Virus genome (UHGV): UHGV-1428848 | Source of the DNA: a virus | DNA: 64,000 nt | Direction: 5' to 3' (one strand) | Shown here: piece by piece, positions 1 to 64,000 of the stretch | Numbering within the stretch: the stretch's first letter is position 1 | Layout of the letters: each line of letters begins with the position of its first letter | Program-made: the position numbers and the translations under genes | Notes under the pieces: model-generated | Database searches by the model: none | What the model saw: the letters and a program-made list of their open reading frames with translations, nothing else | What the model was told of the DNA's origin: nothing

Positions 1-364
1 ATCTATAATTACTATATTGGTCAATAAACCCTTGGTCATCATCACAAACTTGTTGAGTAACTAATTGAGGTTTAACTACATCTAAAACTTCTGCCATATC
101 TTTAGAATAATGACGAGCACCTGGAATAATAAGAGTTCGTCCATCTTTTAATTTAAAACGGTTGGCTGCACAGACAATTCGTCGTTGATACTTTTGGTTT
201 TCATCCCAATATGCAGTCTGCCAACAGATTTCAGGAACTTCATCTAAAACATTTTGTTCTGTATATTCACCACCATAAGAAGCTAATTTAGCAGCCAGAC
301 TTTCCGGAGTCTCACGAGATAAAGCTTTATCTAACAGAGCTAAACGTTCTTTAAAAGTTTTCAT
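1..364 (-). CDS. hypothetical protein, 5' portion only (gene runs off the window start)
   Basis: Open minus-strand frame from ATG at 364 to the window edge; begins [21 protein letters not shown]; its ATG overlaps the stop of the upstream ORF (ATGA). Confidence 0.45.
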
Positions 365-690
365 TTAAACCATCCTTTAATACGCTGCCACAAAGTTTTC
401 TGTTGAGCTTTGTTAACACCAATTGAACGAATAACCGGTTGAGATTCCTGGAATTCTTTATAATCGGCAAGGTAAATTTCGTAAGCTGCATCTGTAAAGG
501 AACTTATCGCTGCCATAAAATTATTGCGAATACCTACTGGAGCATCTTTACTTTCACGAATAATCATGTATTTACCAGTCTTAATCTTTACAATAGTTCC
601 AAGATAAGCTCCATGGTACCAAATATCCCAACCCTCTTGAGTAGGTTCTGCACAACGACGAAGTTCATTGACAATTTCTAACTTGTTCAT
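361..690 (-). CDS. hypothetical protein (109 aa)
   Basis: ORF track; immediately downstream of motA; stop overlaps next start. Confidence 0.5.
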
Positions 691-700
691 TATTTATTCC

Positions 701-1336
701 TCACAGTTCAGATGCTACAGTGATTACAGCTTCAATGATTTCTGCCGAGCGTTTAATGTCAAGATACACATTACCGTTTTTAGCGATTTTACATGACATT
801 CCGATATCAGTAAATTTCTGAATATGATGTTCCATCATTTTGTATCCAAAAATTCGCATATTTCCATTGTTGTTAATTTCAAAATTGCGAATTCCATGTG
901 TACGTTTTTCTAAAATGGCAAGATAATTACTACGATAAGTTTCAACCTTTTTAAGAACAAATCCATTTTCATCTAGCAGTTTTAACATGAGATCTTTATC
1001 TTCTTCCATATCGGAAGTAATCTCGCGAGCTTTACGAGTAGCACGTTTTTTCAGAAGTTCTGGAGCATTTTCTTGCGCATATAAAGTTGCTGCGTTTGAA
1101 ATAATATCTTGCGCTTCGCCTGTGATGATTAATCCATCACCTGATTTCTCCACCAGGCCTTTTTTAATCAATACCCCAATATTACTATTAACTACTGCGT
1201 TACCTAAATCTGGATGCACCTCACGAACTTCTGCAGCTGTAATGAAATCTTTCTTAGCAATAGTAATTAAAATCGCAGCAGTTTTTTCATTCAGAACATC
1301 GTTAGAAGCTTTGATGATGTAAGTTACTTTAGACAT
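701..1336 (-). CDS. motA: MotA, middle-mode transcription activator
   Basis: 211 aa, same length as T4 MotA; sits directly downstream of gene 52 as in T4; preceded by an early promoter. Confidence 0.8.
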   Translation of the reverse strand: MSKVTYIIKASNDVLNEKTAAILITIAKKDFITAAEVREVHPDLGNAVVNSNIGVLIKKGLVEKSGDGLIITGEAQDIISNAATLYAQENAPELLKKRATRKAREITSDMEEDKDLMLKLLDENGFVLKKVETYRSNYLAILEKRTHGIRNFEINNNGNMRIFGYKMMEHHIQKFTDIGMSCKIAKNGNVYLDIKRSAEIIEAVITVASEL

Positions 1337-1370
1337 TTTAATCTCCGTTTCAGTTCATTTATTTGATAGT

Positions 1371-1403
1371 TGTATAGTACCACAGTATGCTTTGGTTGTA
1401 AAC
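1371..1403 (-). promoter_or_regulatory. T4-type early promoter
   Basis: On minus strand GTTTACA - 17 bp - TGGTACTATA, ~35 nt upstream of motA ATG. Confidence 0.55.
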
Positions 1404-1422
1404 CGTTTTGTGAAAAAATTTT

Positions 1423-1454
1423 TGAAATAAAAAAGGGAGAGCCGAGGCTCTCCC
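1423..1454 (-). terminator. intrinsic terminator hairpin with U-tract
   Basis: GGGAGAGCC-TCGG-CTCTCCC stem-loop followed by TTTTTTATTTC on minus strand. Confidence 0.5.
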
Positions 1455-1459
1455 TAAAA

Positions 1460-1609
1460 TTACTGCATGACTGTGATAACTATCATGATAACACGTTGAA
1501 TTCCGAACGCAAGAAGACCTCCTGCTACGGCAGGAACAACACCTAAACCCGCCAGTAAAATGCCACCAGATACTAATGCAGCGCTTGTGATACCAATGAA
1601 TGGACTCAT
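1460..1609 (-). CDS. small membrane peptide (49 aa)
   Basis: Hand-translated: MSPFIGITSAALVSGGILLAGLGVVPAVAGGLLAFGIQRVIMIVITVMQ; ATG overlaps gene 52 stop. Confidence 0.4.
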   Translation of the reverse strand: MSPFIGITSAALVSGGILLAGLGVVPAVAGGLLAFGIQRVIMIVITVMQ

Positions 1610-2934
1610 TTGATTTCCTCTAAATCTTTGGTGTATTCTGTAACTACATCAGTAGTTTTCCAATATTCGTTTTCTTCTTTTTTGGCTTTAGCTTCTTCAG
1701 CAAGTTTCTTTGCTTCGTCGGAAGTCATATGAAAAATATTCATTCCGACTAGTTTATCAACATAAGAAGAATACATCTCAATTTTAGAAAGTTCTTCGGT
1801 CAGTTCTTTACGAGTTTTACCCTGCACAACAATTTCACCTGAAATTACTTTCTTAATGAAATGTGCCTTGGCAAAAGCTAAACGAAATGCTGATTCAGTT
1901 TCTTTGATTTTGTTATCAATTCGTTTTTGGACATAAGTTTTACGAACTTCAACGAAGTCTTTGATTAAATCAACTACATTATCGTAAACTTGTAGTTTTC
2001 CTTTCTCATTAATAACCGTAATATTCTGAGAACGACGCTCAATCAACCCGAAGTCTTTCATAATTTTTGCATGGCGTTCTTCTTCGTTATCGCTCAAAGA
2101 GTATTCTTTGCGGAATTTAACTTTGAAGCCAAAGCCATGCTCACCACAAGCATCATCCCATGTAATGAAGCCTTTATCTTCAAGCGGGTCTAAGATTTTA
2201 CTCACATAAGTTTCACGATCATACTTATATGGAATCTCAGTGATATGCATTTGAGTTCGTGAAGTAAACTTATATGTTCCACGAATTTCATATTGCCCAT
2301 CAATTTCAACGACTTCACCACGAAATTCTGGGAATTCTACCTTCGGTTTAGTTACTTTCTTTCCTTGAAGAGCTTGCAGTACAGCTTTCTTGACAGAAGA
2401 AACACTATGAGGAAGAATGTAAGTTGCATAACCAGTTGCAATACCGGAAACGCCATTAAGAAGAACAGTAGGAATAATAGGCAAATAGAAAGCAGGCGGA
2501 ATGTGTTCTTTATCTTGATGTACCGGAGCATATTCAGTATCTTTATATACGTTATAGAAATTTTTACTTACACGAGCAAAAATATAACGACTTGCTGCTG
2601 CCTTTTGGACAGTACGAGAACCAAAGTTTCCTTGACCGTCTAACAGAGGAAAGTTATTATTCCAAGTGTTAGCCATCAAAGCACCTGCGTCTTGCGCAGA
2701 GTTTTCACCATGATGATATCCAAGGTCCGCTACACCGCCTGCGATAGAAGCGAGTTTGTGAAACTTATCTTTATTTCCTCGTGCCAAATCAAGAGCTCGA
2801 GCAATAACAAATCGTTGAACTGGCTTAAATCCGTCAATCATATTTGGAATGGCACGATTTTCAACCGTGTACATAGCATAAGCCAATGCTTCATTATCAA
2901 TGATACTTTTTAAATCACGATTATTCAGTTGCAT
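1606..2934 (-). CDS. 52: DNA topoisomerase II medium subunit (GyrA-like)
   Basis: 442 aa, same as T4 gp52; GyrA N-terminal signature region (PNMIDGFKPVQRF...); position next to motA. Confidence 0.9.
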   Translation of the reverse strand: MQLNNRDLKSIIDNEALAYAMYTVENRAIPNMIDGFKPVQRFVIARALDLARGNKDKFHKLASIAGGVADLGYHHGENSAQDAGALMANTWNNNFPLLDGQGNFGSRTVQKAAASRYIFARVSKNFYNVYKDTEYAPVHQDKEHIPPAFYLPIIPTVLLNGVSGIATGYATYILPHSVSSVKKAVLQALQGKKVTKPKVEFPEFRGEVVEIDGQYEIRGTYKFTSRTQMHITEIPYKYDRETYVSKILDPLEDKGFITWDDACGEHGFGFKVKFRKEYSLSDNEEERHAKIMKDFGLIERRSQNITVINEKGKLQVYDNVVDLIKDFVEVRKTYVQKRIDNKIKETESAFRLAFAKAHFIKKVISGEIVVQGKTRKELTEELSKIEMYSSYVDKLVGMNIFHMTSDEAKKLAEEAKAKKEENEYWKTTDVVTEYTKDLEEIK

Positions 2935-2938
2935 AAAT

Positions 2939-3079
2939 TTACCATACTAGTGAATGTAGTGCCATAATAACATCAGAAATGAAAAGCACGACTTGAATTA
3001 ATCCGAACATTATTCCGTAATATAATGCTATCAATAAAATAACAAGGGCTAATGAATAGCCCAAGATTTTCTTAATCAT
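2939..3079 (-). CDS. small hydrophobic peptide (46 aa)
   Basis: Hand-translated MIKKILGYSLALVILLIALYYGIMFGLIQVVLFISDVIMALHSLVW; overlaps neighbours by a few nt. Confidence 0.35.
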   Translation of the reverse strand: MIKKILGYSLALVILLIALYYGIMFGLIQVVLFISDVIMALHSLVW

Positions 3080-3230
3080 TAGTAGATAACAACACAAATG
3101 TTAAATATGCACACATACCCTGAGCTAAAGCTTGCGAAAACACACTGCTGGCATCAATACAGATAGTTAAAACACATGCTACTATCCAACAAATAAATGA
3201 AATAACTCCTAATAATTTTGCGATATTCAT
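3072..3230 (-). CDS. small membrane peptide (52 aa) at the position of T4 ac
   Basis: Hand-translated MNIAKLLGVISFICWIVACVLTICIDASSVFSQALAQGMCAYLTFVLLSTND; between stp and gene 52. Confidence 0.4.
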   Translation of the reverse strand: MNIAKLLGVISFICWIVACVLTICIDASSVFSQALAQGMCAYLTFVLLSTND

Positions 3231-3237
3231 ATTTTCC

Positions 3238-3318
3238 TCACTGGCGTCCGAAGACGCCTTTAGTTTTAAGATTATTACGATAGAACTGCATCACGTGTTC
3301 GTTGTGGAAATTACTCAT
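3238..3318 (-). CDS. stp: Stp peptide (26 aa), activator of host PrrC anticodon nuclease
   Basis: Hand-translated [26 protein letters not shown], matching my recollection of T4 Stp; ATG overlaps ndd stop (TAATG). Confidence 0.6.
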
Positions 3319-3776
3319 TAATATGCCTGCAAAACGAATTTAAAATTATCAGCCAACATACGGTTCATTTCTTCAAGTGTTTGATACTCAGAATGATGAT
3401 TACGAGTAAACGCTAAAGCTAACTGTCCTTTTCCAAATCCCGTCGTCAGAGGTTTCATCTTAGAAGCAGGCAGATAAAATACTGCGTATGGAACATTGTT
3501 ATTTGCAATAGTACGTGCAAGCTGAGACCGACGTTGACGAATATGACTTAGAACTGCACTGAATCCTTGCTTAGAACGCTGATTACCTACATAAAATCGT
3601 GCAGACACGCATGGATTACTAAATGGACGACCATCTAATTTACTCACTAAAAAGTAAAATCCAGGTTTAGATAAAAAGTCTTTATGCGGAGTTCCCAAAA
3701 ACCATTCACCGTTCTTGATTGTACCAATAACGGTAGCGCCCGCATTATTCAGATCAGTAGCAGTCATATATTTCAT
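3318..3776 (-). CDS. ndd: Ndd, nucleoid disruption protein
   Basis: 152 aa from ATG at 3776 (SD GAGGAAA upstream); T4 Ndd is ~151 aa; same neighbourhood (stp, denB, rIIB). Confidence 0.75.
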
Positions 3777-3836
3777 ATTAATTTCCTCTAAATTATTTTC
3801 TACTCCAAGGCCGCATGAATACACGCGGCCATTAAA

Positions 3837-4052
3837 TTAATCGTCGCAGTCGACGCTCAATTCCCAAAACTCTTCTACGGTATAAGTTTCAGTATCATTT
3901 TCAATACAGAAACGTTCATTACTGTTATTTGCTAAAGTAGCATTAACTGTCGGTTTCTCGCTAGTGCTCTTAAGAGGTGAAATACGAATTAACTGATCAC
4001 CGTTATCTAAACAGAAAATTTCACCAACTTTTACATCTTTAAAGATTTTCAT
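3837..4052 (-). CDS. hypothetical protein (71 aa)
   Basis: ORF track; ndd-proximal small ORF. Confidence 0.45.
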   Translation of the reverse strand: MKIFKDVKVGEIFCLDNGDQLIRISPLKSTSEKPTVNATLANNSNERFCIENDTETYTVEEFWELSVDCDD

Positions 4053-4167
4053 AATTCACCTCAAGGAGTATAAAATCCAAACGCAGTTGTTGACCATCCC
4101 ATCCAATATGGGAAATTTGCGCCAATGTAAAACATAAGAATATAAAACCAACCGCTCAGCAAATTCA

Positions 4168-4386
4168 TCATTTTACACCATTCCAAATTGTTTCAACCAC
4201 GGATTTTAAACCATTTTGATGAATGTCCATTCCAACTACCGCCATCAAATAGATTCCAACTACAACTGAACCTAAGGCAAAAATCAGCATAAAAATGAAT
4301 AAAGCCGGAAAAATATTATCGAAAAACCATTCAATAAATGTAAAAGCACTGCGTTTACGCTTCATATTTTCCTCACATAAATCCAA
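4168..4386 (-). CDS. small membrane protein (72 aa)
   Basis: ORF track; long hydrophobic segment IFPALFIFMLIFALGSVVVGIYLMAVVG. Confidence 0.45.
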   Translation of the reverse strand: MDLCEENMKRKRSAFTFIEWFFDNIFPALFIFMLIFALGSVVVGIYLMAVVGMDIHQNGLKSVVETIWNGVK

Positions 4387-4486
4387 AGTAAGCGTTTAAT
4401 ACATCAATCATTAAAACGATTGGGAATATACTCAAAACTATTAGTATTATAACTACATTCCATATAGCTTTAACAATCTTTTTCAT
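4373..4486 (-). CDS. small membrane peptide (37 aa)
   Basis: Internal ATG of ORF 4373..4621 lying just downstream of an early promoter and GGAGGA SD; MKKIVKAIWNVVIILIVLSIFPIVLMIDVLNAYFGFM. Confidence 0.35.
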   Translation of the reverse strand: MKKIVKAIWNVVIILIVLSIFPIVLMIDVLNAYFGFM

Positions 4487-4511
4487 TTTCTGTTCCTCCG
4501 TAGTTGATAGG

Positions 4512-4544
4512 GTAATAGTACCACGGAAGAACAGTCTTGTAAAC
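4512..4544 (-). promoter_or_regulatory. T4-type early promoter
   Basis: Minus strand GTTTACAAGACTGTTCTTCCGTGGTACTATTACCC then SD GGAGGA. Confidence 0.55.
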
Positions 4545-4729
4545 AACTTTTTTAAAAATATTCGTAATAAATGTGAATACCAATCACTACTGCCGAAACT
4601 TGTGCAACCCACCACGCACAAGCAATAAGTACAGAATTAAAAATTTTCATAATAACCTCATCACAAAAGTAAATGTTAAACAAATTACTGGAATACTAAT
4701 TAACCAAACAAAACACCACCATAGTGAAC

Positions 4730-4993
4730 TCATAACTCAATCTCAGCGATTTTCATTTCATTACTATTAATAGCCGCTTTAAGACTATCTGAAAGAATTA
4801 CATTCCAGTGGTCATTCATATGACCATTAACTAAGCGTGTAATTTCTTCGGGAGTTGAAAAATAAGGCGTATCAGACTCCCAATGCGATAATCCTAAGCG
4901 AGTATAAATCATACCTTCATCATCGCTAGAATATTCAACTGACACAAACTCATCAGTTATTTTATGTTTAGCGTAATAAAATTTAAATTTCAT
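4730..4993 (-). CDS. hypothetical protein (87 aa)
   Basis: Internal ATG of ORF 4730..5053 placed after promoter/SD; the N-terminal extension in the track is the translated promoter sequence. Confidence 0.45.
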   Translation of the reverse strand: MKFKFYYAKHKITDEFVSVEYSSDDEGMIYTRLGLSHWESDTPYFSTPEEITRLVNGHMNDHWNVILSDSLKAAINSNEMKIAEIEL

Positions 4994-5018
4994 TTTCCGC
5001 TCCTCCGCAGTTGATAGG

Positions 5019-5051
5019 GTAATAGTACCACGGTCCTTGTGGTATGTAAAC
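5019..5051 (-). promoter_or_regulatory. T4-type early promoter
   Basis: Minus strand GTTTACATACCACAAGGACCGTGGTACTATTACCC then GGAGGAG SD. Confidence 0.55.
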
Positions 5052-5066
5052 AACTTTGTGAAATTT

Positions 5067-5624
5067 TTAAATGGAAAGATACCATCCGTTGTAGTTGCTT
5101 TTTCTTACAACCTTACGAAGGTCTTCTCTATCACCGATGAACTTCGGAGTGTACTGGATGACACCTGGGTGAATTTCTTTAGTGTTGAATATAATTATAC
5201 AGTCAGCGACCTGATGATTCAGAATGGGCCCTAGATTTATTCCAGAACCGTATGGATACTCTCCGCTGCATCCTGTTGTTACAGAAATCCAACGCGAGTC
5301 AGTTTGATGTGTCTTAACTTCTACACGAAGCCCGCAGTATCTTGGATGCGCCAATACATCCCATGCGTATGTATACGGGTCATTAACATCCTCTTGGCCT
5401 TTGTTAACATACCCGTTTAGCCAATCTGCTACAAAAAACTCTGCGTACACCGCGATACGACATCTTTCAATAACTTCTGCTTTATCCTGGTTCGGGTTTT
5501 GTTTTAAAGAGTATCTTGCTGTATCAGCAATTTTGACCTTCATTTCACTAGTCAAGTCACTGTTCGATAGGGTAAATGTCGGAATCTGAAATAGTCTCTG
5601 TAACCCCGGATTCGTTTTCTGCAT
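5067..5624 (-). CDS. denB: DenB, endonuclease IV
   Basis: 185 aa, same as T4 DenB; position between ndd cluster and rIIB. Confidence 0.75.
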   Translation of the reverse strand: MQKTNPGLQRLFQIPTFTLSNSDLTSEMKVKIADTARYSLKQNPNQDKAEVIERCRIAVYAEFFVADWLNGYVNKGQEDVNDPYTYAWDVLAHPRYCGLRVEVKTHQTDSRWISVTTGCSGEYPYGSGINLGPILNHQVADCIIIFNTKEIHPGVIQYTPKFIGDREDLRKVVRKSNYNGWYLSI

Positions 5625-5886
5625 TTAAACTTTCCTTTTTACCACTAAGATAAGCGTTATACACTTTAAGAGTACCATAGTAAATTCGATCATTTTCATC
5701 TAAAGAATTACGATCAAGTTCATCGAGATTCTTTTTGTCCATGACTATAACATCATTGCAGTAAAGAACTCCAAGTTTTTCATGCCCAAACTCGAATTTA
5801 TTGCAGTACACAATATTAGCGTAATGATTACCATGTAGAGAAATTTCTTTTATGTCGGTGTCACCGATATTCATACAATAAATCAT
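5557..5886 (-). CDS. hypothetical protein (109 aa)
   Basis: ORF track; 3' end overlaps denB start by 68 nt in another frame, so extent is uncertain. Confidence 0.35.
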   Translation of the reverse strand: MIYCMNIGDTDIKEISLHGNHYANIVYCNKFEFGHEKLGVLYCNDVIVMDKKNLDELDRNSLDENDRIYYGTLKVYNAYLSGKKESLNAENESGVTETISDSDIYPIEQ

Positions 5887-5904
5887 AATTTACCTTAAAA
5901 CAAA

Positions 5905-5918
5905 AGGGCCGAAGCCCT
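5905..5918 (-). terminator. GC-rich hairpin with U-rich tail
   Basis: AGGGC-CGAA-GCCCT stem-loop, T-rich 3' on minus strand, directly after the 64-aa ORF. Confidence 0.45.
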
Positions 5919-5921
5919 TAT

Positions 5922-6116
5922 TTATTTGAATTGTTCAATTCTTTTCTCTAAACAGTCAGCATAAGATTTCATTGAGATAAACTGCGAAAGTAACAGTTCT
6001 TGCTCAACTGCACTAACTGTTAGAAACTTTGCGCTTTCTAAAAATTTGCTCAGTGCATTAATTTTGAGCATTAATTGATCGTATTCTTCTTTTACTCGTG
6101 CTTGATAACCTAACAT
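5922..6116 (-). CDS. hypothetical protein (64 aa)
   Basis: ORF track; C-terminus ...EQFK duplicated from rIIB C-terminus. Confidence 0.4.
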   Translation of the reverse strand: MLGYQARVKEEYDQLMLKINALSKFLESAKFLTVSAVEQELLLSQFISMKSYADCLEKRIEQFK

Positions 6117-6144
6117 AATTTTCCTTAGTTAAGGGCCGAAGCCC

Positions 6145-7083
6145 TTATTTAAATTGTTCAGTAACGTCTTCAACTACTTCGTATTGACAGGTACGCATTT
6201 TAGCATCGTTGTAATCAATCGGAATTGATACTACATCACGCGGATGTACTTTAACTTTTACAACTCGGCTGGTTGAACTGCCAAAGTGACGAATATAAGA
6301 TTTAGAACACACATGCAGACCACGAGAACAAGTTTGTGTATCATCGTCATTCACACGAGTACGTGGCATTTTAACTACTTTACCAGGACTGTTATCAAAA
6401 GTATTTGAATGACAGTCAAAGTAATTGCTGCGAACTACTTTCCAAGCATAGAAGTAACCATCTTCTGTAATTTCAATATCATTTGCTACCAAGAAATCAA
6501 AAAGTCGAGATACCGCTTTCTGGCTTGGGTTTTCCAGCAGATTTTCCAAGAACGGAAAATAAAATTCAAAGTTTTCGCCTTTTTCCATCGAGTCAAGAAT
6601 ACGATCAACCAAACCAGATCGCAATTCAATATTTTGATAGAATAAGCTTCCACCTTCAATTCGAACATCGCCGGAAATATATTTTTCAACAGCGCGACGA
6701 ACATTAATTTTTTGTGCCGCTTCTTCTAACTTATCTGCTACGAGCAGATTAAGAATTTCCTGGAAGTTTGAATGAGTATTAGGAGTTGCGTTATAAGTTA
6801 CACCGTCAACAGTAATTGAAATGAATTTTTTAGATGCATTCCAAATAATGTCAGATTTAGCAACTGGAGCAATAACTTCATCGCTATTAACTTTAACTGT
6901 AATATCACCGCTAATAGTAACTTTAGGGCGTTTAGCTTCTTCAGCATTTTTCAAAACACGACGGATTGTGTCAACCGATACATCCTTCCAATAAGCTAAT
7001 TCCTGCTGAGTGTAATTACCGCTTGAATACAGTTTAACAATTTCAGCTTGTTCGTTTTTGGTCAGGCATTTAATATTGTACAT
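6145..7083 (-). CDS. rIIB: rIIB protein
   Basis: 312 aa, same as T4 rIIB; directly downstream of rIIA. Confidence 0.85.
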   Translation of the reverse strand: MYNIKCLTKNEQAEIVKLYSSGNYTQQELAYWKDVSVDTIRRVLKNAEEAKRPKVTISGDITVKVNSDEVIAPVAKSDIIWNASKKFISITVDGVTYNATPNTHSNFQEILNLLVADKLEEAAQKINVRRAVEKYISGDVRIEGGSLFYQNIELRSGLVDRILDSMEKGENFEFYFPFLENLLENPSQKAVSRLFDFLVANDIEITEDGYFYAWKVVRSNYFDCHSNTFDNSPGKVVKMPRTRVNDDDTQTCSRGLHVCSKSYIRHFGSSTSRVVKVKVHPRDVVSIPIDYNDAKMRTCQYEVVEDVTEQFK

Positions 7084-7094
7084 AATTTTCCTTA

Positions 7095-9272
7095 TTAGGC
7101 CGCAAGGGCCTTCATAGTTTTAGCGATTTGGGAAACTTCATCATCACTCAAAGAGTTGCGATAACCGATGAAGTCGGAAACAATACGGAATTTCTTGGTA
7201 AACTCAGCAACCATTTTATCACTGTTTTTTGAAGCATTATTTGATAATACATCAAAAAGATTAGTTACCGTCCAGATGTCATGACCGATGGTATCTTTTC
7301 CACCATTAAAATATACACCGCGCAATGAACTAACTATATTAGCGAGTCGTGTATATTCTTCAGAAACTTCATCTGTACTGAAGTACTTCATCATAAAATC
7401 TAGTTCAGGATACTTGATAATTTTATCAATATATCGTTGAGCTGAACTTGAATAACCTACATACTTATCATAATCTACATCATCAAAAGCATCTACATAT
7501 AAATCACGCAAAGCTTCAAAAATACATTGGCACTGACCAAGCTCTTTTACCTTTTTCTGCAAAAGCGGACGAATAACATAAAATTCATTAATGCCAATAA
7601 GATTAGCCATACGAATCAAAATATTCATAGATGGATGACAAAGCGATGTAGTACCATCCATAGAGAAAATATCAGAACGATGCATATACGCTACATAACC
7701 AGTAATTTCATCTGCTTCTGACGTAAGTGTAAATAATTCCTCTTTTTCCCAACGCCCATCTTTAATTTCAAACTTAAATGCTGTAGCAGCTTTAGGACGA
7801 GGAGCTTTACTTTTAACTACCTTTGGAATATAGCTTTTAACTAAAGCTTCAATTTCTGACAAATAATGAATGTTAACTTCATCACTTTCAAACATCGCCA
7901 TAATATCAGGAAGTAAATCAATCTGCGATTCTACTTCTGGATTAATAAACAAAAGGCGTTCGTTATGATGAATATTCAAAGTGTTATTAAATTCACTATC
8001 ATCTAACGCATGTGCTAATCCACGGACAATATTAACACGATTTTTAATATTATCAATAACGATATTAATTTTTGCTGTATTAATACCAAACAGACGATAA
8101 CTTGATGCAACGGCTGAAGTTTCATGGCTTTGCTTAATGCGTTTCAGTCGAGGGTCAAGATTTACTTCATACACAACTCCTGCATTGCATAACTTACTGT
8201 CAGGTTCAAACATGCTCTGCATTTTCTTATATGACAGATTTTTAGTCGTGAATTTGACTGAATTACTAATCATATAATCTCGAGCAGAATACCCCATCTT
8301 CATCAATTCACGATATGTATGACGGGGAGATGTAGATTCTTTAAATCGTTTTACATCTTCATTAAATGCTTGCTCACTGAGTTCTTTAACTCGCTCAATA
8401 ATATTTTTACGAGTACGATCATCAAGTGAAAGAGCCTCGCGAGATGGAGCAATATCAAGTGAACCCATTGGAAACTTAATGTAATTCACTTCATTGCGAA
8501 TGCTTAACCAGTTACGGTCTCTAATAACACCATCGATAGGATAAACAATACCGCCATAGATAGCATATAATCCACCACGATCAGGCCAGTATCTTTCTGG
8601 ATTTACACCATAATAATCATCAAAATCAGGAAAATAATCAATTTCGCGGTCAAGACCATTAATGATAGCCAAATCTTTGAACGGTCGCATGATATAAGAA
8701 ACTTCATAAGCAAAGTTTCTAAAGTCTTTTTCTTCAACTGGAACTACGATTTCAATACCAGTTTTATCATCTGGACCCATTTCTTTTACGAATGTAGGTT
8801 TAATTTGTGGACCATCGCCATCCATGTAAGCTACATAACCACGAATTTCACCTTTATGATACGAAGTAATACTAAATGTATCAGTATAACTAAACGGAGA
8901 TTTAGAACCTAAACCAAATCCGCCAATGAAATCGTTAGATTCAGCCTTAGATGAACTGAAGTATGAATTATACAAACCAGGAGAATTATCATCACCCTGA
9001 ATATCAAAATCACTCATACCCGGACCAAAATCTCGGCAAACAAATCGTGGATCTAAACGTCCAGGAACTTGAATGATAAATTTTTCAGGATTTCCATTGA
9101 GAGCATGGGCATCAATCATGTTGGTAATCAATTCACGAACAACTGCGCGAATTTTGTTTGTATACAAATCAGATGACAGAATTTTAAATACTTTAGGAGA
9201 TGCTGTGATGCTAAATGCTTTTGATTTAGAACCATTGCCAAGAATAGTTTCTTTTTCAGTGGTGATAATCAT
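7095..9272 (-). CDS. rIIA: rIIA protein (GHKL-type ATPase fold)
   Basis: 725 aa, same as T4 rIIA; ATP-binding Bergerat-fold motifs ([18 protein letters not shown]). Confidence 0.85.
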
Positions 9273-9282
9273 AATTTCCTCA

Positions 9283-9486
9283 TTAATTCATATTACGCTT
9301 AATAACTTCAGCAACTTCTAGTAGTTCATCTTTAGTTGCGGTGTCGGATTGAATTTTATCTCTAATATCTTTAAAGCGGTTTTTAAATTCTTCGGCTTCT
9401 CCCATATCGAAAAAGCGTTGAATGATTCTATATTCTCGATGAACTGCTTTATCAAAAAGTTCTAAATTTACTTTATATGATTTCAT
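9283..9486 (-). CDS. hypothetical protein (67 aa), rIIA.1 position
   Basis: ORF track; between gene 39 and rIIA; preceded by an early promoter. Confidence 0.5.
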
Positions 9487-9509
9487 TTCAATATCCTCAT
9501 TTGCCCAAT

Positions 9510-9541
9510 TAATTATACCACATCCTTGTGGTAAAGTAAAC
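9510..9541 (-). promoter_or_regulatory. T4-type early promoter
   Basis: Minus strand GTTTACTTTACCACAAGGATGTGGTATAATTAATTGG; overlaps the stop of gene 39. Confidence 0.55.
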
Positions 9542-11361
9542 TACTGGCTCATCCATTCTTTACGAAGGTCAGCATTATCTCCCATGAGCATTTCAAAAAG
9601 CTCTTTCCAGTTCTCAGGAAGTTTAACAACATCATATACTGGGTTTTGAATCATCTCACGATATTCAGATTTTTCCAAAGAGCCAAGTCCTTTAATATAA
9701 CGGATGCTATGTTTAGGTAGAGCATCTTTGGCACTCTCATATTCAGCGACTGTATAAAACCATTCTTGTTTTTTACCGACCTGAGCGATGATTACAGGAG
9801 TTTTGACAAAGCGAATTCGTCCTTGCTCAAACAATTCTGGCCAATTACTAAAAAACCCGAGCAGAGAAGGATAAATGCTTCCTAGACCATCATGGTCAGC
9901 ATCAGTCATAATAGCAATATTATGATAATTCAAGTTTTCAGCTTTTTCACCGAGAACTAATCCAGTGATTGCGCAAATATCAAACAGTTCTTTGTTTTTA
10001 AGCATATCAGCATATGACATACCCCAACTGTTGAGAACTTTACCACGCAATGGATAACCACCATGAAGTTCTTTATCACGAACATCAATAAGATATCCGA
10101 TAGCAGAATCACCCTCAGTCAAGAACAATGTAGTATCAGCATCTTTACCACAAAGATTCGCTTTGATATGTTTATGAACTTTAGCTTTAGAAGCCTTTTT
10201 AGCTGCTTTAGTTTCAGCTGCTTTTTCTGCCGCCAATTTACGAGCCAAAGCAGCTTCAATAATTGGCATCAGAATTGCTTCATTATTTAAAATAGCACGT
10301 GAAATCTTTTTAGCGTCAAGTTGAATATGACTACGAATTTCGCCAAATGGAGAAGTCAAACGCTCTTTAGTTTGAGAATCAAATCGCATGTTTTTCATAT
10401 CACGAACAAACATAACGATAGTCAAACATTCTTTGACACGTGCTTTAGTTACATCAATTTTGAACTTACGTTTGATTTGTGGAATAAGGTCTTCACAAAT
10501 ATCATCCATAACACAGTCAATGTGATGGCCACCATTCTTAGTGTGAATGTTATTCACGTAAGTTAATTGACGAAATCCATCCGGCGAACGACCAACCGCA
10601 ATAGAACAATTTTCTTGTTCTTGAACAATAGCATGTTCATCATACTGTCGTGCATATTTCTTAAAATTGCCCTGAACCTTTTTACCATTAAAGGTAAATT
10701 GAATATCAGGATAAACAACAGCAAGTGTCTGGAGACGATCTAGTGTAATATCAAGATAAACTTGGGACAGCTCATTAGTTTCAAATGACATAAAATCAGG
10801 AATGAAAGTAACACGAGTTCCTTTCCATTTTCCAGGAATAGTTTCCCAGGATTTATTTTCCATGCCGTTTGAACAACGAACTACAATATTATTTTGACCA
10901 TCGCCAGTTTCACCGACAAACATCACAGAAAAAATGTTTGTCAAACTAGAACCAACACCATTCATACCACCGGTGACACGTTCTTTATCATCACCAAAGT
11001 TACCACCTGCTTTTGGAATAGTCCACGCAGCAACAGGACCAGGAATTTCTTCACCGGTAGGTGTTTTAACCATCGCTTGTGGAATACCGCGACCATTATC
11101 TTCAACTGTTACTTGATTGTTTTTAATAGTAACATTAATTTTATTTGCGAATTTAAACTTAGTACGAATACCTTCATCTACTGAGTTATCGATAATTTCA
11201 TCAATAAGCTTAACAAGACCAGGTACATACTGAACACTTTCCCATTTACCAAACAGAAAGCGCTCATGCATTTCATTAGCAGAAGAGCCAATATACATGC
11301 CGCTACGCTTTTTGATATGTTCAATATCGCTCAGAATTTTAATTTCATTCTTAATCATCAC
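9541..11361 (-). CDS. 39: DNA topoisomerase II large subunit (GyrB-like ATPase), uninterrupted
   Basis: 606 aa single ORF with GHKL ATPase N-terminus and Toprim region; no gene 60 split or bypass element. Confidence 0.9.
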   Translation of the reverse strand: MMIKNEIKILSDIEHIKKRSGMYIGSSANEMHERFLFGKWESVQYVPGLVKLIDEIIDNSVDEGIRTKFKFANKINVTIKNNQVTVEDNGRGIPQAMVKTPTGEEIPGPVAAWTIPKAGGNFGDDKERVTGGMNGVGSSLTNIFSVMFVGETGDGQNNIVVRCSNGMENKSWETIPGKWKGTRVTFIPDFMSFETNELSQVYLDITLDRLQTLAVVYPDIQFTFNGKKVQGNFKKYARQYDEHAIVQEQENCSIAVGRSPDGFRQLTYVNNIHTKNGGHHIDCVMDDICEDLIPQIKRKFKIDVTKARVKECLTIVMFVRDMKNMRFDSQTKERLTSPFGEIRSHIQLDAKKISRAILNNEAILMPIIEAALARKLAAEKAAETKAAKKASKAKVHKHIKANLCGKDADTTLFLTEGDSAIGYLIDVRDKELHGGYPLRGKVLNSWGMSYADMLKNKELFDICAITGLVLGEKAENLNYHNIAIMTDADHDGLGSIYPSLLGFFSNWPELFEQGRIRFVKTPVIIAQVGKKQEWFYTVAEYESAKDALPKHSIRYIKGLGSLEKSEYREMIQNPVYDVVKLPENWKELFEMLMGDNADLRKEWMSQ

Positions 11362-11374
11362 TTATCCTCGTTTG

Positions 11375-11426
11375 GTTTCGGGAATATTATACTCCGGTAA
11401 TCATAAAGCTAAAGGCCCGAAGGCCT
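11375..11426 (-). promoter_or_regulatory. hairpin plus candidate MotA-dependent middle promoter for gene 39
   Basis: AGGCC-TTCG-GGCCT hairpin followed on minus strand by TTTAGCTTTA (MotA-box-like) - 12 nt - TATAAT. Confidence 0.35.
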
Positions 11427-11427
11427 T

Positions 11428-11700
11428 TTATTTAAAACGGATAGTCGAATCTTTGAAGAATAGACCAGAACATACTGTTCCTTCTACTTTCTGCCCGGTA
11501 GGTCCAACAGCACGAAATCCAGTATGTTGGAAATCATTTTCAGAACAACCGAACCAATTATATCCAGTGATTTCAATATTAGTAAAACCGCTTGATGACA
11601 AAATTTTGGTTGCATTATCAGTATCAGTACATCCTGCTAAAGACACTGCTAATACTAATGCTGCGATAGAACGATTAATATATTTCATAATTTCACTCAA
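11428..11700 (-). CDS. putative lipoprotein (90 aa)
   Basis: Signal peptide with lipobox: ...ALVLAVSLAGC. Confidence 0.5.
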   Translation of the reverse strand: MSEIMKYINRSIAALVLAVSLAGCTDTDNATKILSSSGFTNIEITGYNWFGCSENDFQHTGFRAVGPTGQKVEGTVCSGLFFKDSTIRFK

Positions 11701-12070
11701 ATTTAATGGCTTGAAGGAGACTAATAACTCTCAAACGACTTCTTTCATCTTTAACTGTAAAAGAAAGAGGGTCACCAGATTTCATAGTAATAGTACATTC
11801 AAAATCAAAATCTTCGGAAACTTCTTTGAAGAAGTCAAATTCTTCATCATAAATTAGAACATTACTCTGACAACTATGAAGAATTTTTCCATCATTTCCA
11901 GATGCTGTACTAATCATTGTAACATTATGACCTTTCATATCTTCAACGATAAATTCACTAGTCAATATTACAGCATTAATAGAACCATTCCTATAAATAG
12001 CAGACATTAGATATTTCTTTTCTTCGCCTTCGCGAATACGATATTTCTTACCGATTTTAAACATAATCAC
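11693..12070 (-). CDS. hypothetical protein (125 aa)
   Basis: ORF track. Confidence 0.5.
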   Translation of the reverse strand: MIMFKIGKKYRIREGEEKKYLMSAIYRNGSINAVILTSEFIVEDMKGHNVTMISTASGNDGKILHSCQSNVLIYDEEFDFFKEVSEDFDFECTITMKSGDPLSFTVKDERSRLRVISLLQAIKFE

Positions 12071-12098
12071 CCTTTAAGTAAGTCGTAAAATCCGCCAT

Positions 12099-12242
12099 TC
12101 ACATGCTTAGGAGCAGAAGCCCGACGAGTAGACAGACGATGACATTTAGGGCAAACATCATTTTCTCGTTCAGAAATCTTTTTAATTTTTTCATATTCAT
12201 GCCCGCAATCTTCGGATTGGCATTTATAATCATACATTGGCA
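12099..12242 (-). CDS. small protein (47 aa) with Cys pair and C-terminal TM helix
   Basis: Hand-translated MPMYDYKCQSEDCGHEYEKLKRFLNEKMMFALNVIVCLLVGLLLLSM. Confidence 0.3.
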   Translation of the reverse strand, partial: CQCMIINANPKIAGMNMKKLKRFLNEKMMFALNVIVCLLVGLLLLSM

Positions 12243-12245
12243 TAA

Positions 12246-12671
12246 TTATTCCTTAAAATGAGCTTTCAGCATCTGATACAAGGACCATGCCTGTTCATTA
12301 TTTTCAATAGTAACTTTCATGACAGGAAATTCTGTGAAATCTTCTATTTGTTCTTGCTCTTGCTCTTCCTGCTCTTGCTCTTCAGCTGCCTGATATGGAT
12401 TTTCCACTTCATCAAAGAACTCAGCTTCGTTAGTAGAGAGCCAGATAAAGTTTTCGTCAAGGATATCACCATGTGTTGCATATCCAATTGTGCCAGTAAA
12501 TGACATAATTTTAGTAGGACGACCAAGATGGTCAACATCTAAAATTTTAAAAGGATGCATACCTAAACGTCGTGCATAAATTCCGTTATCAGTATGGTCT
12601 TTAATAAAAGCTTCTTGAGCTTGTTTATTTTTAAATTGATACCATTTATTAACTTCAAATTTAATAGCCAT
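12246..12671 (-). CDS. acidic protein (141 aa), GoF (comC-alpha) position and size
   Basis: 141 aa; [12 protein letters not shown] acidic tract; location between 39 and dexA. Confidence 0.45.
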
Positions 12672-12886
12672 TAATAAATTTCCTTCCAGTAAGTTGTGCC
12701 ATCTTCAGTAATTTCACGAAATACACCGTAAATTGGTTGTTTATCACCAACCTTTTCATACACATAAACCGAAGTCAAGTGAGTAAACTTAACGGTATGT
12801 TCCTTTTGAACTACTACCAAATCTGGATCGAATAATACATCTTCAAATTCGTCATTAGTGCAGTTCTGAACAATTTTACGTTTCAT
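12671..12886 (-). CDS. hypothetical protein (71 aa), Cef position and size
   Basis: 71 aa; ATGA overlap with downstream gene. Confidence 0.4.
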
Positions 12887-13058
12887 TACAATTTCCTCAT
12901 TAATTGAACATTGGAGCGATGCGTTTCAGAAGAGTAGCAGCACCTTTGGCAAATTTTCCATTTTATTCTCCAAATTATTTTCTATATCAGTAGTTGATAT
13001 TGATATAGTACCATAATCAACTACTGATGTATATAGTTTTATGAAAAAATTTTAAACT

Positions 13059-13550
13059 TTATGCATAGCGAGCTTTGCTATAGTGTTTAATCCAACTTTC
13101 AGGAATGACTTTGTATGTTCCTAAAAATACCGCGTTGTATAACTTAACGCCATCTTCTACCCATTGATCAGTAATGTATGCACACATAGCGCGAGTACGC
13201 CGAGGAAGTGGTTGTCCACCTTCGGTAAATTCAAACTCATAAGGAGCAATGAACTTGATAGCTTGACCAAGTTTCCACTTAAAGTCTACACCTACATGCG
13301 AAGTATCAATCGTTTCAATTCCTTTAGCAGGAACAGCTTTCAAAAACGCAGGCTCAAGAAATTTCGCACGAACATAGCCAAACTGGGGTTTAGACTTTCC
13401 ATCTTTAGGAATGATACGCACTTTTACTTCAGAATCTTCATCTTTAACACCGTGTTTAAGCTGAATGCTTACAACTTCAACCAATTTTCCTGCTGCTTTA
13501 GAACGGGATTTATCAGATACACGAGCAATTTCACCGATATTAATAATCAT
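13059..13550 (-). CDS. hypothetical protein (163 aa), paralog of 13627..14169; MotB position and size
   Basis: Shares C-terminal motif TDQWVEDGVKLYNAVF with the upstream 180-aa ORF. Confidence 0.5.
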   Translation of the reverse strand: MIINIGEIARVSDKSRSKAAGKLVEVVSIQLKHGVKDEDSEVKVRIIPKDGKSKPQFGYVRAKFLEPAFLKAVPAKGIETIDTSHVGVDFKWKLGQAIKFIAPYEFEFTEGGQPLPRRTRAMCAYITDQWVEDGVKLYNAVFLGTYKVIPESWIKHYSKARYA

Positions 13551-13594
13551 AGTTATCTCTCACTTGTTAAAAAGATTTTATACTCCACGGGACC

Positions 13595-13624
13595 ATTATA
13601 CTCTGGTCCCAAGAGTTTGTAAAC
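13595..13624 (-). promoter_or_regulatory. T4-type early promoter
   Basis: Minus strand GTTTACAAACTCTTGGGACCAGAGTATAAT. Confidence 0.55.
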
Positions 13625-13626
13625 TA

Positions 13627-14169
13627 TTAATTCAAAATAGCTACCACTGCACTACGAGGTACTACGCTAAAATCACCTGCATGAACAACGTTCAGAAGTT
13701 CAACACCATCTTCAATCCACTGGTCTGTTACCCAACCACAGACCGAAATAAATGGGGTCTTGATAGCTACTGCACGAGTCAAAAGGTCAGTAGGATCAAC
13801 TTCTTGGAAGAGGATAATCTCTGCTTCAAAGACTATAGTTTTAATTACTTCATCATTATCTAAGCGATGTGCTCGAATCACGTAAGCTTTATTCTTATCA
13901 TGCCAATTACTTTTTGAAAAACTTTTAACCACAAACTCACCTTCACCAAAAACACTGGTCAATGCTTTATAACCCAAATTTAGTTCAGTAGTTTTAATTT
14001 CAGTTTCAACCAGTTTGTAGGTTTTGCCAGTTTCGATGGTCCGAGCAGTCATAAATGTTTCCTTAATTTCTAATGGTTTAACAAGAGTGCCGTACATGCT
14101 TGCTATATCCATATCAAACGGTTTATCTACAGGATTCGGTGTGTATTCAGGATTATAATTAAATTTCAT
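13627..14169 (-). CDS. hypothetical protein (180 aa), paralog of 13059..13550
   Basis: C-terminal motif TDQWIEDGVELLNVVH. Confidence 0.5.
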   Translation of the reverse strand: MKFNYNPEYTPNPVDKPFDMDIASMYGTLVKPLEIKETFMTARTIETGKTYKLVETEIKTTELNLGYKALTSVFGEGEFVVKSFSKSNWHDKNKAYVIRAHRLDNDEVIKTIVFEAEIILFQEVDPTDLLTRAVAIKTPFISVCGWVTDQWIEDGVELLNVVHAGDFSVVPRSAVVAILN

Positions 14170-14171
14170 AA

Positions 14172-14723
14172 TTATCTCATTTCAATAAAATCTACAAGTT
14201 CAGCATGGGATTTACGGAACATTACTTGATGCCCACCAATGATAACTTGGTCATCTGGCACTTCATAAATCGCAATGTACATTCCACGATCTTTTAAGTC
14301 TTCACGCTCTTCTCGGGTGAACCATCTCATCATATCATATTCAGTAGCGAAAGCAAAATGATATAATGCAATAAACCACAATGGAATATAATTTTCAATT
14401 CGTGAATAATCTTTATTCCATTTAGTTTTAATAGCATCATTAGCATTTTCAACTAATAACTTATCATCGTGCGGAATAGGAATACTTTCATGACTTTCAT
14501 AATTATCGCTATGATGATGAAATGACGATGAATTAATACCGCAAAATTTTAGCCAAGTTCGAGTTTTCATAGAATCAAATCCACGATAAGGAGTTGATTG
14601 AACGCATAACTCTTGCCTAATTTTCATTATACCACTATCATCATTTAATGCGCTAAACGATGATTCAACACGATAAATTTTCATTTTATTATCCTCAGTA
14701 GCTATGGTGTTATAATACCACAA
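14172..14723 (-). CDS. hypothetical protein (183 aa)
   Basis: ORF track; preceded by early promoter. Confidence 0.5.
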   Translation of the reverse strand: MWYYNTIATEDNKMKIYRVESSFSALNDDSGIMKIRQELCVQSTPYRGFDSMKTRTWLKFCGINSSSFHHHSDNYESHESIPIPHDDKLLVENANDAIKTKWNKDYSRIENYIPLWFIALYHFAFATEYDMMRWFTREEREDLKDRGMYIAIYEVPDDQVIIGGHQVMFRKSHAELVDFIEMR

Positions 14724-14741
14724 CTAACCGAGGAAGTAAAC
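14708..14741 (-). promoter_or_regulatory. T4-type early promoter
   Basis: Minus strand GTTTAC...TGGTATTATAAC. Confidence 0.5.
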
Positions 14742-14747
14742 AACTTT

Positions 14748-15431
14748 TTATCGTTTTGTTGGAAGAGACAGAGGATCGCACTCTTCCTCTGACGGAGCAT
14801 CTTCAAGACCCATAGCGTATCGCAAAGCATACTTCATCATCAGGATGTCTTTCGCACAGTCATGAATGGAATCATGCGCAACGAATCCATCTAAAGTTCC
14901 TTTTGGAAGAGGACACGTAGTCATATCACGAACAAGGAGAAGTGCTTCAATTCTAGTACGAATGTCGCGTTGATTCCAGAATTTACACGGTTCTAACTTA
15001 AATGTATCAAGCTCATTCTCGGAAACGCCGTTAAGACGTTGAATATCGCGAATGAGATCGACTAAAATTGGAAAATCAAATGACATTCCACGACACCAGC
15101 CTTGAGATTTCCAAGGATCGATATTATGTGCATTAATGTAATCATTAAATTTTGCAATACCATCGATAGTGATTACATCTTCATCGGATGGTGCAATATT
15201 TTTTCTAGCTTCAGGAGATTGATTCTTCCACCATTCGATAGTGCTTTTAGTAAAAAGACGATGTCCTTTTTGGCTTTTTAAATCAAATTTGATTTTAATG
15301 CCACGTGAAACTAATTCATCAAATGTTTCAACTACTTCTGGGTTAGGGTCAAAAGCAATTACAGCCAAATCAATAACCGCTGCTTTTTCACCGCTTCCCA
15401 TTGTTTCAAAATCTATAATAAAATCAAACAT
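14748..15431 (-). CDS. dexA: DexA, 3'-5' exonuclease A (DEDD family)
   Basis: 227 aa as in T4; N-terminal FDFETMG exonuclease motif. Confidence 0.8.
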   Translation of the reverse strand: MFDFIIDFETMGSGEKAAVIDLAVIAFDPNPEVVETFDELVSRGIKIKFDLKSQKGHRLFTKSTIEWWKNQSPEARKNIAPSDEDVITIDGIAKFNDYINAHNIDPWKSQGWCRGMSFDFPILVDLIRDIQRLNGVSENELDTFKLEPCKFWNQRDIRTRIEALLLVRDMTTCPLPKGTLDGFVAHDSIHDCAKDILMMKYALRYAMGLEDAPSEEECDPLSLPTKR

Positions 15432-15673
15432 TAAATTTTCCTCGCTAAATCACGAATTTGACCTACAGTATAGTCTTGAATATAAACTTTATTGATAGGC
15501 TCATCAATAAATTTTGCCATAGATTCAATATCTTTTTGTATTTCTTCAAGACTGTATACTATCTTTAAAGCTTTTTCGCGAATAGTAATATTTTCAGGAC
15601 CCGGATTTTCTTCAATGACAGCTTTAACATTTGTCATAAGAGATTTAAATTGGTACCAACTTAATTCAATCAT
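15431..15673 (-). CDS. hypothetical protein (80 aa)
   Basis: ORF track; ATGA coupling. Confidence 0.45.
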   Translation of the reverse strand: MIELSWYQFKSLMTNVKAVIEENPGPENITIREKALKIVYSLEEIQKDIESMAKFIDEPINKVYIQDYTVGQIRDLARKI

Positions 15674-15926
15674 TAATAATCGCCTTATAAAGATAGCTAA
15701 TTTCGCCTAAAACGTAATCACTGATTGTGACAGTTTTCACTTCACCACAAAAGAATTCTAACGCAATTAAATCTCGTTCAATTTCTTCTAATTGAAGCAT
15801 CAACTTACTAGATTCAATTTTTACAGTTTCACGATTTTTACCATGAGCAATTTCATAAATTTCGCTAACTTTATCCTGAAGAAGATAAAACTGATCTTTA
15901 GTTATTTCCACGAATAGCTTCCTCAA
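15666..15926 (-). CDS. hypothetical protein (86 aa)
   Basis: ORF track. Confidence 0.45.
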   Translation of the reverse strand: MRKLFVEITKDQFYLLQDKVSEIYEIAHGKNRETVKIESSKLMLQLEEIERDLIALEFFCGEVKTVTISDYVLGEISYLYKAIIND

Positions 15927-16158
15927 ATTTAATTAGTAATTTACAGACACTTTCATCTAGTGTAATTACCGTATCTGTATTACTGTGATATGATTGTTTT
16001 TCAATTCGTTTAATTGCTAATATAGTATCACTTATAAGATAAAGCTTGTGAAGGAGCTCAGCTCCTGTTACCATAACATCGAGATTATCTTGCTTATTAG
16101 TATGCTTCCTTATACCATCTATTAGACGATTTAAATATTTTGAATTGATGTTAATCAT
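15898..16158 (-). CDS. hypothetical protein (86 aa)
   Basis: ORF track. Confidence 0.45.
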   Translation of the reverse strand: MININSKYLNRLIDGIRKHTNKQDNLDVMVTGAELLHKLYLISDTILAIKRIEKQSYHSNTDTVITLDESVCKLLIKFEEAIRGNN

Positions 16159-16164
16159 ATAGCC

Positions 16165-17487
16165 TCACACATAAAACACATCATAACGACCACGGGTAAC
16201 ACCAACATAAAGAAGTTGTTGGGCCAATTCAGCATCTGCATAATGAATACAAGGCGTATAAATGAAAGCACGGTCTACAGACATACCCTGAGCTTTATGG
16301 AATGTTGATGCAGGAAGTGCTTTCACTTTACTAAACTGTGATTTAGCATCCCAAAAATCACTCCACGGAGCTTTTCCGCCTTTGTTCCAATTTTTATAAG
16401 TTTCTGCTGTTTTACCTAAAAACAGGTTAAACTTATATAGCTCTTCATCAGATGAAATTATTTTAATCTTTTCACGATAATATTCATCATCGCCGTAAGT
16501 TTCTACTGTTAAATCCCAATGACGAATTAAGTATTCTCCAGGAACACCACGGGCTTTAACAAACGTTGATGTATACTCTGCTTCTATAATACGAACTAAT
16601 TGTCCGTTATTAAAAATAATTTCTGACACAGGCTTTCTATCAATTTTATATGTTTTAATTAATGGTTCCTGCATTACAATAATTTCACCGACAATAAAAT
16701 CTTTATCAGTTTCAAAAATCTTTTTACGAATAATGCTATTTAACTTATCAACAGATTTATTCGTAAATGCCATCACACGATTTTCAAACAAATCATCTAA
16801 TGATTTAACAATTGAAAAATAATTTACCATAAAATCGCGTAAAGCGGTATCACCAGTAAATCCACGTACTCCATGCCCGTCAACAACTTTATCATAAATC
16901 CACTTACCGTTACGAACGTCAGTAGCTACATCAATAATAGGAGCATTACTGCGTTTAACTTCAGTGAGTTCACACTGATAAAAATCTTTATGTGTAAAGA
17001 ATGGACTGATATAAGCAGTATTTTCTCCTGGGGGGTCAACAGGTCTAATTTGCTTATTATCCCCTATTCCAATTATAGTACACCACGGCGGGATAGTTGA
17101 AAGCAGAATTTTAAATAGCTTTCTATCATACATTGACACTTCATCGCAGATTAATACCCTGCATTTAGCTAAATCTGGTACTTCTTTTTGTTCAAAAAGA
17201 ACGTTTTCTTCATATGTTACCGGGTTAATTTTAAGAATACTGTGAATAGTACTCGCTTCTTTCCCCGACAGTTTTGAAAGAATCTTTTTAGCTGCATGAG
17301 TAGGAGCTGCTAAAATAATACCAGTTTCACCCGTAGATATTAAAGCTTCAATGATGAACTTAGTAAGAGTAGTCTTACCAGTACCAGCAGGTCCATTAAT
17401 AGTTACATGATGTTTCTTTTCTTTAATAGCCCTCATAACGATGTTAAAGGCATTTTTCTGGCCTTCTGTCAAATCATCAAATGTCAT
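16165..17487 (-). CDS. dda: Dda, SF1B DNA helicase
   Basis: 440 aa (T4 Dda 439); Walker A GPAGTGKT; RecD-like motifs. Confidence 0.9.
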   Translation of the reverse strand: MTFDDLTEGQKNAFNIVMRAIKEKKHHVTINGPAGTGKTTLTKFIIEALISTGETGIILAAPTHAAKKILSKLSGKEASTIHSILKINPVTYEENVLFEQKEVPDLAKCRVLICDEVSMYDRKLFKILLSTIPPWCTIIGIGDNKQIRPVDPPGENTAYISPFFTHKDFYQCELTEVKRSNAPIIDVATDVRNGKWIYDKVVDGHGVRGFTGDTALRDFMVNYFSIVKSLDDLFENRVMAFTNKSVDKLNSIIRKKIFETDKDFIVGEIIVMQEPLIKTYKIDRKPVSEIIFNNGQLVRIIEAEYTSTFVKARGVPGEYLIRHWDLTVETYGDDEYYREKIKIISSDEELYKFNLFLGKTAETYKNWNKGGKAPWSDFWDAKSQFSKVKALPASTFHKAQGMSVDRAFIYTPCIHYADAELAQQLLYVGVTRGRYDVFYV

Positions 17488-17795
17488 CGGAAAGTCCCTG
17501 CAATTGGAATACTAACAATACGCCCAGTATCTAGAATTCGTTGATATAATCTTTGTGTATCTACATCAGGCTTAACATGTTTAACTTCTATTTTATTAAA
17601 CCAAAACTTGCGTGGAGTCTCAACTAGTCTTGGAATTCCCATACCTAAAGCTAGTTTATATTGGTCTTTGAGAGTAGTAAAAACTCTATCAGCAATCTCT
17701 CTTTCAAAAAACACAGCAGGACGATGTTCATCAAGTGGAACTGGCGCCGTAAATCCGTCTTTGTCTCGGTAAACTATCGCATATACATAAACCAT
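17484..17795 (-). CDS. hypothetical protein (103 aa), dda.1 position
   Basis: ORF track; ATGA coupling to dda. Confidence 0.5.
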   Translation of the reverse strand: MVYVYAIVYRDKDGFTAPVPLDEHRPAVFFEREIADRVFTTLKDQYKLALGMGIPRLVETPRKFWFNKIEVKHVKPDVDTQRLYQRILDTGRIVSIPIAGTFR

Positions 17796-17796
17796 A

Positions 17797-18543
17797 TTAT
17801 CCTCGGATAAGTTTAAAAATTGAACAATTTAGCGGGTATCCTCTTTTCAGTTTAAGTTTATCAATAAAAGACAAGTTTTGATACCGCTCTACACCTTGAA
17901 TAATTTTATCACACATGTCATATTGCATTTCTGCTTCTGACAACTTTTTCACAGTTTTCCAATCCGAGCCTTTAAGAAGAACGTTCAATTTAACAACTTC
18001 AGCGCCTTCTGCTATGCGAGAACCATCAATACGAGCTTTAAGTGCTATAATCGTTAGCTTAACGTCAGAAGTTTGTTTTGATTTAGAAAGCTGAGAAATG
18101 TGTTCAATTCGATTTTCACGTTTTTTCTGTATAGCTTTAATTTGATTATAAGTCTTTTTGATTTTAGCCCATTTCTTTTCATCTAAATTTAGTTTATGAA
18201 CTTTTTTCGCAGATGAACGACCAATTCGCAAAGCAAATAAATCACGCTTTTCAATCAACTCTTCTAAAGTATAATCAGAACGAAATGTATTATACTTTTT
18301 CTTTACTGCAATAACATTCCCTTTAATGTATCCAACGTTATTATCAAAACGTTCTAATGATAATTTCTCTCCTTCAATACGATTATCAAAAGGTTCTCCT
18401 GAGTAAGCGCAAACTTTCTGATCTAAAATGTTCTTAATGTAATTGAAGTCTAAGTTAAAATCTTTAGAACGTCTTTTAGCAGATGCCTGAGTGTGCTCTA
18501 GACGACGTGTAATTTTACGAATTTGATTTTTAGACAGTTTCAT
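17797..18543 (-). CDS. basic protein (248 aa), Srd position
   Basis: Position between dda and modA; similar size to T4 Srd; assignment by synteny only. Confidence 0.4.
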   Translation of the reverse strand: MKLSKNQIRKITRRLEHTQASAKRRSKDFNLDFNYIKNILDQKVCAYSGEPFDNRIEGEKLSLERFDNNVGYIKGNVIAVKKKYNTFRSDYTLEELIEKRDLFALRIGRSSAKKVHKLNLDEKKWAKIKKTYNQIKAIQKKRENRIEHISQLSKSKQTSDVKLTIIALKARIDGSRIAEGAEVVKLNVLLKGSDWKTVKKLSEAEMQYDMCDKIIQGVERYQNLSFIDKLKLKRGYPLNCSIFKLIRG

Positions 18544-18570
18544 ATTTTTCTCACGGACGGGTTAACTACT

Positions 18571-18603
18571 TATACTATAACATTTTTACCTTGGCTTGTA
18601 AAC
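18571..18603 (-). promoter_or_regulatory. T4-type early promoter
   Basis: Minus strand GTTTACAAGCCAAGGTAAAAATGTTATAGTATA. Confidence 0.5.
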
Positions 18604-18659
18604 AATTTTATGAAAAATGCTTTAAAAATTTCATGGTATAATGAATCTAAGTCCTTCCA

Positions 18660-19262
18660 TTATAGATTAAATCCTTCAAAATCAAGAGTATAGATAGTGT
18701 ATGTTGAATACTTTTTGTACTCATATCTATCTGCAATTCTAAATACACTTCCAGCTGGTATCATTACTTCTTGTTCATCTGAAACTAATTCCATATTACG
18801 ATAACGATGGCTATCCGGAAACTTAAAGTTTGGATTGTATTCTTTACAGCGTAGAGCTTTTATAGCATACTCCTGGAAATTGAATACCATAGGAGCTTTG
18901 AATTCAAAAATAACCTGTGTGTTATACTCTAAACCGGAAGCAAAATGTAGAGCTATATTTTTATCATATGAAGCTGATACGACTTTATCAAATGTAATAA
19001 TATCAATTCCTTGATTTAACACCTGCTTAGTCTCGACTGGAACACCTCTCCAAAGAGGTTTATCGTTTGGAACCAAACGAGATTTGATTATTTCATTTAA
19101 CCACGTATGGTCATCTGGTTTATTAGTAATACAATGAATTAAAAGTTCAATTTCAGATAAATTAAACCCTTCAGAAAGCAATTCTTCACGAATAGAAGCA
19201 CGCACCGATGCATCCATTGATTTTATTTTAAAATCTTTTAGTTGCATTACTGAGTATTTCAT
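18660..19262 (-). CDS. modA: ModA, mono-ADP-ribosyltransferase
   Basis: 200 aa as in T4 ModA; paralog of the adjacent 207-aa ORF; R...S-T...E arrangement. Confidence 0.6.
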   Translation of the reverse strand: MKYSVMQLKDFKIKSMDASVRASIREELLSEGFNLSEIELLIHCITNKPDDHTWLNEIIKSRLVPNDKPLWRGVPVETKQVLNQGIDIITFDKVVSASYDKNIALHFASGLEYNTQVIFEFKAPMVFNFQEYAIKALRCKEYNPNFKFPDSHRYRNMELVSDEQEVMIPAGSVFRIADRYEYKKYSTYTIYTLDFEGFNL

Positions 19263-19882
19263 TCAACTACCTCAATATCATAAACTTTAAATGTTCCAAA
19301 TGAATCGTGTAATTTTTCTTTTGAAATAGAAGTTATTTTATACTTTCCAATTGGAATCATCCATTCTTGTTCATGCACAATCATCATTAAGTTATCAGTT
19401 CTTTCTGAATCTAACCCATCAGTATCTTCATACGTGTACTTAAACTCAGTATTAGGAGAAGAAAGTATAATATCGCTGATATGGTCAGAATAATTAAAAG
19501 CTTTATCAGTTTTTAAACGAAGTATTGTTTCAGTGAAATATTCAGCATAAGAAAAAGAACATGCTGTATGCAAACTAGTAGTAAATGAATCTACCCTGTT
19601 CGTTGAAAACACTTCTCCAACCTGTAAATCTTTAATAAGTTCTTTTGTCGATTTTGATATACCACGATATAATTGATAAGGCGATTTAGTTAAATGCTTT
19701 TTAATGATTTTATTCAACTGTCTGTGAAGAGCTTCATTCTTTTTGGCTTCCATACATTGCCAAAGAACAGACTGCTCAAAGTCAGTAAATTTTTCACAGA
19801 CTTTTTTATACATATCATATTGAAAATCAACGCTTTCAGCTTTTATAGATAACTGTTCAACATCTGCAGGATTAATAATCAT
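19259..19882 (-). CDS. modB: ModB, mono-ADP-ribosyltransferase
   Basis: 207 aa as in T4 ModB; ATGA-coupled to modA; shares YRG.S.STKEL / EQEWMIP-type motifs with modA. Confidence 0.6.
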   Translation of the reverse strand: MIINPADVEQLSIKAESVDFQYDMYKKVCEKFTDFEQSVLWQCMEAKKNEALHRQLNKIIKKHLTKSPYQLYRGISKSTKELIKDLQVGEVFSTNRVDSFTTSLHTACSFSYAEYFTETILRLKTDKAFNYSDHISDIILSSPNTEFKYTYEDTDGLDSERTDNLMMIVHEQEWMIPIGKYKITSISKEKLHDSFGTFKVYDIEVVE

Positions 19883-19904
19883 GATAGCCTCCGTATACTT
19901 CAGA

Positions 19905-19938
19905 AGCTATCATATCATCGTTAGAAAGGAAAGTAAAC
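19905..19938 (-). promoter_or_regulatory. T4-type early promoter
   Basis: Minus strand GTTTAC - 17 - GATATGATA. Confidence 0.45.
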
Positions 19939-19949
19939 AACTTTTTGAA

Positions 19950-20132
19950 TTATTTTGCCCAGGGAGCCCAAGGCGGAGGGTCAAGATGGTATGAAGCTAG
20001 TTCTTCTAGAAGAGCATCTGGGGCTTCAATTCCATAATTCTGTAATACTATACGGTATTCTTTCTTATAATCACTAGAATCATTCTGGATATTCGTAGAA
20101 TGATTATCTTCTAACATCTCAAATAAATCCAT
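19950..20132 (-). CDS. hypothetical protein (60 aa)
   Basis: ORF track. Confidence 0.4.
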   Translation of the reverse strand: MDLFEMLEDNHSTNIQNDSSDYKKEYRIVLQNYGIEAPDALLEELASYHLDPPPWAPWAK

Positions 20133-20140
20133 ACTAATTC

Positions 20141-20611
20141 CTAGCGATAAAAACCAAATTGACGATTAGCTTCAATAATCTTTCTTTCTTCTTCGGACAT
20201 TCTCCAGCGTAGTCCAACATCAAAATGAGCCCAGACCATCTTAACAAATGCATTTATATCTTTAATATCTTCAATAATGAATGTTTTACTTTTAGAAGGT
20301 TGACTCGCTAATTTAACTTTATCGTCTTCAAACATGTCAAAAAGACCATATTCATGAGCTCTTTTATAGCCTTTAATAGTTAAAGCTTCGGAAGAAGAAA
20401 ACGGCGAATCAGTATTCTGCAAAATATCTTCAGTATGCTTTATAATTAGAATAACATTTTCTGGATATTTTCTTTCTTTTATATCTTTAATTAAAAAATC
20501 CGGATTTTCTGCTAAAGGAATAATTAACGAGCATTTTTTATCAAGTGTATTTACTGATTTACCTTCTTTAGACATAAATTCTATTGAATATAATTTTGCT
20601 ACTTCAATCAT
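20141..20611 (-). CDS. hypothetical protein (156 aa)
   Basis: ORF track. Confidence 0.5.
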
Positions 20612-20768
20612 GTGATTTCCTTTTGCCTACTAATGGACCGTCAGGAATTTTGTTTTCCTGAATGTATTTCTCATTTTCTTCCATCATTTTACTACCGATT
20701 TTAAGAAGCAAATCCATTGCTTCATTTGCTTTAGCCTTTGCCTCTTCTAACGTCATATCTTTGGTCAT
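20607..20768 (-). CDS. hypothetical protein (53 aa)
   Basis: Hand-translated [54 protein letters not shown]; ATGA overlaps on both sides. Confidence 0.35.
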
Positions 20769-20968
20769 GATTTATCACCATAGATGTCTCTCATCAATTT
20801 AAGCGCTGAGCGTTCTAATTTCTTTTCTTTCTCAGCACTAATCATTGATTTCATCCATTCTTCTGACTCGTTCTGCATTTCTTTATTTGCTTGTTCAACC
20901 CAACCATCATCAATATACATTGAGTTTGGTCTATTGAACCATTCAAGCATTTTCTTCAGAACTTTCAT
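20765..20968 (-). CDS. hypothetical protein (67 aa)
   Basis: ORF track. Confidence 0.45.
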
Positions 20969-21440
20969 TTGTTTTACCTAAAACGATAGTATGGACACCG
21001 TCAAATTCATGAATTTTTAGCAAATTTGGATTTAAATTATTCCATAAAGAGGTAATAAAATATGATAGCGCACTTTCGTCCGTAATTATAAATTTATTTC
21101 CTTTATCTATTTTCCAATCATATATTGAATCGTATGAATAGAAGGATAACGGTTTATTATTATAGTATGCTTCAGCAACATCAATATAGTTAGATTTAGT
21201 AAATGCTTGAATTGCCATAAATGGAGAATTTTGTACAGTTTCAATAATTCCGATCTTTTTAAGTTTTATTTCAACATCTTCTGGAACTGGCATTGAAATA
21301 AAATCTTCTACTAGATACATGTCATTGTCATATCTTTTATCAATCATTACTGCTACTGTAATTGGAACATCCTTGACAAACGCCATACTAATACTATTGA
21401 TAGACATTTCAAACAAAATCGCTTCCATAATTTTCCTCAA
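20943..21440 (-). CDS. hypothetical protein (165 aa; 161 aa from second Met)
   Basis: ORF track; falls in the mrh/modA.x region of T4. Confidence 0.45.
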
Positions 21441-21778
21441 TCACAAGATGTAGATGAACAACTAGAATCACAAGAACTTCCACATGAATCGCCCGTCCAT
21501 ACATGAACAGGAACATTAGTATCATATGAATCAGAACTAGACTGTGTATTCTGTGCATTAGATGATGTAGTAGGTACTGACCAGCGCCAAGGATTTTTAT
21601 AATATTCTTGGGCTTCTTCATAAGTCATAGTAACTGCTTCTACTGTTCCATCTCCCATATAAACATACTCAACTACAGTTAAAGGAAGATAGTCATTTGA
21701 AATAGGAACTACACCTTCCCCCGGAGTTGTAGAGAAAAAATCTGTAAAGAAATTTTTAAACCAATTAAAGATAAACAT
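21437..21778 (-). CDS. hypothetical protein (113 aa) with Cys/Ser-rich C-terminal tail
   Basis: C-terminus [18 protein letters not shown]. Confidence 0.45.
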
Positions 21779-21984
21779 TACAAAAAGCCTCTTTTGAATT
21801 CGACTTGCTTCTCACCATAATCATACCTAATCTCTGCATTAAATTCAACAGAACCATCTGCGTACATCATAAATGAATGCACAACAACTTCTGTAGACCA
21901 TGGCTGTAGTTCATATTTCTTCATTACATGTCGTGAAATGATAATATCTAAATCTTCATTTGGTTTAATCCAACGATTTAACAT
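21778..21984 (-). CDS. hypothetical protein (68 aa)
   Basis: ORF track. Confidence 0.45.
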   Translation of the reverse strand: MLNRWIKPNEDLDIIISRHVMKKYELQPWSTEVVVHSFMMYADGSVEFNAEIRYDYGEKQVEFKRGFL

Positions 21985-22010
21985 AGTGCTCTCCTCTATA
22001 AGATAATTCT

Positions 22011-22040
22011 ATTATACCATACTCATTTTGATATGTAAAC
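22011..22040 (-). promoter_or_regulatory. T4-type early promoter
   Basis: Minus strand GTTTACATATCAAAATGAGTATGGTATAAT. Confidence 0.5.
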
Positions 22041-22081
22041 CGGTAAAATGAAAAAAGGAACCCCGAAGGATTCCTTAAATT

Positions 22082-22339
22082 TTAACCACCAATACCTGGA
22101 GTTGGCGTAACAGTCCAAAGACCTTCATTAGCAGTGATCCATTCAGTACGCTGATTTTCTTCATATACTGTAGAATATGCTGCTTTTTCAGAAGGGAATG
22201 TCTGATAATGAGCACCAGAAATTTTGTGAACATCAGAATAAAGAGGGAAAGCTACAGAAATTTCTTTACCCTGAATTGTACCACCATCAACTGCTTGGTC
22301 AAATGTTTTGATATTAACATAACCGCGAGTACTAGCCAT
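22082..22339 (-). CDS. soc: Soc, small outer capsid protein
   Basis: 85 aa; MASTRGYVNIKTF... and EISVAFPLYSDVHKISGAHYQTFPSEKAAYSTVYEENQRTEW match recalled T4 Soc. Confidence 0.8.
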   Translation of the reverse strand: MASTRGYVNIKTFDQAVDGGTIQGKEISVAFPLYSDVHKISGAHYQTFPSEKAAYSTVYEENQRTEWITANEGLWTVTPTPGIGG

Positions 22340-22355
22340 GTAATTCTCCTTTTAT

Positions 22356-22565
22356 TTAAATTACATGATTATTTATAATAAATTCTCGCGGAACGTTAAA
22401 ATATCCGATTTTAGTTAATATAACAACATCACCGTTAATAATTACCGGAGAATAATCTTCTGGAGCATTAAACTTCCAATGGGCTCTAATATTATATCCA
22501 TCAGAACCAAATGCTCGACTAGCCGGTCTCCCGGCTTTTTGCCATGCATAAAAATCAAATTTCAT
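22356..22565 (-). CDS. hypothetical protein (69 aa)
   Basis: ORF track. Confidence 0.45.
   Translation of the reverse strand: MKFDFYAWQKAGRPASRAFGSDGYNIRAHWKFNAPEDYSPVIINGDVVILTKIGYFNVPREFIINNHVI
22372..22379 (-). promoter_or_regulatory. T4 late promoter (TATAAATA) upstream of soc
   Basis: Minus-strand TATAAATA ~35 nt upstream of soc ATG; soc is a late gene. Confidence 0.5.
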
Positions 22566-22762
22566 TTTGAATGCTCTATAATTAATTTTAAGGCTTCTTC
22601 GCTGACAAAAATTTCGTCAGGACCTTCTTCTATAACCCAATCAACCATACGAAGTTGATTAGTTAAGAGCTCACATACGAGCTCCTTGTTATAATCTTTA
22701 AATAGCTGGTCAATACGTTTCTTATGGGCTTTCTTAAGCTGACGCTTATTTAAACGAGCCAT
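22562..22762 (-). CDS. hypothetical protein (66 aa)
   Basis: ORF track; ATGA coupling. Confidence 0.45.
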   Translation of the reverse strand: MARLNKRQLKKAHKKRIDQLFKDYNKELVCELLTNQLRMVDWVIEEGPDEIFVSEEALKLIIEHSK

Positions 22763-23280
22763 TAATAACCTCGGTCTTGACGAGCGAAGTTTTCAGCATT
22801 TTTCAGGTAATAAAGTTTAAAGATTTCTTCAGCTGACATTCCAAGAGCAATAAATTTATTCATGAAAAAGTGAAATTGGTCAATCAGTTCAAATTTAATT
22901 TCAAGCTGATCTTCAGGAGATAAATCTTGAATTTTCTTGGATTGCATTTCAGAATAACGTTTCTTCCAAGGTTTCCATACAGCAGAAGCTTCTTTTTCAC
23001 CATTACTCATACCACCAAGAGAAGTATATAGTTCGCGAGTTTCATCTGCGATATAATCGTCTTGGTTTCGCAACCAAGCAAGAACTTCTCCTGCGGTTTC
23101 AAGTGAATCAGGATGACGATTTGTTTCTGGTTTATCATTAGCCAAACGAATCTGTAAATGCCGCTGCATATCAAGCATAACCTGCAGTGGGTCAATATTG
23201 TGCATAATATTCTCAGCATATGCACGATTTGCTTTATCAACACCTTCGATCAAATGAGCACATTCATTAAAGTAAGCCAT
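22762..23280 (-). CDS. 56: dCTP pyrophosphatase (MazG-like dCTPase)
   Basis: 172 aa from ATG at 23280 (MAYFNE...), matching T4 gp56 length; the longer track ORF uses a non-ATG start. Confidence 0.8.
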   Translation of the reverse strand: MAYFNECAHLIEGVDKANRAYAENIMHNIDPLQVMLDMQRHLQIRLANDKPETNRHPDSLETAGEVLAWLRNQDDYIADETRELYTSLGGMSNGEKEASAVWKPWKKRYSEMQSKKIQDLSPEDQLEIKFELIDQFHFFMNKFIALGMSAEEIFKLYYLKNAENFARQDRGY

Positions 23281-23351
23281 TATTTTTCCTTTCAATTCAT
23301 GGGTTAGTAGATTAATTATACAATAAATATATAAAGCAATAAGGAGGACAT

Positions 23352-23406
23352 ATGGTACAAAAATTAATGGCACTTGTTAATGCCATAAAAGGTAATAAAA
23401 ACGTAT
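23352..23406 (+). CDS. micro-ORF (18 aa) with perfect SD, plus strand
   Basis: AAGGAGGA - 6 nt - ATG; MVQKLMALVNAIKGNKNV; only SD-led plus-strand ORF in an otherwise gene-free gap. Confidence 0.25.
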
Positions 23407-23425
23407 AGCTTTTACTATTTCTGCT

Positions 23426-23550
23426 ATGGTAGGAATTTTACTCTGGAACTTTATTTTATCACCAATTGCAATTGCGCATGGTGTTAATATTCCAGTAGTT
23501 ACTCTTGATACATTCGTAGATCTAGCATTTGCTTTAGTTGGGTTAATTTA
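23426..23550 (+). CDS. hydrophobic peptide ORF (41 aa), plus strand
   Basis: MVGILLWNFILSPIAIAHGVNIPVVTLDTFVDLAFALVGLI; no clear SD; frame overlaps the upstream micro-ORF. Confidence 0.2.
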
Positions 23551-24582
23551 AATCTTAGCATATTTAGATAGCCGCATTTTAGCCATCAACCCCTGGGCAA
23601 TATTATTTTTCATATATTCCATAATTTGTTCAGGGGTTGCACCTTCCTTTCTAATCATATCATTGACATCTTTTGATTTCCAGGGAGATTTATCCCAAAA
23701 CATAACCCTTTCTCCTGCATCAACTAATTTAGTCATTCGCTTAATAGTGTCAGGATGACGAGGTTCATTATCTAAAACCCACACACGTCTATCTTTAAAT
23801 GGAACAACTTCTAGGTCTAATTGACCACCTGTAATAGCTATACCATTTTCAATAAAAAGTGAATCTATAGGTCCTTCTAGAACATATACATCACCATCTT
23901 TAACTCGTTCAACACCGTAAATTTTTGTTGCCTCAGGATAAGCTTTAATGGTGATATATTTTTGAGGAGCATCTTTCTTTAATGCACGTCCTTGAAAAGA
24001 CTCAGCTTTTCCATTAGCATTATAAATTGGAATAACAAGACGAGGCTCAGAAATTTCCTTTTTGTATGTTCCCGGTGCTATGCTATTAACTAATTTAGGC
24101 CATTCAGTTGTAAACCAAAGATATTTCCATTTATCCTTTGGAATACAACGAGCTTTTACATATTTTATAATTGGATGGTCTTCCGCCAGTTTATCTAATC
24201 TAACACATGACGGAAGAGATTTAATTATTTTCTTCTCAGGTTGTTTAGGAAGTTCTTTAGGTTTTTCTACTGGACGACTTTTACCTTTTTCTTTTTCTTT
24301 TCTTATTTCAAAGATATACTCACGATATAAATCAGGTTCAAACTCCTTTAAATATATTCCGATTGGTGCATGATAGTTACAGTTATAACAATGAATATTT
24401 CCTTCATTATTATCGCCATAATACCATCCACGGGCTTTATTTTGATCGGTTTTTGAATCTCCACAAACGGGACATCTAAACCGTAATTTAAAAGTTGAAC
24501 TATTATTTACTTGTGCGAATTTAGGTAAATGAGCCAATGCACGGTATGCAAACTCATTATCAATCCAAGGTATTGATGACAT
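23548..24582 (-). CDS. 61: DNA primase
   Basis: 344 aa (T4 gp61 342); zinc-ribbon CPVCGDS...CYNC plus Toprim region. Confidence 0.9.
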   Translation of the reverse strand: MSSIPWIDNEFAYRALAHLPKFAQVNNSSTFKLRFRCPVCGDSKTDQNKARGWYYGDNNEGNIHCYNCNYHAPIGIYLKEFEPDLYREYIFEIRKEKEKGKSRPVEKPKELPKQPEKKIIKSLPSCVRLDKLAEDHPIIKYVKARCIPKDKWKYLWFTTEWPKLVNSIAPGTYKKEISEPRLVIPIYNANGKAESFQGRALKKDAPQKYITIKAYPEATKIYGVERVKDGDVYVLEGPIDSLFIENGIAITGGQLDLEVVPFKDRRVWVLDNEPRHPDTIKRMTKLVDAGERVMFWDKSPWKSKDVNDMIRKEGATPEQIMEYMKNNIAQGLMAKMRLSKYAKI

Positions 24583-24584
24583 TT

Positions 24585-24749
24585 TTACTCTTCTTTTTCT
24601 TTAGATTCCTCTTTTTTCTTTTTAGGAATCTGTTCAGGACCTTTATTTACTACAGCACCTGACGTTGTTCCAGTGGAGATATTTTCAGGATTACCACCTG
24701 AATCTCCAGCTACCATATCTTCTTTAATAAATTCTTTATATGTTTTCAT
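24585..24749 (-). CDS. hypothetical protein (54 aa)
   Basis: Hand-translated MKTYKEFIKEDMVAGDSGGNPENISTGTTSGAVVNKGPEQIPKKKKEESKEKEE. Confidence 0.4.
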   Translation of the reverse strand: MKTYKEFIKEDMVAGDSGGNPENISTGTTSGAVVNKGPEQIPKKKKEESKEKEE

Positions 24750-24750
24750 A

Positions 24751-25377
24751 TTAACCTCTATTCATAAAAGCATTAAAAATTTGGTCATCAATAGAAACAT
24801 CTACTTTAGACTGTTTTTCTGATGGTAATTCATATCCACATATTACAATTTTGTGATCAATATCAAAATACACAGAAGCAATATGATTAATGATGTTTTC
24901 AGTAAAGTCTAAATCAACATCAATATCTTTTTGACCACAGCCCAAAGGATAAATAATGCGAGTAATTCGATTATCTTTAACAAAGATTCCACCGACATAC
25001 TCTGTGCTGCGTTTAAAGTCTACACGCCAACGAAATGAAAAATATTCAGGCTCTTTATGAGCTCTGCTCATAGGACACAACGAGTAACTAGAATAAGAGA
25101 TGTCAAATCCTACGCCTTCAATATGAGCCAAAGTATCATGATTAAACCAATTATAATCGTACGCCAAATCCATTAGATTATAATATGTAAAAGGCACCGG
25201 ATTAACGTCATTAATCACAAGCATGTAATTAGCAACTGCTATAATTTCATTGTTTTTAACGAATACAAACCGTGATTGATGCGAATGACCTGGACCCGCG
25301 TTTTCACGATTAATGATATAACACTGGGCACCTTTATATTTGTATGTATCTTTGCACTTGTGCATTTGATAGAGCAT
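24751..25377 (-). CDS. hypothetical protein (208 aa), gene 61.2 position (candidate AdfA-like anti-DarT factor)
   Basis: Size and position between primase and spackle; functional label is by recalled synteny only. Confidence 0.4.
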   Translation of the reverse strand: MLYQMHKCKDTYKYKGAQCYIINRENAGPGHSHQSRFVFVKNNEIIAVANYMLVINDVNPVPFTYYNLMDLAYDYNWFNHDTLAHIEGVGFDISYSSYSLCPMSRAHKEPEYFSFRWRVDFKRSTEYVGGIFVKDNRITRIIYPLGCGQKDIDVDLDFTENIINHIASVYFDIDHKIVICGYELPSEKQSKVDVSIDDQIFNAFMNRG

Positions 25378-25670
25378 TATTCACCTACCACTTCAGCGAT
25401 GATATTTTTATTATTAAAGTTTTTATCGCAATACAGAACATAATTATACTGCATTACACCACCAGACTTAAGTTGTTTTTGCACTTCAGCTTTCATTTCA
25501 GGACGATCACGCTCAACGATATTCATAATATCCGCTTCAATTTGAGTTTCAACTTCAGTCTGATCCGCAGTCATAGACCATTCGCACAAATCTTTATCAT
25601 AACCTGCCATAACAGGCTGAGCAGCGCAAGAAGCTAAAGCAAAAATTGTAGCAAAGATAAATTTTTTCAT
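25377..25670 (-). CDS. sp: Spackle, periplasmic lysozyme inhibitor / superinfection exclusion
   Basis: 97 aa with cleavable signal peptide MKKFIFATIFALASCAAQPVMA; T4 Sp is 97 aa at this position. Confidence 0.65.
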   Translation of the reverse strand: MKKFIFATIFALASCAAQPVMAGYDKDLCEWSMTADQTEVETQIEADIMNIVERDRPEMKAEVQKQLKSGGVMQYNYVLYCDKNFNNKNIIAEVVGE

Positions 25671-25730
25671 GATAATCTCCTCAGTAGTTTATGTTTATAT
25701 AGTATCTCAATTTCCAACAAAAGTAAACAG

Positions 25731-25988
25731 TTATTTTAAAATTTCTGCGTAATCACATGTTACAAACTGTTTCTCTAGCTTGACGATTTTACGAAAGTAT
25801 CTTTTGCATTGGCGAATCTGCCTCTTCGTAGGGCGAACAGCAAACTTAATAAATTCCACTCGACCAAATGGAGGACTTTCTTCTGCTGGAATATCTAACA
25901 CCAATTCCCACGTATCTGCAATAAGTGCTTTGAATTGCGTATTTTTCCTGACGTTATACGGAGTAGGTTTAAATAAAACAATATGCAT
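25731..25988 (-). CDS. hypothetical protein (85 aa), gene 61.4 position (candidate TifA-like)
   Basis: ATG at 25988 with GAGGA SD, directly after dmd stop; basic protein. Confidence 0.4.
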   Translation of the reverse strand: MHIVLFKPTPYNVRKNTQFKALIADTWELVLDIPAEESPPFGRVEFIKFAVRPTKRQIRQCKRYFRKIVKLEKQFVTCDYAEILK

Positions 25989-25989
25989 A

Positions 25990-26172
25990 TTATCCTCGGC
26001 AATCCACTTCACATACTTTCTTGTCATCAATGAAAGCTTTAACTAATGCTTTATTAACTTCAGCATATTGAGTAGTAGCCCATTGAACGTCATCTTTCAT
26101 CATTGTGATTTCTTTAGTAAACATACTTTCGTTCTTAAACCACCCCATAAAAACTACTTTTACCAATTCCAT
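25990..26172 (-). CDS. dmd: Dmd, inhibitor of host RnlA/LsoA toxins
   Basis: 60 aa as in T4 Dmd; first gene after gene 41. Confidence 0.7.
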   Translation of the reverse strand: MELVKVVFMGWFKNESMFTKEITMMKDDVQWATTQYAEVNKALVKAFIDDKKVCEVDCRG

Positions 26173-26197
26173 AACAATCTCCTCATTTAACCAACAA

Positions 26198-26223
26198 GAC
26201 TACTATACCATAGTCTTGTCAGC
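26198..26223 (-). promoter_or_regulatory. T4-type early promoter
   Basis: Minus strand GTTTACAAGCTGACAAGACTATGGTATAGTAG. Confidence 0.5.
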
Positions 26224-26230
26224 TTGTAAA

Positions 26231-27658
26231 CTAAAATTTTAATTCATTTGCCAAAGCATCTAACTGAGCTCGAGTGGATTCATTTCTTTGATAGCGATTC
26301 TGCTCAGCTTGTATCTGTTGTGAACCTGCTACCTCACTCACTTCAGTTGGAGTAGAATCTTGTTCAATTTCTACCCATTTCTGATTTCCTTTTTGAACAC
26401 CCATCAAAAACTTATTCCATTTGTTCTTATCGCCATATCGTGATTTGATTTGCTTAATGAGTTGTTGTTCAGCAGCTGCTAGCTCCTCGGTTTCAATGAC
26501 CGCAAGCATAAAATCGGCTGTTGCTGGAAGACCGGCAGATTCTGCAATATCGCTCATGTTAACATCAGAAGAATCCCAAGCTTGTTTACCAACCTGTGCT
26601 GCAGTCCAAAGAACAGTTTCGGTTTCAACAGCAAGAGCACGCAATTCCTCTGCAATAGCTTTAACAGTTGTGTAACTATTTTCTGAATAAACTCTAATGC
26701 GGCAAGATTTACAAATACCTAGATAGTCGACAATAATGATTGTTGGAACAAAATTCTTCTTGAGCTTTAATTCATTTAAAAGTGATCGAAATGTATTAGC
26801 GTCTGCTCCACCAGTAGGATATTGCTTAACGATTAAACGACCGAGAGTAGATTTCTCACGCCATTTTTCCATTTTTCCTTTATACTCGGCGTAAGAAATA
26901 TGTCCATCATCAATATCGTCAAGAGAAACATCGAGCATATTAGCATCAATACGTTTAGCGCAGACTTCTTCTGCCATTTCCATGGAGATATAAAGAACGT
27001 TATGACCAAGCTGCAAATAATCTGCTGCTAATGAACAAAGTCCTAATGATTTACCAACGTTAACGCCAGCCATTAAAACGTTCAGTGTTCCAGTCTCAGC
27101 TCCGCCTTTAGTAATTTTGTTCAGAATTCTGAGTTTAAATGGAACCTTACGAGCTTTATTCATATAAGATAGCCAACGTGCTTCGTAGTCATCCATCCAA
27201 TCATGACCAACGTAACTATCAAATGAAATTGATAATGCTTGACGCATGATGTCAGGAATAGCACCAACATCCGGCATTTTCTTATTTCGTTTTTCCGGAG
27301 GAAGCTCAGCATTAGTTTGAATTTCGATTATTTTAGACGTAGCATTAAACATCGCCCTTTGCTGAACATATTTTTCTGTTTCTTTTACTAACCAGCTGTG
27401 GTCTTCCGGAGAATCAGCTAGTTTTGAAATAAGTGTTTTTACACCAGAATATTCCGTTTCAGTAAATGAACTATTTTCTAATGCAACATTTAACGCATTA
27501 ATAGATGGAACGCTATGATACTCATTAACATGAGATTTAATTAATTTGAACGTATTTTTAGCTGGACCACTTTCAAAATATTCTGAATCCATATATGGCC
27601 AAACTTTTGAAAAATAAGCTTGATCAAATATAAGATGAGAAAGAATAATTTCTACCAC
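26231..27658 (-). CDS. 41: replicative DNA helicase (DnaB-like)
   Basis: 475 aa as in T4 gp41; Walker A GVNVGKS and RecA-fold motifs. Confidence 0.9.
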   Translation of the reverse strand: MVEIILSHLIFDQAYFSKVWPYMDSEYFESGPAKNTFKLIKSHVNEYHSVPSINALNVALENSSFTETEYSGVKTLISKLADSPEDHSWLVKETEKYVQQRAMFNATSKIIEIQTNAELPPEKRNKKMPDVGAIPDIMRQALSISFDSYVGHDWMDDYEARWLSYMNKARKVPFKLRILNKITKGGAETGTLNVLMAGVNVGKSLGLCSLAADYLQLGHNVLYISMEMAEEVCAKRIDANMLDVSLDDIDDGHISYAEYKGKMEKWREKSTLGRLIVKQYPTGGADANTFRSLLNELKLKKNFVPTIIIVDYLGICKSCRIRVYSENSYTTVKAIAEELRALAVETETVLWTAAQVGKQAWDSSDVNMSDIAESAGLPATADFMLAVIETEELAAAEQQLIKQIKSRYGDKNKWNKFLMGVQKGNQKWVEIEQDSTPTEVSEVAGSQQIQAEQNRYQRNESTRAQLDALANELKF

Positions 27659-27667
27659 ACTTACTCC

Positions 27668-28030
27668 TTAAAAGAATTTAAACTTTTTCTTTGACCTTTT
27701 ATTAAATGCATCTTGTAGTTGCATTGTAATACATTTTTCTACATGAGGAGCTAACTCAGCTTTTCTTTCTTGGTCAAGAACAGCAAAGTCCATTACAACC
27801 TTTCCATCAACCCAATTTAATTTTGTCACATACACAATGTGTGTAGAACCATCTTCTAGTTTAATGACAATCTCCTGGATAACATTTTCCATGGCAGATT
27901 TAATTATCTTAAGAGATTCATTAAAAAGACGTTCTTTTCTTTCTTCTTCCCCCTCCGAAGAGGGGGATTCATCGATAATTTCTAGATCTAAATCTAAATC
28001 ATCTTTATTCATTAAATTCTTCCATATCAC
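27668..28030 (-). CDS. acidic protein (120 aa), gene 40 position
   Basis: Between uvsX and 41; assignment by synteny only. Confidence 0.4.
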   Translation of the reverse strand: MIWKNLMNKDDLDLDLEIIDESPSSEGEEERKERLFNESLKIIKSAMENVIQEIVIKLEDGSTHIVYVTKLNWVDGKVVMDFAVLDQERKAELAPHVEKCITMQLQDAFNKRSKKKFKFF

Positions 28031-29186
28031 TTAACTGCTCGAGGTCAGTTTCTAAATCAGCTGCTGATTTACTTTTACTTTCTGAGGATTTAAATTTTTC
28101 AACCTTTGAGTTAATTAATTCATCAACTTCCGCTTCAACAATTTCATTACTATCAATAGCACCTAACTGATAAGCACGCTTAATAGCATCTCGGAATGGT
28201 TGATGCTTAAATAAAGGACCCCAGAATGTAGTGCAGTTGGTATCTTTTGCACGCCAAGATTTTTCTTCGCGAATCATCTCGCCGGTTTCTTCATCAAGAA
28301 ATTCACGAGCATACCAACCATTCTTAGGTTTTACTACAAATCCTAATTCAAGAGCCATATCTAGCAATCCAGAATAAGGATCGATACCACCGTCAAATTT
28401 AACATCAATAAAGAATTTACTTTTTTCTTTAACGGTACGAGATTTTTCTACATTTAGAACAAATTGATACCCTTGAAGATCAGAACCATCTTTAATCTGA
28501 CGTTTACCGATAATGAATACGGTATCAGCCGAATACATTACGCCTGTACCACCTGTCATCACGGTTTTACTAAACATTTCAATTGTTTCAATTGTATGGT
28601 TAACCGCAACACATGGAATATTTTTAATGCTAAAGTAAGGAGTAACAATACGGAATAATGACTTCAGTGATTTAGCACGAGTCATATCTGCCACAGATTT
28701 TTCATTCAAGGCATCTTCCGTTTCTTTCTTAGAAGCCATATTACCAATTGAGTCGATGAATACAATAACTTTTTCACCACGCTCAATAGCTTCAAGCTGG
28801 TTCACCATATCAATTTTCAGCTGTTCAACTGACTGGATTGGCGTATGAATTACTCGTTCCGGGTCAACTCCCATGGATCGCAAATAAGCTGGAGTAATAC
28901 CAAATTCGCTATCATAGAATAGACAAACCGCGTCAGGATATTTGTTCAAATACGCCGCAACCATAGTCAAAGACATATTTGATTTAAAGTGTTTAGAAGG
29001 CCCTGCGAAAATAGTTAAACCAGACTGCATACCACCATCAATCGCACCAGAAATAGCAATATTAAGCATTGGAATTTTTGTACGAATTACATCCTTTTCA
29101 TTAAAGAATTTAGATGTAGTCAGTTCAGCAGTCATTTTAGAAGTGGAAGCTTTAATCAAACGGGATTTTAAATCTGCAATAGACAT
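28005..29186 (-). CDS. uvsX: UvsX recombinase (RecA family)
   Basis: 393 aa; RecA-like core with Walker A GPSKHFKS. Confidence 0.9.
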   Translation of the reverse strand: MSIADLKSRLIKASTSKMTAELTTSKFFNEKDVIRTKIPMLNIAISGAIDGGMQSGLTIFAGPSKHFKSNMSLTMVAAYLNKYPDAVCLFYDSEFGITPAYLRSMGVDPERVIHTPIQSVEQLKIDMVNQLEAIERGEKVIVFIDSIGNMASKKETEDALNEKSVADMTRAKSLKSLFRIVTPYFSIKNIPCVAVNHTIETIEMFSKTVMTGGTGVMYSADTVFIIGKRQIKDGSDLQGYQFVLNVEKSRTVKEKSKFFIDVKFDGGIDPYSGLLDMALELGFVVKPKNGWYAREFLDEETGEMIREEKSWRAKDTNCTTFWGPLFKHQPFRDAIKRAYQLGAIDSNEIVEAEVDELINSKVEKFKSSESKSKSAADLETDLEQLSDMEEFNE

Positions 29187-29263
29187 TCATTTTTTCCATA
29201 GGCATCATTATATTTTCCTCACTGGTTAAAGATAGAGTAATTATAACACAATAAATTTAGGCA

Positions 29264-30112
29264 TTAATCAACTGCTATTGGATGAATAGCATTAAACTTA
29301 TGAAATGCTTCTGATTTTTCTTTACGAGAAACACACATGCGAAGAACCTTTAATGGCTCGTCTTCTTCACCCAACGATTTTCGTTTTTCAATATTAGAAG
29401 TTTTCCAACGAGCTTGCTCTGGAAACTCTCTATTGATTTGCTCAAGCGCTCTATTATGTTTAGAATTACTACGAATTGAACTGCACCCGCCAGGAGCTTG
29501 TGCTTTTCCAGATACAACCAGATATTTGAACAAGGCCAAATGCGGATAACCTTGATTAATTAAATTGAGAAATGCATACATATCTTCGCACAAATCAATT
29601 TTTCCATACCCAATTTGTTCTGTCGTAAGTTTTCCAAGGTCATACCATGTATTCGTGAATCCATATGAATTTTCACGATAATTACCCCAAGATGAAGTAA
29701 TTTTAAAAATTGGTAGGCGAACATGACCGTGATAATACCCGCAATCCATGGCATCTTCGACGTATTGAATCAATTCATAGAACTGTTCATGAGTCAATTG
29801 ATTGACTTTATCTACACATCGGCGATCATCTCTTTTTCGCATTGAACTCATACGAATAGTAGTATCATCGTCAATCATCCAGATTCGTTGACCTGCATAC
29901 ATATCAGTAATTGCTTTACGAGTACCGGCAATTCCGTTTACATCATCAGGAATAGTTATAATTTTAGCTCTAGACCCATAAGCATCATAATAAGCTTTTT
30001 CTTCGTGTTCACGCACTACAATATGGGGTTCATAATCAGTCGGAAACATATCAAGGGCAGAAACTGCCCCAACACGCTGATAGCTTGGAATTACGAATTG
30101 AATCATTTCCAC
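29264..30112 (-). CDS. GT-A fold glycosyltransferase (282 aa), candidate DNA glucosyltransferase
   Basis: DxD-type motif IWMIDDDTTI; occupies the slot between uvsX and gene 42 where T4 has the 351-aa beta-gt. Confidence 0.5.
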   Translation of the reverse strand: MEMIQFVIPSYQRVGAVSALDMFPTDYEPHIVVREHEEKAYYDAYGSRAKIITIPDDVNGIAGTRKAITDMYAGQRIWMIDDDTTIRMSSMRKRDDRRCVDKVNQLTHEQFYELIQYVEDAMDCGYYHGHVRLPIFKITSSWGNYRENSYGFTNTWYDLGKLTTEQIGYGKIDLCEDMYAFLNLINQGYPHLALFKYLVVSGKAQAPGGCSSIRSNSKHNRALEQINREFPEQARWKTSNIEKRKSLGEEDEPLKVLRMCVSRKEKSEAFHKFNAIHPIAVD

Positions 30113-30843
30113 TCACCGTTATAGTCTTTTTTCACAATATGAGTTTCGCCAGTATTCCACCAATGATCAACCAAGTAAAAATGACGAGAATATACATGAA
30201 GACTTCCAACATTCCATATAATAGAACCTGCTTTATACTGACGAGTTGAATCGCCTGCATTCAAATCAGATACTAATTTATCTAGTACGTATTTTTGCCA
30301 TGCGTAATCATTACGGAATCCGAAGACCACGTCATTTGAGCGCATGCTTACTACTGCATTGACTTTCTTATCACGAATCAGGTACTGTACTGTATTAGTA
30401 CACATGAAATCTGACATACCGTCTTTATTGTAATCAAATTGCATGGATGGACGAGTATAAATCATGATACCACGTCGAGAATCAGGATTTTGACCAAGTT
30501 CAGCTAAACACATATCATACTGGGCATAGTTATCTTCTGACCAAATAGCCCAACCATAATTCGAGTTAATTTCGCCTTTAGAAGATGCTACCTGCTGCCA
30601 AATCTTTGGTGTTTCACCTGGAATATCTTTAACAAACAGACTTTGAGACTTGTACCATTCAAGTTCACGCTGAATGTATTCATCATTAAGAGCGCCAAAA
30701 ATAAACGGTTCATCTGCTACAAATGATGCGCCAATAATTTCAATAGTTTTAACACCAGTTTTATCAACTACGAAATCTTTTTCTTTTAATGCAAGCCCCA
30801 AATGAAGACGGATTTCTTCAACTGTCATAGAGTCACTAATCAT
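30103..30843 (-). CDS. 42: dCMP hydroxymethylase (thymidylate synthase family)
   Basis: 246 aa as in T4 gp42; ThyA-like fold. Confidence 0.85.
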   Translation of the reverse strand: MISDSMTVEEIRLHLGLALKEKDFVVDKTGVKTIEIIGASFVADEPFIFGALNDEYIQRELEWYKSQSLFVKDIPGETPKIWQQVASSKGEINSNYGWAIWSEDNYAQYDMCLAELGQNPDSRRGIMIYTRPSMQFDYNKDGMSDFMCTNTVQYLIRDKKVNAVVSMRSNDVVFGFRNDYAWQKYVLDKLVSDLNAGDSTRQYKAGSIIWNVGSLHVYSRHFYLVDHWWNTGETHIVKKDYNGEWK

Positions 30844-30847
30844 TTAA

Positions 30848-31000
30848 ACCTCAATTGATACATTCATATTTAACTTGTAACAGTAATAAACCCCAACCTA
30901 AAATAATAGTTGGAATCATAAGAGGAACCGTTACACTATAGTATATACTTATTATAACCATCAAGATTAAAAGCAACACTGTTATAATTTTGCTTTTCAT
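30848..31000 (-). CDS. small membrane peptide (50 aa)
   Basis: Hand-translated MKSKIITVLLLILMVIISIYYSVTVPLMIPTIILGWGLLLLQVKYECIN; ATGA overlap with imm. Confidence 0.35.
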
Positions 31001-31248
31001 TCCTTCTCTCTGATGATAATTACCTGATTTGGTTGTGCAGACTTTTTAGTTTCACCCGCAATTGACCAAATAAATGTAATAAACCAACCAATAATTGACC
31101 AGTTAAACAGTAAAGATGTGAAAAAGATTCCTACTGTCGATTTTGACCCACGCATCAAGGCGATAAACCATGGAAGCATGTATATAATAATAGCCAACAC
31201 ACCTGAAACTAAAACCATAAAAATTGAACCTGCTACTAAAGTTTCCAT
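30997..31248 (-). CDS. imm: Imm, superinfection immunity membrane protein
   Basis: 83 aa as in T4 Imm; two TM helices; position between 42 and 43. Confidence 0.65.
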   Translation of the reverse strand: METLVAGSIFMVLVSGVLAIIIYMLPWFIALMRGSKSTVGIFFTSLLFNWSIIGWFITFIWSIAGETKKSAQPNQVIIIREKE

Positions 31249-31255
31249 ATTTTCC

Positions 31256-31648
31256 TCACTTAGTCAAATTTTTTACGCATGAATTATAAGAATTCACTAC
31301 ATACTCCATCGGAGCATTTTTACCAGTACGCCATTGGTAATTATTGGCCCAATTAGCCCAAAGCTCGGCGCAGTAGTTTTCAATTTTTTCTTCGCGTGTA
31401 ATTACATCCGAATTACGATATGCTTGAGCAGATTCATCTGGACGAATAGCTTCGTCAAAATTCGCCTGCATTTGTTCGACTGTTTGCTTTGGAGCTTCTT
31501 TATAACACTTAACATTAGGATTATAAAATTTGCTTGAACAGTTTACAATTTTTCCTGCATCAGACTGATTTACTACCGGTCCTTGAGCTACACAACCAGT
31601 AAGACCTAATGCAATAACTAAAATAGCGATTTTCATTTCATTCTCCAA
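31256..31648 (-). CDS. putative lipoprotein (130 aa)
   Basis: Signal peptide with lipobox LTGC. Confidence 0.5.
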   Translation of the reverse strand: MENEMKIAILVIALGLTGCVAQGPVVNQSDAGKIVNCSSKFYNPNVKCYKEAPKQTVEQMQANFDEAIRPDESAQAYRNSDVITREEKIENYCAELWANWANNYQWRTGKNAPMEYVVNSYNSCVKNLTK

Positions 31649-31670
31649 ATCCGTATCGGTAGTTGATATT

Positions 31671-31703
31671 GATATAGTACCATGGAAGAACAGGGATGTA
31701 AAC
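31671..31703 (-). promoter_or_regulatory. T4-type early promoter
   Basis: Minus strand GTTTACATCCCTGTTCTTCCATGGTACTATATC. Confidence 0.55.
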
Positions 31704-31791
31704 AGTTTTGTGAAAAAATTTTTAATGAATTCAAAGGGTCCAGAATCATCTGTTTTTCATAAGTATAGATTTATATTACTTGTATGAAAAA

Positions 31792-31807
31792 GGGACCCGG
31801 AGGTCCC
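31792..31807 (-). terminator. intrinsic terminator after gene 43
   Basis: GGGACC-TCCG-GGTCCC hairpin then TTTTTCAT on minus strand. Confidence 0.5.
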
Positions 31808-31820
31808 TAGATTTATTCTA

Positions 31821-34517
31821 TCAGCCAAACAGGAAGTCTAACGAAGCTTTTTCTTCATAGTCCATACCAGCCGATTCACACATGCCTGCAAGCGGTTTAA
31901 CAAACGATTTTTGGAACAAAGTCGAGTAGTCAATCCAAGACAATACGTCAGAACGAATTTCTTTTGGAAGTTCTGTACCCGACGGCCAAGCAATGCATTT
32001 GTCACCAAATGGATTTCCCTCACGTAATGGAAGAACCATTACCTTATTTCCATCCAAAATTGGAGCTACACCTAGACCACTAACAGCTCGACGATAAGTT
32101 AGCACACCACGAATATGGAACGGGCATTTAAATCCTGGCCAACCTTTATCATCATATTTCGCTATATCGTTCGCAGTTTTTACTTCAGCAATAACTTTAT
32201 AGTCAAGTTGACGATATTCTTTCTCAAAGTTCTTATAATATTCTTGAACAGACTCTTCGCCTTCTTGAAGAATACGACGGATACTTTCTTCAAGAGCTTC
32301 TTGGACCGCTTTAGGCGTTGAACTCTGCTGAGTTTCCATACCCATGATTTTTAGATGCGGTTCAGCAAATCGCTTATCTTCCATATCATATACGTTCAGA
32401 GCATAGCGCTTTTTCGCTTTCCAAAATCCACCAACGCCCTTTGAACCAAGTGGAGGGCAAGAAATAGCTTCACGGTCCATATGCATCAGATGCTCGCGGT
32501 TATTCATATAATCACATAACTCACGATATGCAACATCAATCATAGGTTCCATCTTTTTCTTACCGAACTGATTCATGAATTCAACTAAATCGTTCTGCTC
32601 TTTGAATCGGTCAAGACCAACTTTTTCAATAACTTTATCTACACAAACATATACCGAATCAGTATCACCTGCTGCAATGAAATCTTCATCATTAGTTCCG
32701 CATACTTTATTCAGATATTCATTAATTTTACGAGCAATCCACTGAATACCAACTTGGCCGAAAATTGTGATAGCAGTAGCATTTCGCAAATCATAGTAAC
32801 GGAAATGAATATTACCAAGAGCACCATAAAGACTGTTAATAAGAATTTTACGGTTCAGCTGATTTGTGTTAGCAAGTGTAGCTGCTTTTTCACACTCTTC
32901 GATCAAATTATTAAGAACAGATTCGGTGTAATTCGATAATTCATTTAAGAAATCATCACTGAACTTAACATATCGTTCAACTTCAGGTTTAGTTGAACAG
33001 GACCCTGCGCCTTTCATAATAATCTTTTTAATAGCTTCGGCATTCATTTCTTCAGCGAACATTTTCTTTTTCCAATCTTTACGCTGGAAAAATACTTTAG
33101 CGATTTCCTTTGGAATGATACCTTCTTGATGCTTATCATACATCCATCCATTCGGAGAACAAGAATATTCATCACTTGGTTTAGGAGCTGTTCCTGCGAT
33201 ATATTCATGAATTGGATGAACTTTAAACTGACCACGAATAGTCTCAGGACTAATGTTAACCTGACGAATAATGCTCGGATACAGAGACGTCAAGTCAAAA
33301 CTCATAATATATCGACGAGCAATTGGTTTAGGTTCAAATACAAATGCACCCGGAAAACTTTGTTTAACGTGCGAACCTTGTTGAGGAATAACCTTATGTT
33401 CACCTTTCAATGAGTTAAAAATAATAGCATCCCAAGTTTTAATAGGACTCATTACACCAGAAAAAGGCATTTTAGCATAATAAGACATACTTAAAACTAG
33501 ATCGATAAACCCGCGAATTTTATCAATTGCTTGAACTGATTCTACGTCAATGATGTTATAACTAATGTATCGTTGATGATTAGTCTCACGAAGTTTATTA
33601 ATAGGACCGTCGTATGGTAATTTACCTTTTTTGGTTTCATGCTGAGCAACTGATTCCAAAGAGAATGACGGCAAATTAGTAAAAGCGAATTTCTTGTACA
33701 AATCTAAATAATCAAGAATAGATACGCCATCAATAGAATAAATTTCTTTGCTACCGTACATATTTTGGATAAGTTTAGATTTTACTCGACCGATTGGAGA
33801 GAAACGTTTCATACTGCGTTCACCGAGAACCATTTTAACGCGATTCATGATATACGGAACGTCAAATCCCTCAATATTCCAACCAGTAAAAATAGCAGGT
33901 CGTTTCTGTTCCCAAAGATTGATATATTCCATGAGCATATCGCGCTCATTATCGAATGGCATATAAATTACTCGGTCAAGAATTTCTTGAGGAACTTCAT
34001 CACCACCTTCACAGTCAAGCTTAGCAGCTAACTTTGCATCCCATTTTGATACTGAACCGTACATTGAATTCAAAAGGTCGAAAACATAAAAACGATCATC
34101 AATTGAATCGTAATGAGTGATAGCATCAATTTCATATTCAGCTTTCATTGGGTCAGGAAATTTATCACCAGTAACCTCAATGTCACAGTTAGCTACACGA
34201 ACAAATTTTCGGTCATAAACAATTTCTGAACCATATGTATCACTGATATAAGCGAGTTTAAAATCGTTCATACCGAGAGCTTCGAGACCGATGTCTTCCA
34301 TTCGTTTCATCCAATCTCGAGCATCTTTCATTGATGGAAATTTTTGAGGAGCGCAGTTTTTACCATAGATGTCTTTGTACTTTGACTCTTCCTTACAATG
34401 CCTAAACATAGTTGGAAGATATTCTACTTCACGAGTACGTTCCTTTCCGTTTTCATCAATATAACGTTCAACAATGTTATTTCCGACTGTTTCAATAGAG
34501 ATATAAAATTCTTTCAT
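31821..34517 (-). CDS. 43: DNA polymerase (family B) with 3'-5' exonuclease
   Basis: 898 aa as in T4 gp43; Exo motifs (FDIE), polymerase motifs (DTDS). Confidence 0.95.
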   Translation of the reverse strand: MKEFYISIETVGNNIVERYIDENGKERTREVEYLPTMFRHCKEESKYKDIYGKNCAPQKFPSMKDARDWMKRMEDIGLEALGMNDFKLAYISDTYGSEIVYDRKFVRVANCDIEVTGDKFPDPMKAEYEIDAITHYDSIDDRFYVFDLLNSMYGSVSKWDAKLAAKLDCEGGDEVPQEILDRVIYMPFDNERDMLMEYINLWEQKRPAIFTGWNIEGFDVPYIMNRVKMVLGERSMKRFSPIGRVKSKLIQNMYGSKEIYSIDGVSILDYLDLYKKFAFTNLPSFSLESVAQHETKKGKLPYDGPINKLRETNHQRYISYNIIDVESVQAIDKIRGFIDLVLSMSYYAKMPFSGVMSPIKTWDAIIFNSLKGEHKVIPQQGSHVKQSFPGAFVFEPKPIARRYIMSFDLTSLYPSIIRQVNISPETIRGQFKVHPIHEYIAGTAPKPSDEYSCSPNGWMYDKHQEGIIPKEIAKVFFQRKDWKKKMFAEEMNAEAIKKIIMKGAGSCSTKPEVERYVKFSDDFLNELSNYTESVLNNLIEECEKAATLANTNQLNRKILINSLYGALGNIHFRYYDLRNATAITIFGQVGIQWIARKINEYLNKVCGTNDEDFIAAGDTDSVYVCVDKVIEKVGLDRFKEQNDLVEFMNQFGKKKMEPMIDVAYRELCDYMNNREHLMHMDREAISCPPLGSKGVGGFWKAKKRYALNVYDMEDKRFAEPHLKIMGMETQQSSTPKAVQEALEESIRRILQEGEESVQEYYKNFEKEYRQLDYKVIAEVKTANDIAKYDDKGWPGFKCPFHIRGVLTYRRAVSGLGVAPILDGNKVMVLPLREGNPFGDKCIAWPSGTELPKEIRSDVLSWIDYSTLFQKSFVKPLAGMCESAGMDYEEKASLDFLFG

Positions 34518-34518
34518 A

Positions 34519-34560
34519 GATATTCCTTAGTTTATAGCCCGAGTTATTAGGCTCTTGATA
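34519..34560 (-). promoter_or_regulatory. gene 43 translational operator hairpin overlapping RBS
   Basis: Minus strand GAGCCUAAUAACUCGGGCUAUAAACUAAGGAAUAUCUAUG, which I recall as the gp43 autoregulatory operator. Confidence 0.6.
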
Positions 34561-34575
34561 TATTATACTCCAAAT

Positions 34576-34595
34576 AAGGGGGCCGAAGCCCCTTT
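34576..34595 (-). terminator. GC hairpin with U-tract
   Basis: GGGGC-TTCG-GCCCC then CTTATTT on minus strand. Confidence 0.45.
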
Positions 34596-34598
34596 GCT

Positions 34599-34835
34599 TT
34601 AAATTTCTATTGTACGACGCGATATAACGGACTTGCCATCTGTATTTGTGGTTTTGATAATCGCATGAAATGCGCGTTGGCGTGGGTAAACTAATCGTTG
34701 GAATTCTTTTTGGAATTCTATTTGTTTATCTTCCGGGAGGTCAAAAACCAGTTGGGTAGAAGACAGACCATATGTTTGTTTTAGATTTTCGAATATTAGA
34801 AAAGCTTCGGTAAACTGAATCTCTGATTGTGTCAT
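34599..34835 (-). CDS. hypothetical protein (78 aa) between regA and gene 43
   Basis: ATG at 34835 (AAGGTAAA SD) just after regA stop; the 95-aa track ORF would overlap regA by 41 nt. Confidence 0.4.
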   Translation of the reverse strand: MTQSEIQFTEAFLIFENLKQTYGLSSTQLVFDLPEDKQIEFQKEFQRLVYPRQRAFHAIIKTTNTDGKSVISRRTIEI

Positions 34836-34845
34836 ATAATTTACC

Positions 34846-35214
34846 TTAATTACCAATCGTATATTTAGGAACGAGTTTCCATTCATGTTTTTGTTTAAAA
34901 GAAATAACTCGGAAGTTATTAGTTAAATCTTTCATAAAAGTTCTTTGACCAGGAACGATTTCAATCAATCCCCAATCTTCTAACAACCATGCAATCGAAT
35001 CACGACGAACTTCATCTTCTTCTGTCATTTCAACTTGACGACCATCCATACGAAGCATTTCTTTAAAATGAACGATATAGTATAGTCCTTTTTTCTGAAG
35101 AATATGACAGGACTGATACAGAACTTTATCTTTATTATTAGCAATTCCCATACGAGTCAAAGTTTCTTTTACTTTCAGAAAATCTTCAGGTTTTTTAAGA
35201 GTAATTTCAATCAT
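34846..35214 (-). CDS. regA: RegA translational repressor
   Basis: 122 aa as in T4 RegA; downstream of gene 62. Confidence 0.8.
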   Translation of the reverse strand: MIEITLKKPEDFLKVKETLTRMGIANNKDKVLYQSCHILQKKGLYYIVHFKEMLRMDGRQVEMTEEDEVRRDSIAWLLEDWGLIEIVPGQRTFMKDLTNNFRVISFKQKHEWKLVPKYTIGN

Positions 35215-35215
35215 T

Positions 35216-35779
35216 TTACCATTCCAATGCTAGTTTTTTGAGTTGTTTCTGTTCTTTTACGTTCTTAGTCACTTCTTTCAAAAAATCATCCGTGACTAAA
35301 CCTTTTAGTTCTTTTAATACTAAAGGAAGTTTTCCATTTTTAGTAAGAATTGATTTATAGTTAATTGCATCATTTGTATTAACTTGATACCGCTTAGCAA
35401 TTAACTTAATAATCAATACTTCGGTGGAATCTTCAACTAGTTTTGCCCATTTACCATATCTTTTACCACGAGGAACTGCAGCCATTAGATAATTAAAATG
35501 AGCTTCATCACTTAAGCCTGATCCAATTAAATTCATAGCATATACAGCTGGCATGCACTCTGGAAATTGTGATAATGCATTTTCAACCATGAATTTTGAA
35601 TAATCTTTTTGAGCAATAGAGCATTTAGTTTTATTATTAATAGCTCCAATTATTTCAAAAAACTCATTTTCAGCTTTTTCTTTAAAAGAATCAGCAGCGG
35701 ATTGGACAGCTGTCCAATCTTTTGAATACCAAGCAACTTGATGCTCGTTTAATTGAATATCATCTTCAAATAAGCTCAT
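35216..35779 (-). CDS. 62: clamp loader small subunit
   Basis: 187 aa from MSLFEDD..., as in T4 gp62. Confidence 0.8.
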
Positions 35780-35780
35780 A

Positions 35781-36740
35781 TCACTTCCACTGCATTTCAC
35801 ATGCTAACTGAATGAAAAGATAAGCTAAATGCAATTCAGTATTAGCTGCAATACCATGATACTGATTATTTTCGCCGACAATTTCGTACATACGAATAAT
35901 ACTCTGTGGAGTTACACGTGAATAGATTTCTTCGGCAAGTTTACCCACGAACCACGAATAATCAGCTGCATATTTTGGTGCTAAAGCTCTGAGTTGTTTA
36001 ACATCTTTATTTTTGAGAGACTCAAGAACATCATCAATAGCACCACGATCGTTAGTAACCAGTGATAAAATACCAGCATCCAAAACACCTTTAGATGAAT
36101 AACTATCGAGCTCGCCAATAGTTTTACGAAAATCAGGAAAATTCTTTTTAACCAAAGCTGCTACAACTTTCATATCAGCTATAGCAATTCCTTCATGCTT
36201 GCAGATTTCAGTCAATCGACGAATCATCTGCTTCATCATTTCAATTTTATCTTCATCGGTCGGTTGACCGAACGTAATAACTCGGCAGCGTGACTGAAGC
36301 GGTTTAATAATACCATCAATATTGTTAGCAGTAATAATAATACTACAGTTTGAACTATAAGCTTCCATAAAGGAACGAAGATGTCGCTGAGACTCTGCTA
36401 ATCCTGAGCGATCAAATTCATCAATAACGATTACTTTTTGACGACCATCAAATGAAGCGGCGCTGGCAAAATTAGTCAAAGGACCACGAACGAAATCAAT
36501 TTTACAATCTGATCCATTCACAAACATCATATCAGCATTTACATCATGACACAATGCTTTTGCTACAGTTGTTTTACCTGTTCCTGGAGAAGGAGAATGA
36601 AGAATAATATGTGGAATCTTACCTTTACTTGTAATAGATTTAAAGGTTTCTTTATCAAAGGCGGGAAGAATACATTCATCGATAGTAGATGGACGATATT
36701 TCTGTTCAAGAATGTGTTCTTTTTCATTTATGGTAATCAT
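35781..36740 (-). CDS. 44: clamp loader ATPase subunit (RFC-like AAA+)
   Basis: 319 aa from MITINEKE...; Walker [11 protein letters not shown], Walker B VIVIDEFD. Confidence 0.9.
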
Positions 36741-36774
36741 AATTTCCTCATTCAAGTTTTAGTGTAAATTATAA

Positions 36775-36788
36775 AGGGCCGAAGCCCT
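36775..36788 (-). terminator. GC tetraloop hairpin after gene 45
   Basis: AGGGC-TTCG-GCCCT immediately after gene 45 stop. Confidence 0.4.
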
Positions 36789-36791
36789 CTA

Positions 36792-37478
36792 TTAAAAATC
36801 GTGGGTAGAATCAGCTTCAAGAGCTACTACATAATTTGCGTGTTCACCTTCAAATTTAGCAGCACCTTGTTTACCTTTTGCCCAGAGTAGAAGTTTATAA
36901 TTTCCTGGTTGCATTTTCATATTTGCCATATTGATAATGAAATTAAATGTATTTTCACCATCATAATCACCAAGAGTCAAAGAATATTTAACACGGGTCA
37001 GAGCAGAATCTTCTACTTTATTAAAACCGTTAATTACGATTTTACCTTCTTTTACCGTGATAGCAATTGTATCAATTTGCAGACCACGAGATACACGCAA
37101 CAGCTGTTGAAGGTCTTCAGCTTTAATTTCAGTAACAACAGATGCTACCGGGAATGGAATTGGTTTATTAGGAGCAACTACTGTACTCGGATCGGCTGCT
37201 GGCCAAAAAATTGTTGAACGAGCATCAGCAATTTTAATATTTCCATCTTCTGACTGGGAAATTTCTGCATCATCATTAACTAAAGACAGAATACCGAGAA
37301 AACCGTTCAAATCGTAAATTGCTACATCAAAATCAATAACGTCAGAAATATTTGCTTCCGCATAAGTTGTACCATTAACTGCGCGAGTCATAATAAATTG
37401 ACCGGATTTAAGCATAATACCAGAGTTAATAGTAGCGAAATTTTTAAGCAGAGCAGTAGTATCTTTAGACAGTTTCAT
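36792..37478 (-). CDS. 45: sliding clamp
   Basis: 228 aa as in T4 gp45; position upstream of 44/62. Confidence 0.85.
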   Translation of the reverse strand: MKLSKDTTALLKNFATINSGIMLKSGQFIMTRAVNGTTYAEANISDVIDFDVAIYDLNGFLGILSLVNDDAEISQSEDGNIKIADARSTIFWPAADPSTVVAPNKPIPFPVASVVTEIKAEDLQQLLRVSRGLQIDTIAITVKEGKIVINGFNKVEDSALTRVKYSLTLGDYDGENTFNFIINMANMKMQPGNYKLLLWAKGKQGAAKFEGEHANYVVALEADSTHDF

Positions 37479-37533
37479 GTAATTTCCTTCAATTCAAATG
37501 AGATTTAATTTTATAACTAATTTAATAAAGCAA

Positions 37534-37923
37534 TTAACGATTAAAATCAGCAGCAATTGTTTCCGCAACAATTTGAGCAGCAACAATTAGACGTTCATCT
37601 GCATTACCGCAATAATCATCTTCAAGACGTTCACCGCATGAAGTCATAATAAATTTAGCACCAGCATTTAGAGATTCTGTAGTATGTTTGCGCATTAGTT
37701 CAATCCATTTATTACTTACTTCACGATCGATAGCTTCATAATACGCATGACGAGCAGGTGCAGATTTAATTTTGTTCTGAATAACTTCCATTGCGTTATC
37801 AGAAAGAGACAAAACCCATGCTCGACGAATTTTATTTTGGTTTTGTGGATTTGATTCAGAACGCACGTGTTTTGGCTGAATATCTTTTACATCAACAGTA
37901 TAATTCACAGTAATTTTAGTCAT
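37534..37923 (-). CDS. rpbA: RpbA, RNA polymerase-binding protein
   Basis: 129 aa as in T4 RpbA; between 45 and 46. Confidence 0.6.
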
Positions 37924-37932
37924 AATACACCT

Positions 37933-38121
37933 TTAGTCATAATAATCAGTAACAGTCCAAGCTTCATTTCTATTGGACATTATTTTTGTATATTCTGCTT
38001 TAAATGCATTCCTAAGCATAGATTCAGTAACTATATGCTCTTCATTAGAAAAATTATTTCTCAGAATATATCGTTTTATTTCAGGAATAGTTAATAGATG
38101 CTGTCCAGTTGAATATTCCAT
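37933..38121 (-). CDS. hypothetical protein (62 aa)
   Basis: ORF track; 45.2 position. Confidence 0.45.
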   Translation of the reverse strand: MEYSTGQHLLTIPEIKRYILRNNFSNEEHIVTESMLRNAFKAEYTKIMSNRNEAWTVTDYYD

Positions 38122-38176
38122 GTTTTTCCTCCATAGAGATTATACTCTAATAAATTAAAGCATAATCTCTTATAAA

Positions 38177-39859
38177 TTAAACCATTACAGTAAATCGACC
38201 AACTTTCTTCATTTGAAGATGCTGACCGTATGCTTGCGGGTCATGGTCTCTATGTGAAATAACAAAAACATTAGTATTTTTTAAACTATCTAAAATAGTT
38301 GAAATAGCTTTTACACCTTCAACGTCGGTCGCTGAATCAAAAACTTCATCAAGAATTAGTGTGTTTATTTTAACACCTGAAACTTTTTCAGCAATATCAC
38401 GCCAAGTAAATAAAAGAGCAATATCAATTCGTGCTTTTTCACCTTGACTGAATGAAGCATAACTAAAATCTTCACGACCACGGGATTTAATTGTCTCATT
38501 AAATTCTTCATCTAATGTAAACACATAATCCGCTTCCATTATTTTAAGATAATGGTTAATCTGCTTATTAAATAATGGAATGTACTTTTTAATAATAGCA
38601 CCTTTAATACCAGAATCTTTGAGCATATCAGTCAAAATTCCTCGGTGGTATTTTTCCATTACTAAATTAGTTTTTGTCTTAACAATTTTATCAAGTTCTT
38701 CTTGAAGCAGTGCTATTTCATCGGCATGGTCAATAAACTCAGAAGATGCTTTTTCTATAGCTGCTTTAACTTTTTTAGCTTTATCTACTGTCGTGATTAG
38801 AGATTGCTTTTTATTGCGAATATCATTTGCCAACGTCTGCTGGGTTTTAATATTATCTCGGTATTCATCAACAAGAACTTTTAAATTATCACGATGTGTT
38901 GAAAGCTGTTCAAACGAATGCGTACATTCAGAAACTTTATCTTTAATTTTAGAAACAACTTTATCACCTGAACTTAATTGTGACAAGCAGGTTGGACATA
39001 ATCCGCCTTCGTGATACATATTAATGACTTTATTATACGAGTCAATTTTTGATTTAATTAAAACTGCTTCTTGACCGATTTTATTAAATGCATCAGTCGG
39101 GTCTTCATCTAAAACAATATTAACTAATCTTTCATTAGCTTCTTCTATTTCCGATTTTAGCGTTCTAGCTTCTTTTGCCAAATCATCATACATATTTTGT
39201 AGACGAGTAAGGTTGTCACCCGTTAATTTTTTCTGGCGTTCAACGTTATCATTATATATTTTAATTTGTTGGATAATACTATCTTTTTTAACATCAAGCA
39301 CTTGGTTTTGTGAATTTAATTCACGTATTAGCGCTTTATTAAGCTTATCCATTTCAGCTAATGTTCCTACCTCAAGCAGGTCTTCCACAAGCTTTCTTCG
39401 TGCAGGGGTCGACAAACCCATGAAAGGGGTATACCCTGCTGTACCAAGGACAACAATCTGCTTGAAACTGGCATATGACATTCCGATAAGCTGTTCAAAT
39501 TCTGCTTGGAAATCTTTACTGCTGGCAGATTCATTAAGACGTGTACCGTTAACGGTGATTTCGAAAACGTTTGGTTTTTGTCCTCTTTTGATATAGTACT
39601 TTTTCTCATCATATTCCATCCACAGTTCAACTAAAAGTTCTTTCTTATTTGTGCTGTTTATTAATTGACCTTTCTTTACATCACGAAATGGCTTGCCAAA
39701 AAGCCCAAACGTGATGGCTTCTAACATAGTAGACTTACCACCGCCATTTCGTCCAGTAATAAGAGTTTTTTGAACCTTATCTAATTGAATGTCAATAGGA
39801 TTTCCACCTACTGACATTATATTTTGATACCTAACTCGGTTTAGTTTAAAATTCTTCAC
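38177..39859 (-). CDS. 46: recombination nuclease subunit (SbcC/Rad50-like ATPase)
   Basis: 560 aa as in T4 gp46; Walker A GRNGGGKST, coiled-coil with CPTC zinc hook, signature and Walker B at C-terminus. Confidence 0.9.
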   Translation of the reverse strand: MKNFKLNRVRYQNIMSVGGNPIDIQLDKVQKTLITGRNGGGKSTMLEAITFGLFGKPFRDVKKGQLINSTNKKELLVELWMEYDEKKYYIKRGQKPNVFEITVNGTRLNESASSKDFQAEFEQLIGMSYASFKQIVVLGTAGYTPFMGLSTPARRKLVEDLLEVGTLAEMDKLNKALIRELNSQNQVLDVKKDSIIQQIKIYNDNVERQKKLTGDNLTRLQNMYDDLAKEARTLKSEIEEANERLVNIVLDEDPTDAFNKIGQEAVLIKSKIDSYNKVINMYHEGGLCPTCLSQLSSGDKVVSKIKDKVSECTHSFEQLSTHRDNLKVLVDEYRDNIKTQQTLANDIRNKKQSLITTVDKAKKVKAAIEKASSEFIDHADEIALLQEELDKIVKTKTNLVMEKYHRGILTDMLKDSGIKGAIIKKYIPLFNKQINHYLKIMEADYVFTLDEEFNETIKSRGREDFSYASFSQGEKARIDIALLFTWRDIAEKVSGVKINTLILDEVFDSATDVEGVKAISTILDSLKNTNVFVISHRDHDPQAYGQHLQMKKVGRFTVMV

Positions 39860-40071
39860 AAAAGATTCCTTTTAATGTATCTTTTAGACCATTCTATCAT
39901 ATCATCATAATCTAAAAAGTATTCATCAAATTCAGCCACGCAAACAACACCTTGTGCTGTTTTTGATGTAATATAAATTATTCCAACATATCTAGAATCT
40001 TCTTCGGTATAATCAATATTTGCTATGAATTCATCATTAATGTCAAATGTCGAAAACTTCACAGTATGCAT
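39856..40071 (-). CDS. hypothetical protein (71 aa)
   Basis: Internal ATG with AAGG SD; the longer track ORF overlaps the upstream ORF. Confidence 0.4.
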   Translation of the reverse strand: MHTVKFSTFDINDEFIANIDYTEEDSRYVGIIYITSKTAQGVVCVAEFDEYFLDYDDMIEWSKRYIKRNLL

Positions 40072-40306
40072 CCTTAATACAAGATACAGCCATATCTTGT
40101 AATGATTTAGGTGTGTCATTATCTAAAATGTTGAAGTTAAAAGATACAGCCCAGTCAGTGCAGACCGTAACCTTTTTAATACAATTATCTTCAACCTCTA
40201 GCGGTTCAAACCAATATTCAATAATTTCTTTATGACCAATATCATCTTTTACTTCGCATTCAAAATGCTGACTCATCATAACATTTTTAAATTCATCAAA
40301 AGTCAT
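40043..40306 (-). CDS. hypothetical protein (87 aa)
   Basis: ORF track; 46.2 position. Confidence 0.45.
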   Translation of the reverse strand: MTFDEFKNVMMSQHFECEVKDDIGHKEIIEYWFEPLEVEDNCIKKVTVCTDWAVSFNFNILDNDTPKSLQDMAVSCIKDAYCEVFDI

Positions 40307-41322
40307 TGTGTTGCCTCTACATATAACTGATTTGCATATTGAATAAGTGCTTCACGATCAGAATCAGTGATGTCTGGAATTGCATTAATGTATTCTTCCA
40401 TCAACGTCTGAAGAGATTGAACTTCAACTTCTTCACTGTCATCTGACTCGACAGAGTTATCAATCTTTGACACAACTCGTAATGAATGCACAACTTTTTC
40501 TAGTTCAGATTCGAACTTCGTCAGATTTTTGTCTACTTCAGTTACTATAACACGTACTGATAGATTTGTAAAATCTTTATAGTCAATTTTTCCTTTAAAT
40601 GGATAATGAATTCTACGGTGCCAGGTAGTATTGTTTGGAATAAATTCCATTCGTTCTGTTTCTGTATCAAACATCCAGAACCCACGAGAGTCATTCTCGT
40701 CACCTGCAGTTAGTGTCCATGGTGTCCCAATATATCTGACGTTTGCAGCCTCAGAAATAGTATGGAAGTGACCAGACCACACTTCTTTATAAGTCTTAAG
40801 GAAATCGGGTTCAAGACCGTGAGATTTCATTCCTTTATAAAAATAAAATCCATTCAGTTCCCAGTGACCAACACAAAAAGAAGCAGAAGAAGTTTTTATG
40901 TGCTCGAGAATTTCACCAGTATTTTCTTCACACATCCAAGGAATCAAATCAATTAAACATCCGTCAAAATCTACTGTAGTAGGCTTATCATATACTTTAA
41001 CATTAGGATATTTAGCCAAAAGCTCAGTAGAGGCATTTGGATGCATTACATTTTTGTAGTGGAGATCGTGATTTCCTACAATAGTATGTAATGTGATTCC
41101 AGCATCATCAAGCATTTGAACTATTTCACGAGCAAACTCCATAGTTTTATGCGTGATTGCTTTTCGCACATCAAAAATATCACCGTATTGAATCCAGGTA
41201 GTAATTCCATTTTTCTTAGAATATTCTATCGCTTGTTTAATTCCATCAATTTGAATACCGCGAATCCACTCATCATCAGCTTTAACGCCTAAATGCCAAT
41301 CACCCAAGTTTAGTATTTTCAT
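40303..41322 (-). CDS. 47: recombination nuclease subunit (SbcD/Mre11-like phosphoesterase)
   Basis: 339 aa as in T4 gp47; calcineurin-like motifs (DWHLG, GNHD). Confidence 0.9.
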   Translation of the reverse strand: MKILNLGDWHLGVKADDEWIRGIQIDGIKQAIEYSKKNGITTWIQYGDIFDVRKAITHKTMEFAREIVQMLDDAGITLHTIVGNHDLHYKNVMHPNASTELLAKYPNVKVYDKPTTVDFDGCLIDLIPWMCEENTGEILEHIKTSSASFCVGHWELNGFYFYKGMKSHGLEPDFLKTYKEVWSGHFHTISEAANVRYIGTPWTLTAGDENDSRGFWMFDTETERMEFIPNNTTWHRRIHYPFKGKIDYKDFTNLSVRVIVTEVDKNLTKFESELEKVVHSLRVVSKIDNSVESDDSEEVEVQSLQTLMEEYINAIPDITDSDREALIQYANQLYVEATQ

Positions 41323-41923
41323 GGTGTCTTTTCCATCCTAATTTAGCTGCTTTTGAAACCAGTTCTTTAATTTTTCCTTTTGTCCATTCAGGACCAGGAG
41401 GTTCATGACATAACATTTGCTTAACTCCGTTATTATACCATTTTTTACCTTTATTATGTGATGAAGCTTTAAATTTATTTGACCTTCCTTTTACATAACC
41501 TTCTGGAATATAAGGTAAAAATGCAGATTTTCCTGTTAATGGATCATGTGAATGTATATTTCCTTTACAATTATGAGAACCATATAATGGATGATTTTTT
41601 CCTTTAATATCTCTTCCAAATGAACCTTTTGGAGCAGCATATGACATATTAAAGAATAATGGATTTTTAACTGCATCATGCAATCGTTGATAATATAACT
41701 CGCATTTAATAGCTTCTTCACGCGTATCAAATTCAGCTAAAATGCATGAATCAAATAAGTGAGGATTATCTGAAAGCTCTTTATTATAAATTTTCTTATA
41801 CTTTTTAGATAAAACTGAACCATGATATCCAGCTAAATGCCTATCTAAAGACGTAGATCCAATATAAAAAGGAGGAAGTTTATCTCCACTATATATTGTT
41901 AAATAAGTTATATATTTTTTCAT
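41300..41923 (-). CDS. GIY-YIG family homing endonuclease-like protein (207 aa)
   Basis: N-terminal YITYLTIYSGDKLPPFYIGSTS (GIY...YIG), downstream Arg/Glu, basic C-terminal repeats (GKNHPLYGSHN, HNKGKKWYNNG); 3' end overlaps gene 47 start by 23 nt. Confidence 0.55.
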   Translation of the reverse strand: MKKYITYLTIYSGDKLPPFYIGSTSLDRHLAGYHGSVLSKKYKKIYNKELSDNPHLFDSCILAEFDTREEAIKCELYYQRLHDAVKNPLFFNMSYAAPKGSFGRDIKGKNHPLYGSHNCKGNIHSHDPLTGKSAFLPYIPEGYVKGRSNKFKASSHNKGKKWYNNGVKQMLCHEPPGPEWTKGKIKELVSKAAKLGWKRHHENTKLG

Positions 41924-42060
41924 ATATCAAGAACCGTCATTGAAATGCAAAATAAAATTATTGAAATAAACCCATCTGGTGTGCTAAAGAACCCAATCCA
42001 ACATGCTCTAGTGAATAGATAAAATGCAAGAAAAAGTATCACATATCCAAGAAATATCAT
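41920..42060 (-). CDS. small membrane peptide (46 aa)
   Basis: Hand-translated MIFLGYVILFLAFYLFTRACWIGFFSTPDGFISIILFCISMTVLDI; ATG overlaps a TATAAT, so translation is uncertain. Confidence 0.3.
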   Translation of the reverse strand: MIFLGYVILFLAFYLFTRACWIGFFSTPDGFISIILFCISMTVLDI

Positions 42061-42061
42061 T

Positions 42062-42099
42062 ATATCAAACTCCGTATAAAGCTAAAGGGCCGAAGCCCT
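42062..42099 (-). promoter_or_regulatory. hairpin plus candidate MotA-dependent middle promoter
   Basis: AGGGC-TTCG-GCCCT after a-gt stop, then TTTAGCTTTA - 12 nt - TATAAT on minus strand; same module as upstream of gene 39. Confidence 0.35.
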
Positions 42100-43302
42100 T
42101 TATTTTGTAATAATGTCAAACTGTTCTTTAAAGCAGAAGCTTGAATCTTGGTGCTGATACAAAAATTCATATGCTTTTTCTCGCTCACGGTCATAAAGAG
42201 CTCGGTCAGATGACAGTTCTTTAATACGTTCAAATGTTGATTCCATATCATTTTCATCAAACCAAATGATACCGCTATCATGCGAGGTCAAAGGAGTATT
42301 ATCAACACGGAATTTTAAATTTTCGCCAGTAGATTTCCAAAATACCGGAATTGTTCCACATGCACCAAGCTCGAGATGAGTATATTCTAAAGAGCGCTGT
42401 AGATATTTTTTATCCAACTTACTCAACTGATAACCAAAACCGGATTTACTCATACGTTCAAGCATTTCGCTATTTACATAACGGTCAAGAATTTGCGTTG
42501 GCAAATTAGGAGCAATTTTAATTTGGTCTACTTGATGAAGACGATAATACTCGTATGGAATTCCTTTTTCTTTAATAGGAATGAACGCTGGAGAACGTTC
42601 CAGACCTTCCATAATAGTACTTAGTCCTGCAGGTTTAAGATGTTTTTCATGAAAATCAAACATCTGATAAAAACCTTTCCATGTAGTCGTACGACCAATC
42701 CAACGGTTGATATTCATGTTAATTTCAGAAACATCTTTCCAGTAGGTTGATCGAACCTTCGCAATATCCATAGGAGGCTGAAAGTTATATACGGTCGGTG
42801 CTTCTTCAATATCATCAAACAGAGAAACAGTTTCTGGATACCACTCTTTCATCAGAACTTTATTAAAATCACCATTATCAGAATGGCTAAAAATAACATC
42901 AGCTCGACGAACAGTTTCTTCTAATCCCAAATTTCGACGCAAAGAAAGAGAAGAATGGTCATGCTGATAAACTACAACACGAACAGAAGGTTTAATGTTA
43001 TCAATAATTTTTTTATAGTTATTAATAGTGTCTTCTTCAACCGAAGTAGCAGGAACTGAATTGATAATTAGAATATCACAATCATTTACCAGCTTAAGTG
43101 TTTTATCGTATTCTTTTGCCAATAAAACCGGAATTGAAAATGATTTATAATCATGCGCGCAATTACGAGTAAATGATTTATCTTTAGCATAAACCAAAGT
43201 TACTTCATGACCATTTTTAATAAACCAATCACGTTGCTCGAGTGAGAATTTTGTTACACCACAACCTTCAAGACCTCGAGCCATAAAAATACATACTTTC
43301 AT
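42100..43302 (-). CDS. a-gt: DNA alpha-glucosyltransferase
   Basis: 400 aa as in T4 alpha-gt; position between 47 and 55. Confidence 0.7.
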   Translation of the reverse strand: MKVCIFMARGLEGCGVTKFSLEQRDWFIKNGHEVTLVYAKDKSFTRNCAHDYKSFSIPVLLAKEYDKTLKLVNDCDILIINSVPATSVEEDTINNYKKIIDNIKPSVRVVVYQHDHSSLSLRRNLGLEETVRRADVIFSHSDNGDFNKVLMKEWYPETVSLFDDIEEAPTVYNFQPPMDIAKVRSTYWKDVSEINMNINRWIGRTTTWKGFYQMFDFHEKHLKPAGLSTIMEGLERSPAFIPIKEKGIPYEYYRLHQVDQIKIAPNLPTQILDRYVNSEMLERMSKSGFGYQLSKLDKKYLQRSLEYTHLELGACGTIPVFWKSTGENLKFRVDNTPLTSHDSGIIWFDENDMESTFERIKELSSDRALYDREREKAYEFLYQHQDSSFCFKEQFDIITK

Positions 43303-43545
43303 TTAATATCCTCATTGTTTTGGTTTATTTTACCAAAAATTTATAAAGCAATATAGGAGCCGAAGCTCCTATCCGCATAATACACCGTATAGAGGCTCAT
43401 TAGAGCTTCTAAATTTTATACGCTTATATGTTATAGTTCCTTCTGCTTTAGCTTTATCATGAGACTCTTTAAAGCGTCTCATCATTTCCTCTTTAGAGGA
43501 ACGAATTTTATTATAATCTATTTCAGAAGTCTGGGTGTTCATCTT

Positions 43546-43752
43546 TCATAGTTGCCACCATTTTTTGACTTGATAGGAATCAACCCACACTTTCATATTA
43601 GGGTCTGCTCTTACAATAGGAGGATTAACTTCTTTAATTGAACTATCATGGTATTCTTTTTCAGAAATTTTCACACAAAGATGACCATTCAAAGATTCAG
43701 TAAATCCTGCATTAATTTTAAGACGCTTGAATTTTACGTGTGTAAGCATCAA
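43546..43752 (-). CDS. hypothetical protein (68 aa)
   Basis: ORF track. Confidence 0.4.
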   Translation of the reverse strand: MMLTHVKFKRLKINAGFTESLNGHLCVKISEKEYHDSSIKEVNPPIVRADPNMKVWVDSYQVKKWWQL

Positions 43753-44035
43753 TCATATCCTCAATCTGCGATCTAGTAGTCTTCCAAAGAATACTGATAA
43801 GTTCATCGTTATATGGCTGTTTTAGAATATCCCGACTTTTCTTGATAGCATATTCGTATTGAGCAAAATTATTATTTTCAGCCGCAATCTGAGCATGCTT
43901 ATAAAGACGATTCAGTTCGCGTTTGTTTTTAGACAATAACTTATTTGCTTTTCTTTCTGCTTCAAGACGGTTCTTTTCTTCAATAGAAGAAATAAGCTTT
44001 TCCACTTCATCATTAATTTCGGGTTTATCAGTCAT
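43718..44035 (-). CDS. hypothetical protein (105 aa)
   Basis: ORF track. Confidence 0.45.
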   Translation of the reverse strand: MTDKPEINDEVEKLISSIEEKNRLEAERKANKLLSKNKRELNRLYKHAQIAAENNNFAQYEYAIKKSRDILKQPYNDELISILWKTTRSQIEDMIDAYTRKIQAS

Positions 44036-44036
44036 A

Positions 44037-44255
44037 TTATTTCTCTAATATAAAATAAAAATCATCATCTGTTAAATGATACCGATAGTTTAATTCTACA
44101 CCATTAGATTTAAAAGCGGTATCATACGGATTTTCTGGATCAATATCAATGTCAAGAGCTAAAACTTCCCTGAGATACATTTTAAGTAAATAGGGAATAG
44201 CTTCAACTTCAGGTATTTCTTCCAAGAATCCGGAGAGGTTAATCGTTAGCCTCAT
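44037..44255 (-). CDS. hypothetical protein (72 aa)
   Basis: ORF track. Confidence 0.45.
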
Positions 44256-44796
44256 ATAAAAAATCCAAACTAGGAGAATCGTCTACAACACTTTTCTTTT
44301 CAGCCCCTGGTGTTCTATAGGTTGATTCTTCGTAATGCGTCATTTTATCATAGATGTCTTGAATAAAAGTTTCATCTACTAACGCAACCATATCGTCGTC
44401 ACGGCTGTCATAGACATTGTGAACGAAGTAACTATATTTCTTTGCAACTTCCTTACGTTCTTTTTTAATACGTTGGACGAATGCATTAAAACAAGCTTGA
44501 GTTATATATGCATGTGGGTTTTTATATTTCGTTTCATCAAAATTATGAAGCCCCTTAATAGAAGCTTCTATACCATCTGCAATCATTTCTTGTTTCCAAG
44601 ACTGGGTGTATCCTGAAAAGTTGAAACGCTTAGATAAGCCTTCTGCAATAAGCATAATGGCTAATCCGATAGTATCATTCTGACGAACTACTTTATTTGG
44701 GTCTTTATTATTTGCTAATTCTGTTTTCCAATCAATAATAGCTTGTAAAAGCTCTTTATTGTTTACGTAATTATATTTAGGCTTAGTTTCTGACAT
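44239..44796 (-). CDS. 55: late-transcription sigma factor
   Basis: 185 aa from MSETKPKY..., as in T4 gp55; position upstream of a-gt. Confidence 0.75.
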
Positions 44797-44874
44797 TTTC
44801 ACCTCTTAGCTCAATTCATAGATCTATTATATCATAATATTTGAAGATCTATCTTAAAGCATAGAGGATATCAG

Positions 44875-45144
44875 TTATCTAAGTAAACAGTATGCTTGGA
44901 ATACTTTCTCCATCATCTTTTTAAATTCATGAATATCTATATAATGACTAGTTAGATCAGCATGATATAAAAAGTCTAAAAACTTTTCATGTGTACTAAC
45001 ATATTCACTTTCATTTAATTCAGAAACATGGCTTTCCCAATATCCAACACCAGTCTTATTTGGGAAAAATGAAATTTTCATGTATTGGTCAACATAGAAA
45101 ATGCCATAATTTTCAATAGTAATAGAAATATTAATAAATTTCAT
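44875..45144 (-). CDS. hypothetical protein (89 aa)
   Basis: ORF track. Confidence 0.45.
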   Translation of the reverse strand: MKFINISITIENYGIFYVDQYMKISFFPNKTGVGYWESHVSELNESEYVSTHEKFLDFLYHADLTSHYIDIHEFKKMMEKVFQAYCLLR

Positions 45145-45356
45145 ACATTCATCAACTTAGCCGCTTCAAGAGCTGCATCTAGTGAATCAAATTGATCAAC
45201 ATATTCAATCAATTCGCCGTAATTAGCGTATAACCACCATTGGCTAAATTCATACTCAAGGATGAATCCATTTCCTTCAATTTGAGTTAAACCAATGCCA
45301 TTTGTATTTACTTCATACCCAGCAAGACGTAAATCGTTAATAAGAGCTTCGTTCAT
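45141..45356 (-). CDS. hypothetical protein (71 aa)
   Basis: ORF track; ATGA coupling. Confidence 0.45.
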   Translation of the reverse strand: MNEALINDLRLAGYEVNTNGIGLTQIEGNGFILEYEFSQWWLYANYGELIEYVDQFDSLDAALEAAKLMNV

Positions 45357-45358
45357 AA

Positions 45359-45685
45359 TTATACCTTAGTAATTTTCAGGTCTGCAAATTTTTTCTTGCG
45401 TTGATTTTTCATGCGACGAATAGTTTTATCGGAAATTTCATGCTTTTGATAAGCTTTAGATTCTACGCCAAAAGCTTTAACATCAAATTCTGACAAGATA
45501 TATTGAACCAACAATTCACGGACAGTATTGCGTCCAATCTTCTGATCATTCTGTTTCATCGTTTGATGAAGCTCTTTTTCCCATTTATCCAAAATTTGAG
45601 GAGTTACAATATCGCCTTTTTCTAGCAAAGAAACTACTTTATCATATGCGTAAGAATTGATGGCGTTTTTAATTTGAATAGTCAT
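45359..45685 (-). CDS. hypothetical protein (108 aa)
   Basis: ORF track. Confidence 0.45.
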   Translation of the reverse strand: MTIQIKNAINSYAYDKVVSLLEKGDIVTPQILDKWEKELHQTMKQNDQKIGRNTVRELLVQYILSEFDVKAFGVESKAYQKHEISDKTIRRMKNQRKKKFADLKITKV

Positions 45686-45736
45686 ACATTATCCTCAATT
45701 GCATTAAAATTTTATTATCCAAAAGGGCCGAAGCCC

Positions 45737-45937
45737 TTAGCTAAACTTTTTGGCACCCTTCCAGCCTTCGTACATCATTGCGGCTGATATTAATATTGCT
45801 CCTGAGCAACTTGAATATTTGTGATTCCAAAACCAGTTTAGAAAAACTTCATCATCAATACCTTGGGCTATCATATTTTCAAAGAACTGACGACGAGATT
45901 CGGCAATTCGTTGTGATAATTTAGATTCAGGATTCAT
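45737..45937 (-). CDS. hypothetical protein (66 aa)
   Basis: ORF track; GC hairpin (45722..45737) upstream. Confidence 0.4.
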   Translation of the reverse strand: MNPESKLSQRIAESRRQFFENMIAQGIDDEVFLNWFWNHKYSSCSGAILISAAMMYEGWKGAKKFS

Positions 45938-46069
45938 TTAAATTTTCCAGTTACCATTTTCATCAATAAATTTAATCCAGTCATTTACTGACCACTTAGT
46001 TGTATCGCCTTTTGGAGTAACATTTAAAGTATATAGCCCTTGCTTAAAAAGCATTCGTTTGATATTCAT
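45938..46069 (-). CDS. hypothetical protein (43 aa)
   Basis: Internal ATG with GAGGAAAA SD; MNIKRMLFKQG...; the longer track ORF overlaps its neighbour. Confidence 0.35.
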   Translation of the reverse strand: MNIKRMLFKQGLYTLNVTPKGDTTKWSVNDWIKFIDENGNWKI

Positions 46070-46076
46070 ATTTTCC

Positions 46077-46370
46077 TCAGCTGTAACGATAACACTCGTT
46101 TGATTTACGTTTAGCAACTCGTTGAGAAGTATTATAATCAAAATCATCGTCAATGTAAACTGATTTTTTCAACTTTCTTACTTCACCACGTAATTGGCGA
46201 TTTAGCTCATCTTTAACTTCTGAATCAATACCTTTCATTCTACGCCATTTATCTGAGCGAAAAATGTTTTCAACCATATCTTTATGACTTACCCCATCAG
46301 GAGCTTTACGCTTTCCGAAATAGTCATAATCACGAACTTTCAAGTCTTTACGACGATACGTTTTACCCAT
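46077..46370 (-). CDS. basic protein (97 aa)
   Basis: ATG at 46370 with AAGGAAA SD; Lys/Arg-rich. Confidence 0.4.
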   Translation of the reverse strand: MGKTYRRKDLKVRDYDYFGKRKAPDGVSHKDMVENIFRSDKWRRMKGIDSEVKDELNRQLRGEVRKLKKSVYIDDDFDYNTSQRVAKRKSNECYRYS

Positions 46371-46545
46371 GGAGTTTAATTTCCTTAGCAACTGAACTAA
46401 ATACAGCACGATCACAAATCATGTGTTTATGTAACTTGAGTATAATATAGCAAACTTCAAAACTATTTACATGAGTAACACGAACAGCATTACCATTAAT
46501 GAGATAATACTGTCCCTTTTTAATTTCTTTATCAACCACAACCAT
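46363..46545 (-). CDS. hypothetical protein (60 aa)
   Basis: ORF track; directly after early promoter. Confidence 0.4.
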   Translation of the reverse strand: MVVVDKEIKKGQYYLINGNAVRVTHVNSFEVCYIILKLHKHMICDRAVFSSVAKEIKLHG

Positions 46546-46574
46546 ATCAATTCCTCAAAGGTAATTCATGTGTT

Positions 46575-46605
46575 AATAATACCACAGTTTGAGCTCGTTG
46601 TAAAC
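46575..46605 (-). promoter_or_regulatory. T4-type early promoter
   Basis: Minus strand GTTTACAACGAGCTCAAACTGTGGTATTATTAACAC. Confidence 0.5.
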
Positions 46606-46685
46606 AACTTTGTGAAAATTATTTTAGGGAATGATAAGAAGGGAACGATAGCTTAGAATGGTAATATACAGAATGTAAGAAAGAA

Positions 46686-46703
46686 AGGCCCAGAGGGCCC
46701 GTC
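46686..46703 (-). terminator. GC hairpin after nrdH
   Basis: GGCCC-AGAG-GGCC(C) stem-loop immediately after nrdH stop. Confidence 0.4.
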
Positions 46704-47012
46704 TCAGTCTTCTATGATATCTCTATCATATCCAAGTGAAATGAGAGTTTCTTTGAAGTGTTTAATGTTCTTTTGTCTAGAATCATTAATGAAAATGACT
46801 GGATAACGAATGTTAAGAGATGTGAATCCAGCGCGTTTAGCAAGAGATACAATCAGCGGACGATCATACTCAATCTTACCATTATTTGTAAGAACTTTAT
46901 AGAAAGTAAAAGGAGCATTGAGCTCCTTTAGAAGTTTTGTAACTGATTGACATCCAGGACAACGACCTACTTCATCTGGAATTCCATAGACTTCAATCTT
47001 ATTTTGTTTCAC
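46704..47012 (-). CDS. nrdH: NrdH-like glutaredoxin
   Basis: 102 aa; CPGC redox motif; adjacent to nrdG/nrdD. Confidence 0.65.
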   Translation of the reverse strand: MKQNKIEVYGIPDEVGRCPGCQSVTKLLKELNAPFTFYKVLTNNGKIEYDRPLIVSLAKRAGFTSLNIRYPVIFINDSRQKNIKHFKETLISLGYDRDIIED

Positions 47013-47014
47013 AA

Positions 47015-47227
47015 CTATTCCTTACTAAGAGCAGCATTCAACTTGTTAGTAATTTTATCCAGACGCTTATTGAACTCGCTAGAAGATAAGCCCTTTTCTG
47101 GAGAAATTAAACTAATAACGAAAAATACAACAATAAAAGGAATAAGGAAAATAGCTCCAACTGCCATAAACAGAAAGAATGTTACAGTTGTAAGAAAATC
47201 AGCTAAACCTTTACGAAATTTATACAT
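47015..47227 (-). CDS. small membrane protein (70 aa)
   Basis: ORF track; TM segment FLFMAVGAIFLIPFIVVFFVISLI. Confidence 0.45.
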   Translation of the reverse strand: MYKFRKGLADFLTTVTFFLFMAVGAIFLIPFIVVFFVISLISPEKGLSSSEFNKRLDKITNKLNAALSKE

Positions 47228-47342
47228 ATTTTACCCTTAATTGATTAACCAAGCATTGATAAGCACTAAACTATATTGCGAATAAAATTCTGGACCAAAA
47301 TGAAAAATCATATCATTTATAGTATCCATAATGTAATTCAAT

Positions 47343-47813
47343 TTAATCATGTGTCCACACCCCATCGGTATTTGACCAAAGTCGCTGATTATCTGATCCT
47401 CGCCACAGCTTTTTGGTCGGAAGATTTTTCTCATACTTCCCATCAATAATAACATCAACATATTTAAGCATTTCTAGTTGTTTAATATCTTCAAACTTAT
47501 ATCCTGTCCACAACCAAATGCTTTTACTGGGATAAAGATTTTTTACTGTTTGAACAATGCAATGAATCACGTCTCTGTTATCAGGATAAAGAGGGTCACC
47601 TCCGGTTATAGTTAATCCTTCTATATAATCATTATTCAAACATTCAATTAATTGCTCTAGTGTCTCTCCAGTGAATGGAATACCATTTCTAGCATTCCAT
47701 GTTGATTTATTATAACACCCTTCGCATTTATGCAAACAACCTGTAACGAAAAGAACGACCCTGCATCCAGGGCCATTCACAAAATCACAGGGATAAAATC
47801 TATCGTAATTCAT
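47343..47813 (-). CDS. nrdG: anaerobic ribonucleotide reductase activating protein (radical SAM)
   Basis: 156 aa as in T4 NrdG; Cys cluster CRVVLFVTGCLHKCEGC. Confidence 0.85.
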   Translation of the reverse strand: MNYDRFYPCDFVNGPGCRVVLFVTGCLHKCEGCYNKSTWNARNGIPFTGETLEQLIECLNNDYIEGLTITGGDPLYPDNRDVIHCIVQTVKNLYPSKSIWLWTGYKFEDIKQLEMLKYVDVIIDGKYEKNLPTKKLWRGSDNQRLWSNTDGVWTHD

Positions 47814-49089
47814 TGGTGTTTAACCCTATGCATGATTTCTTTATTTTTACCGAGATTAAATCCGCGCTCGTTCGGATTTCCCAAATAACCACATGTTCTT
47901 CTTATGGTATTCATCTTTTTAGGATCAGTTTCTCCACAAATAGAACAAACAAATCCGTTTTCAGTAGGAGTCATTTCATGGGTGCTTCCGCATGTAAAAC
48001 ATTTATCTACTGGCATATTAACACCAAAATAATCTAAATGCTGTGCAGCATAATCCCATACAGACTCAAGACCTTTTAGGTTATTTTTCATATCAGGAAG
48101 TTCAACATAAGAAATGTGACCGCCTGTCGCAATGAAATGATATGGCGCTTCACGAGAAATCTTTTCAAACGGAGTAATATTTTCTTCTACTGAAACATGG
48201 AAACTATTAGTGTACCAGCCTTTATCAGTAACATCTTTTACACTTCCATATTTTTCAGTATCAAGTTTACAGAAGCGATAACAAAGGTTTTCAGCGGGAG
48301 TAGAATACAAGCTAAAAGCAAAACCGGTTCTTTCAGTCCACTGTTTAAGACGAGCATTCATTTTAGTTAAAATTTCCTGTCCAATATCACGACCGACAAG
48401 AATATTCAATTCGTGAATACCAATGTATCCTAGGGACACTGAACTTCTACCGTTTTTAAATAACTCAATTATGTCGTCATCAGGTTTAAGACGAACCCCG
48501 AATGCACCTTCTTGGTAAAGAATAGGAGCAACAGTCGCTTTAACTCCTTTTAAGGAACTAATTCTACACATCAAAGCTTCAAAACATAAATCCATTCGCT
48601 CATTGAACAATTCGATAAATTTCTGTTCATTGAACTGTGTTCCAATATAAGAATCTAATGCGATACGAGGAAGATTCAGTGTTACAACACCAAGATTATT
48701 ACGTCCATCAAGAATTTCATTACCAGTCGAATCTTTCCATACGCTCAAGAAACTACGGCAACCCATTGGAGAAACAGGAATAGATGAGCCAGTGATAGCT
48801 TTATTGTTCTTAGCCGAAATGATGTCAGGATACATTCTTTTGCTTGCGCACTCTAGAGCAAGCTGTTTAATATCATAGTTCGGATCGTCTTTGTAAAGAT
48901 TAACACCTTCTTCAACGAACATAACAAGCTTAGGGAAAATAGGAGTTATCCCATCACGACCAAGACCTTTAATACGATTTTTCAGAATTGCTTTCTGAAT
49001 CATTCGTTCAGTCCAGTCAGTTCCTGTACCAAATGTTATAGTAACAAAAGGCGTTTGCCCGTTTGAACTGAAAAGTGTATTTACTTCAT
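47810..49089 (-). CDS. nrdD: anaerobic ribonucleotide reductase (class III), exon 2
   Basis: Glycyl-radical RNR C-terminal region; exon 2 begins AT-GAA-GTA (..Y)EVNTLFSSNGQ after intron 3'-terminal G at 49090; joined product is 605 aa. Confidence 0.7.
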
Positions 49090-50134
49090 CATTATATTCA
49101 GCATGAGTCGCAAATTCATGCCCGTTTATATGAAACAACAAAATTTGGATAGTCCATAGATATGCAACGTTCTTTTATAGTGCTAGGATGAAAATTTAGC
49201 GCTTTAGCTGCTTCTATATAAGACGTATACTTAATACCGTCAACAACCACATATTCAGGAACTTTATGAATAGTAGTCTTAATACTCAAAACAAGAGGAT
49301 GAGTTTCGACTTCACTTTCAGTGCAATTTAAATATTCCGCTGCTTTTTTAAAACTTCTAAAAGTTTTATTTTTAAGCTTTATCGATACTTGTTTTTTACT
49401 TTTTCGACTATTGATATTATTTTGCACATGTTCCTTAGATCTTCTGTTTTTAGCATAATATTCAGCCACAGAAGATTTTATATTGTTTTTATGAGATTCG
49501 GATAACACTTTACCCTTATGAGCATCTCTTAATTTTTGAATATGTTCTTCAGTATCCGGATGCTTATAAAACTTTTTACCGCCTATGGATTTATTTAAAC
49601 ATTTTTTGCTATAAAAATATTTACGTATGACCTCTTCTTCATGTTTTAATGCATCTTTATAACTATCAAATGTTTTTAAAATTATCCATTTAGTAGGTGT
49701 ATCAGTTTTTAAGCGTTCATTTATATACTTAGATGACGTTGTGTAAGTTTTCCAGTTTGTGGGCTTGTTTTTAATTGTTCTAAATTTTTTATAACCGATA
49801 TAAATGTCGCCATTAGAAAACTTAACTAAGTATGTAAATGTGTCTTTATCTTTTATTTTAGTACAACGTCTTTTTATCCATTTCATTGTTTCACCTCGTA
49901 TTCATAAGATAATCTTATTTATACAAGATGACTGCTGCATGTCGCCATGCAGATTAGACTATATCTTCATCTTTCGATGCCGGCCGTTTCGAATAGCATT
50001 AGCTTCTATTCTACACCGCTACATTCATCACGGTTAGTCGTTAGGCATTTAGTTCAAAAGAACATTTAGCACGGGATTGTCTACTAGAGAGGTTCCCCGT
50101 TTAGACCGGTTTTACATGAGCCTGAATTAAATTA
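49090..50134 (-). mobile_element. group I self-splicing intron in nrdD (sunY-type), 1045 nt
   Basis: Starts UAAUUUAAUUCAGG after exon U; contains conserved core AACGGGGAACCUCUCUAGUAGACAAUCCCGUGCUAAAU (as in the T4 td intron); ends ...AAUG; endonuclease ORF occupies its 3' part. Confidence 0.75.
49116..49886 (-). CDS. intron-encoded GIY-YIG homing endonuclease (I-TevII-like)
   Basis: 256 aa entirely inside the intron; N-terminal GIY-YIG-like FTYLVKFSNGDIYIGY; C-terminal helix-turn-helix DNA-binding motif GIKYTSYIEAAKALNFHPSTIKERC. Confidence 0.75.
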   Translation of the reverse strand: MKWIKRRCTKIKDKDTFTYLVKFSNGDIYIGYKKFRTIKNKPTNWKTYTTSSKYINERLKTDTPTKWIILKTFDSYKDALKHEEEVIRKYFYSKKCLNKSIGGKKFYKHPDTEEHIQKLRDAHKGKVLSESHKNNIKSSVAEYYAKNRRSKEHVQNNINSRKSKKQVSIKLKNKTFRSFKKAAEYLNCTESEVETHPLVLSIKTTIHKVPEYVVVDGIKYTSYIEAAKALNFHPSTIKERCISMDYPNFVVSYKRA

Positions 50135-50672
50135 ACTCATAAGCTTGGAATGCATCGTATACATCTTTTTCTGTTTTAGATTGAGCATAATTTAACGCAT
50201 CAGCGATTTGCCATTTTTCTGCGTCCTCAATATGTTTTGCATAGGTGCGTTTAACATAAGGAGAAAGTACTTTATCTACATTAGCAAAAGTCGTTCCGCC
50301 GTATTGATGGGAAGCAACCTGTGCAGTAATTTGTGCCATAATTGCAGTAGCAACTCCAATTGATTTAGGAGTTTCAATCTGTGCATTACCAAGCTTAAAT
50401 CCGTTCTCAAGCATTCCTTTTAAATCTACTAAACAGCAATTAGTAAATGGAAGAGCAGGGGAATAATCAATATCATGGAAATGGATAATTCCGCTTTCAT
50501 GCGCTTTCATAATAAAAGACGGGACCATATTTTTGGCAATGTGTTTAGACACAATACCAGCCATAAGGTCCCGTTGAGTTGGAAAAACACGAGAATCTTT
50601 ATTAGCATTCTCGTTTAAAAGGTCTTTATTAGTTTTATGAATCAATCCTTCAATTTCTTTTTCAATTGTCAT
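50135..50672 (-). CDS. nrdD: anaerobic ribonucleotide reductase (class III), exon 1
   Basis: Exon ends ...GCT TAT GAG T (..QAYE + first nt of Tyr codon); the track ORF continues 2 codons into the intron before a stop. Confidence 0.7.
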
Positions 50673-51142
50673 TTTAAACTCTTTCTAAGCTGCTTCTTAA
50701 ATGAAGCTATTAATTGTGTTTTAGTGTCAGATTCATTATATTCAAATCCTCTTTGAAGCATCTCAGCCATCATTTCCTCTTTTCCTAAACGAGAAAATTC
50801 CTTTGATTTATCTCCAACAAAGTTAGGGTGAATATTATTTTGGGTGTAATCGGATTTTAAATAAGTAAGTAAATTTTCTAACCATTCAAGATAATCAACA
50901 CCTTGCCCCTTTAAGCCAGAACGATTAAATTTATGTTTCATTTGACCTTCTGCGGCATTGCAGAGATTACAAAGCAATCCACGTACCTTTCCTGCTTTTG
51001 GTCCATTTAATTCATGGTCATGGTCGAGGTGATTAGCTTGAACATCAGGATTTAGTTCTCGTTGGCAAATTAAGCATTTACCGTTTTGTGCATCATAAAA
51101 TTTCTGTTTTTCTTCTTTGTATAATTTGCCAGTCAATAGCAT
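50669..51142 (-). CDS. 49: endonuclease VII (Holliday junction resolvase)
   Basis: 157 aa as in T4 gp49; zinc-binding CLICQ...; HLDHDH nuclease motif. Confidence 0.8.
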   Translation of the reverse strand: MLLTGKLYKEEKQKFYDAQNGKCLICQRELNPDVQANHLDHDHELNGPKAGKVRGLLCNLCNAAEGQMKHKFNRSGLKGQGVDYLEWLENLLTYLKSDYTQNNIHPNFVGDKSKEFSRLGKEEMMAEMLQRGFEYNESDTKTQLIASFKKQLRKSLK

Positions 51143-51183
51143 AATAAACCCTTACCTTAAATAGATAAGGGTATTTATTATTT

Positions 51184-51669
51184 TCAAGTATTGTAAAACA
51201 TTTGATTCAATCGCTTATATTGCCGAATCTTTTGGTCAGAAAAAGAAATTTGGGTTTCAAGCCATTCAATATATTCTGCCGCAGCTTGCATCAAATTTCC
51301 TTCATAGCCATCGTTATTTTCTTGTGCAGCTAATTTAGCTAATGCGTATGAAATACGTTCACCTTGAAAATCAGCTTTAGGCTTCTGAACAACTTGATTA
51401 GTTCTATCTACAACTTCTTCAATTTCGCCATTTTCTACTGATTCAGTATTCCACAAGCACCAATACGTAATTGGCTTATCGTAGATGTTAATAATCTTTC
51501 CATCAGAAAGTTCAATTTCAATAATTCCAGTATCAGGCTCTATATCATCTTCACATTCTATTGCAAGTTCACGAACTTTAAAGACAGTACCTGCACTAAG
51601 TTCCGGCCAGTAATTACACAGCCCTGTATCAGCACGATTAATTCTAAACCACTTATCTACTGTAATCAT
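51184..51669 (-). CDS. pin: Pin, inhibitor of host Lon protease
   Basis: 161 aa from MITVDKWF..., same as T4 PinA; position after gene 49. Confidence 0.55.
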   Translation of the reverse strand: MITVDKWFRINRADTGLCNYWPELSAGTVFKVRELAIECEDDIEPDTGIIEIELSDGKIINIYDKPITYWCLWNTESVENGEIEEVVDRTNQVVQKPKADFQGERISYALAKLAAQENNDGYEGNLMQAAAEYIEWLETQISFSDQKIRQYKRLNQMFYNT

Positions 51670-51964
51670 GTCCCATCTCCATATCAATTAAGTCATTTAT
51701 CGTTGGTTCATTATATATTGTTTCTTCATCAGTGTAAACCGGTTCTTCCGGATCTGGCTCTACAGTTTCCCATCTAGCCGCCCACCAAGGTTTAACCCCG
51801 AAGCTTATTAAGTTCTTCATAATCAATCCAGGATTCTAATCCTGATGGCAAATCAGATTCAATTTCCCAAAGAAGCTCTTCAATTTTCTGAAGACGATCT
51901 AGTTCTTCGGCTGGAATAGTAACCATTGACGGAGCTCGTGATACATTAATATCGTAAATCATAT

Positions 51965-52180
51965 TTACCCCAATTTAACCATACAATCGCCGTATTTCCA
52001 CTTAGAAATAGACTTTTCACCATTAGAATAATAAACTTCGAGTTTAGCACGATTATTTTTAATTTGAATAACCTTGGCTGTCATCAAAGTTCCATACCCA
52101 TAATAAACTGCAACTTCATCACCTACATATACCGCGCTTCCGCGGTAATCATGAATATAGTCAGTTCCTTCGAGCATCAT
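51965..52180 (-). CDS. hypothetical protein (71 aa)
   Basis: ORF track. Confidence 0.45.
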   Translation of the reverse strand: MMLEGTDYIHDYRGSAVYVGDEVAVYYGYGTLMTAKVIQIKNNRAKLEVYYSNGEKSISKWKYGDCMVKLG

Positions 52181-52440
52181 TTAAAATATTCTCGCAGTTG
52201 GTCAAATCCACCAATATGACTTCCATCAGGAGCAAATACCTGAGGCATTGTCAAGCCGATTTGAGTATCACGACCTAGTTTAGTCAGAAGCTCAGCGATT
52301 TTCTCATCATCAAAAACACCTTTTTCCGGCATAATGTTGATAAATTCAAACGGCTGTTTCTTCACGGTCAAAAGACGTTTTGCATTATCGCAATACACGC
52401 ATTTATGGATGTTGCTATCATAACCATATACTTTAAACAT
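52177..52440 (-). CDS. nrdC: NrdC thioredoxin/glutaredoxin
   Basis: 87 aa as in T4 NrdC; CVYC active site. Confidence 0.8.
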   Translation of the reverse strand: MFKVYGYDSNIHKCVYCDNAKRLLTVKKQPFEFINIMPEKGVFDDEKIAELLTKLGRDTQIGLTMPQVFAPDGSHIGGFDQLREYFK

Positions 52441-52441
52441 A

Positions 52442-52684
52442 TTATTCCTTAATTCCTAGTACTTGTTTAAAAGTCTCGTCGTAATCAAGACTTTGGCCCG
52501 TTTGTTCTTTATGTTTGTATATAATATCACTTACTTCTGATAGCATATTTTTATATGAACGAGTTAAAGCAGATTTAAGCACGCTGTATCTATCAGGAAA
52601 TTTACCATGTTCATTATAATAAGCTATTGCTAATTCACGGACTGCCCTTTCAGCAGTCTCCATATATTCTTTACGCTTTGTCAT
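52442..52684 (-). CDS. hypothetical protein (80 aa)
   Basis: Internal ATG of ORF 52442..52825; the long form would overlap the zinc-ribbon ORF by 155 nt. Confidence 0.35.
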
Positions 52685-52985
52685 TTTCTTCTCGGTTAAA
52701 TCGGTGTTTACAACGACGACATTTATAACGAAGATTATTAGTCTGCCAATGGACCAATTGCACCTGTTCAGTTCCACATTCAGGGCAATTAGGAACGTTT
52801 TTAGAAGCACGTTCGCGGCGTTCAACCATGACCATTACAGAATCCCAATTAATAGGGCTGCTATAATCATCACAACCATGAATCTTTCCACGCATTTCCA
52901 AATCGTCTTCTTCACCGGCCATAATAATTTTAATTAAACTGGAATTACTTGAAGCTGCAATGTCTTCTAATAGACGCTTTTTCAT
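52671..52985 (-). CDS. zinc-ribbon protein (104 aa)
   Basis: CPECG...CRRCKH four-Cys ribbon. Confidence 0.5.
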
Positions 52986-53911
52986 TTCAATACCTCAATA
53001 GCATTACGTAAACCATTTGCTTTTGCATTAAGAGCTTTTAACAATTTGGTGTGTTCTGCAATTTGGGCTTCAACTTCAATCAAACGAGCATTGAGATATT
53101 CGCGTTCTTCACTCAGATTATCAGCCTTTTCTGCTTTAGGTTCTTTTACAACTTGCTTATATGTATTAGGGTTCTTCAGTTTAATTAGAATGCGTGAACT
53201 GTACAGCATTGAACCATTATCTTCGGTTTCGTCATACATTTCCACTACGTCCATCATCTCCACCATCGTGCAGAGTTTATAAGACAACGAACGAATAATT
53301 TTGTTGTGCTTATTAATTTCTCTAGCTGTCATGGTGCCGAGATTACGTGAGTAATAATAAGGAACCTGGATATTAATTAATACTGATGAACCACCTGGCT
53401 TGTGTGTTACTTCATCAGCAATAACCCAATCCTTAACATGAACTGTATTTGTACGGTCATCGCCCGCGGTAAATAGTTTACGAGCATGCTTAAAAAGCAT
53501 ATTCACTTGGTCATTGAATTGACAAGCGAATTTATCAGCAAATTTAGTTTCGGGAATGGTAGATAACCAATCAGCCAAATGAGTCTTTTTAACATCGTTA
53601 ACAATAGTAAATTCAACCAAATCGGTTATAGATGTCTCAGATTTAATGAAGCTCGGCTTCATAAAGTTTTTAATGTTATCGCGAGCTACAGTAGAAGATA
53701 ACATACGAGAACGTTTAAACCATTCAAGCAAATTGCCTAACGAATGAGAATAAGCGTTTTGAGTATCTTTACAGATATGATTTTCCTGGCCAACATATTG
53801 AAGGAAATCACGAAGAATATTATTGATTACTGCTCTGTGTCCTATCTGATAATTACGATGTTTAGTAATAAGACTGTCAAAATAATCAATATAATGTTTA
53901 CGAGTTTTCAT
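52982..53911 (-). CDS. coiled-coil paralog family member 1 (309 aa)
   Basis: N-terminus MKTRKHY..., central LFKHARKLFTAGDD motif, C-terminal heptad coiled coil. Confidence 0.55.
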   Translation of the reverse strand: MKTRKHYIDYFDSLITKHRNYQIGHRAVINNILRDFLQYVGQENHICKDTQNAYSHSLGNLLEWFKRSRMLSSTVARDNIKNFMKPSFIKSETSITDLVEFTIVNDVKKTHLADWLSTIPETKFADKFACQFNDQVNMLFKHARKLFTAGDDRTNTVHVKDWVIADEVTHKPGGSSVLINIQVPYYYSRNLGTMTAREINKHNKIIRSLSYKLCTMVEMMDVVEMYDETEDNGSMLYSSRILIKLKNPNTYKQVVKEPKAEKADNLSEEREYLNARLIEVEAQIAEHTKLLKALNAKANGLRNAIEVLK

Positions 53912-53963
53912 GTTCTTCTCACTTGGTTAATGATTTATACTCCGAGCCATCCTTGGCTTTAAA

Positions 53964-54965
53964 TTACTTAATTAACTGTAAAGCTTGTTCAAGACGATCC
54001 AGGCGATTAACAGATTCTTCCCAAATCCTTTTAGCCTGCTCATATTCTTTCTGCGCTTTATTAGAAATTTCTAGAACTTCTTTATAAGCTTTTTCTAGTG
54101 CAATAACTTCTGGACGAATTTCTACCGGTTCAGGTGAATCATCAAGACATTCCATTAGTTCCTCAAGGGTAGTTTCTTCTTTAGGAGTATTCACAATTTC
54201 ATCACATTTTTGTTGGTAAATTTCTTTACTAGTAGGTGAATAAGTACATTTCACTTCACGAAGACTAACTACAATTTTATATCCTTCCCAACCGCATATA
54301 TTCTTAAAAGGATATGTATGAATATTTTCTACTGTTTCCATACAAAGTAATGCGGTCTCTAATTGACGAGTTATAGTGCTAGCAATTGAGAAAAATTTAT
54401 TAATGTTCTTTTGGTTAGTTTCTGGTGTAAAAAATCCATAATTCACAAAAATAGCTACTTTATTTTTATCAAGTTCATATTCTTTTATGATAATCATATC
54501 AGAAGCCAAAGGATGAATTTGACGATAATCGCCATAACATAATTTAGAAGCTGATTTTAGAATTTGCTTCTTGAAAAGTCTGAAATTACTAATCCAACGA
54601 CGAGTAAAAATATTCTCAGGGTCTTCTTTATTATTGAGATGATAAGAATTAACATCACCGAACCAATTATATCCTACTACATCTTTAGTTCGTTTAATTT
54701 CTTTCCCAAAATTACCAAGAATATCCCGATTAACCAAATATGAAAGAAGACGAGACTCTTTAAAGGTTTTCTTGATAACATCTTTATCTACACGGCTAGA
54801 AATTTTACGAATTTCATGAATAAATTTAGTAGAAGAAACAATACTTGCATCAACACTATTGAGCCATTGATTGATAATAGAAAGAACGATATTTTGACCA
54901 AACATCGGTATAGCTTTATCATCAATAACGCTATTGAATGATTTGATATATTCGTTACGAGTCAT
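53964..54965 (-). CDS. coiled-coil paralog family member 2 (333 aa)
   Basis: ATG at 54965 after GAGGAG SD; MTRNEY..., central FRLFKKQILKSASKLCYGD, C-terminal coiled coil. Confidence 0.55.
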   Translation of the reverse strand: MTRNEYIKSFNSVIDDKAIPMFGQNIVLSIINQWLNSVDASIVSSTKFIHEIRKISSRVDKDVIKKTFKESRLLSYLVNRDILGNFGKEIKRTKDVVGYNWFGDVNSYHLNNKEDPENIFTRRWISNFRLFKKQILKSASKLCYGDYRQIHPLASDMIIIKEYELDKNKVAIFVNYGFFTPETNQKNINKFFSIASTITRQLETALLCMETVENIHTYPFKNICGWEGYKIVVSLREVKCTYSPTSKEIYQQKCDEIVNTPKEETTLEELMECLDDSPEPVEIRPEVIALEKAYKEVLEISNKAQKEYEQAKRIWEESVNRLDRLEQALQLIK

Positions 54966-54994
54966 AATAATCTCCTCAGTAGAAAGTAAGAACA

Positions 54995-55023
54995 TTATAC
55001 CACATCCTTGTGGTAAAGTAAAC
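54995..55023 (-). promoter_or_regulatory. T4-type early promoter
   Basis: Minus strand GTTTACTTTACCACAAGGATGTGGTATAATG (near-identical to promoter at 9510..9541). Confidence 0.55.
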
Positions 55024-56042
55024 TAGTTCAGTGCATTTAATGCATTGTTCAGTTTAGAACGTTGCTTTGTCAGATTTTTGACTTTTTCTTGAGCTTTTTC
55101 CAACATCTTTTCAGCTTCTAGCACTTCATTGGTCGCTTTAACGAGTTCATCATCTACTGCCTTAAGGGACTTCTCAATCGCATCCGCGTGCCATTTTTCA
55201 ACAGGTTTAAGACTCGGATTTTCAATAGGAAGAAAATTCACTTTATTGAATTTCCATGCATCTTTATTACCTGAACTATACATCCAAAATTTAGGATCAT
55301 TTGACGAGTAATTAGATAAATTTAAGGTATCTTGTACTTCCTGCTTTTTCTCTTGTGTAACTTCGTCCTTTCTCAAAAAATCGTATTTAAATGAAACGAT
55401 CATATCAAGTTCATATGTTGTTGTGTCTAATTTAAATCGTTCGAAATGCTGTGAAATCTTAGACTGAACTGCAGCAACAACATCCATATACTTAAATGCT
55501 TCTGTCAGCTGTGATTTAAGGCATTCACAAATTGAAAGAGAATTTTTTGTATTAGGTTTAAAGCTAATTCGTGCAGTTCTATTATTTTCTTTTAATGGTC
55601 TTACTTCCATCTGAAGAGTATAACCATCAAATTTCAGATTCTTTAAGTTAATATCAGAGCCTTTTAATCGACTAGCCGTCGACAAAATTTGCTTTAATTG
55701 TTTACGGAATAGAGCAATAAATCTCCACTCAAGACGATAATGATTTGGATTAAAAAATCCAGATGATAAATCGACCTTACTCTGACCAACACCTTGAACA
55801 AACAGAGGATTTTTATAATCAATAGTTTTACAGAAATCGGTGAGCTGCTCACGAGCAGTCATTTGTGTAATATACCCCGCTTTACTAAAATGACGTAACC
55901 ATTCACTGCTATTCATATATTTAAAGTGAATATCACGATTAACTTTATCAGGGTCTAAATTATTTTGGCACAAAAATGTCATAACATCACGAGTATAGCT
56001 GGCATTACGAACCATATCTTCAATTTGAGAACGAGTTTTCAT
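55023..56042 (-). CDS. coiled-coil paralog family member 3 (339 aa)
   Basis: MKTRSQI..., central FRKQLKQILSTASRLKGSD, C-terminal coiled coil. Confidence 0.55.
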   Translation of the reverse strand: MKTRSQIEDMVRNASYTRDVMTFLCQNNLDPDKVNRDIHFKYMNSSEWLRHFSKAGYITQMTAREQLTDFCKTIDYKNPLFVQGVGQSKVDLSSGFFNPNHYRLEWRFIALFRKQLKQILSTASRLKGSDINLKNLKFDGYTLQMEVRPLKENNRTARISFKPNTKNSLSICECLKSQLTEAFKYMDVVAAVQSKISQHFERFKLDTTTYELDMIVSFKYDFLRKDEVTQEKKQEVQDTLNLSNYSSNDPKFWMYSSGNKDAWKFNKVNFLPIENPSLKPVEKWHADAIEKSLKAVDDELVKATNEVLEAEKMLEKAQEKVKNLTKQRSKLNNALNALN

Positions 56043-56050
56043 GGTGTTCC

Positions 56051-56959
56051 TTAAGATTTAAGTAAATCAACAATTTTAATTAACTTTTCACGCTCAGATT
56101 TAGCTTTACTACTCAATCCAGATAGTCTGAAAATTTCATCATCATATTGTTGAATAGAAATATTCAGCTCTTCAATTTGCTCATTAAAATAATCAATTTG
56201 CTCAGAATGTTTTTCGTTACTACGAACTGGTACAGGTTTTGTAGGTAATTTAGATGAACTGGATTCATCCGGGCGATAAATTAAAATACAACTTGAACCA
56301 ATTGGACATTTTGCACCAGATGAATATTCTAACGTTCCAGCTTCTTTTAAAACTTCAAAAGCTAAACAGAGATGATGCCCCATATTAACATAATCTGTAG
56401 AGCGAGCTCTGATATAATAATCATCGCCGCGAATACTAAATTTAAAGCATTTAAGGTCTTCTGTATTATTGGTCTTAAAAATCATTTGTTTATCTAGACC
56501 TTTAGCTAATCGAGCGCCTAATGCTAATAATCGTCGTTGATTTTCCCACAAATCTGCGATCATTTGGTCAAATGATAATTTCGGCATTAATCGACCATAA
56601 AGGTCATATCCTTTATTATAATTGCGAAGGATTTCACTCGCATTAATACGAGACAACGCTCCAATTTTATTAAGGGCTTTCATGATGCGATTAGATAAAC
56701 CCATTCCAGACCCGTTTGTTCGTTGTAAATGTTTATCTAATCCAAACCCAATATCAACTTTAAATTTATCTAAAATTTCAGCATGAACATCTCTGTCAAT
56801 AACATTCAAATCCAAAGTTGGGTTAAATCTATGAAAAAATTTATCTGGCTCTCCACGACGAAGTACAGTCCATTCATTCAATTTTTTATTAACTAAAGAT
56901 TTAATTACTGCATTGACATTATTAATTACTACTGACATATTTTCCTCACTCAATTTCAA
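56051..56959 (-). CDS. coiled-coil paralog family member 4 (302 aa)
   Basis: Central LWENQRRLLALGARLAKGLD, C-terminal coiled coil. Confidence 0.55.
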   Translation of the reverse strand: MKLSEENMSVVINNVNAVIKSLVNKKLNEWTVLRRGEPDKFFHRFNPTLDLNVIDRDVHAEILDKFKVDIGFGLDKHLQRTNGSGMGLSNRIMKALNKIGALSRINASEILRNYNKGYDLYGRLMPKLSFDQMIADLWENQRRLLALGARLAKGLDKQMIFKTNNTEDLKCFKFSIRGDDYYIRARSTDYVNMGHHLCLAFEVLKEAGTLEYSSGAKCPIGSSCILIYRPDESSSSKLPTKPVPVRSNEKHSEQIDYFNEQIEELNISIQQYDDEIFRLSGLSSKAKSEREKLIKIVDLLKS

Positions 56960-57353
56960 TTTTACTAAATATACAGAATAAGATGGAACAGACTATATAA
57001 GCACCACACACAGATTGAACTAATACCATTCCAAAGAACCAAACAATATTATCAAACAATGTCTGTTTTACGTCGAAAGGACGTAAACTTACAGTAATAT
57101 TATCGCCTTTTTCTATTGATGAATACATCTCTGGTGAAATATATTCGCTAAATCTATAACCGTCTTTGAGTTCATATACAGCAATAAACGATAAACTAGA
57201 CCCCTTTCCTTGAGTTCCTGTAAAGGTATTAACTACAGTAACATCATAATCTTTATAATGCATATAATCATTAATTGCGTAATAACCATATGCAATTACT
57301 ATACATAAACAACATATCAATAAATTCAATCTTTTAATTATCAACTGTTTCAT
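56946..57353 (-). CDS. membrane protein (135 aa), N- and C-terminal TM helices
   Basis: ORF track; hydrophobic termini. Confidence 0.5.
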   Translation of the reverse strand: MKQLIIKRLNLLICCLCIVIAYGYYAINDYMHYKDYDVTVVNTFTGTQGKGSSLSFIAVYELKDGYRFSEYISPEMYSSIEKGDNITVSLRPFDVKQTLFDNIVWFFGMVLVQSVCGAYIVCSILFCIFSKIEIE

Positions 57354-57380
57354 AATAATCTCAATTAAAAGGGCTTAGAA

Positions 57381-57410
57381 CCATTATACCATCCTTGGTA
57401 TAAAGCGGTT
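57381..57410 (-). promoter_or_regulatory. early promoter (variant -35)
   Basis: Minus strand CGCTTTATACCAAGGATGGTATAATGG. Confidence 0.4.
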
Positions 57411-57936
57411 ATGCGAGTACCGTCTTTAACCGTTCTTCAAACTTCCGAAGAGTATTCTGGCGTTCAGCTCTTTGCTTTTTGTAAGTTTCAATACGCTCTG
57501 AAATGAGAGTGTATCGTTCATTTACTGATTCTTTCATAAAATCAGGAATTTCACGAGAAGCTTTAATCTCGTCAAATTTATCAATAACAGCTTGCTCTTC
57601 AGCAATTAAGTTATCATACATCAAAATATCTTTCTTGATGAACTCAATATCTTCTTGAGTTACACGAGATAATTTAGATGCTTTATCCTTTTTGTACTGT
57701 TCGTTAGTATCACGAGACCAGTGTAATGTACGATTTTTATTCGTATTCTTGTAAATTTCTACAATACCAATCTCATCGATAATAACGATCCAATTCCAAC
57801 GAGATTTGTAAATTTGTCCTCCGTCAACCGTGATTTCACCTCCAATTGAGATGTCATTAAAGAACTTACTTTGTGCTTCAGATTTAAATTTACCATCGTT
57901 GTAATTTACCAGGTTGAAAATATCTTTAGCGTTCAT
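57409..57936 (-). CDS. hypothetical coiled-coil protein (175 aa)
   Basis: ORF track; C-terminal coiled coil. Confidence 0.5.
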   Translation of the reverse strand: MNAKDIFNLVNYNDGKFKSEAQSKFFNDISIGGEITVDGGQIYKSRWNWIVIIDEIGIVEIYKNTNKNRTLHWSRDTNEQYKKDKASKLSRVTQEDIEFIKKDILMYDNLIAEEQAVIDKFDEIKASREIPDFMKESVNERYTLISERIETYKKQRAERQNTLRKFEERLKTVLA

Positions 57937-57962
57937 TTTGTGTTCCTCCGTAGTTGATAGTT

Positions 57963-57994
57963 GTATAGTACCACAGAGGAACAGTCTTGTAAAC
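57963..57994 (-). promoter_or_regulatory. T4-type early promoter
   Basis: Minus strand GTTTACAAGACTGTTCCTCTGTGGTACTATACAAC then GGAGGA SD. Confidence 0.55.
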
Positions 57995-57996
57995 CA

Positions 57997-58311
57997 CTAA
58001 AAGAAACTTCTTTCACAATTTTTTCCACTGAACCATGCGCTTACCGCTTTCTTAGTCTCAGGAGCAGTGTTATCCATAAACCATTCAAAAGCAGCCTTTT
58101 TATGATTCTGGAGGGCTTCTCGGGCTTTAATCTGCTCACGGTCTATTAACACTAATATATGAGCCTTTCTTGTCACCAAGGGCTTCTTATGATTCTTGGA
58201 GTATTCCCAGTCATTTGTCCAACGCATTGTCGTTGCGAACTGATGAACCGCGTCTTTAATTTTAGTTTCGTAAATTTCACGAGCTTTTGAGTATAACATC
58301 TTTACCTCCAT
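57997..58311 (-). CDS. hypothetical protein (104 aa)
   Basis: ORF track. Confidence 0.45.
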   Translation of the reverse strand: MEVKMLYSKAREIYETKIKDAVHQFATTMRWTNDWEYSKNHKKPLVTRKAHILVLIDREQIKAREALQNHKKAAFEWFMDNTAPETKKAVSAWFSGKNCERSFF

Positions 58312-58380
58312 TTACCAGTTTAATTCTAGTCATCTTTTTAATGGCAGTCCATATAATCTATTTCTGAACTGCCTTTTGTC

Positions 58381-59100
58381 TTAGGATTCTTCTAAATGTC
58401 TTTTCTGAAAAGTTGATACCATACTACGATACGGTTCATTTGGATACCCGTGTTTTATAGCTTCCTTTGTAAATTTTCTCCATCCATATTTAGTTTCTTT
58501 CCAAAGCTCGAATAATTCATCTTCATATTGCCATATAGTTAAATGAGAACGCTTTGCAGCTTTAATTCCATTAATATGCTTTTCTTTTACTACAGGATTG
58601 CTTAGTTTCTTTTTAATAATATTACTAACTTTTCTAACAAAAACTGGGTCCTTATATCGTTGCGAAGTTTTTATTGAAGTGTTTAATTTAGCTTCCGGCG
58701 TGGATGTGACCTCTTTCATCTTTTTCTTCATATGCTGTATATGATTAGGATTTTTCCATAAATTTATAGAATGCTTTTTGCATTTTATCCTAGTTTCATC
58801 TGCAACCTTTCCTCCTTCACCCCCGTATGACAGGTTAACACAGTTTTTTCCATATTTCAATTTACCTGCCATGATATATAATATTTCAGCTTGTACCATT
58901 TTATCATAATTATCAAAAACTTCTAAAACCGTTTTTGATAATATGTGGTCATTTGACACTTTTACACGTTCTATATAATTTCCACTACCAACATACGAAT
59001 CATTGATGTTATTAGTTATATGTCGACCATAATAGTATTTCTTAATACCTGTCTTTAAATTTAATATTTCAGTTTTATAGATAGTAAAATATTTTTTCAT
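58381..59100 (-). CDS. GIY-YIG family homing endonuclease-like protein (239 aa)
   Basis: N-terminal YFTIYKTEILNLKTGIKKYYYGRH...YVGSG; Lys-rich C-terminal half typical of HEG DNA-binding domains; ATG overlaps AAA+ gene stop. Confidence 0.55.
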   Translation of the reverse strand: MKKYFTIYKTEILNLKTGIKKYYYGRHITNNINDSYVGSGNYIERVKVSNDHILSKTVLEVFDNYDKMVQAEILYIMAGKLKYGKNCVNLSYGGEGGKVADETRIKCKKHSINLWKNPNHIQHMKKKMKEVTSTPEAKLNTSIKTSQRYKDPVFVRKVSNIIKKKLSNPVVKEKHINGIKAAKRSHLTIWQYEDELFELWKETKYGWRKFTKEAIKHGYPNEPYRSMVSTFQKRHLEES

Positions 59101-60077
59101 TTTAATAATACCGTTTCAGCGATTTCTTCCCAACCGTTTTTGTCGGTCATAATAAAGTCAGCAAGATAAAGAGCAGTACGCAGTGAAACATTGCGTAAAC
59201 GATTAACATTGACTTTCATCCATGATAATGCTTTATAAGTTTCTTCATCAGAAAGACCGCGCTTTTGCATCATGTCAGTTGAAAGAATAACATCTTCAAC
59301 CCTGACCATAATTTCTTCATTAGTGTGAACACCCAAATCCAAATAAACTGAGCGGGACACTAATGCTTGTAAATGTGGAGCAAGTTTAGTACCACGGTCT
59401 AATTCGCGGTCAATGTCAACGTTTGTGATAAAAACAATAGTTCCTTTAAATTCAAACTCACGCTCAATGCCTTTTTCTTCTAAGTAAGAAGATGCGGTGC
59501 TCCAGCAGACTTTACGGGTCTCTCCAGTGTCCAGAGCAGCTTTCAGAAGATTAAGAATGTCCATATCAGAGAAAACATCCACATCATCAATCAAAAGGAC
59601 AGAATTCTCTTCACGATTATTCCAAAGCTGTTCATAAAGACCGATACCGGAGATTTTACCGTTAATGCTTTTATATTCAATGTATCCAATATCATTTGCT
59701 TTATTTAAAGCTTTATCTAAAGAATACGTTTTACCAATACCCGCCGCACCAGAGATAATTAATGAACGAATATTTCCATTAATAATACCATTCGTCATCA
59801 TTCCCATAACATTAAATCTTTTATTAATGCGGGTTTTCATATCTTCATACGATTCTTTAACTTCTTCAACTTTTACACCATCATATGAAATGTCTGATTT
59901 GTAAACCCAAACACCGCGACGTTTACCGTCAATTTCAACAAAAACTTTACCATCTCCTTGTGCATCTACCGGAGCATTATCAGGGAACCACTCACCTAAG
60001 AGTTCAAAAGTTCCAGAGATTTCTTTACCGAAGTAGATACCCTTATTAATAGTTACAGTTTTCATTTTATTCTCCAA
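59097..60077 (-). CDS. AAA+ ATPase (326 aa)
   Basis: Walker A GAAGIGKT, Walker B LLIDDVD, sensor FITN; N-terminal ~100-aa extra domain. Confidence 0.6.
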   Translation of the reverse strand: MENKMKTVTINKGIYFGKEISGTFELLGEWFPDNAPVDAQGDGKVFVEIDGKRRGVWVYKSDISYDGVKVEEVKESYEDMKTRINKRFNVMGMMTNGIINGNIRSLIISGAAGIGKTYSLDKALNKANDIGYIEYKSINGKISGIGLYEQLWNNREENSVLLIDDVDVFSDMDILNLLKAALDTGETRKVCWSTASSYLEEKGIEREFEFKGTIVFITNVDIDRELDRGTKLAPHLQALVSRSVYLDLGVHTNEEIMVRVEDVILSTDMMQKRGLSDEETYKALSWMKVNVNRLRNVSLRTALYLADFIMTDKNGWEEIAETVLLK

Positions 60078-60098
60078 ATCCGTATCAGTTAATAGTTG

Positions 60099-60129
60099 TA
60101 TAGTACCATAAAGCTTTATGCTTGTAAAC
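60099..60129 (-). promoter_or_regulatory. T4-type early promoter
   Basis: Minus strand GTTTACAAGCATAAAGCTTTATGGTACTATACAAC. Confidence 0.55.
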
Positions 60130-60158
60130 CGTTTTGTGAAAAATTTTTGAAATAAAAA

Positions 60159-60178
60159 AGGGAGCCCGAAGGCTCCCT
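60159..60178 (-). terminator. intrinsic terminator after nucleotidyltransferase gene
   Basis: GGGAGCC-TTCG-GGCTCCC then TTTTTTATTTC on minus strand. Confidence 0.5.
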
Positions 60179-60179
60179 A

Positions 60180-61193
60180 TCATTTATAATAACTTCGGTG
60201 GTTTTCAAGATAGACCTTCTCAAGGAAGTCATCCCAGAAACTCATGTCTACTTTTTGCTGCATACCGTTCTTAGAAGCTTCAGTAGATGCTGCTTCTACT
60301 TGATCGACCACATCTTCCAAAAACTCTTGAACTGTTTTAAATGGATGCTTACCCAACTTCACGTCGAGAATAAATGGAGCATCTTGGAGTGGATAAATCA
60401 AGTCGCCAGTTTTGTAAATTTCCAATAGTTGGAGTCCACCACGACAAGCATGGCTCAGAGCTTTCCAGTCAATACCTTCATTAGCTTCGGCTTTACGAGC
60501 ACGTTCACCATATTCAGCATCTAATTTGTTCAGTGACTGCTTAAGCTCAATAAGAGAAAGCGTTGTCTGATATTTACGACCCAATACAGTGTAGAACGTT
60601 TGTGGACCTGTTTTCTCATGATTATGGAACACCCATTCACAGAATTCGTTTTCTGGAAGACGATGCTTAATATCTTCAACTTTAGTGCGACGCTGCTTAA
60701 TAGAACCATCTTCTTGGTAATCAACCCATTGCTCAGGGATTTGATTAACTACTTTCAATACATCGCGTAATGCAGCCAAACGAGAACCCTTGACACCATA
60801 TTTAGAAGCTTGCTTGCGAACATATCCTAAATAGGATTTCATGTTAGTCGTATAAAAACGAGAACGGTTGTCTTGAATAAACTTCCACACGTCAGGCAAA
60901 TCAGATTTAACCACTAGTTCAGGTGGAGTGTGAAGCATATCCAATGCTACAGTTTCACCATCTGCTGCTAATTTAAAGAAATACTTAAGACTATACAATT
61001 CGTGGTCAATATCATCTTTAGTGTTTTTAGATGATGTGTTGTTGGTATTTTTACTCATATGCTCTTTAACATTTCCGATAAGAATATCACGAGCAGGAGG
61101 AACAAAGATTTCTTTAAAATCTACATCAGATTCTGGAGTAGAAGTTCCATAAAGATGGCTACCAAAATAGCTTTTCATTACTGTTTTCATCAT
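60180..61193 (-). CDS. Pol-beta superfamily nucleotidyltransferase (337 aa) with helical C-terminal domain
   Basis: N-terminal GSHLYGTSTPESDVDF (GS-x9-DhD minimal NTase motif) plus downstream DDIDHE acidic site. Confidence 0.55.
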   Translation of the reverse strand: MMKTVMKSYFGSHLYGTSTPESDVDFKEIFVPPARDILIGNVKEHMSKNTNNTSSKNTKDDIDHELYSLKYFFKLAADGETVALDMLHTPPELVVKSDLPDVWKFIQDNRSRFYTTNMKSYLGYVRKQASKYGVKGSRLAALRDVLKVVNQIPEQWVDYQEDGSIKQRRTKVEDIKHRLPENEFCEWVFHNHEKTGPQTFYTVLGRKYQTTLSLIELKQSLNKLDAEYGERARKAEANEGIDWKALSHACRGGLQLLEIYKTGDLIYPLQDAPFILDVKLGKHPFKTVQEFLEDVVDQVEAASTEASKNGMQQKVDMSFWDDFLEKVYLENHRSYYK

Positions 61194-61651
61194 TCAGCCT
61201 TATATTCAATAACAGGACATACTTTAGCTTTACGCGCTTTTAAAAATTCAACGATAACCGATTTCTTGGGTTGAATAGGAGGTAAACCTTTATACGCCCT
61301 ATCAATATTTTCTACGTGTAAAGCATAATCCTTTTTCCATTTATAATCTTTATATTTTTCATGCAAATGTGCAGGAATAACAAATGAACCGATAATAAGT
61401 AAAACAACCAAAAGCGCAAGTATAAATGCTGATGGAAGAAGAGTCCATAAACTACCGAAAATAAGCCAACGTTGTAGGCTTTCTGCACAAATAATTGTTA
61501 GCCCTACGAGTATAGCACATCCAAAAATAGAAACGAAAAATGTAGGAATGGCAATAGACCAAAAATATGCGCATAGTGTCTTAGGTCGTTGCCATTCATC
61601 GTTAAACAATTTGAATAATTTATAGTGCCAAGAGTTTTCATTAATAATCAT
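61190..61651 (-). CDS. membrane protein (153 aa), 3-4 TM helices
   Basis: Stop overlaps nucleotidyltransferase ATG (ATGA). Confidence 0.5.
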   Translation of the reverse strand: MIINENSWHYKLFKLFNDEWQRPKTLCAYFWSIAIPTFFVSIFGCAILVGLTIICAESLQRWLIFGSLWTLLPSAFILALLVVLLIIGSFVIPAHLHEKYKDYKWKKDYALHVENIDRAYKGLPPIQPKKSVIVEFLKARKAKVCPVIEYKAE

Positions 61652-61653
61652 AA

Positions 61654-62175
61654 TTATCCTTTCATTGAAGGCGTAACAGTTGTTAAATACTTAATCATAG
61701 CTTCAGCTTCTGATTTTGATAATGAAATTTCTCCATTGTTTTGACGAATAGAAATAAAATCCGGATGACGGTCACCACCAGCTTTTAAAACACACATATA
61801 AGTATCAACTTCATCTTCAATATTTGAAATGATTGAAGCAGTTCCACATGAATGCGGTTTTTGATAAATCAATGCAGCTTTTCTTCCGCCATTTGACTGT
61901 TCATAAACTTTTAATACATCAAACAAATCACTTCTTTTATCAATAGCTAAAATGTTATTTTCATCTTCAATGTTAAATCCTTCGGATACTTCATAAAGTG
62001 TCACCCATAAATCGCCAATATCAATAACAGCGTTCACTTTTCCATGACTTTCAAGAGCATGACAAATTTTCTTGATTTCGTCATAACTCATTTTAATAAT
62101 ATCATCTCCTTGAATAAGGAAAATATCATTTTTAAATTCAACACGAATTAAACCACTTCCACTTGAAATAAACAT
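61654..62175 (-). CDS. hypothetical protein (173 aa), paralog of 62182..62736
   Basis: C-terminus SEAEAMIKYLTTVTPSM. Confidence 0.5.
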   Translation of the reverse strand: MFISSGSGLIRVEFKNDIFLIQGDDIIKMSYDEIKKICHALESHGKVNAVIDIGDLWVTLYEVSEGFNIEDENNILAIDKRSDLFDVLKVYEQSNGGRKAALIYQKPHSCGTASIISNIEDEVDTYMCVLKAGGDRHPDFISIRQNNGEISLSKSEAEAMIKYLTTVTPSMKG

Positions 62176-62181
62176 ATTTCC

Positions 62182-62736
62182 TCACTTTGAAATCATAGTT
62201 GGAATGACAGAATCAAGATAAGTCTTTAGCGCAATAGCTTCGTCTTTGGTAAATGTGACAATATGTGCTCGAGAATCATCATTTTGGCGAACAAGTACGA
62301 CATCGCCATCTTCATAAGAAGTCTTGACATCCAAAGTCGTAGTATAATTTGCAGCTACTGGATTAATAATGTTAGCACCGCGATCTTTAGCCCATTGAAG
62401 TTTAGCCTTTTCGGGTGTTTCGACTGTTTCAGATTCTAAGAATTCTTTCACCTTGGCAACGAATGTTGCCCAATTGTTGATAGAAAGACACATAAATTCA
62501 GTTTCAATATTACCGCCGTAAAGGCCACGATAAAAACGAACTTGGAGGTCGTCTGTAATATTAGTTACACCGGTAACTCCTGAGGGAGCATAAGATAAAA
62601 TCGCAGCCAGTTCCATAGGAAGAATAGTAATACTATCGTCTTCCTGCGTCAGAACGTATACATTACCGCGTTTTTCGATAACTAGGTCACCGAACAAATC
62701 AGTTGTTTCAATTACAGCTTTCATATTATTTACCAA
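62182..62736 (-). CDS. hypothetical protein (184 aa), paralog of 61654..62175
   Basis: C-terminus DEAIALKTYLDSVIPTM. Confidence 0.5.
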   Translation of the reverse strand: MVNNMKAVIETTDLFGDLVIEKRGNVYVLTQEDDSITILPMELAAILSYAPSGVTGVTNITDDLQVRFYRGLYGGNIETEFMCLSINNWATFVAKVKEFLESETVETPEKAKLQWAKDRGANIINPVAANYTTTLDVKTSYEDGDVVLVRQNDDSRAHIVTFTKDEAIALKTYLDSVIPTMISK

Positions 62737-62911
62737 TTAAAGTTTCAATATAAGAATCAAGATTTACTTTAGCTTCTTCCATAAGAGTTTTGTATTTAAT
62801 CTTGTTGGCATGTCCGGAGAAAGCTGATTCATCAATAATTGTTGATGTATGAACAGCTTTACTATACGTCTCAATTAATTCTCTTAATTTAAAAGCCTGC
62901 TCACTTGTCAT
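62726..62911 (-). CDS. small helical protein (61 aa), tandem family member
   Basis: MTSEQAFKLRELIETYSKAV... Confidence 0.45.
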   Translation of the reverse strand: MTSEQAFKLRELIETYSKAVHTSTIIDESAFSGHANKIKYKTLMEEAKVNLDSYIETLIGK

Positions 62912-63040
62912 TACATACTCCTCTGAATCATATCAATAATATTGTTCACCAGATTATAAGTAAACATTGGGTAATTATATTGAATCATCACATACACAAC
63001 AAACAAAACTTTCATTCTCTTCTCCTTGGAAGTTGACAAG

Positions 63041-63072
63041 ATTACTATACCATAACCTTGCCAACTTGTAAA
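63041..63072 (-). promoter_or_regulatory. T4-type early promoter
   Basis: Minus strand GTTTACAAGTTGGCAAGGTTATGGTATAGTAA. Confidence 0.5.
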
Positions 63073-63249
63073 CCATTAAATGACGTTTTCAATAAAATTT
63101 TGAAGCTTTGTGTGAGCATCAACCATGATTTTCATTTCTTCTTTGGCGAAAGCTGTACCTCTTTCCCGAGAAGAACATTCATAGTCAGAAACTGCATTAG
63201 CATATTCTTCAATTAGTTTCATTAAAAACATCTGCTTTTCAGTTTTCAT
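63073..63249 (-). CDS. small helical protein (58 aa), tandem family member
   Basis: Hand-translated MKTEKQMFLMKLIEEYANAV...; not in ORF track (<60 aa). Confidence 0.35.
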
Positions 63250-63433
63250 TATTCCACCTAATCATTTCAAGATATTGAACTAACTTAACTTTAGATTTAT
63301 CCAAATCCTTTTTAGCTGCTTCTATACCGTCGTATGAATATCCTTCACAATGCTCAACTGCTAATTGATATGAATCTATTTCAATATCACGTGCTAATTT
63401 AATGATTTTTTCAAACTGTTCGCGTGTTAGCAT
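63239..63433 (-). CDS. small helical protein (64 aa), tandem family member
   Basis: MLTREQFEKIIKLARDIEID... Confidence 0.45.
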   Translation of the reverse strand: MLTREQFEKIIKLARDIEIDSYQLAVEHCEGYSYDGIEAAKKDLDKSKVKLVQYLEMIRWNNEN

Positions 63434-63435
63434 AC

Positions 63436-63675
63436 TTAAACTCTCGTATTATGATCGATAATTTCATCAAGAAACATATCTAACGCTTCTAAAGCATTAT
63501 CAACTTTAGCTTCAAGTTCATCAATACCTTTATTTGCAATGCCTGACGAAAACCAAGCAAAGTCACTAAGTTCCTCATCTGCTTTGCAAATTAAAGCTAC
63601 CAATTCTTTAATTTTATCTGCTTGTTCAATTCTAGTCATTATTCCACCACATATGAAAGAGAGAATATTGCACAC
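63436..63675 (-). CDS. small helical protein (79 aa; 67 aa from MTRIEQ...), tandem family member
   Basis: [21 protein letters not shown]... Confidence 0.45.
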
Positions 63676-63827
63676 GCCATATGAGTTGCAGCTTCATCAC
63701 ACATATCATAACGTTTCTTAAGAAGTTCTACAAGTTCTTCACTAGTAACTTCATCCATGTCGACGAAAAAATCACCATTAATGATGACGTAGATATTTCC
63801 TTCTTGATTGAGTGCTTCAATTTTCAT
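63639..63827 (-). CDS. hypothetical protein (62 aa)
   Basis: ATG at 63827 after GAGGAG SD and early promoter; the longer track ORF reads through the promoter. Confidence 0.4.
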
Positions 63828-63851
63828 GATGTTCTCCTCTTTATCCGATGG

Positions 63852-63885
63852 TTGTATAGTATCACAGCTCAAATTGAAAGTAAAC
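63852..63885 (-). promoter_or_regulatory. T4-type early promoter
   Basis: Minus strand GTTTACTTTCAATTTGAGCTGTGATACTATACAAC. Confidence 0.5.
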
Positions 63886-64000
63886 TGGTAAAATGAAAAA
63901 GTCTCCCAAAGGAGACTAATGTTATTCGAGGGAAAGAAGATATTTGCTCTGGTAAAACATCCCAGTAATATCATCTATCGTGCTTTGAATGGCTGGAGGC

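Follow-up and report, generated by a model that had tools for sequence, protein, structure and literature searches.

Two paralogous early promoter-terminator cassettes at the motA and nrdC.10 sites of a T4-like phage genome, probable short homology linkers for small ORF modules

The stretch of viral DNA analyzed here (64,000 nt of UHGV virus genome UHGV-1428848, hereafter the window) carries two closely similar intergenic segments, one ahead of motA and one ahead of nrdC.10. We consider it probable (roughly 0.8) that both are paralogous immediate-early cassettes of the T4 type within the promoter-early stem-loop (PeSL) class, and that their conserved blocks serve as short homology linkers for ORF modules. 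PeSLs, described by Arbiol et al. (2010, PMC2839356) and Comeau et al. (2014, PMC4122927), are composite intergenic elements found in T4-like phages; in the model proposed for them, recombination between elements shuffles ORFs, and mini-circles have been demonstrated in RB49/phi1 (PMC2839356, PMC4122927). A role in the gain and loss of modules is assigned to the present cassettes because of comparative evidence at the motA and nrdC.10 sites.

The window reads as part of a Tequatrovirus (T4-like phage) genome with its early genes on the minus strand. Over its first 6 kb and from 58.5 to 62 kb it matches many Tequatrovirus genomes, among them AV121, BW-1, AR1 and RB32, at 96-98% identity. Aligned to T4 (NC_000866), the window extends from arn.3, at about 162.3 kb in T4, past the origin of the T4 coordinates to about 58.9 kb and is collinear with it except for 17-18 indel or replacement events. 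Nearly all genes lie on the minus strand, on which the cassettes are also read. The dam DNA adenine methyltransferase region (about 0.9 kb in T4 and about 1.4 kb in AV121) is missing at window 23320-23341, and two segments, 34599-34845 (245 nt) and 41322-41917 (594 nt), are present in the window and absent from T4, AV121 and BW-1.

Copy 1 (1334-1455, minus strand) comprises the motA.1 terminator and the motA early promoter. It lies between motA.1 (CDS 1460..1609, stop codon 1460-1462, minus strand, placed from the annotation of the BW-1 and T4 orthologues) and motA, the gene that it drives (CDS 701..1336, minus strand, from annotation with the start codon read in the sequence). Folding and a terminator scan both point to an intrinsic terminator at 1434..1455, a hairpin AGGGAGAGC-CUCG-GCUCUCCCU of 9 pairs followed by a T-tract; written as GGGAGAGC-CUCG-GCUCUCCC, it is a 9-bp G+C stem. 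The hairpin has a folding energy of -20 kcal/mol (z -5.1), is the top terminator-like site in a scan of the first 20 kb, and has the loop CUCG in the window phage and CGAG in T4. The T-tract TTTTTTATTTC (about 1424-1434) and the UP element AAAAATTTTTTCACAAAACG (1404-1423), both read from the sequence, together occupy 1404..1433. The UP element spans -57 to -38 relative to the inferred start and fits the UP consensus nnAAAWWTWTTTTnnnAAAnnn, reportedly that of Estrem et al. from 1998, almost perfectly. The promoter core (1374..1403) consists of a GTTTAC -35 (1398-1403), a locus-specific spacer and the extended -10 TGG TACTAT (1374-1382), and transcription probably starts near 1367. With 62 bits this promoter has the highest weight-matrix score in the window, and it is orthologous to the T4 motA promoter, which is said to have been studied by Uzan et al. 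in 1990. The leader (1337..1373) contains a 23-nt segment, CTATCAAATAAATGAACTGAAAC (1347-1369), and a GGAG Shine-Dalgarno (SD) sequence (1343-1346), and is one position away from the RegB consensus.

Copy 2 (60063-60177, minus strand) comprises the nrdC.11 terminator and the nrdC.10 early promoter and is located between nrdC.11, a nucleotidyltransferase gene (60180..61193, minus strand), and nrdC.10 (59097..60065, minus strand), which it drives. Its predicted intrinsic terminator, GGGAGCC-UUCG-GGCUCCC (60160..60177), lies 2 nt past the nrdC.11 stop codon and has an 8-bp G+C stem, then a T-tract (-17.4 kcal/mol, z -3.4), and it carries a C(UUCG)G tetraloop. The T-tract and UP element (TTTTTTATTTC AAAAATTTTTCACAAAACG) occupy 60130..60159, and the promoter core (60100..60129, 58.5 bits) has GTTTAC, a spacer with the 14-nt palindrome CATAAAGCTTTATG and TGG TACTAT. 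The palindrome is perfect (60107-60120) and kept in every phage read; inverted repeats in or around the spacer also occur at several other early promoters. The leader (60066..60099) bears the SD/RegB-type site GGAGAATAAAA with the SD GGAG at 60072-60075. GGAG is found 7-9 nt ahead of the ATG in both motA and nrdC.10, and the leaders of nrdC.10, imm.1 and cef end in GGAGAATAAAA or GGAGAATGAAA, in agreement with the RegB cleavage consensus, given for strong sites as GG*AGRAYARAA (PMC3014915).

From the sequence and the T4 literature, the following mode of action can be proposed. A Rho-independent terminator would end transcription arriving from motA.1 or nrdC.11. A very strong sigma-70 promoter (UP element, -35, TGn, -10) would then be used by the host RNA polymerase immediately after infection, and the transcript would have a short leader ending in a GGAG Shine-Dalgarno sequence that may serve equally as a RegB cleavage site. 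In this way motA or nrdC.10 would form an insulated early transcription unit. In Hinton's review, T4 early promoters are called 'uber' UP/-35/TGn/-10 promoters with additional conserved positions, and at some of them Alt raises activity further by ADP-ribosylating the alpha subunit of the polymerase (PMC2988021). From what is known of these promoters (PMC2988021), it can reasonably be expected that the genes attached to the cassettes would be expressed in a coordinated, immediate-early fashion. In both copies a G+C-rich hairpin precedes a T-run on the coding strand, the pattern predicted for intrinsic terminators, and the claim of the preliminary description that an early promoter lies directly 3' of a terminator hairpin is correct on the coding strand, on the basis of the folds (-20 and -17.4 kcal/mol), of the top rank of the copy-1 hairpin among terminator-like sites and of a strand-specific weight matrix. 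An alignment of 12 cassette versions also supports the anatomy given here.

On the coding strand both copies show the same order of parts: the upstream stop codon, the G+C hairpin, TTTTTTATTTC, AAAAATTTTT(T)CACAAAACG and GTTTACAA, then a 13-nt variable stretch, TGGTACTATACAACTAT, the leader, GGAG and ATG. Each has TTTACA-N17-TACTAT (GTTTAC -35, 17-nt spacer) with TGG ahead of the -10. Near-identical cassettes had been described at 1365-1456 and 60093-60178, about 59 kb apart, and both are found there within about 3 nt; a gapped alignment of the two intervals gives 78 identical positions out of 94 (83%), with exact shared blocks of 26 nt (CTCCCTTTTTTATTTCAAAAATTTTT), 22 nt (TTTTTCACAAAACGGTTTACAA) and 17 nt (TGGTACTATACAACTAT). 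A 20-nt core pattern, with up to 3 mismatches allowed, occurs six times in the window and always in the same orientation, where 0.10 matches would be expected. In a comparison of 18 early promoters within the window (153 pairs), the motA/nrdC.10 pair is more alike than the other early promoters, ranking first over the full 120 nt (75%, z 4.2), first again in the 35 nt that precede the -35 (94%, z 4.7), and only tenth across the -35 to -10 core. The excess likeness resides in the UP element, T-tract, hairpin base, -10 and initial transcribed region and not in the spacer; the two hairpins differ in sequence and have only the stem base and T-tract in common.

Much of this identity is explained by function, namely by near-consensus UP elements, promoter hexamers and SD/RegB sites. 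One possible explanation is that the likeness is purely functional: selection would hold or drive two strong early promoters and two generic stable terminators to the same optimum, recombination would have no special part in it, and indels would reflect the tolerance of any gene junction. The shared blocks do coincide with the UP consensus, the -35, the TGn/-10 and the SD/RegB site, and the spacer is divergent and locus-specific. Nevertheless, the identity extends into sequence that has no assigned function, namely the linker ATTTC between T-tract and UP element and roughly 20 nt past the start site, where ACAACTATCAACTACTGATAC is common to both cassettes in T4 and EP01. In these two phages the likeness of the motA and nrdC.10 cassettes continues through the leader (ACAACTATCAACTACTGATACAGA), and the two are essentially identical over about 95 nt, the spacer excepted. 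Together with the module borders, the shared module and the imm.1 patch described below, this makes a purely functional origin of the likeness rather unlikely in our view.

The 13-nt spacers, CCAAAGCATACTG at motA and GCATAAAGCTTTA at nrdC.10, are locus-specific and constant across the window phage, T4 and EP01, and therefore no recent homogenization of the whole cassette can have taken place. Conversion of the whole cassette was also considered and rejected, as homopolymer lengths and the C/T before the A-run do not co-vary among the window, T4 and EP01 and the spacers are locus-specific. The two cassettes are best described, from these comparisons, as old paralogues in which functional blocks have been kept alike and which have not been homogenized as whole units.

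Two dispersed, near-identical short segments in the same orientation might also suggest a recent segmental duplication, a copied mobile element or an assembly artefact. This is extremely improbable. The two cassettes lie at the very same intergenic positions in T4 (NC_000866), and EP01 and hundreds of further genomes likewise have both at the orthologous sites; in addition, the flanking genes are unrelated, the spacers differ, and terminal inverted repeats and target-site duplications are absent. Recent duplication and a mobile-element origin were rejected on the ground that the copies are conserved at orthologous sites.

The first line of evidence for the linker role comes from the motA site. 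In KarlGJung, AV121 and many other phages, which have the motA.1 terminator and promoter seen in the window, an ORF of 75 aa (ORF75; phrog_10955, function unknown) comes next, and after it a second early promoter and motA. The insert is bordered on both sides by the 23-nt direct repeat CTATCAAATAAATGAACTGAAAC. The ORF75 module occurs in 138 records, 120 of them at at least 99% identity, and in the five genomes whose coordinates were compared it lies inside the motA intergenic region. At its motA site the window has a single promoter and a single copy of the 23-nt segment, with the motA SD after them. With a junction-specific query, phage a48 was the only other record to match this single-copy junction at 100% identity, while the other 138 records match in two separate places. 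The motA leader of the window is unlike the common empty-site allele of T4, EP01 and BW-1; a motA leader shared between BW-1 and the window was considered and rejected, the BW-1 leader being of the T4 type. The arrangement in the window is the product expected from a crossover between the 23-nt repeats. In view of this, of the leader type and of the rarity of the junction, we take copy 1 to be a rare derivative, by deletion, of the ORF75-bearing form, in which the present junction would have been left by loss of the 75-aa ORF module; that the event was a deletion rather than an insertion is judged solely from allele frequencies. In IMG/VR viral contigs, exact matches to the cassette pattern were limited to three loci, each of them at the motA site, too small a number for analysis at population level. 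Elsewhere in the window, no homologue of the module ORFs is present.

The nrdC.10 site varies as well. In an evenly spaced sample of Tequatrovirus rows, about 10 of 25 have extra DNA between nrdC.11 and nrdC.10, and the insertions of four phages were read in detail. The window and T4 have no module there, ESh33 has ORF66, 232Ecol030PP has ORF49 and ORF87 (DUF4031), EP01 has ORF161, and AV121 has ORF161, ORF49 and ORF87. An identical promoter, including the spacer, drives nrdC.10 in the window, T4 and EP01, ORF66 in ESh33, and ORF49 in 232Ecol030PP and AV121; it stands behind the nrdC.11 hairpin in some phages and behind a different hairpin, that of ORF161, in others. In AV121 the ORF161 module is bordered by a direct repeat of about 38 nt covering the T-tract, the UP element and the -35, and removal of ORF161 at this repeat yields the arrangement of 232Ecol030PP. 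The ORF161 product is ADP-ribosyltransferase-like (phrog_832, E 7.5e-24) and 30% identical to T4 ModB. It is a short ModA/ModB-like paralogue of 161 aa, encoded at L010 1271-1756 (AV121), L013 795-1280 (EP01) and L020 8526-9010 (BW-1); in BW-1 it is annotated as two fragments and may be a pseudogene. Immediately downstream of nrdC.10, a GIY-YIG/SegE-like homing endonuclease gene (58381-59100) is present in the window, AR1 and RB32 and not in T4, AV121 and BW-1, and represents a second, independent source of variability beside copy 2.

That module borders fall inside cassette blocks, with direct repeats of 23-58 nt on both sides, argues against a purely functional likeness. Each module here also ends with or abuts a hairpin, and Arbiol et al. 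raised the possibility, for the G-rich stems of RB49/phi1, that a dedicated site-specific recombinase targets the stem-loops and moves ORF cassettes in an integron/attC-like manner (PMC2839356). For the present cassettes we regard this as very improbable: the hairpin sequences vary by cassette (GGGAGAGC, GGGAGCC, GGGGCC), the junctions map to the T-tract/UP block or to the leader rather than to the stems, and no integrase-like gene is found among the annotations read. In the cassettes read, the hallmarks of integrons and transposable elements are thus missing, as the hairpins differ, the junctions lie in the UP block or leader and inverted terminal repeats are lacking. In the linker reading, conserved blocks that recur at many gene junctions would act as short homology linkers, by which small promoter-bearing ORF modules may be gained or lost, a mechanism that we infer from the comparison of genomes.

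The two sites are linked by the ORF75 module itself. Salmonella phage Melville (Gelderlandvirus) encodes an ORF75 homologue (63% amino acid identity, E 5e-33) between nrdC.11 (82% identical to T4) and nrdC.10 (76%), that is, at the site of copy 2. The Melville block containing it is bordered by direct repeats of about 58 nt that include the -10, leader and SD, and its leader (CAAATAAATGG..AAAC) resembles the leader bordering ORF75 in Tequatrovirus. A third homologue (70%) occupies another promoter-flanked site in a Klebsiella phage. The occurrence of the same module at both sites in different genera again speaks against a purely functional likeness. It is possible, though we hold it only tentatively and lean against it, that the motA, nrdC.10, imm.1 and cef subfamily are docking sites for a common pool of promoter-bearing mini-genes, which would hop between loci and genera through homologies of 20-60 nt while ectopic short-patch conversion keeps the sites alike. 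The distribution of phrog_10955 fits such docking: Tequatrovirus carries it at the motA site, Gelderlandvirus at the nrdC.10 site and a Klebsiella phage at a third one. If true, this would be an integrase-free, integron-like system, measurable in hundreds of genomes.

To list the early promoters, a strict pattern was followed by a weight matrix built from T4-type promoters. The matrix finds 19 minus-strand sites (17-62 bits), the maximum on the plus strand being 5.1; a generic search for sigma-70 hexamers cannot tell promoters from background in such AT-rich DNA (87 sites vs. 82.7 expected). The partial copies that had been proposed at 31663-31730 and 12982-13050 are real, corresponding to the imm.1 and cef promoters, but weaker, with ungapped identities of 70% and 65%, respectively. 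The imm.1 early promoter and leader (31637..31723, minus strand) have a UP element, GTTTAC at 31698-31703 and TGG TACTAT at 31674-31682, with the gene 43 terminator (31790-31807) about 65 nt further upstream. The cef promoter and leader (12966..13055, minus strand) have a degenerate -35, ATATAC, and TGG TACTAT at 13005-13013.

Segments are shared among these promoters in different combinations. The UP block is common to motA, nrdC.10, imm.1 and cef; the -10/initial region ACAACTATCAAC to motA, nrdC.10 and the promoter at 57994; the -10/initial region ATCAATATCAAC to imm.1 and cef; and the spacer AGACTGTTC.TC to the promoters at 4544 and 57994, which differ downstream. This sharing appears as a patchwork that does not fit a single tree. 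At imm.1, T4, AV121 and BW-1 have ACAACTAT and the window has ATCAATAT, three clustered substitutions (31663-31685) that make 25 nt identical to cef (12994-13016), 18.7 kb away; the cef promoter has ATCAATAT in all four phages (window, T4, AV121 and BW-1). The imm.1 patch is likely to be a short ectopic gene-conversion patch, and the clustered 3-nt change to identity with the cef promoter is a further point against a purely functional likeness.

Several other arrangements were seen among the early promoters of the window. The sites 9512-9543 and 54994-55025, 45 kb apart and with unrelated flanks, share a promoter core of 32 nt (GTTTACTTTACCACAAGGATGTGGTATAAT + 2 nt) at 100% identity, and in the core region this is a tighter pair than motA/nrdC.10. 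At two early promoters (4478-4540 and 57928-57990, minus strand) the promoter spacer and the Shine-Dalgarno region downstream of it form the two arms of a stem of 15 bp or 14 bp (-22.7 and -20.2 kcal/mol, z -6.5); the ribosome site would be masked in transcripts that read through from upstream, whereas those from the local promoter would start inside the loop. The logic is that of some T4 late genes, and the arrangement matches a PeSL subclass with the stem-loop across the -10. In the ndd.4/ndd.5 region, a segment of 246 nt (4762-5009) not found in T4 is enclosed by two tandem early cassettes (4482-4548 and 4989-5055), which are spaced by 507 nt and have 81% identity over 67 nt; according to the legend of Fig. 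6A in Comeau 2014, the ndd.4/ndd.5 locus is an example of PeSL exchange (PMC4122927). Hairpins of the form AAGGGC-UUCG-GCCCUU (minus-strand reading) stand at five gene junctions (5904-5931, 6131-6158, 36774-36801, 42085-42112 and 45723-45750) and are of the stable C(UUCG)G type typical of T4 intercistronic regions. A search of the window against Rfam gave no match at the gathering threshold.

In order to see how far indels are associated with early promoters in general, the window was compared with T4, AV121 and BW-1 by collinear chains, merged to 27 indel or replacement events. No enrichment near early promoters was found: 6 of the 27 events fall within 100 nt of the 19 promoters, compared with 23/119 (0.19) of gene junctions (P = 0.43). 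Many of the 27 events are homing-endonuclease insertions (mobA, mobB, mobC, mobD and seg genes). In four events the breakpoint lies inside a cassette, three of these in the motA/nrdC.10/imm.1/cef subfamily (hypergeometric about 0.016, a post hoc value on small numbers). The insertion at imm.1 is bordered by only 8 nt of identity (ATGAAAAT) and not by cassette homology. A general importance of the cassettes for indels is not supported statistically in this window, and both the missing enrichment and the 8-nt microhomology at imm.1 speak for the purely functional explanation. The proposal that the cassettes are substrates for recombination and modular exchange is supported locally, by nucleotide-level junctions that relatives have at both cassettes, but window-wide indel enrichment is absent (P = 0.43).

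Size considerations further restrict what the pair can do. A crossover between the direct copies would delete about 59 kb with essential replication genes (43, 41, 45 and others), and the pair is therefore not a productive deletion substrate; exchange would have to use small modules or short conversion patches. None of the exact blocks common to the two copies (26, 22 and 17 nt) reaches the length of roughly 50 bp that PMC2839356, citing Singer et al. 1982, gives for efficient T4 recombination.

The cassettes organize the immediate-early expression of T4-type phages, and under the PeSL model they allow a phage to test small accessory genes while the units next to them stay undisturbed. Many of these genes probably serve in host takeover or anti-defence, an example being the ADP-ribosyltransferase-like ORF at the nrdC.10 site. 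The PeSL concept dates from 2010-2014 and rested at that time on three genome pairs, and we found little follow-up in the literature since. New here are junctions at nucleotide level at two named cassettes, the finding that different genera have one module at either site, the window's own single-copy junction, and a test for enrichment across the window whose negative outcome tempers the general PeSL claim. With more than 500 (roughly 560) Tequatrovirus genomes, the PeSL model becomes quantitatively testable.

Several known systems can be compared with the cassettes. Reportedly, C(UUCG)G-type stable hairpins in T4 intercistronic regions were described by Tuerk et al. in 1988; copy 2 is alike in its G+C stem and U-tract, while copy 1 differs in its loop (CUCG; CGAG in T4). 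Lambdoid morons and integron cassettes are similar in that single genes with their own promoter and/or terminator are added between resident genes. However, morons are not thought to move via their regulatory sequences, and integrons need an integrase and attC sites, neither of which is seen in the window cassettes. The likeness to T4 early promoters is close, comprising the UP element, GTTTAC -35, TGn and -10 and the orthologous motA and nrdC.10 regions of T4, with no functional difference; in the window phage, a leader of the type associated with the ORF75 module has taken the place of the motA leader.

PeSLs of the PST/T4 type have the promoter TTTACW-N17-TAYWAT with a stem-loop just upstream of it, and end at the SD and start codon (PMC4122927). 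Both copies have this promoter, and both share the upstream sequence AAAAATTTTT(T)CACAAAACG at 94% identity over 35 nt. Stems of 9 bp and 8 bp with a T-tract, predicted from folds to be terminators, precede the promoters, and both copies end at the SD and start codon of the downstream gene. Neighbouring ORFs vary between close relatives, with ORF75 at motA and four module combinations at nrdC.10, even though the window-wide enrichment test is not significant. The window cassettes thus share with PeSLs the stem-loop/terminator, AT-rich upstream region, early promoter, SD and start codon, as well as the insertion, deletion and replacement of small ORFs between two such elements. In contrast, the RB49/phi1 elements have near-perfect TTGACA/TATAAT and polyG/polyC stems, often within the promoter. 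Mini-circles have likewise been demonstrated for RB49/phi1 only, whereas here the products are inferred from single-copy junctions (window and a48) set against 138 module-bearing genomes. The window pair also differs in being 59 kb apart with flanks in essential-gene territory, in that copy 1 drives the core regulator motA and not an ORFan, and in that indels are not statistically enriched at such elements in the window. The recombination and exchange interpretation of the preliminary description is in effect a rediscovery of the published PeSL model, and the feature combines known T4 biology with a known class of element, to which it adds useful new examples rather than a new kind of element.

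What the first reader, a model, noticed from the sequence alone, without database searches (positions are those of the whole stretch)
13059..14169. Adjacent paralog pair sharing the motif TDQW(V/I)EDGV(K/E)L(Y/L)N(A/V)V
The 163-aa and 180-aa ORFs each have their own early promoter and share a C-terminal block (CAYITDQWVEDGVKLYNAVFLG vs CGWVTDQWIEDGVELLNVVHAG). This sits where T4 has motB, a host-transcription modifier, so one copy may be a neofunctionalised duplicate.
Basis: partly seen in the sequence, partly recalled or inferred. Interest (0 to 1): 0.4.

Follow-up and report, generated by a model that had tools for sequence, protein, structure and literature searches.

The report
Phage motB and its motB.1-type neighbour
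The two adjacent genes are the well-known T4-family gene motB and its upstream neighbour of the motB.1 group, which share one small C-terminal domain; this was already published and annotated, so the finding is real but ordinary.

Summary
Two minus-strand ORFs, 13059-13550 (163 aa) and 13627-14169 (180 aa), share a C-terminal block: 16/32 identical, BLASTP E 3e-11, profile-profile E 1e-15, far beyond 1000 shuffles.

The window is a T6-like Tequatrovirus. The 163-aa ORF does not merely sit where motB is. It is MotB (89% identical to T4 MotB, full-length Pfam PF17613). The 180-aa ORF fills the motB.1 slot. Its last ~70 aa are 66% identical to T4 MotB.1, and its N-terminal part is different.

Only the C-terminal ~37-60 aa is common to the pair, so they are domain-level paralogs, not whole-gene ones. 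The split is old: 54% nucleotide identity, third codon positions randomised.

The T6 GenBank record already notes the shared C-terminus. Patterson-West et al. 2021 (PMC7827196) describe it and propose a duplication.

The promoter claim is half right. motB has a near-consensus early promoter. The 180-aa gene starts 2 nt after the motB.2 stop and has none of its own.

New here: MotB is basic (pI 9.5) and the 180-aa protein acidic (pI 5.0). Also, the 119-aa MotB.1 of the T4 reference record is a one-base frameshift truncation absent from other T4 records.

The parts
13059..13550 (-). motB, 163 aa plus stop. Basic protein (pI 9.5, net +8).
   Evidence: 89% identical to T4 MotB. Pfam PF17613 matches aa 1-163, 325 bits, E 8e-98. 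phrog_1671. T6 annotates it as motB. Charge.
13347..13550 (-). MotB N-terminal small beta-barrel (aa 1-68), KOW/SH3-like.
13062..13283 (-). MotB C-terminal beta domain (aa 90-163).
   Evidence: AF2 strands 97-108, 117-132, 135-142, 145-150 and 154-157, pLDDT about 80-93.
13083..13193 (-). Block of MotB shared with the 180-aa protein (aa 120-156, contains CAYITDQWVEDGVKLYNAVFLG).
   Evidence: hhalign 37 columns, E 1.1e-15. BLASTP 16/32 identical.
13595..13624 (-). Early-type sigma-70 promoter of motB (GTTTACA, 17 nt, TATAAT).
   Evidence: 11/12 consensus match. It is identical in T4.
13582..13616 (-). Stable hairpin (GGGACCA...TGGTCCC core) between the two genes. It encloses the -10 hexamer of the motB promoter.
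   Evidence: RNA fold -24.4 kcal/mol for the 80-nt spacer, z -4.3, 0/200 shuffles as stable.
13627..14169 (-). motB.1-slot gene, 180 aa plus stop (RB32ORF010c type). Acidic protein (pI 5.0, net -7).
   Evidence: phrog_2333 full length, E 1.8e-76. T6 homologue annotated 'C-terminus similar to RB69ORF012c, motB; RB32ORF010c'. 232 clusters at 90% identity. Charge.
14038..14169 (-). N-terminal leader (aa 1-44), predicted disordered. Carries the motif DMDIASMYGTLVKPL.
   Evidence: pLDDT 35-43. The same motif lies between domains in P0233, P0235, P0236, P0240, P0242 and P0243.
13798..14037 (-). Middle beta-barrel-plus-helix domain (aa 45-124). Probably the LSm/SH3-like domain of the MotB.1/GoF/Frd.2 group.
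   Evidence: AF2 strands 50-53, 79-86, 95-102, 108-114 and 121-124, helix 61-74. Foldseek hit to T4 MotB.1 (P39415), E 3.6e-6, 120 columns, TM(target) 0.60. hhalign on N-terminal parts only is weak: E 1e-3, probability 20%.
13630..13797 (-). C-terminal beta domain of the 180-aa protein (aa 125-180), MotB.1 type.
   Evidence: 49/74 (66%) identical to the corrected T4 MotB.1. Almost invariant among 17 homologues. AF2 strands 133-137, 142-153, 156-163, 166-171 and 175-179.
13639..13749 (-). Block shared with MotB (aa 141-177, contains CGWVTDQWIEDGVELLNVVHAG).
   Evidence: Pfam PF17613 matches aa 142-175, 34.2 bits, cut-off 25.
14172..14684 (-). motB.2 (170 aa from ATG 14684). Probably co-transcribed with the 180-aa gene.
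   Evidence: 62% identical to T4 MotB.2, aligned from MKIYRV. T6 annotates 513 nt. Its stop codon lies 2 nt before the next ATG.
14712..14740 (-). Promoter-like site upstream of motB.2 (TTTACT, 17 nt, TG-TATTAT). Likely drives motB.2 and the 180-aa gene.
   Evidence: 9/12 with an extended -10 TG. This 60-nt stretch is 59/60 identical to T4.

Best explanation
The window comes from a T6-like Tequatrovirus. On the minus strand the gene order is dexA, motB.2, the 180-aa gene, motB, cef, goF.

The 163-aa ORF is MotB. It is a basic protein with two domains: a KOW/SH3-like N-terminal barrel and a small C-terminal beta domain. Published work on T4 MotB shows that it binds DNA tightly and non-specifically, co-purifies with H-NS and StpA, alters H-NS footprints, and roughly doubles burst size.

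The 180-aa ORF is the common variant of the motB.1-slot gene. It has a 44-aa disordered leader, a barrel-plus-helix domain like the LSm/SH3-like N-terminal domain of T4 MotB.1, and a MotB.1-type C-terminal domain.

The two proteins share only the C-terminal small beta domain (core motif G-[WYF]-[VI]-[TS]-D-Q-W-[VI]-E-[DE]-G-x-[EK]-L-[LY]-N-x-V). They are products of an old domain duplication or shuffle, not of a recent tandem gene duplication.

Inferred, not shown: the shared domain is a folding or interaction scaffold rather than the DNA-binding surface. It is neutral in the basic MotB and strongly acidic in the 180-aa protein. MotB's DNA binding probably rests on its basic N-terminal barrel and the basic flanks of its C-terminal domain. 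The acidic 180-aa protein probably does not coat DNA and acts through its other domain on RNA or a protein partner.

Expression, inferred from sequence: motB is read from its own strong early promoter. The 180-aa gene is co-transcribed with motB.2.

The confidence given (0.85) is for the identity of the genes and the domain-level paralogy. For the inferred scaffold role of the shared domain I would put it at about 0.3.
For: Identity of the genes:
- 97% DNA identity to T6 and the T6 and T4 annotations.
- MotB is 89% identical to T4 MotB and gives a full-length Pfam match.
- The 180-aa protein is 66% identical to T4 MotB.1 over its last 74 aa.

Domain-limited homology:
- BLASTP covers 32 aa, hhalign 37 columns at E 1e-15, and the PHROG profile 63 aa.
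- The N-terminal parts do not align.

Age of the split:
- 54% nucleotide identity in the shared block, with third codon positions 10/32 identical.
- Both lineages are widespread: the C-terminal domain is in 781 phage records at 1451 places, the 180-type N-terminal part in 387 records, and the T4-type in 160.

Structure:
- Both AF2 models have two beta-rich domains.
- Foldseek matches T4 MotB.1 over its whole length.

Charge.

Module shuffling:
- KOW-type N-termini occur with MotB.1-type C-terminal domains in other phages.
- The DNA mosaic against T4 shows the N-terminal coding part swapped while the C-terminal part, the promoter and motB stay 95-100% identical.

Promoters.

Published function and the shared C-terminal domain: PMC6070864 and PMC7827196.
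Against: - No experiment addresses the 180-aa protein.
- In T4, a motB.1 deletion has no burst-size phenotype and MotB.1 did not affect a reporter RNA (PMC12152347).
- The link between the 180-type and the T4-type N-terminal domains is weak by sequence (hhalign probability 20%).
- Both AF2 models have modest global confidence (pTM 0.47-0.49).
- Promoter calls are consensus matches only.
Confidence: 0.85

Rival explanations
1. One reading: a tandem whole-gene duplication of motB, after which one copy took on a new function.
For: The genes are adjacent, on the same strand and of similar length. The C-terminal homology is highly significant. Patterson-West 2021 also suggest that one gene arose from the other by duplication.
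Against: Homology stops at the C-terminal 37-63 aa. The N-terminal parts have different predicted architectures. The 180-aa N-terminal part groups with T4 MotB.1, not with MotB. Nucleotide identity in the shared block is 54% with randomised third positions. Other phages combine the modules differently, which points to domain shuffling.
Confidence: 0.15
2. The shared C-terminal domain is a nucleic-acid-binding OB-fold in both proteins, so the 180-aa protein is a second DNA- or RNA-binding nucleoid protein that acts in parallel with MotB.
For: HHpred assigns the MotB C-terminal domain to the cold-shock/eIF5A OB family (PMC7827196). eIF5A and EF-P appear among the structural hits of the 180-aa model.
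Confidence: 0.2
3. The motif is a chance or convergent similarity, or a generic fold signature, and not evidence of common descent.
For: The block is short (about 32-37 aa) and lies in beta strands.
Against: The score of 83 compares with a maximum of 43 in 1000 shuffles. hhalign gives E 1e-15. An exhaustive HMM search of 1.84 billion representatives found the domain in only 18 clusters. All but one have MotB/MotB.1-type sequences, and the exception is a repeat-inflated hit. Hybrid sequences (P0239, P0242, P0243) bridge the two C-terminal types.
Confidence: 0.02

Closest known systems
T4 MotB (Pfam PF17613; phrog_1671)
   Same: The 163-aa ORF is an ortholog. It is 89% identical, of the same length, in the same position between cef and the motB.1 slot, and behind the same promoter sequence.
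   Different: There is one short variable patch (aa ~105-119, EFEFTEGGQPLPRRT against EFNFIKDDGRVVYT). Nothing else distinguishes it.
T4 MotB.1 (143-aa form as in T4T HM137666 and MT984581). [quoted passage not shown]
   Same: The 180-aa ORF occupies the same slot immediately upstream of motB. Its C-terminal domain is 66% identical. Both are acidic. The predicted two-domain layout is similar, and Foldseek aligns the whole T4 protein.
   Different: The N-terminal 110-124 aa cannot be aligned by BLAST and only weakly by profiles. The window protein has an extra 44-aa disordered leader with the DxDxASMYGT motif. It most likely corresponds to the published 'Category 4' (distinct N-terminal domain), but I could not see their Figure S1 to confirm.
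RB32ORF010c and the T6 homologue AXN58051 (phrog_2333)
   Same: Same length (180 aa), same position, and 97% DNA identity across the locus. The shared C-terminus is already recorded in the annotation note.
   Different: None of substance.
GoF/Frd.2/MotB.1 LSm-like fold family (Kim et al. 2025, PMC12152347)
   Same: The middle domain of the 180-aa protein is predicted as a five-stranded bent beta-sheet with one helix. It matches the model of T4 MotB.1.

Membership tests
MotB (Pfam PF17613), 163-aa ORF | Full-length match to the family profile above the gathering score. | tested here: met
   aa 1-163 match profile positions 1-162, 325.3 bits against a cut-off of 25. 89% identity to T4 MotB.
MotB (Pfam PF17613), 163-aa ORF | Position between cef and the motB.1/motB.2/dexA genes, behind an early promoter. 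| tested here: met
   Gene order. Promoter 11/12.
MotB (Pfam PF17613), 163-aa ORF | Non-specific DNA binding, co-purification with H-NS, toxicity to E. coli. | not testable with these tools
   Known for T4 MotB only (PMC6070864, PMC7827196). Inferred here from 89% identity and pI 9.5.
MotB (Pfam PF17613), 180-aa ORF | Full-length MotB architecture (KOW-like N-terminal domain plus C-terminal domain). | tested here: not met
   The Pfam match covers only aa 142-175 (profile 120-153, 34.2 bits). The N-terminal part does not align with MotB.
MotB.1 group (Patterson-West 2021), 180-aa ORF | C-terminal domain closer to MotB.1 than to MotB. | tested here: met
   49/74 (66%) identical to T4 MotB.1, against 16/32 (50%) to MotB.
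MotB.1 group (Patterson-West 2021), 180-aa ORF | Gene immediately upstream of motB. | tested here: met
   13627-14169 lies 76 nt upstream of motB on the same strand.
MotB.1 group (Patterson-West 2021), 180-aa ORF | N-terminal domain homologous to that of T4 MotB.1 (their Category 2). | tested here: inconclusive
   No BLAST alignment. hhalign on N-terminal parts only: E 1e-3, probability 20%, 54 co-linear columns. Foldseek hit to T4 MotB.1: E 3.6e-6, TM(target) 0.60. It fits their Category 4 (a different N-terminal domain) better.
LSm-like fold family GoF/Frd.2/MotB.1 (Kim 2025) | N-terminal bent five-stranded antiparallel beta-sheet. | tested here: inconclusive

The most novel reading that the evidence does not exclude
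The conserved C-terminal barrel could be a shared docking or oligomerisation module. Proteins with different nucleic-acid-binding heads (the KOW-type, DNA-binding MotB and the LSm-like MotB.1-type protein) would then bind the same partner or each other. That would couple nucleoid remodelling to an RNA-level function early in infection. The phage-to-phage swapping of heads on a nearly invariant C-terminal domain would be an adaptive exchange of specificity domains.
Probability: 0.1. Interest if true: 0.5.

Novelty: already known. Interest (0 to 1): 0.12.

Why it matters
It matters little as a discovery. The pair, the shared C-terminal domain and the duplication hypothesis are already in GenBank notes and in Patterson-West et al. 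2021.

Two by-products may help people who work on these genes.

1. The charge reversal between MotB and the MotB.1-type protein argues that the shared domain is not the DNA-binding surface.

2. The T4 reference record truncates MotB.1 by a one-base frameshift. Constructs designed from NC_000866.4 therefore lack the last 28 residues of the conserved domain. This could bear on the negative results reported for MotB.1.

Tried and rejected
- Sequence search of the PDB with both proteins: nothing meaningful (best E 0.5).
- NCBIfam: no family for MotB, the 180-aa protein or MotB.2.
- The weak Pfam DUF4978 hit of the 180-aa protein (17 bits, cut-off 29) was dismissed.
- Exhaustive HMM search: one non-phage-like hit, P0237. 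It is a 1459-aa protein of 12 near-identical repeats that matches aa 24-69. I judged it repeat-inflated and did not pursue it.
- A dedicated promoter for the 180-aa gene was looked for and not found.
- hhalign of the N-terminal parts alone (180-type against T4 MotB.1-type) gave only weak support.
- Son et al. 2021 (NAR, PMC8450097) could not be read. It is cited only through the reference list of PMC12152347.

Full report
**What is there**

The region holds two minus-strand ORFs, 13059-13550 (163 aa) and 13627-14169 (180 aa), separated by 76 nt.

The similarity is not chance:
- BLASTP aligns 32 ungapped residues, 16 identical and 24 similar, E 3e-11.
- The best ungapped 22-residue BLOSUM62 score is 83. 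In 1000 shuffles the mean was 23.1, the sd 4.3 and the maximum 43.
- Profile-profile comparison of alignments of the two families gives 37 columns, probability 98.6%, E 1.1e-15.
- The PHROG MotB profile matches aa 116-178 of the 180-aa protein at E 3.4e-17.

**Identity of the genes**

The 2.2-kb stretch is 97-98% identical to phage T6 and close relatives. It matches 671 phage records, nearly all T4-like phages of Escherichia, Shigella and Yersinia.

The 163-aa ORF is MotB itself. It is 89% identical to T4 MotB over the full length. It matches Pfam PF17613 end to end, 325 bits against a cut-off of 25. T6 annotates it as motB.

The neighbours are as follows:
- cef at 12671-12886
- goF at 12246-12671
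- MotB.2 at 14172-14684, 62% identical to T4 MotB.2
- dexA at 14748-15431

The order is therefore the T4 order. The 180-aa ORF sits in the slot that T4 fills with motB.1.

The T6 record annotates the 180-aa homologue as 'C-terminus similar to RB69ORF012c, motB; RB32ORF010c'. The shared C-terminus was thus noted at annotation.

**What is already published**

Patterson-West et al. 2021 (PMC7827196, section 3.2) sort 102 phage homologues into four categories:
- Category 1: MotB proper.
- Categories 2 and 4: proteins that keep the C-terminal domain but have one of two other N-terminal regions.
- Category 3: a 29-aa peptide.

[quoted passage not shown] Kim et al. 2025 (PMC12152347) describe the N-terminal domain of T4 MotB.1 as an LSm-like five-stranded barrel shared with GoF and Frd.2. 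They found no phenotype for a motB.1 deletion.

MotB itself binds DNA non-specifically, co-purifies with H-NS and StpA, alters H-NS footprints, is toxic to E. coli and doubles burst size (PMC6070864, PMC7827196).

It is met.

**Extent and age of the relationship**

Homology is confined to the C-terminal 37-63 residues. In the shared block the two genes are 54% identical in DNA. Only 10 of 32 third codon positions agree, and only 8 of the 16 identical residues use the same codon. The split is therefore old.

The C-terminal domain of the 180-aa protein is closer to T4 MotB.1 (49/74, 66%, E 3e-31) than to MotB (50%).

Among 17 homologues of the 180-aa protein the C-terminal 56 residues are almost invariant. 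The N-terminal part varies more.

The domain is found in 781 phage records at 1451 places, typically two per genome. The 180-type N-terminal part occurs in 387 records and the T4-type in 160. The window carries the commoner variant.

An exhaustive HMM search of 1.84 billion representative proteins found only 18 clusters. The family is thus confined to T4-like phages.

Those clusters show free recombination of modules:
- KOW-type N-termini joined to MotB.1-type C-terminal domains (P0234-P0240).
- Hybrid C-terminal domains (P0239, P0242, P0243).
- A protein with two tandem copies of the middle domain (P0228).
- A 43-aa fusion of the MotB.2 start to the last 28 residues of the domain (P0241).

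A DNA comparison with T4 shows the mosaic directly. Identity is 95-100% from about 13725 through the promoter and motB. The stretch from 14169 to 13780 is unalignable.

**Predicted structures**

MotB (mean pLDDT 79.9) has three parts: a beta-barrel at aa 1-67, a disordered linker at aa 70-85, and a five-strand C-terminal domain at aa 97-157.

The 180-aa protein (mean pLDDT 72.8) also has three parts: a disordered leader at aa 1-42, a barrel with one helix at aa 50-124, and a five-strand C-terminal domain at aa 133-179.

The shared block covers the last four strands in both proteins.

Foldseek against viral models aligns T4 MotB.1 (P39415) over 120 columns, E 3.6e-6, TM 0.60 normalised to the target. 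This supports a common layout with T4 MotB.1. Sequence profiles of the N-terminal parts alone give only weak support (E 1e-3, probability 20%).

**Charge, and what it suggests**

| Protein or segment | pI | Net charge |
|---|---|---|
| MotB, whole | 9.5 | +8 |
| 180-aa protein, whole | 5.0 | -7 |
| T4 MotB.1 (143 aa), whole | 4.6 | -7 |
| Shared block in MotB | | 0 |
| Shared block in the 180-aa protein | | -4 |
| Whole C-terminal domain of the 180-aa protein (3 K+R in 56 residues) | | -4 |

From these values I infer three things:
- The shared domain is a structural or interaction scaffold and not the DNA-binding surface.
- MotB binds DNA through its basic N-terminal barrel and the basic flanks of its C-terminal domain.
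- The 180-aa protein does not coat DNA as MotB does.

This is inference only.

**Expression signals**

motB has a near-consensus early-type promoter, GTTTACA-17-TATAAT at 13624-13595 (11/12). It is identical in T4.

The 180-aa gene has no promoter of its own. Its ATG follows the motB.2 stop by 2 nt. The only nearby promoter-like site has its -10 hexamer inside the ORF. The nearest usable site lies upstream of motB.2 (14740-14712, with an extended -10 TG).

These are consensus matches, not mapped transcription starts.

**Verdict**

The 163-aa ORF is motB. The relationship is a domain-level paralogy, old and subject to shuffling. All of this is already known. Interest is low.

Noticed in passing
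L001 (NC_000866.4) about 2806-2826 on the minus strand, T4 record about 7305-7325. Corresponds to window 13710-13730.: The T4 reference record carries one extra G ('tgg att gGa aga tgg cgt tga'). It truncates MotB.1 to 119 aa (13.8 kDa). The next 28 codons (EDGVELLNVVHAGEYSVVPRSAVVAILN) are intact in the other frame. Thirteen other T4, T4T, RB55 and RB59 records lack the base, and two of them annotate a 143-aa MotB.1. In the protein collection the 143-aa form is on 256 contigs and the 119-aa form on 2. Kim et al. 2025 had motB.1 synthesised, give NC_000866.4 coordinates for their T4 constructs and report a 13.8 kDa monomer. They therefore probably tested the truncated protein.
   Followed up: yes
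window 13582-13616 (-): A stable hairpin (GGGACCA/TGGTCCC core; the 80-nt spacer folds at -24.4 kcal/mol, z -4.3) encloses the -10 hexamer of the motB promoter. A second small stem at 13555-13576 pairs with the motB Shine-Dalgarno GAGAGA. Both would form only in read-through transcripts from upstream.
   Followed up: partly
window 12982-13036 (-): A long hairpin (12-bp outer stem ATCAGTAGTTGA/TCAACTACTGAT, z -5.0) lies just downstream of the motB stop. It has no U-tract, so it is not a canonical terminator. It is conserved in T4.
   Followed up: partly
window 14100-14142 (-), aa 10-23 region and aa 19-33 of the 180-aa protein: The short motif D-x-D-[IV]-A-S-M-Y-G-T-L-x-K-P-L lies in the disordered leader. 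It recurs as an inter-domain element in other family members, between the KOW and C-terminal domains in P0235, P0236, P0240, P0242 and P0243, and after the LSm-like domain in P0233. The leader may be a remnant linker of a longer ancestor such as P0229.
   Followed up: partly
window 13186-13245 (-), MotB aa about 103-122: This is the only strongly divergent patch between the window's MotB and T4 MotB (37/60 nt; EFEFTEGGQPLPRRT against EFNFIKDDGRVVYT). It lies in a predicted loop just before the shared block.
   Followed up: no
P0241 (43 aa, from the representative search): A deletion variant fuses the first 15 residues of MotB.2 to the last 28 residues of the MotB.1-type domain. It resembles the 29-aa RB69 peptide ('Category 3') of Patterson-West 2021.
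   Followed up: no
window 14685-14723 (-): The mechanical ORF list starts MotB.2 at a TTG (14723). That codon lies upstream of the likely transcription start. The real start is the ATG at 14684 (MKIYRV), as in T4 and T6.
   Followed up: yes

What the first reader, a model, noticed from the sequence alone, without database searches (positions are those of the whole stretch)
23281..23550. Strand-switched, SD-led micro-ORFs in the gap between dCTPase (56) and primase (61)
All surrounding genes are on the minus strand, yet this 267-bp gap has no minus-strand ORF. On the plus strand there is a perfect Shine-Dalgarno (AAGGAGGA, 6 nt) before ATG at 23352 (18-aa ORF), overlapped in another frame by a 41-aa strongly hydrophobic ORF (MVGILLWNFILSPIAIAHGVNIPVVTLDTFVDLAFALVGLI) ending exactly at the primase stop. 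The frames overlap across an A-rich run (AAAAGGTAATAAAAAC), so a frameshift-fused ~60-aa membrane peptide is possible. From memory, T4 carries dam at this locus; here it is absent, so this may be a deletion scar, a replication-origin/regulatory region, or a tiny antisense gene.
Basis: partly seen in the sequence, partly recalled or inferred. Interest (0 to 1): 0.5.

Follow-up and report, generated by a model that had tools for sequence, protein, structure and literature searches.

The report
Frameshifted small late membrane-protein gene
The two tiny plus-strand ORFs are the two halves of one conserved 66-codon T4-family gene for a small membrane protein, split here by the loss of one A in a run of six; the gene is already catalogued but has no known function.

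Summary
The window is a Tequatrovirus (T4-like phage). The 267-bp gap between gene 56 (22762..23280, -) and primase gene 61 (23548..24582, -) carries a plus-strand SD-ATG with an 18-codon ORF, then a 41-codon hydrophobic ORF.

They are not two micro-genes. In about 99% of roughly 690 related phage records, T4 included, the stretch is one 66-codon ORF (PHROG 2024; RB69ORF029w/RB32ORF030w). The window lacks one A of an A6 run (23397-23401), which splits the frame.

The intact gene looks genuine:
- dN/dS is 0.06-0.3 in two genera.
- Third-codon positions vary most.
- Orthologues in six named Tevenvirinae genera all sit on the same strand between 56 and 61.
- A strong SD is always present, and a late-promoter-like NATAAATA lies upstream in 11 of 13 lineages.

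The predicted product is an N-in, single-pass membrane protein with a conserved C-terminal helix. Its function is unknown.

The A5 allele recurs on different haplotypes (5 records against 279 with A6). That fits slippage at a mutational hot spot, not programmed frameshifting. A sequencing error in this genome cannot be excluded.

The rest of the gap holds the MotA-type middle promoter of gene 56 and a terminator-like hairpin after gene 61. This is ordinary, already catalogued biology.

The parts
22762..23280 (-). Gene 56 (dCTPase/dUTPase), left flank of the gap
   Evidence: ORF list. Annotated orthologues in UFV-AREG1, RB18 and T4.
23315..23338 (-). MotA-type middle promoter of gene 56: MotA box TGCTTTA (23338..23332), 11-nt spacer, -10 TATAAT (23320..23315). 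Its T4 counterpart drives the transcript named as the oriA primer.
   Evidence: Pattern TGCTTNA-N10-13-TANNNT: 20 matches against 6.4 expected, and this site is a perfect match. T4 has TTGCTTA-12-TATAAT at the same place. The oriA note is in the T4 record. The MotA-box consensus is from established T4 knowledge.
23322..23329 (+). Late-promoter-like box AATAAATA (TATAAATA with A at -13). Inferred transcription start near 23335.
   Evidence: ATAAATA is 5-fold depleted in the window (8 against 40.7 expected). Three of the 8 copies (soc and two others) sit about 30 nt before an ATG on the same strand, and a fourth lies before one behind a hairpin. NATAAATA lies 12-33 nt before the ATG in 11 of 13 lineages. 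A at -13 occurs in 9 of 50 listed T4 late promoters (PMC2988020). The box spans -13 to -6 (PMC1524935).
23341..23347 (+). Shine-Dalgarno AAGGAGG, 4 nt before the ATG
   Evidence: Sequence. A GGAGG or AGGAG core is kept in all 13 lineages examined.
23352..23408 (+). 5' fragment of the gene: codons 1-16 of the ancestral protein, then 2 out-of-frame codons and TAG
   Evidence: identical to UFV-AREG1 up to the A-run.
23397..23401 (+). A5 run, the site of the 1-nt deletion (A6 or AAGAAA in relatives) that splits the gene
   Evidence: Alignments. Allele counts in the phage collection: A6 279, A5 5, A7 0.
23399..23551 (+). 3' part of the ancestral reading frame (residues 17-66). The callable ORF is 23426..23551 (41 codons), and no SD precedes its ATG.
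   Evidence: PHROG 2024 positions 25-65, E 2.3e-19.
23357..23386 (-). Terminator-like hairpin ATGGCATTAACAAGTGCCAT plus T-run, downstream of primase and embedded in the 5' end of the plus-strand ORF
   Evidence: Scan. A terminator is annotated at the same place in Yersinia phage fPS-65. The stem is weak, with 3 GC pairs of 8.
23548..24582 (-). Gene 61 (DNA primase), right flank. Its stop codon overlaps the stop of the plus-strand ORF (TTAA).

Best explanation
The gap holds a conserved small gene of the T-even phages, on the strand opposite to its early and middle neighbours.

Intact form: 60-69 codons (66 in Tequatrovirus), led by a strong SD. It is most likely transcribed from its own gp55-type late promoter (NATAAATA) about 20 nt upstream.

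Predicted product: a short basic amphipathic N-terminus in the cytoplasm, one transmembrane helix (about residues 19-42, with an invariant W-N-F...P...G...P pattern near its outer end), and a conserved acidic C-terminal helix facing the periplasm. I infer that it acts at the cell envelope late in infection. An accessory role in lysis timing or another envelope function is my best guess, with low confidence.

In this genome: one A of an A6 run (AAT AAA AAA CGT, N-K-K-R) has been lost by replication slippage. Translation from the SD-ATG therefore stops after 18 codons. The remaining 49 codons, including the membrane helix, lie in the -1 frame. The only start there is an SD-less ATG, which gives the 41-aa ORF. 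The copy is therefore most likely a null or strongly hypomorphic allele of a dispensable gene.

Status of each step:
- Shown: homology, synteny, purifying selection, the deletion, and its recurrence.
- Inferred: late transcription, topology, function, and loss of function.

The confidence of 0.8 is for the core claim, a frameshift-disrupted copy of a genuine conserved protein-coding gene. My rough confidence is 0.7 for late expression, 0.6 for the topology and at most 0.2 for a lysis or envelope role.
For: One gene in relatives:
- UFV-AREG1, RB18 and T4 carry an uninterrupted 201-nt ORF. The only indel against the window is in the A-run.
- tblastn finds the protein in 693 phage records, and 687 of them cover at least 80% of it in one piece.

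Real coding sequence:
- dN/dS is 0.06-0.29 in Tequatrovirus, 0.11-0.13 in Mosigvirus, 0.24-0.68 in Gaprivervirus and 0.19-0.32 between genera.
- Variable sites by codon position are 7/2/13 (Tequatrovirus) and 6/0/13 (Mosigvirus). The third-position excess has p = 8e-5.

Deep conservation with fixed synteny:
- A profile search finds relatives down to E 5e-5 to 6e-4.
- Every one lies on the plus strand between dUTPase-like 56 and primase 61.
- The same holds in Jiaodavirus, Gelderlandvirus and Moonvirus.

Expression signals:
- SD in all 13 lineages and NATAAATA in 11 of 13. The other two have ATTAAATA.
- The motif is depleted 5-fold in the window. Chance of one falling in such an upstream stretch is about 0.002.

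Topology:
- Five K/R and no D/E before the hydrophobic core; no K/R and two D/E after it.
- The AF2 model has helices 2-12, 16-42 and 52-63, mean pLDDT 79.7.
- A transmembrane segment at 21-41 was predicted for RB69ORF029w (PMC1524935, Additional file 2).

The frameshift is probably real and recurrent:
- The A5 allele occurs in 5 GenBank phages and several metagenome or SRA contigs, on different haplotypes.
- Other lesions exist: A7, an A4-to-A3 change in the neighbouring run, and a 2-nt deletion.
Against: - There are no expression data. I found no paper reporting a transcript, ribosome footprints or a peptide for this ORF in T4 or any relative.
- The T4 copy has G and the Gaprivervirus copies C at -13 of the promoter box. 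Both are less usual than T or A.
- Function is wholly inferred. There is no match in Pfam, NCBIfam, PADLOC or PDB, and no structural neighbour outside the family.
- The C-terminal 18 residues are hydrophobic in Tequatrovirus (KD 2.05), so a two-helix hairpin topology is not excluded.
- A single missing base in a homopolymer can be an assembly error, and the reads are not available.
Confidence: 0.8

Rival explanations
1. Sequencing or assembly error. The phage really has A6, the 66-codon gene is intact, and the split exists only in the record.
For: The difference is one base in a homopolymer. About 99% of relatives are intact. The rest of the ORF shows no further damage.
Against: The same A5 allele is present in 5 independently deposited phage genomes and in several metagenome or SRA assemblies, with different linked SNPs. 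A run of 5-6 A is short for systematic Illumina error. A-runs are classical spontaneous frameshift hot spots in T4 (established knowledge: Streisinger slippage, rII hot spots).
Confidence: 0.15
2. The split gene is still expressed. Either a -1 ribosomal frameshift at U AAA AAC (23396-23402) rebuilds a near-wild-type 65-66-aa protein, or termination at TAG 23406 is followed by re-initiation at ATG 23426 to give the 41-aa membrane peptide.
For: The -1 frame is open from 23399, so a shift on the AAA AAC codons would restore the protein. tRNA-Asn on AAC could re-pair on AAA. Stop and restart lie only 17 nt apart.
Against: The heptamer is not canonical: the P-site tRNA-Lys would re-pair on UAA. No significant downstream structure is predicted (z -0.8). 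No SD precedes ATG 23426. The arrangement is a rare derived allele. The A-run is absent from T4, RB18, Mosigvirus and Gaprivervirus, so nothing suggests a selected recoding signal.
Confidence: 0.05
3. The plus-strand ORF is not a gene. The stretch is conserved because it carries cis elements: the primase terminator, the gene-56/oriA promoter, and a late promoter making an antisense RNA against primase mRNA.
For: A minus-strand terminator-like hairpin and the middle promoter do lie in the gap. No plus-strand terminator was found after the ORF, so a late transcript would run antisense into gene 61. Both strands are transcribed at several T4 sites (PMC2988020).
Against: Substitutions follow the plus-strand codon phase and dN/dS is well below 1. 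Relatives at about 25-30% identity keep an open frame of 60-69 codons, the SD, the basic-hydrophobic-acidic layout and the WN[FY]..P..G..P motif, while the DNA has diverged beyond recognition. Neither RNA strand folds significantly. An antisense role could exist in addition but does not explain these features.
Confidence: 0.05
4. The A6 tract is a contingency (phase-variation) switch. It turns the membrane protein off and on in phage populations, and the OFF state is favoured on some hosts or in serial passage.
For: A5 arose repeatedly on different haplotypes, and an A7 allele exists. Two A5 carriers have names suggesting laboratory evolution (T4_ev240; Shinka, Japanese for 'evolution'), though their provenance was not checked.
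Against: OFF alleles are only 5 of 284 A-run carriers. The tract is short. About 40% of Tequatrovirus genomes and all other genera break it with synonymous G's or other codons, which is the opposite of conservation of a switch.
Confidence: 0.05

Closest known systems
PHROG 2024 / RB69ORF029w / RB32ORF030w: the hypothetical small protein annotated between genes 56 and 61 in Tevenvirinae genomes
   Same: Same locus, strand, SD and sequence. The window's 5' part is identical to UFV-AREG1, and the 41-aa part matches profile positions 25-65 at E 2.3e-19. Phages a48 and vB_Eco_T-01 carry the same split allele, with the 41-aa piece annotated as a hypothetical protein.
   Different: The reading frame is interrupted by a 1-nt deletion, so a full-length protein cannot be made by standard decoding.
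T4 late genes embedded in early regions and driven by their own TATAAATA promoter (for example soc, 1 kb away in this window)
   Same: A short leader with an ATAAATA box about 20-30 nt before a strong SD and ATG. The soc copy (TATAAATA at 22377..22370) has the same layout.
   Different: soc lies on the same strand as its early neighbours and this gene lies opposite. The box has A, not T, at -13. Promoter activity has not been measured.
Small phage membrane proteins of the lysis pathway (holins, antiholins such as T4 RI)
   Same: Small size, one transmembrane helix and presumed late expression. One UniProt entry of the family (phage OE5505) is labelled 'Holin'.
   Different: There is no charged C-terminal tail; the C-terminus is hydrophobic and acidic while the N-terminus is basic. 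The gene is not next to an endolysin or other lysis gene. T4 already has its holin (t), known from established T4 biology. No profile or structural similarity to any holin family was found.
Spontaneous frameshift hot spots at A-runs in T4 (Streisinger slippage; the rII and e-gene A-run sites)
   Same: Gain or loss of one A in a run of 6, recurring independently.
   Different: Here it is seen in natural and evolved isolates, not in a selected mutant collection. The mutation rate at this site is unmeasured. The comparison rests on established knowledge, not on a test made here.
Programmed -1 frameshift sites such as E. coli dnaX (A AAA AAG)
   Same: An A-rich shift-prone sequence lies where the two frames meet.
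   Different: The heptamer is not canonical, there are no stimulators, and the two-frame layout is not conserved among relatives.

Membership tests
PHROG 2024 (RB69ORF029w-like Tevenvirinae small protein) | Full-length sequence match to the family profile | tested here: met
   Intact relatives score E 1.5e-31 over profile positions 1-65. The window's 41-aa piece scores E 2.3e-19 over 25-65. The two pieces joined score E 3.1e-22.
PHROG 2024 (RB69ORF029w-like Tevenvirinae small protein) | Position: opposite strand, between gene 56 and primase 61, convergent with 61 | tested here: met
   True in the window and in every relative examined.
PHROG 2024 (RB69ORF029w-like Tevenvirinae small protein) | Uninterrupted ORF of 60-69 codons | tested here: not met
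   The 1-nt deletion at 23397-23401 gives 18-codon and 41-codon ORFs. The window therefore holds a disrupted allele of the family, not a functional member.
T4-type late promoter (gp55-dependent) | TATAAATA box at -13 to -6, a short distance upstream of the gene | tested here: met
   AATAAATA lies at 23322-23329, a 7 of 8 match. A at -13 is the commonest T4 variant (PMC2988020). The box is conserved in 11 of 13 lineages and the motif is depleted genome-wide.
T4-type late promoter (gp55-dependent) | gp55/gp33/gp45-dependent transcript 5' end in vivo | not testable with these tools
   No transcript data were found in the searchable literature.
T4 middle promoter (MotA/AsiA-dependent), minus strand | MotA box TGCTTtA near -30, 11-13 bp before a -10 TAnnnT | tested here: met
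   TGCTTTA-11 nt-TATAAT at 23338..23315. The pattern is enriched 3-fold in the window. T4 has the equivalent before gene 56.
Holin | Hydrophilic, highly charged (basic) C-terminal domain after the last transmembrane helix | tested here: not met
   The C-terminal flank has no K/R and two D/E and is hydrophobic. The basic cluster is N-terminal.
Holin | Located in a lysis cassette, next to an endolysin or spanin gene | tested here: not met
   The neighbours are dCTPase and primase in all genera.
Holin | Membrane-permeabilising, lethal on expression | not testable with these tools
   Needs an expression experiment.
Programmed -1 ribosomal frameshift site | Slippery heptamer X XXY YYZ in the zero frame | tested here: not met
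   The zero-frame reading is AAU AAA AAC, so the heptamer is U AAA AAC and the first position does not match.
Programmed -1 ribosomal frameshift site | Stimulatory downstream structure | tested here: not met
   The fold of 23330-23620 (+) has z -0.78, and no stable hairpin lies 5-9 nt after the site.
Programmed -1 ribosomal frameshift site | The two-frame arrangement is conserved among relatives | tested here: not met
   279 A6 records plus about 217 others are in frame, against 5 with A5. The run is absent in other genera.
Contingency locus (homopolymer phase variation) | Conserved long homopolymer, with ON and OFF alleles both common and interconverting | tested here: inconclusive
   Recurrence of A5 and A7 is seen. 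However, the tract is short and not conserved, OFF alleles are about 2%, and reversibility is untestable here.

The most novel reading that the evidence does not exclude
An overlooked late gene of T4 itself, unannotated in the reference record at NC_000866 17738..17938 (+), encodes a periplasm-facing single-pass membrane protein conserved across the enterobacterial T-even phages. It takes part in a late envelope process such as lysis timing, lysis inhibition or superinfection sensing. Its A-run makes it a recurrent target for loss-of-function, so the window's allele would be a natural knock-out.
Probability: 0.12. Interest if true: 0.6.

Novelty: already known. Interest (0 to 1): 0.22.

Why it matters
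For this window the practical result is an annotation fix. The gap should be annotated as one frameshifted (pseudo)gene of the PHROG 2024 family plus a divergent pair of promoters. It should not be annotated as two micro-ORFs, a recoding site or a deletion scar.

More widely, the check exposes a small hole in the reference annotation of the best-studied phage. T4 has this conserved, apparently late, membrane-protein gene but no feature for it. A 2006 comparison therefore counted the RB69 copy as 'novel'.

The gene is conserved across six named genera, is under purifying selection and has no known role. It would be an easy target for a knock-out study, and natural A5 alleles supply ready-made null mutants.

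Tried and rejected
- Function by homology: no hits in Pfam, NCBIfam, PADLOC, PDB sequence profile, BFVD or PDB fold search beyond the family itself. The afdb50 fold library was unavailable.
- The 'Holin' label on one UniProt entry was rejected on charge layout and gene context.
- RNA element: neither strand of the gap folds better than shuffles (z -1.2 and -0.8). I did not run Rfam because the coding evidence was decisive.
- Programmed frameshift or transcriptional slippage: rejected because the heptamer is non-canonical, there are no stimulators, the allele is rare and derived, and the run is not conserved.
- Deletion scar of dam: no dam remnant is present. T4 and the window align up to 23320 and again from 23341, with 20 nt here against about 900 nt in T4. 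The dam-less state is the majority and occurs in other genera.
- Literature: searches for the ORF names, T4 Ribo-seq or small proteins, T4 TSS maps, and the evolved phages carrying A5 found nothing on this ORF. The Miller 2003 T4 genome review is not held.
- The first word-indexed protein search found only close relatives. The alignment query and the exhaustive profile search were needed to reach other genera.

Full report
WHAT IS THERE

The window is a T4-like phage of the genus Tequatrovirus. A 651-nt query around the finding matches 511 phage records, the best at 99.2%. No deposited genome is the same phage; the best match over 12 kb is 97.4%.

Gene 56 (dCTPase) occupies 22762..23280 and primase gene 61 occupies 23548..24582, both on the minus strand. 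They leave a gap of 267 bp with no meaningful minus-strand ORF.

On the plus strand, AAGGAGG (23341-23347) precedes ATG 23352. An 18-codon ORF follows and ends at TAG 23406-23408. A 41-codon hydrophobic ORF runs 23426..23551, and its stop overlaps the primase stop. T4 does have dam at this locus, and the window has no dam.

THE TWO ORFS ARE ONE GENE

UFV-AREG1 and RB18 annotate a single 201-nt plus-strand CDS at this place. RB18 notes it as 'similar to RB69ORF029w; RB32ORF030w'. The sequence is MVQKLMALVNAIKGNKKRIAFTISAMVGILLWNFILSPIAIAHGVNIPVVTLDTFVDLAFALVGLI.

The only length difference from the window is one A. Relatives read AAT AAA AAA CGT or AAT AAG AAA CGT; the window reads AAT AAA AAC GT, with the run at 23397-23401.

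T4 itself carries the intact ORF at NC_000866 17738..17938. It lies between dam and 61, where the reference record has no feature. tblastn finds the protein in 693 phage records, and 687 of them match in one uninterrupted piece.

IS THE INTACT ORF A REAL GENE?

Four lines of evidence say yes.

1. Selection. Nei-Gojobori dN/dS is 0.06-0.29 within Tequatrovirus, 0.11-0.13 within Mosigvirus, 0.24-0.68 within Gaprivervirus and 0.19-0.32 between genera. Variable sites by codon position are 7/2/13 and 6/0/13 in the first two genera. The third-position excess has p = 8e-5.

2. Depth. Mosigvirus and Gaprivervirus copies are 46-55% identical. An exhaustive profile search of 1.8 billion representatives finds further relatives at E 5e-5 to 6e-4. 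tblastn with one of them adds 183 phage records from Klebsiella, Citrobacter, Salmonella and other hosts.

3. Synteny. Every relative whose context I could read lies on the plus strand between the dUTPase-like gene 56 and primase 61. This holds even when other genes have been inserted on either side.

4. Signals. All 13 lineages compared keep a GGAGG or AGGAG Shine-Dalgarno 4-7 nt before the ATG. Eleven also have NATAAATA 12-33 nt upstream, and the other two have ATTAAATA.

The family is PHROG 2024, 'unknown function'.

LATE EXPRESSION (INFERRED)

TATAAATA at -13 to -6 is the T4 late promoter (PMC1524935). A at -13 occurs in 9 of the 50 listed T4 sites (PMC2988020), and A or T is common there in relatives (PMC1524935).

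In the window ATAAATA is five-fold depleted, 8 copies against 40.7 expected. Three of the eight sit about 30 nt before an ATG on the same strand, including the late gene soc, and a fourth lies before one behind a hairpin. One of the eight is AATAAATA at 23322-23329, which puts a start near 23335 and gives a 17-nt leader carrying the SD.

The ORF faces against all early and middle transcription. A late promoter of its own is therefore the simplest way for it to be expressed. No transcript or ribosome data were found.

THE PRODUCT (INFERRED)

The N-terminal flank has five K/R and no acidic residue. A hydrophobic core follows (best 19-mer 23-41, KD 2.0). The C-terminal flank has two D/E and no K/R.

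AlphaFold2 with a 22-sequence alignment gives helices 2-12, 16-42 and 52-63, with mean pLDDT 79.7. Nolan et al. predicted a transmembrane segment at 21-41 for the RB69 copy.

Invariant or nearly invariant residues (W32, N33, F34, P38, G44, P48, V56, D57) cluster at the outer end of the helix and in the C-terminal helix. In distant relatives the C-terminal helix is much less hydrophobic.

I therefore favour an N-in, C-out single-pass protein with a short periplasmic helix.

There is no similarity to any Pfam, NCBIfam, PADLOC or PDB entry, and none to structures outside the family. The 'Holin' label on one UniProt entry fails two of the three defining features of holins listed here: the C-terminus is not charged, and the gene is not in a lysis cassette. 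The third feature, lethality on expression, could not be tested.

My functional guess is a late envelope or lysis-related accessory. That is inference only.

THE FRAMESHIFT

I counted alleles with queries in which every 28-mer seed spans the run. The phage collection holds 279 records with A6, 5 with A5 (Shinka, a48, vB_Eco_T-01, T4_ev240, 4E10) and none with A7. The other roughly 217 Tequatrovirus records break the run with G.

A5 also occurs in several metagenome or SRA contigs. One contig has A7, another lost an A from the neighbouring A4 run, and a T4 mutant clone has a 2-nt deletion.

The A5 carriers differ at linked SNPs and even in the upstream segment, so the deletion arose more than once. 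This fits replication slippage at an A-run, the classical T4 frameshift hot spot (established knowledge). It also implies that loss of the gene is tolerated.

The evidence is against a designed recoding signal:
- The run is not conserved.
- The heptamer is U AAA AAC.
- No stimulatory structure is predicted.
- ATG 23426 has no SD.

I cannot exclude that in this particular assembly the missing A is an error.

THE REST OF THE GAP

On the minus strand, TGCTTTA-11 nt-TATAAT (23338..23315) is a textbook MotA-dependent middle promoter in front of gene 56. The pattern is three-fold enriched in the window, and T4 has the equivalent before gene 56. The T4 record names that transcript as the primer of origin oriA.

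The middle promoter and the plus-strand late box overlap back to back.

A weak hairpin plus T-run at 23386..23357 (-), inside the first codons of the plus-strand ORF, is terminator-like for the primase transcript. A terminator is annotated at the same place in phage fPS-65.

T4 and the window align up to 23320 and again from 23341. The window has 20 nt where T4 has about 900 nt carrying dam. Since 295 of 511 records and the other genera lack dam there, this is a variable cargo site and not a scar.

VERDICT

It is wrong on mechanism: a mutation, not programmed frameshifting or a scar.

The feature is a disrupted allele of an already catalogued hypothetical gene, so novelty is low. The residual interest is that the family is conserved, apparently late-expressed, functionally unknown and unannotated in the T4 reference.

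Noticed in passing
L003:3239-3439 (= NC_000866.4 17738..17938, + strand): The T4 reference record has the intact 66-codon ORF, with GATAAATA and AAGGAGG upstream, but annotates nothing between dam and gene 61. Nolan et al. 2006 therefore listed the RB69 copy (RB69ORF029w) among ORFs 'novel' to RB69.
   Followed up: yes
window 23320-23341; L003:2327-3225; L019:1-1201; L038:1-377; L007:1872-2621; L032:3192-3966; L034:2454-2937 and 3204-3578: Both junctions of the small ORF are cargo hot spots. On the gene-56 side the content varies: nothing (window), dam (T4), dam plus a 186-aa ORF (fPS-65), a CDS annotated 'putative DpnII restriction endonuclease' (Shinka), or 2-3 small ORFs in other lineages. 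On the primase side there is a homing endonuclease in DK-13 and a 124-aa ORF in L034.
   Followed up: partly
whole window: ATAAATA, the late-promoter core, is five-fold depleted (8 copies against 40.7 expected). Three of the 8 sit about 30 nt upstream of an ATG on the same strand (22376, 49922 and 51178, all -; the first is before soc), and 5925 (-) sits before one behind a hairpin. The MotA-box plus -10 pattern is three-fold enriched (20 against 6.4).
   Followed up: partly
L037 (T4_ev240), L038 (Shinka), L036 (T4_583L): Two of the five GenBank phages with the A5 null allele have names suggesting laboratory evolution. An engineered or mutant T4 clone has a 2-nt deletion in the same ORF. This hints that the gene is dispensable, or even counter-selected, in passage. 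Their provenance was not verified.
   Followed up: partly
L021 (ENA ERZ28587752, GEVE14-1 scaffold_28, 169,953 bp): This metagenome scaffold is identical to the window across the ORF region, including the A5 allele and linked SNPs. It may be the source, or a very close relative, of the window.
   Followed up: no
window 24751-25377 (-) versus L001:4647-5003: The gene after 61.1 differs from close relatives. The window has a 208-codon ORF where UFV-AREG1 has a 118-codon one, and the DNA alignment breaks between window 24796 and 25376. This is another variable segment, in the 61.2 region.
   Followed up: no
L023 (JGI 3300045387 contig, 1412 bp): This contig carries the 5' part of the ORF in inverted orientation joined to the 3' part. 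It is probably a chimeric or fold-back assembly artefact, not a real rearrangement.
   Followed up: no

Follow-up and report, generated by a model that had tools for sequence, protein, structure and literature searches.

What are the five small genes that lie between the primase and helicase genes of this phage, and does the block that they form amount to a counter-defence locus, as an initial annotation of the DNA had proposed? Within the window (the whole 64,000-nucleotide stretch of viral DNA analysed here), the genes are tightly packed on the minus strand at 24585-26172, flanked downstream by gene 61 for DNA primase (23548..24582, minus strand, 344 aa) and upstream by gene 41 for the replicative helicase (26231..27658, minus strand, 475 aa). 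All five ORFs are present on that strand in the order and with the sizes first described. We consider it very probable (about 0.9) that the block is a T4-type accessory cluster between primase and helicase, an “anti-TA island”, in a Tequatrovirus. Srikant et al. 2022 (PMC9391042) gave the name “anti-TA island” to the corresponding T4 series, 61.1-61.2(adfA)-sp-61.4(tifA)-dmd, and the block is in that sense already known and ordinary apart from gp61.1. The counter-defence description holds for three of the five genes, dmd, tifA and adfA, but it does not extend to sp, whose product Spackle acts in superinfection exclusion (PMC7677548), or to gene 61.1, which has no assigned function.

Four of the five gene products have Pfam matches far over the cut-off (AdfA, 446.1 bits; T4_Spackle, 150.3 bits; Dmd, 156.9 bits; DUF7279, the TifA family, 73 bits) and all five have PHROG family matches, which argues that these ORFs are real genes and not chance ORFs. 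Antisense ORFs on the plus strand, such as one of 97 aa at 25344-25637, are without support and we regard them as spurious. Gene order, strand, gene lengths and overlaps are the same as in the T4 island, and the intergenic spacers are identical or nearly so, whereas DNA identity per gene is 95-99% and the proteins depart from their T4 counterparts by no residues in TifA and Dmd, two each in Spackle and gp61.1, and nine in AdfA. The window AdfA is identical to the protein of Bas36 (Paracelsus), so that the allele is of the Bas36 type and not of the T4 type and the block is a mosaic. In the flanks, gp41 differs from T4 gp41 at one residue, the primase is collinear with T4 gp61 (342 aa) but carries a 2-aa EK insertion (KEKEKGK versus KEKGK, 24280-24300), and, unlike T4, the window has no dam between genes 56 and 61. 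The 1.9-kb block is present in 540 phage records at 80-99% DNA identity, and its carrier here is a Tequatrovirus identical to none of the records searched. The Mosigvirus RB69 also carries dmd, tifA, sp, adfA and 61.1, likewise ordered, in its 41-61 interval, which further contains imm, imm.1 and four ORFans. TifA of RB69 is 57% identical to the window TifA and lacks the C-terminal 15 residues, and the RB69 gp61.1 is 92 aa long, compared with 54 aa in the window. No evidence contradicts the gene identities.

Transcription of the block would run leftward and early, as two tightly packed units. The first unit would consist of dmd and tifA, read from an early promoter upstream of them at 26202..26230 on the minus strand (TTTACA, 17 nt, TATAGT, with TG before the -10 hexamer; 10/12 matches). 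The sequence of this promoter is also found in T4, in which an early promoter ahead of dmd drives dmd-tifA (PMC9391042). The second unit would start at a likely promoter in the tifA-sp spacer, take in sp, adfA and 61.1, and continue into gene 61. The 60-nt spacer is identical to that of T4 throughout, and the candidate T4-type early promoter within it (25699..25728, minus strand; GTTTACT, 17 nt, TACTAT) scores under the threshold of a generic sigma-70 scan; we take it to be a promoter from its match to the T4 early-promoter consensus. An early assignment is in keeping with T4, where the RNA and the protein of 61.2, sp, 61.4 and dmd are all early (PMC9697503 supplement). Overlapping the dmd-tifA promoter, the 41-dmd spacer holds a stable stem-loop (26189..26224, minus strand; -20.2 kcal/mol, z = -4.4), equalled in stability by 0 of 200 shuffles and differing from T4 by a single base that makes a G-C pair into G-U; it would form only in read-through RNA from gene 41. 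A scan of the block found no intrinsic terminator, and an Rfam scan of 23500-27000 returned only a chance miRNA match (E = 0.92).

The first unit contains the two genes for which the agreement with T4 is complete. The product of dmd (gene 61.5; 25990..26172, minus strand), labelled as 60-aa Dmd from the outset, is identical to T4 Dmd at 60/60 residues, matches PF17587 over its full length, and aligns through residues 1-60 with PDB chain 5hy3_B (“Antitoxin Dmd”, RnlA-bound; E = 1.8e-37). The dmd stop codon and the ATG of tifA (gene 61.4, ToxN inhibitory factor A; 25731..25988, minus strand) are one base apart. This ATG, at 25988, is preceded by a GAGGA ribosome-binding site and gives a protein of 85 aa, as annotated in T4; the 99 aa in the ORF list result from extension to an upstream TTG within dmd. 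T4 gp61.4 is TifA (PMC9391042), with a role published in that work and in PMC10853763, and the window protein is identical to it at 85/85 residues, is basic as had been claimed (pI 9.83; 17 K+R versus 9 D+E), and has a DUF7279 score to set against a cut-off of 24.5 bits. A PDB sequence search with TifA gave no matches. The central basic cluster K55, R56 and R59, replaced in the RB69 TifA triple mutant K55A/R56A/R59A (PMC10853763), is present here and invariant in the alignment.

By mechanism, Dmd binds and blocks the RNase toxins RnlA and LsoA, and TifA binds ToxN and RNA, trapping the ToxN endoribonuclease in an inactive ribonucleoprotein. We expect the phage to be insensitive to RnlAB and LsoAB. 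Since its one copy of tifA is of the weaker type, with Phe at residue 41, we also expect it to behave towards toxIN as T4 does, overcoming the system when chromosomal but not at plasmid level. The description of the block as a known site of escape mutations and amplifications agrees with the literature, in which one route is segmental amplification of dmd-tifA with TifA F41S (PMC9391042, PMC10853763) and another is the R164H change in RB69 AdfA (PMC11825919). Neither form of TifA escape was found here: the alignment gave no stronger allele (Ser or His at 41), and by tblastn each block gene is single copy within the window, so that no dmd-tifA amplification is visible, with the caveat that assembly could have collapsed a tandem amplification and hidden it. 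Phe41 in a single copy is the ancestral T4 state and not the escape state, and family membership is unaffected. Direct repeats around dmd-tifA, such as those of 19 nt at ribosome-binding sites (25665 and 26167), were considered as traces of past amplification and rejected, since they are short and of a kind expected by chance or from common ribosome-binding-site sequence.

At the head of the second unit, sp (25377..25670, minus strand) encodes a 97-aa Spackle that shares 95/97 residues with the T4 protein (two differences) and matches PF25676. Spackle is a periplasmic protein of superinfection exclusion and an inhibitor of the gp5 tail lysozyme (PMC7677548), and all of the gp5-lysozyme contacts named in that work (S32, M33, T34, A35, Q37 and N76) are present, as are both cysteines, C29 and C81. 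Solved structures are 6x6o and 7cn6; the crystallised mature protein begins at residue 23 in 7cn6, and the window mature Spackle corresponds to that chain. The annotated signal peptide is indeed intact: it spans residues 1-22, is hydrophobic and ends in V-M-A, the cleavage region is retained (MKKFIFATIFALASCAAQPVMA, cut, GYDKD), and the mature protein is residues 23-97. One of the substitutions, A20V, falls at position -3 of the signal peptide, and signal-peptidase sites tolerate a change such as this one. Once exported to the periplasm, Spackle inhibits the gp5 lysozyme of superinfecting phages. For Dmd, TifA and Spackle alike, the roles given here come from experiments on identical or nearly identical T4 proteins.

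The adfA gene (gene 61.2, anti-DarT factor A; 24751..25377, minus strand), whose ATG shares one base with the sp stop codon (TAATG), follows sp. Its 208-residue product matches PF23813 from end to end (residues 1-208 cover positions 1-211, the whole of the model; the cut-off is 27 bits) and is identical to T4 gp61.2 at 199/208 residues (96%), 61.2 being the gene renamed adfA (PMC9391042). The labels for this ORF and the 85-aa ORF, originally given from position and size only, are thus borne out at the sequence level, and the three ORFs aligned to the T4 61.2, 61.4 and dmd products are plainly related to them. AdfA is predicted to bind the DarT1 ADP-ribosyltransferase. His165 of the window protein aligns with R164 of RB69 AdfA, which is 70% identical and whose Arg marks a non-neutralising allele (PMC11825919); according to the same source, R164H is the escape change that permits DarT1 neutralisation. 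His occupies the equivalent position in 14/16 family clusters, and W117 is unusual among those 16 clusters. W117 is one of the nine residues at which the window protein departs from T4 AdfA (I55, P62, Y66, T82, A84, W117, C147, S190 and D193). AdfA of the T4 type blocks DarT1 only weakly, and T4 does not need it to resist DarTG1 (PMC11825919), so that plating on DarTG-carrying hosts would not report on adfA. Although it has the permissive His, the window AdfA probably resembles the T4 allele in blocking DarT1 only weakly and in not being what chiefly determines DarTG1 resistance, and the label “anti-DarT” may suit the AdfA family more than what this particular allele does.

What, then, would confer resistance to DarTG1? 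The main anti-DarTG1 factor is AdfN (gp30.3), a DNA ADP-ribosylglycohydrolase. We lean slightly towards a reading in which the window AdfA, though a genuine member of its family, is not what counters DarTG1 in this phage; AdfN, encoded elsewhere, would serve instead, and the AdfA allele would be tuned to another DarT homologue. This reading is favoured by the identity of this AdfA with that carried by Bas36 and by the greater amount of amino-acid change in AdfA than in its neighbours: relative to T4, 9/30 changed codons are nonsynonymous in AdfA, compared with 1/43 in gene 41 and 0/5 in tifA and dmd together. Against it, adfN was not found within the window, and His165 is of the permissive kind. 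Such a division of labour refines the assignment of the block to a T4-type anti-TA island and does not exclude it. An AlphaFold2 model of AdfA built from 16 sequences was of moderate quality (pLDDT 72, pTM 0.56; 48-57 for the other four models), a Foldseek search of the PDB with this model returned nothing with E <0.1 or TM >0.2, and a PDB sequence search gave no matches. The fold-search outcome is in line with a published claim that AdfA has no structural relatives.

The remaining gene, 61.1 (24585..24749, minus strand), encodes a 54-aa protein that has a Lys/Glu-rich C-terminal tail and is identical to that of T4 at 52/54 residues, and its resemblance to a capsid-targeting sequence and to the major capsid protein gp23, as judged from alignments, is a new lead; we found no literature on gp61.1 function or on a link between gp61.1 and the capsid-targeting sequence. 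T4 IPI, IPII and IPIII are packaged, gp21-processed and injected proteins, and IPI* inhibits the GmrSD restriction enzyme. Residues 1-10 of gp61.1 (MKTYKEFIKE) match the IPII/IPIII capsid-targeting sequence (MKTYQEFIAE) at 8/10 positions, and the shared Y4, F7, I8 and E10 include both the targeting residues (4 and 7) and those for gp21 processing (8 and 10) (PMC9026906). The pattern occurs once in a six-frame translation of the window, and a search of the close relative HEMP5, whose genome is complete, found its strict form in only three genes at internal-protein loci and in gp61.1. Beyond this N-terminus the body of the protein resembles the gp23 N-terminal arm and not any T4 internal protein: residues 2-38 align with gp23 residues 57-93, a stretch comprising the cleavage site and N-terminal arm (E = 1e-8 and 6e-11), and a family profile run against the PDB had T4 gp23 as its sole match (E = 1.4e-5), placing the predicted cut, E10/D11, in register with the gp23 cut, E65/A66. 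Where the aligned stretch ends is presumably where the Gol peptide, the activator of the Lit protease, begins. In 66 of the 72 sequences with the core motif located (70 gp61.1-family proteins and 2 gp23), the conserved core has a [LIVMF]-x-E that ends 0-2 residues ahead of it. A gp61.1 profile run against 1.84 billion representatives found 51 proteins at E <= 1e-3, all of them small and none of gp23 length, so that the case for a gp23 link is built on pairwise BLASTP and tblastn together with the PDB profile search.

We tentatively read gp61.1 as a prohead-targeted small protein that would be cut by gp21 after Glu10, leaving a 44-residue peptide that mimics the arm of mature gp23 (gp23*) and carries a Lys-rich tail, to be retained in the head and perhaps injected with the DNA, although this falls short of an even chance. 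Like the T4 internal proteins, it has a capsid-targeting sequence at its N-terminus and a gp21-type site (I/L-x-E) following residue 10; it differs from them in being much smaller and in its genomic setting, since 61.1 adjoins primase gene 61 in every phage examined and is not at an internal-protein locus, and the late-promoter motif TATAAATA is absent from the block. Other observations also weigh against packaging. T4 61.1 RNA is early and its protein was not detected in a whole-cell proteome study (PMC9697503 supplement), we found no virion proteomics that lists gp61.1, and the long gp61.1 forms (120-250 aa) lack an N-terminal capsid-targeting sequence, having instead an N-terminal domain with no Pfam match and no homologue in a complete Tequatrovirus genome. 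More doubtful still is the speculation that gp61.1 represents a fourth class of T4-like head-packaged protein, whose released copy of the gp23 arm may fill gp23 N-arm binding sites or be injected as a decoy for capsid-recognising host factors. That gp61.1 has no function of its own, and is a remnant left by partial duplication of the 5' portion of gene 23 or a leader ORF translationally coupled to the primase gene, is improbable: the 61.1 stop codon lies 2 nt ahead of the gene 61 ATG, a homologue sits directly upstream of gene 61 even in the distant T4-like phages Ac42, Aeromonas AS4, Klebsiella Kpn6N and vibriophage phi-pp2/KVP40, and the T4 protein went undetected, but homologues occur in 1397 phage records, the motif (M/V)(V/I)AGD..G..NIA.G.TSG.V..GP and a basic tail are kept over 51 clusters mutually <50% identical, and the changes from T4 comprise five synonymous codons and two nonsynonymous ones, a conservation of amino-acid sequence unlike that of a leader ORF or relic.

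For the T4-type island as a whole, the value of the finding lies in annotation and prediction: the T4-type Dmd, TifA and AdfA alleles predict how the phage would behave on hosts carrying RnlAB or LsoAB, ToxIN and DarTG, and the block marks a stretch of the genome in which amplification or point escape mutants are to be expected. Knowledge of the Dmd, TifA, AdfA and Spackle proteins themselves is unchanged by it. The gp61.1 lead, if true, would give a role to a small protein of about 1400 T4-like phage genomes, from coliphages to phages of Acinetobacter, Aeromonas and Vibrio, and would extend the small set of proteins packaged in the T4 head by a mimic of the capsid protein.

The window comes from a T4-like phage genome of the genus Tequatrovirus. 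Between primase gene 61 (23548-24582, minus strand) and helicase gene 41 (26231-27658, minus strand) it carries five closely packed minus-strand genes: 61.1 (24585-24749, 54 aa), 61.2 (adfA, 24751-25377, 208 aa), sp (25377-25670, 97 aa), 61.4 (tifA, 25731-25988, 85 aa) and dmd (25990-26172, 60 aa). Their order, lengths and overlaps all equal those in the T4 reference record; the sp stop codon and the 61.2 start share one base, and gaps of only 1-2 bases lie at the 61.2/61.1, 61.1/61 and dmd/61.4 junctions. An ORF lister starts 61.4 at a TTG within dmd, which makes it 99 aa; the ATG at 25988, with GAGGA ahead of it, yields the 85 aa annotated in T4. All five genes have PHROG family matches, and a Pfam scan placed 61.2 in AdfA (PF23813, 446 bits, full length), sp in T4_Spackle (150 bits), 61.4 in DUF7279 (73 bits) and dmd in Dmd (157 bits), finding no family for 61.1. 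The 1.9-kb region matches 540 phage records at 80-99% DNA identity (best 98.5%), and the best record over the surrounding 25 kb reaches about 97%, so the phage is a new mosaic of known sequence rather than a listed isolate. The block itself is a recombinant mosaic: AdfA and gp61.1 have exactly the sequence of their counterparts in phage Paracelsus (Bas36), TifA and Dmd that of T4 and not of Bas36.

The initial annotation had named the 61.2 and 61.4 products by position and size. Alignment to the T4 61.2, 61.4 and dmd products bears these names out, all three being related and two identical: the 208-aa protein shares 199 residues with T4 AdfA (9 changed), and the basic 85-aa TifA (pI 9.83) and the 60-aa Dmd are the T4 proteins. 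gp61.1 differs from T4 at 2 residues and Spackle at two (A20V and K53E). The Spackle signal peptide is indeed intact (the crystallised mature chain begins after residues 1-22), and the published gp5-lysozyme contact residues S32, M33, T34, A35, Q37 and N76 (PMC7677548) are present, as are both cysteines. Solved structures exist for Spackle (6x6o, 6xc0, 6xc1, 7cn6, 7cn7) and Dmd (5hy3); a PDB search returned none for AdfA or TifA. Given this identity or near identity, mechanisms shown experimentally in T4 apply here, and TifA would bind ToxN together with RNA and hold the toxin in an inactive ribonucleoprotein, as shown for the T4 protein (PMC10853763). Likewise Dmd would block the RNase toxins RnlA and LsoA, and Spackle would act in the periplasm against the gp5 lysozyme of superinfecting phages (PMC7677548).

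The block is already known, and Srikant et al. explicitly named it a possible 'anti-TA island' (PMC9391042). Reading it as a counter-defence block holds for the gene identities and their interpretation, but Spackle is not a counter-defence protein, and the name AdfA is better read as placing a protein in its family than as a role demonstrated for T4-type alleles. The literature agrees that escape mutations and amplifications arise here: RB69 escapes DarTG1 through AdfA R164H, a position where T4 naturally has His (PMC11825919), F41S or F41H in T4 TifA strengthens ToxN inhibition (PMC10853763), and T4 overcomes plasmid-borne toxIN by tandem dmd-tifA amplification between 6-10 bp microhomologies (PMC9391042). 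In the window, TifA residue 41 is Phe, the ancestral weaker allele; K55, R56 and R59, which are replaced in the RB69 TifA triple mutant K55A/R56A/R59A (PMC10853763), are all retained; and each block gene is present once, a count in which assembly could have collapsed tandem repeats. AdfA His165 aligns with RB69 position 164, which is His in 14 of 16 family clusters, Arg in one and Asn in one. In a two-hybrid assay, binding to DarT1 is strong for RB69 AdfA R164H; T4 AdfA binds weakly and rescues RB69 only if overexpressed; deleting adfA leaves the DarTG1 resistance of T4 unaffected, the main factor there being AdfN (gp30.3) (PMC11825919). We did not find adfN within the window.

Amino-acid change gathers faster in AdfA than in its neighbours: among codons changed relative to T4, 9 of 30 are non-synonymous in AdfA, against 1 of 43 in gene 41 and 0 of 5 in tifA and dmd together. 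Its family is narrow (16 clusters at 68% identity or more among 5.8 billion proteins; 487 phage records). Trp117 of the window protein is Lys, Arg or Gln in 15 of the 16 clusters. An AlphaFold model of moderate quality found no fold relative in the PDB, in agreement with the published statement that AdfA lacks structural homologues.

T4 makes both the RNA and the protein of 61.2, sp, 61.4 and dmd early (PMC9697503 supplement). An early promoter identical in sequence to that of T4 lies upstream of dmd (26230-26202, minus strand; TTTACA-17-TATAGT with an upstream TG), and GTTTACT-17-TACTAT in the 60-nt tifA-sp spacer (minus strand), itself identical to T4, is likely a second. A 15-bp stem-loop (26189-26224, minus strand; -20 kcal/mol, z = -4.4) lies past the stop codon of gene 41 and ahead of dmd, overlapping the dmd promoter. 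Its sole base unlike T4 turns a G-C pair into G-U, and it may act as a terminator, or in the processing or stability of RNA that reads through from gene 41. On the other flank, T4 has dam between genes 56 and 61, whereas the spacer here (23374-23547), bordered by gene 56 (22762-23280, minus strand), lacks it, and dam has no match anywhere in the window. A 41-aa plus-strand ORF (23426-23551) in this spacer has its match in the C-terminal portion of T6 Dam.1 / Paracelsus bas36_0143; stop codons break up the 5' part here. The primase carries a 2-residue insertion (24280-24300, minus strand; KEKEKGK against KEKGK in T4 and Paracelsus) in a short plus-strand CTTTTT repeat, consistent with slippage. 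The exact T4 late-promoter motif, TATAAATA, occurs just three times in the window; the copy at 22370-22377 (minus strand) sits a short way upstream of an 85-aa ORF (22082-22339, minus strand) whose N-terminal sequence resembles that of the small outer capsid protein Soc.

gp61.1 is far more widespread than the other block genes: tblastn matched 1397 phage records, among them phages of Klebsiella, Acinetobacter and Aeromonas. The gene immediately ahead of primase is a gp61.1 homologue in Ac42 (Acinetobacter), AS4 (Aeromonas), Kpn6N (Klebsiella) and vibriophage phi-pp2/KVP40. Its first ten residues, MKTYKEFIKE, equal the IPII/IPIII capsid-targeting sequence MKTYQEFIAE at 8 of 10 positions, among them positions 4 and 7, which targeting requires, and 8 and 10, on which gp21 processing depends (PMC9026906). 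The T4 protein begins MKTFKEF, as does IPI. The targeting pattern occurs once in the window's six-frame translation, and in the complete genome of HEMP5, a close relative, the strict pattern marks only three internal-protein-locus genes and gp61.1. Residues 2-38 align with gp23 residues 57-93 (43% identity to T4 gp23, E = 1e-8; 45% to gp23 of Acinetobacter phage 133, E = 6e-11). A family profile run against all PDB sequences matched T4 gp23 alone (E = 1.4e-5), and in that alignment the predicted cut between E10 and D11 lines up with the site, between E65 and A66, where gp23 is known to be cut during maturation. Against 1.84 billion representative proteins the profile recovered 51 clusters, with short forms of 50-70 aa and long forms of 120-250 aa, sharing the core (M/V)(V/I)AGD..G..NIA.G.TSG.V..GP and, after it, a Lys-rich tail. 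A [LIVMF]-x-E motif ends 0-2 residues ahead of the core in 66 of 72 sequences with the core located (70 family members and 2 gp23), and members with IVEAEISGD or FLKEAEVSGD nearly reproduce the gp23 site FLTEAEIGGD. In long forms (Ac42 2183-2635, our locus L008; proteins P0039, P0048, P0053 and P0069) the first 100 or so residues make up a conserved domain, Y..R...L...F..W.A...G.ID..G..., for which Pfam gave no match and one complete Tequatrovirus genome no homologue. Some are also extended at the C-terminus by about 100 residues.

We favour a reading in which gp61.1 enters the prohead and is cut by gp21, leaving a peptide that mimics the gp23 N-arm, and give it about one chance in three. Against it, we found no late promoter in the block, T4 61.1 RNA is early and its protein undetected (PMC9697503 supplement), the gene lies away from the internal-protein loci, and no N-terminal targeting sequence is present in the long forms. 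Databases have registered the gp23 similarity, as automatic names like 'major capsid domain-containing protein' attest; our literature search found no paper on a gp61.1 capsid-targeting sequence or gp23 likeness. The block as such is ordinary and already known, and the gp61.1 lead is the novel part.
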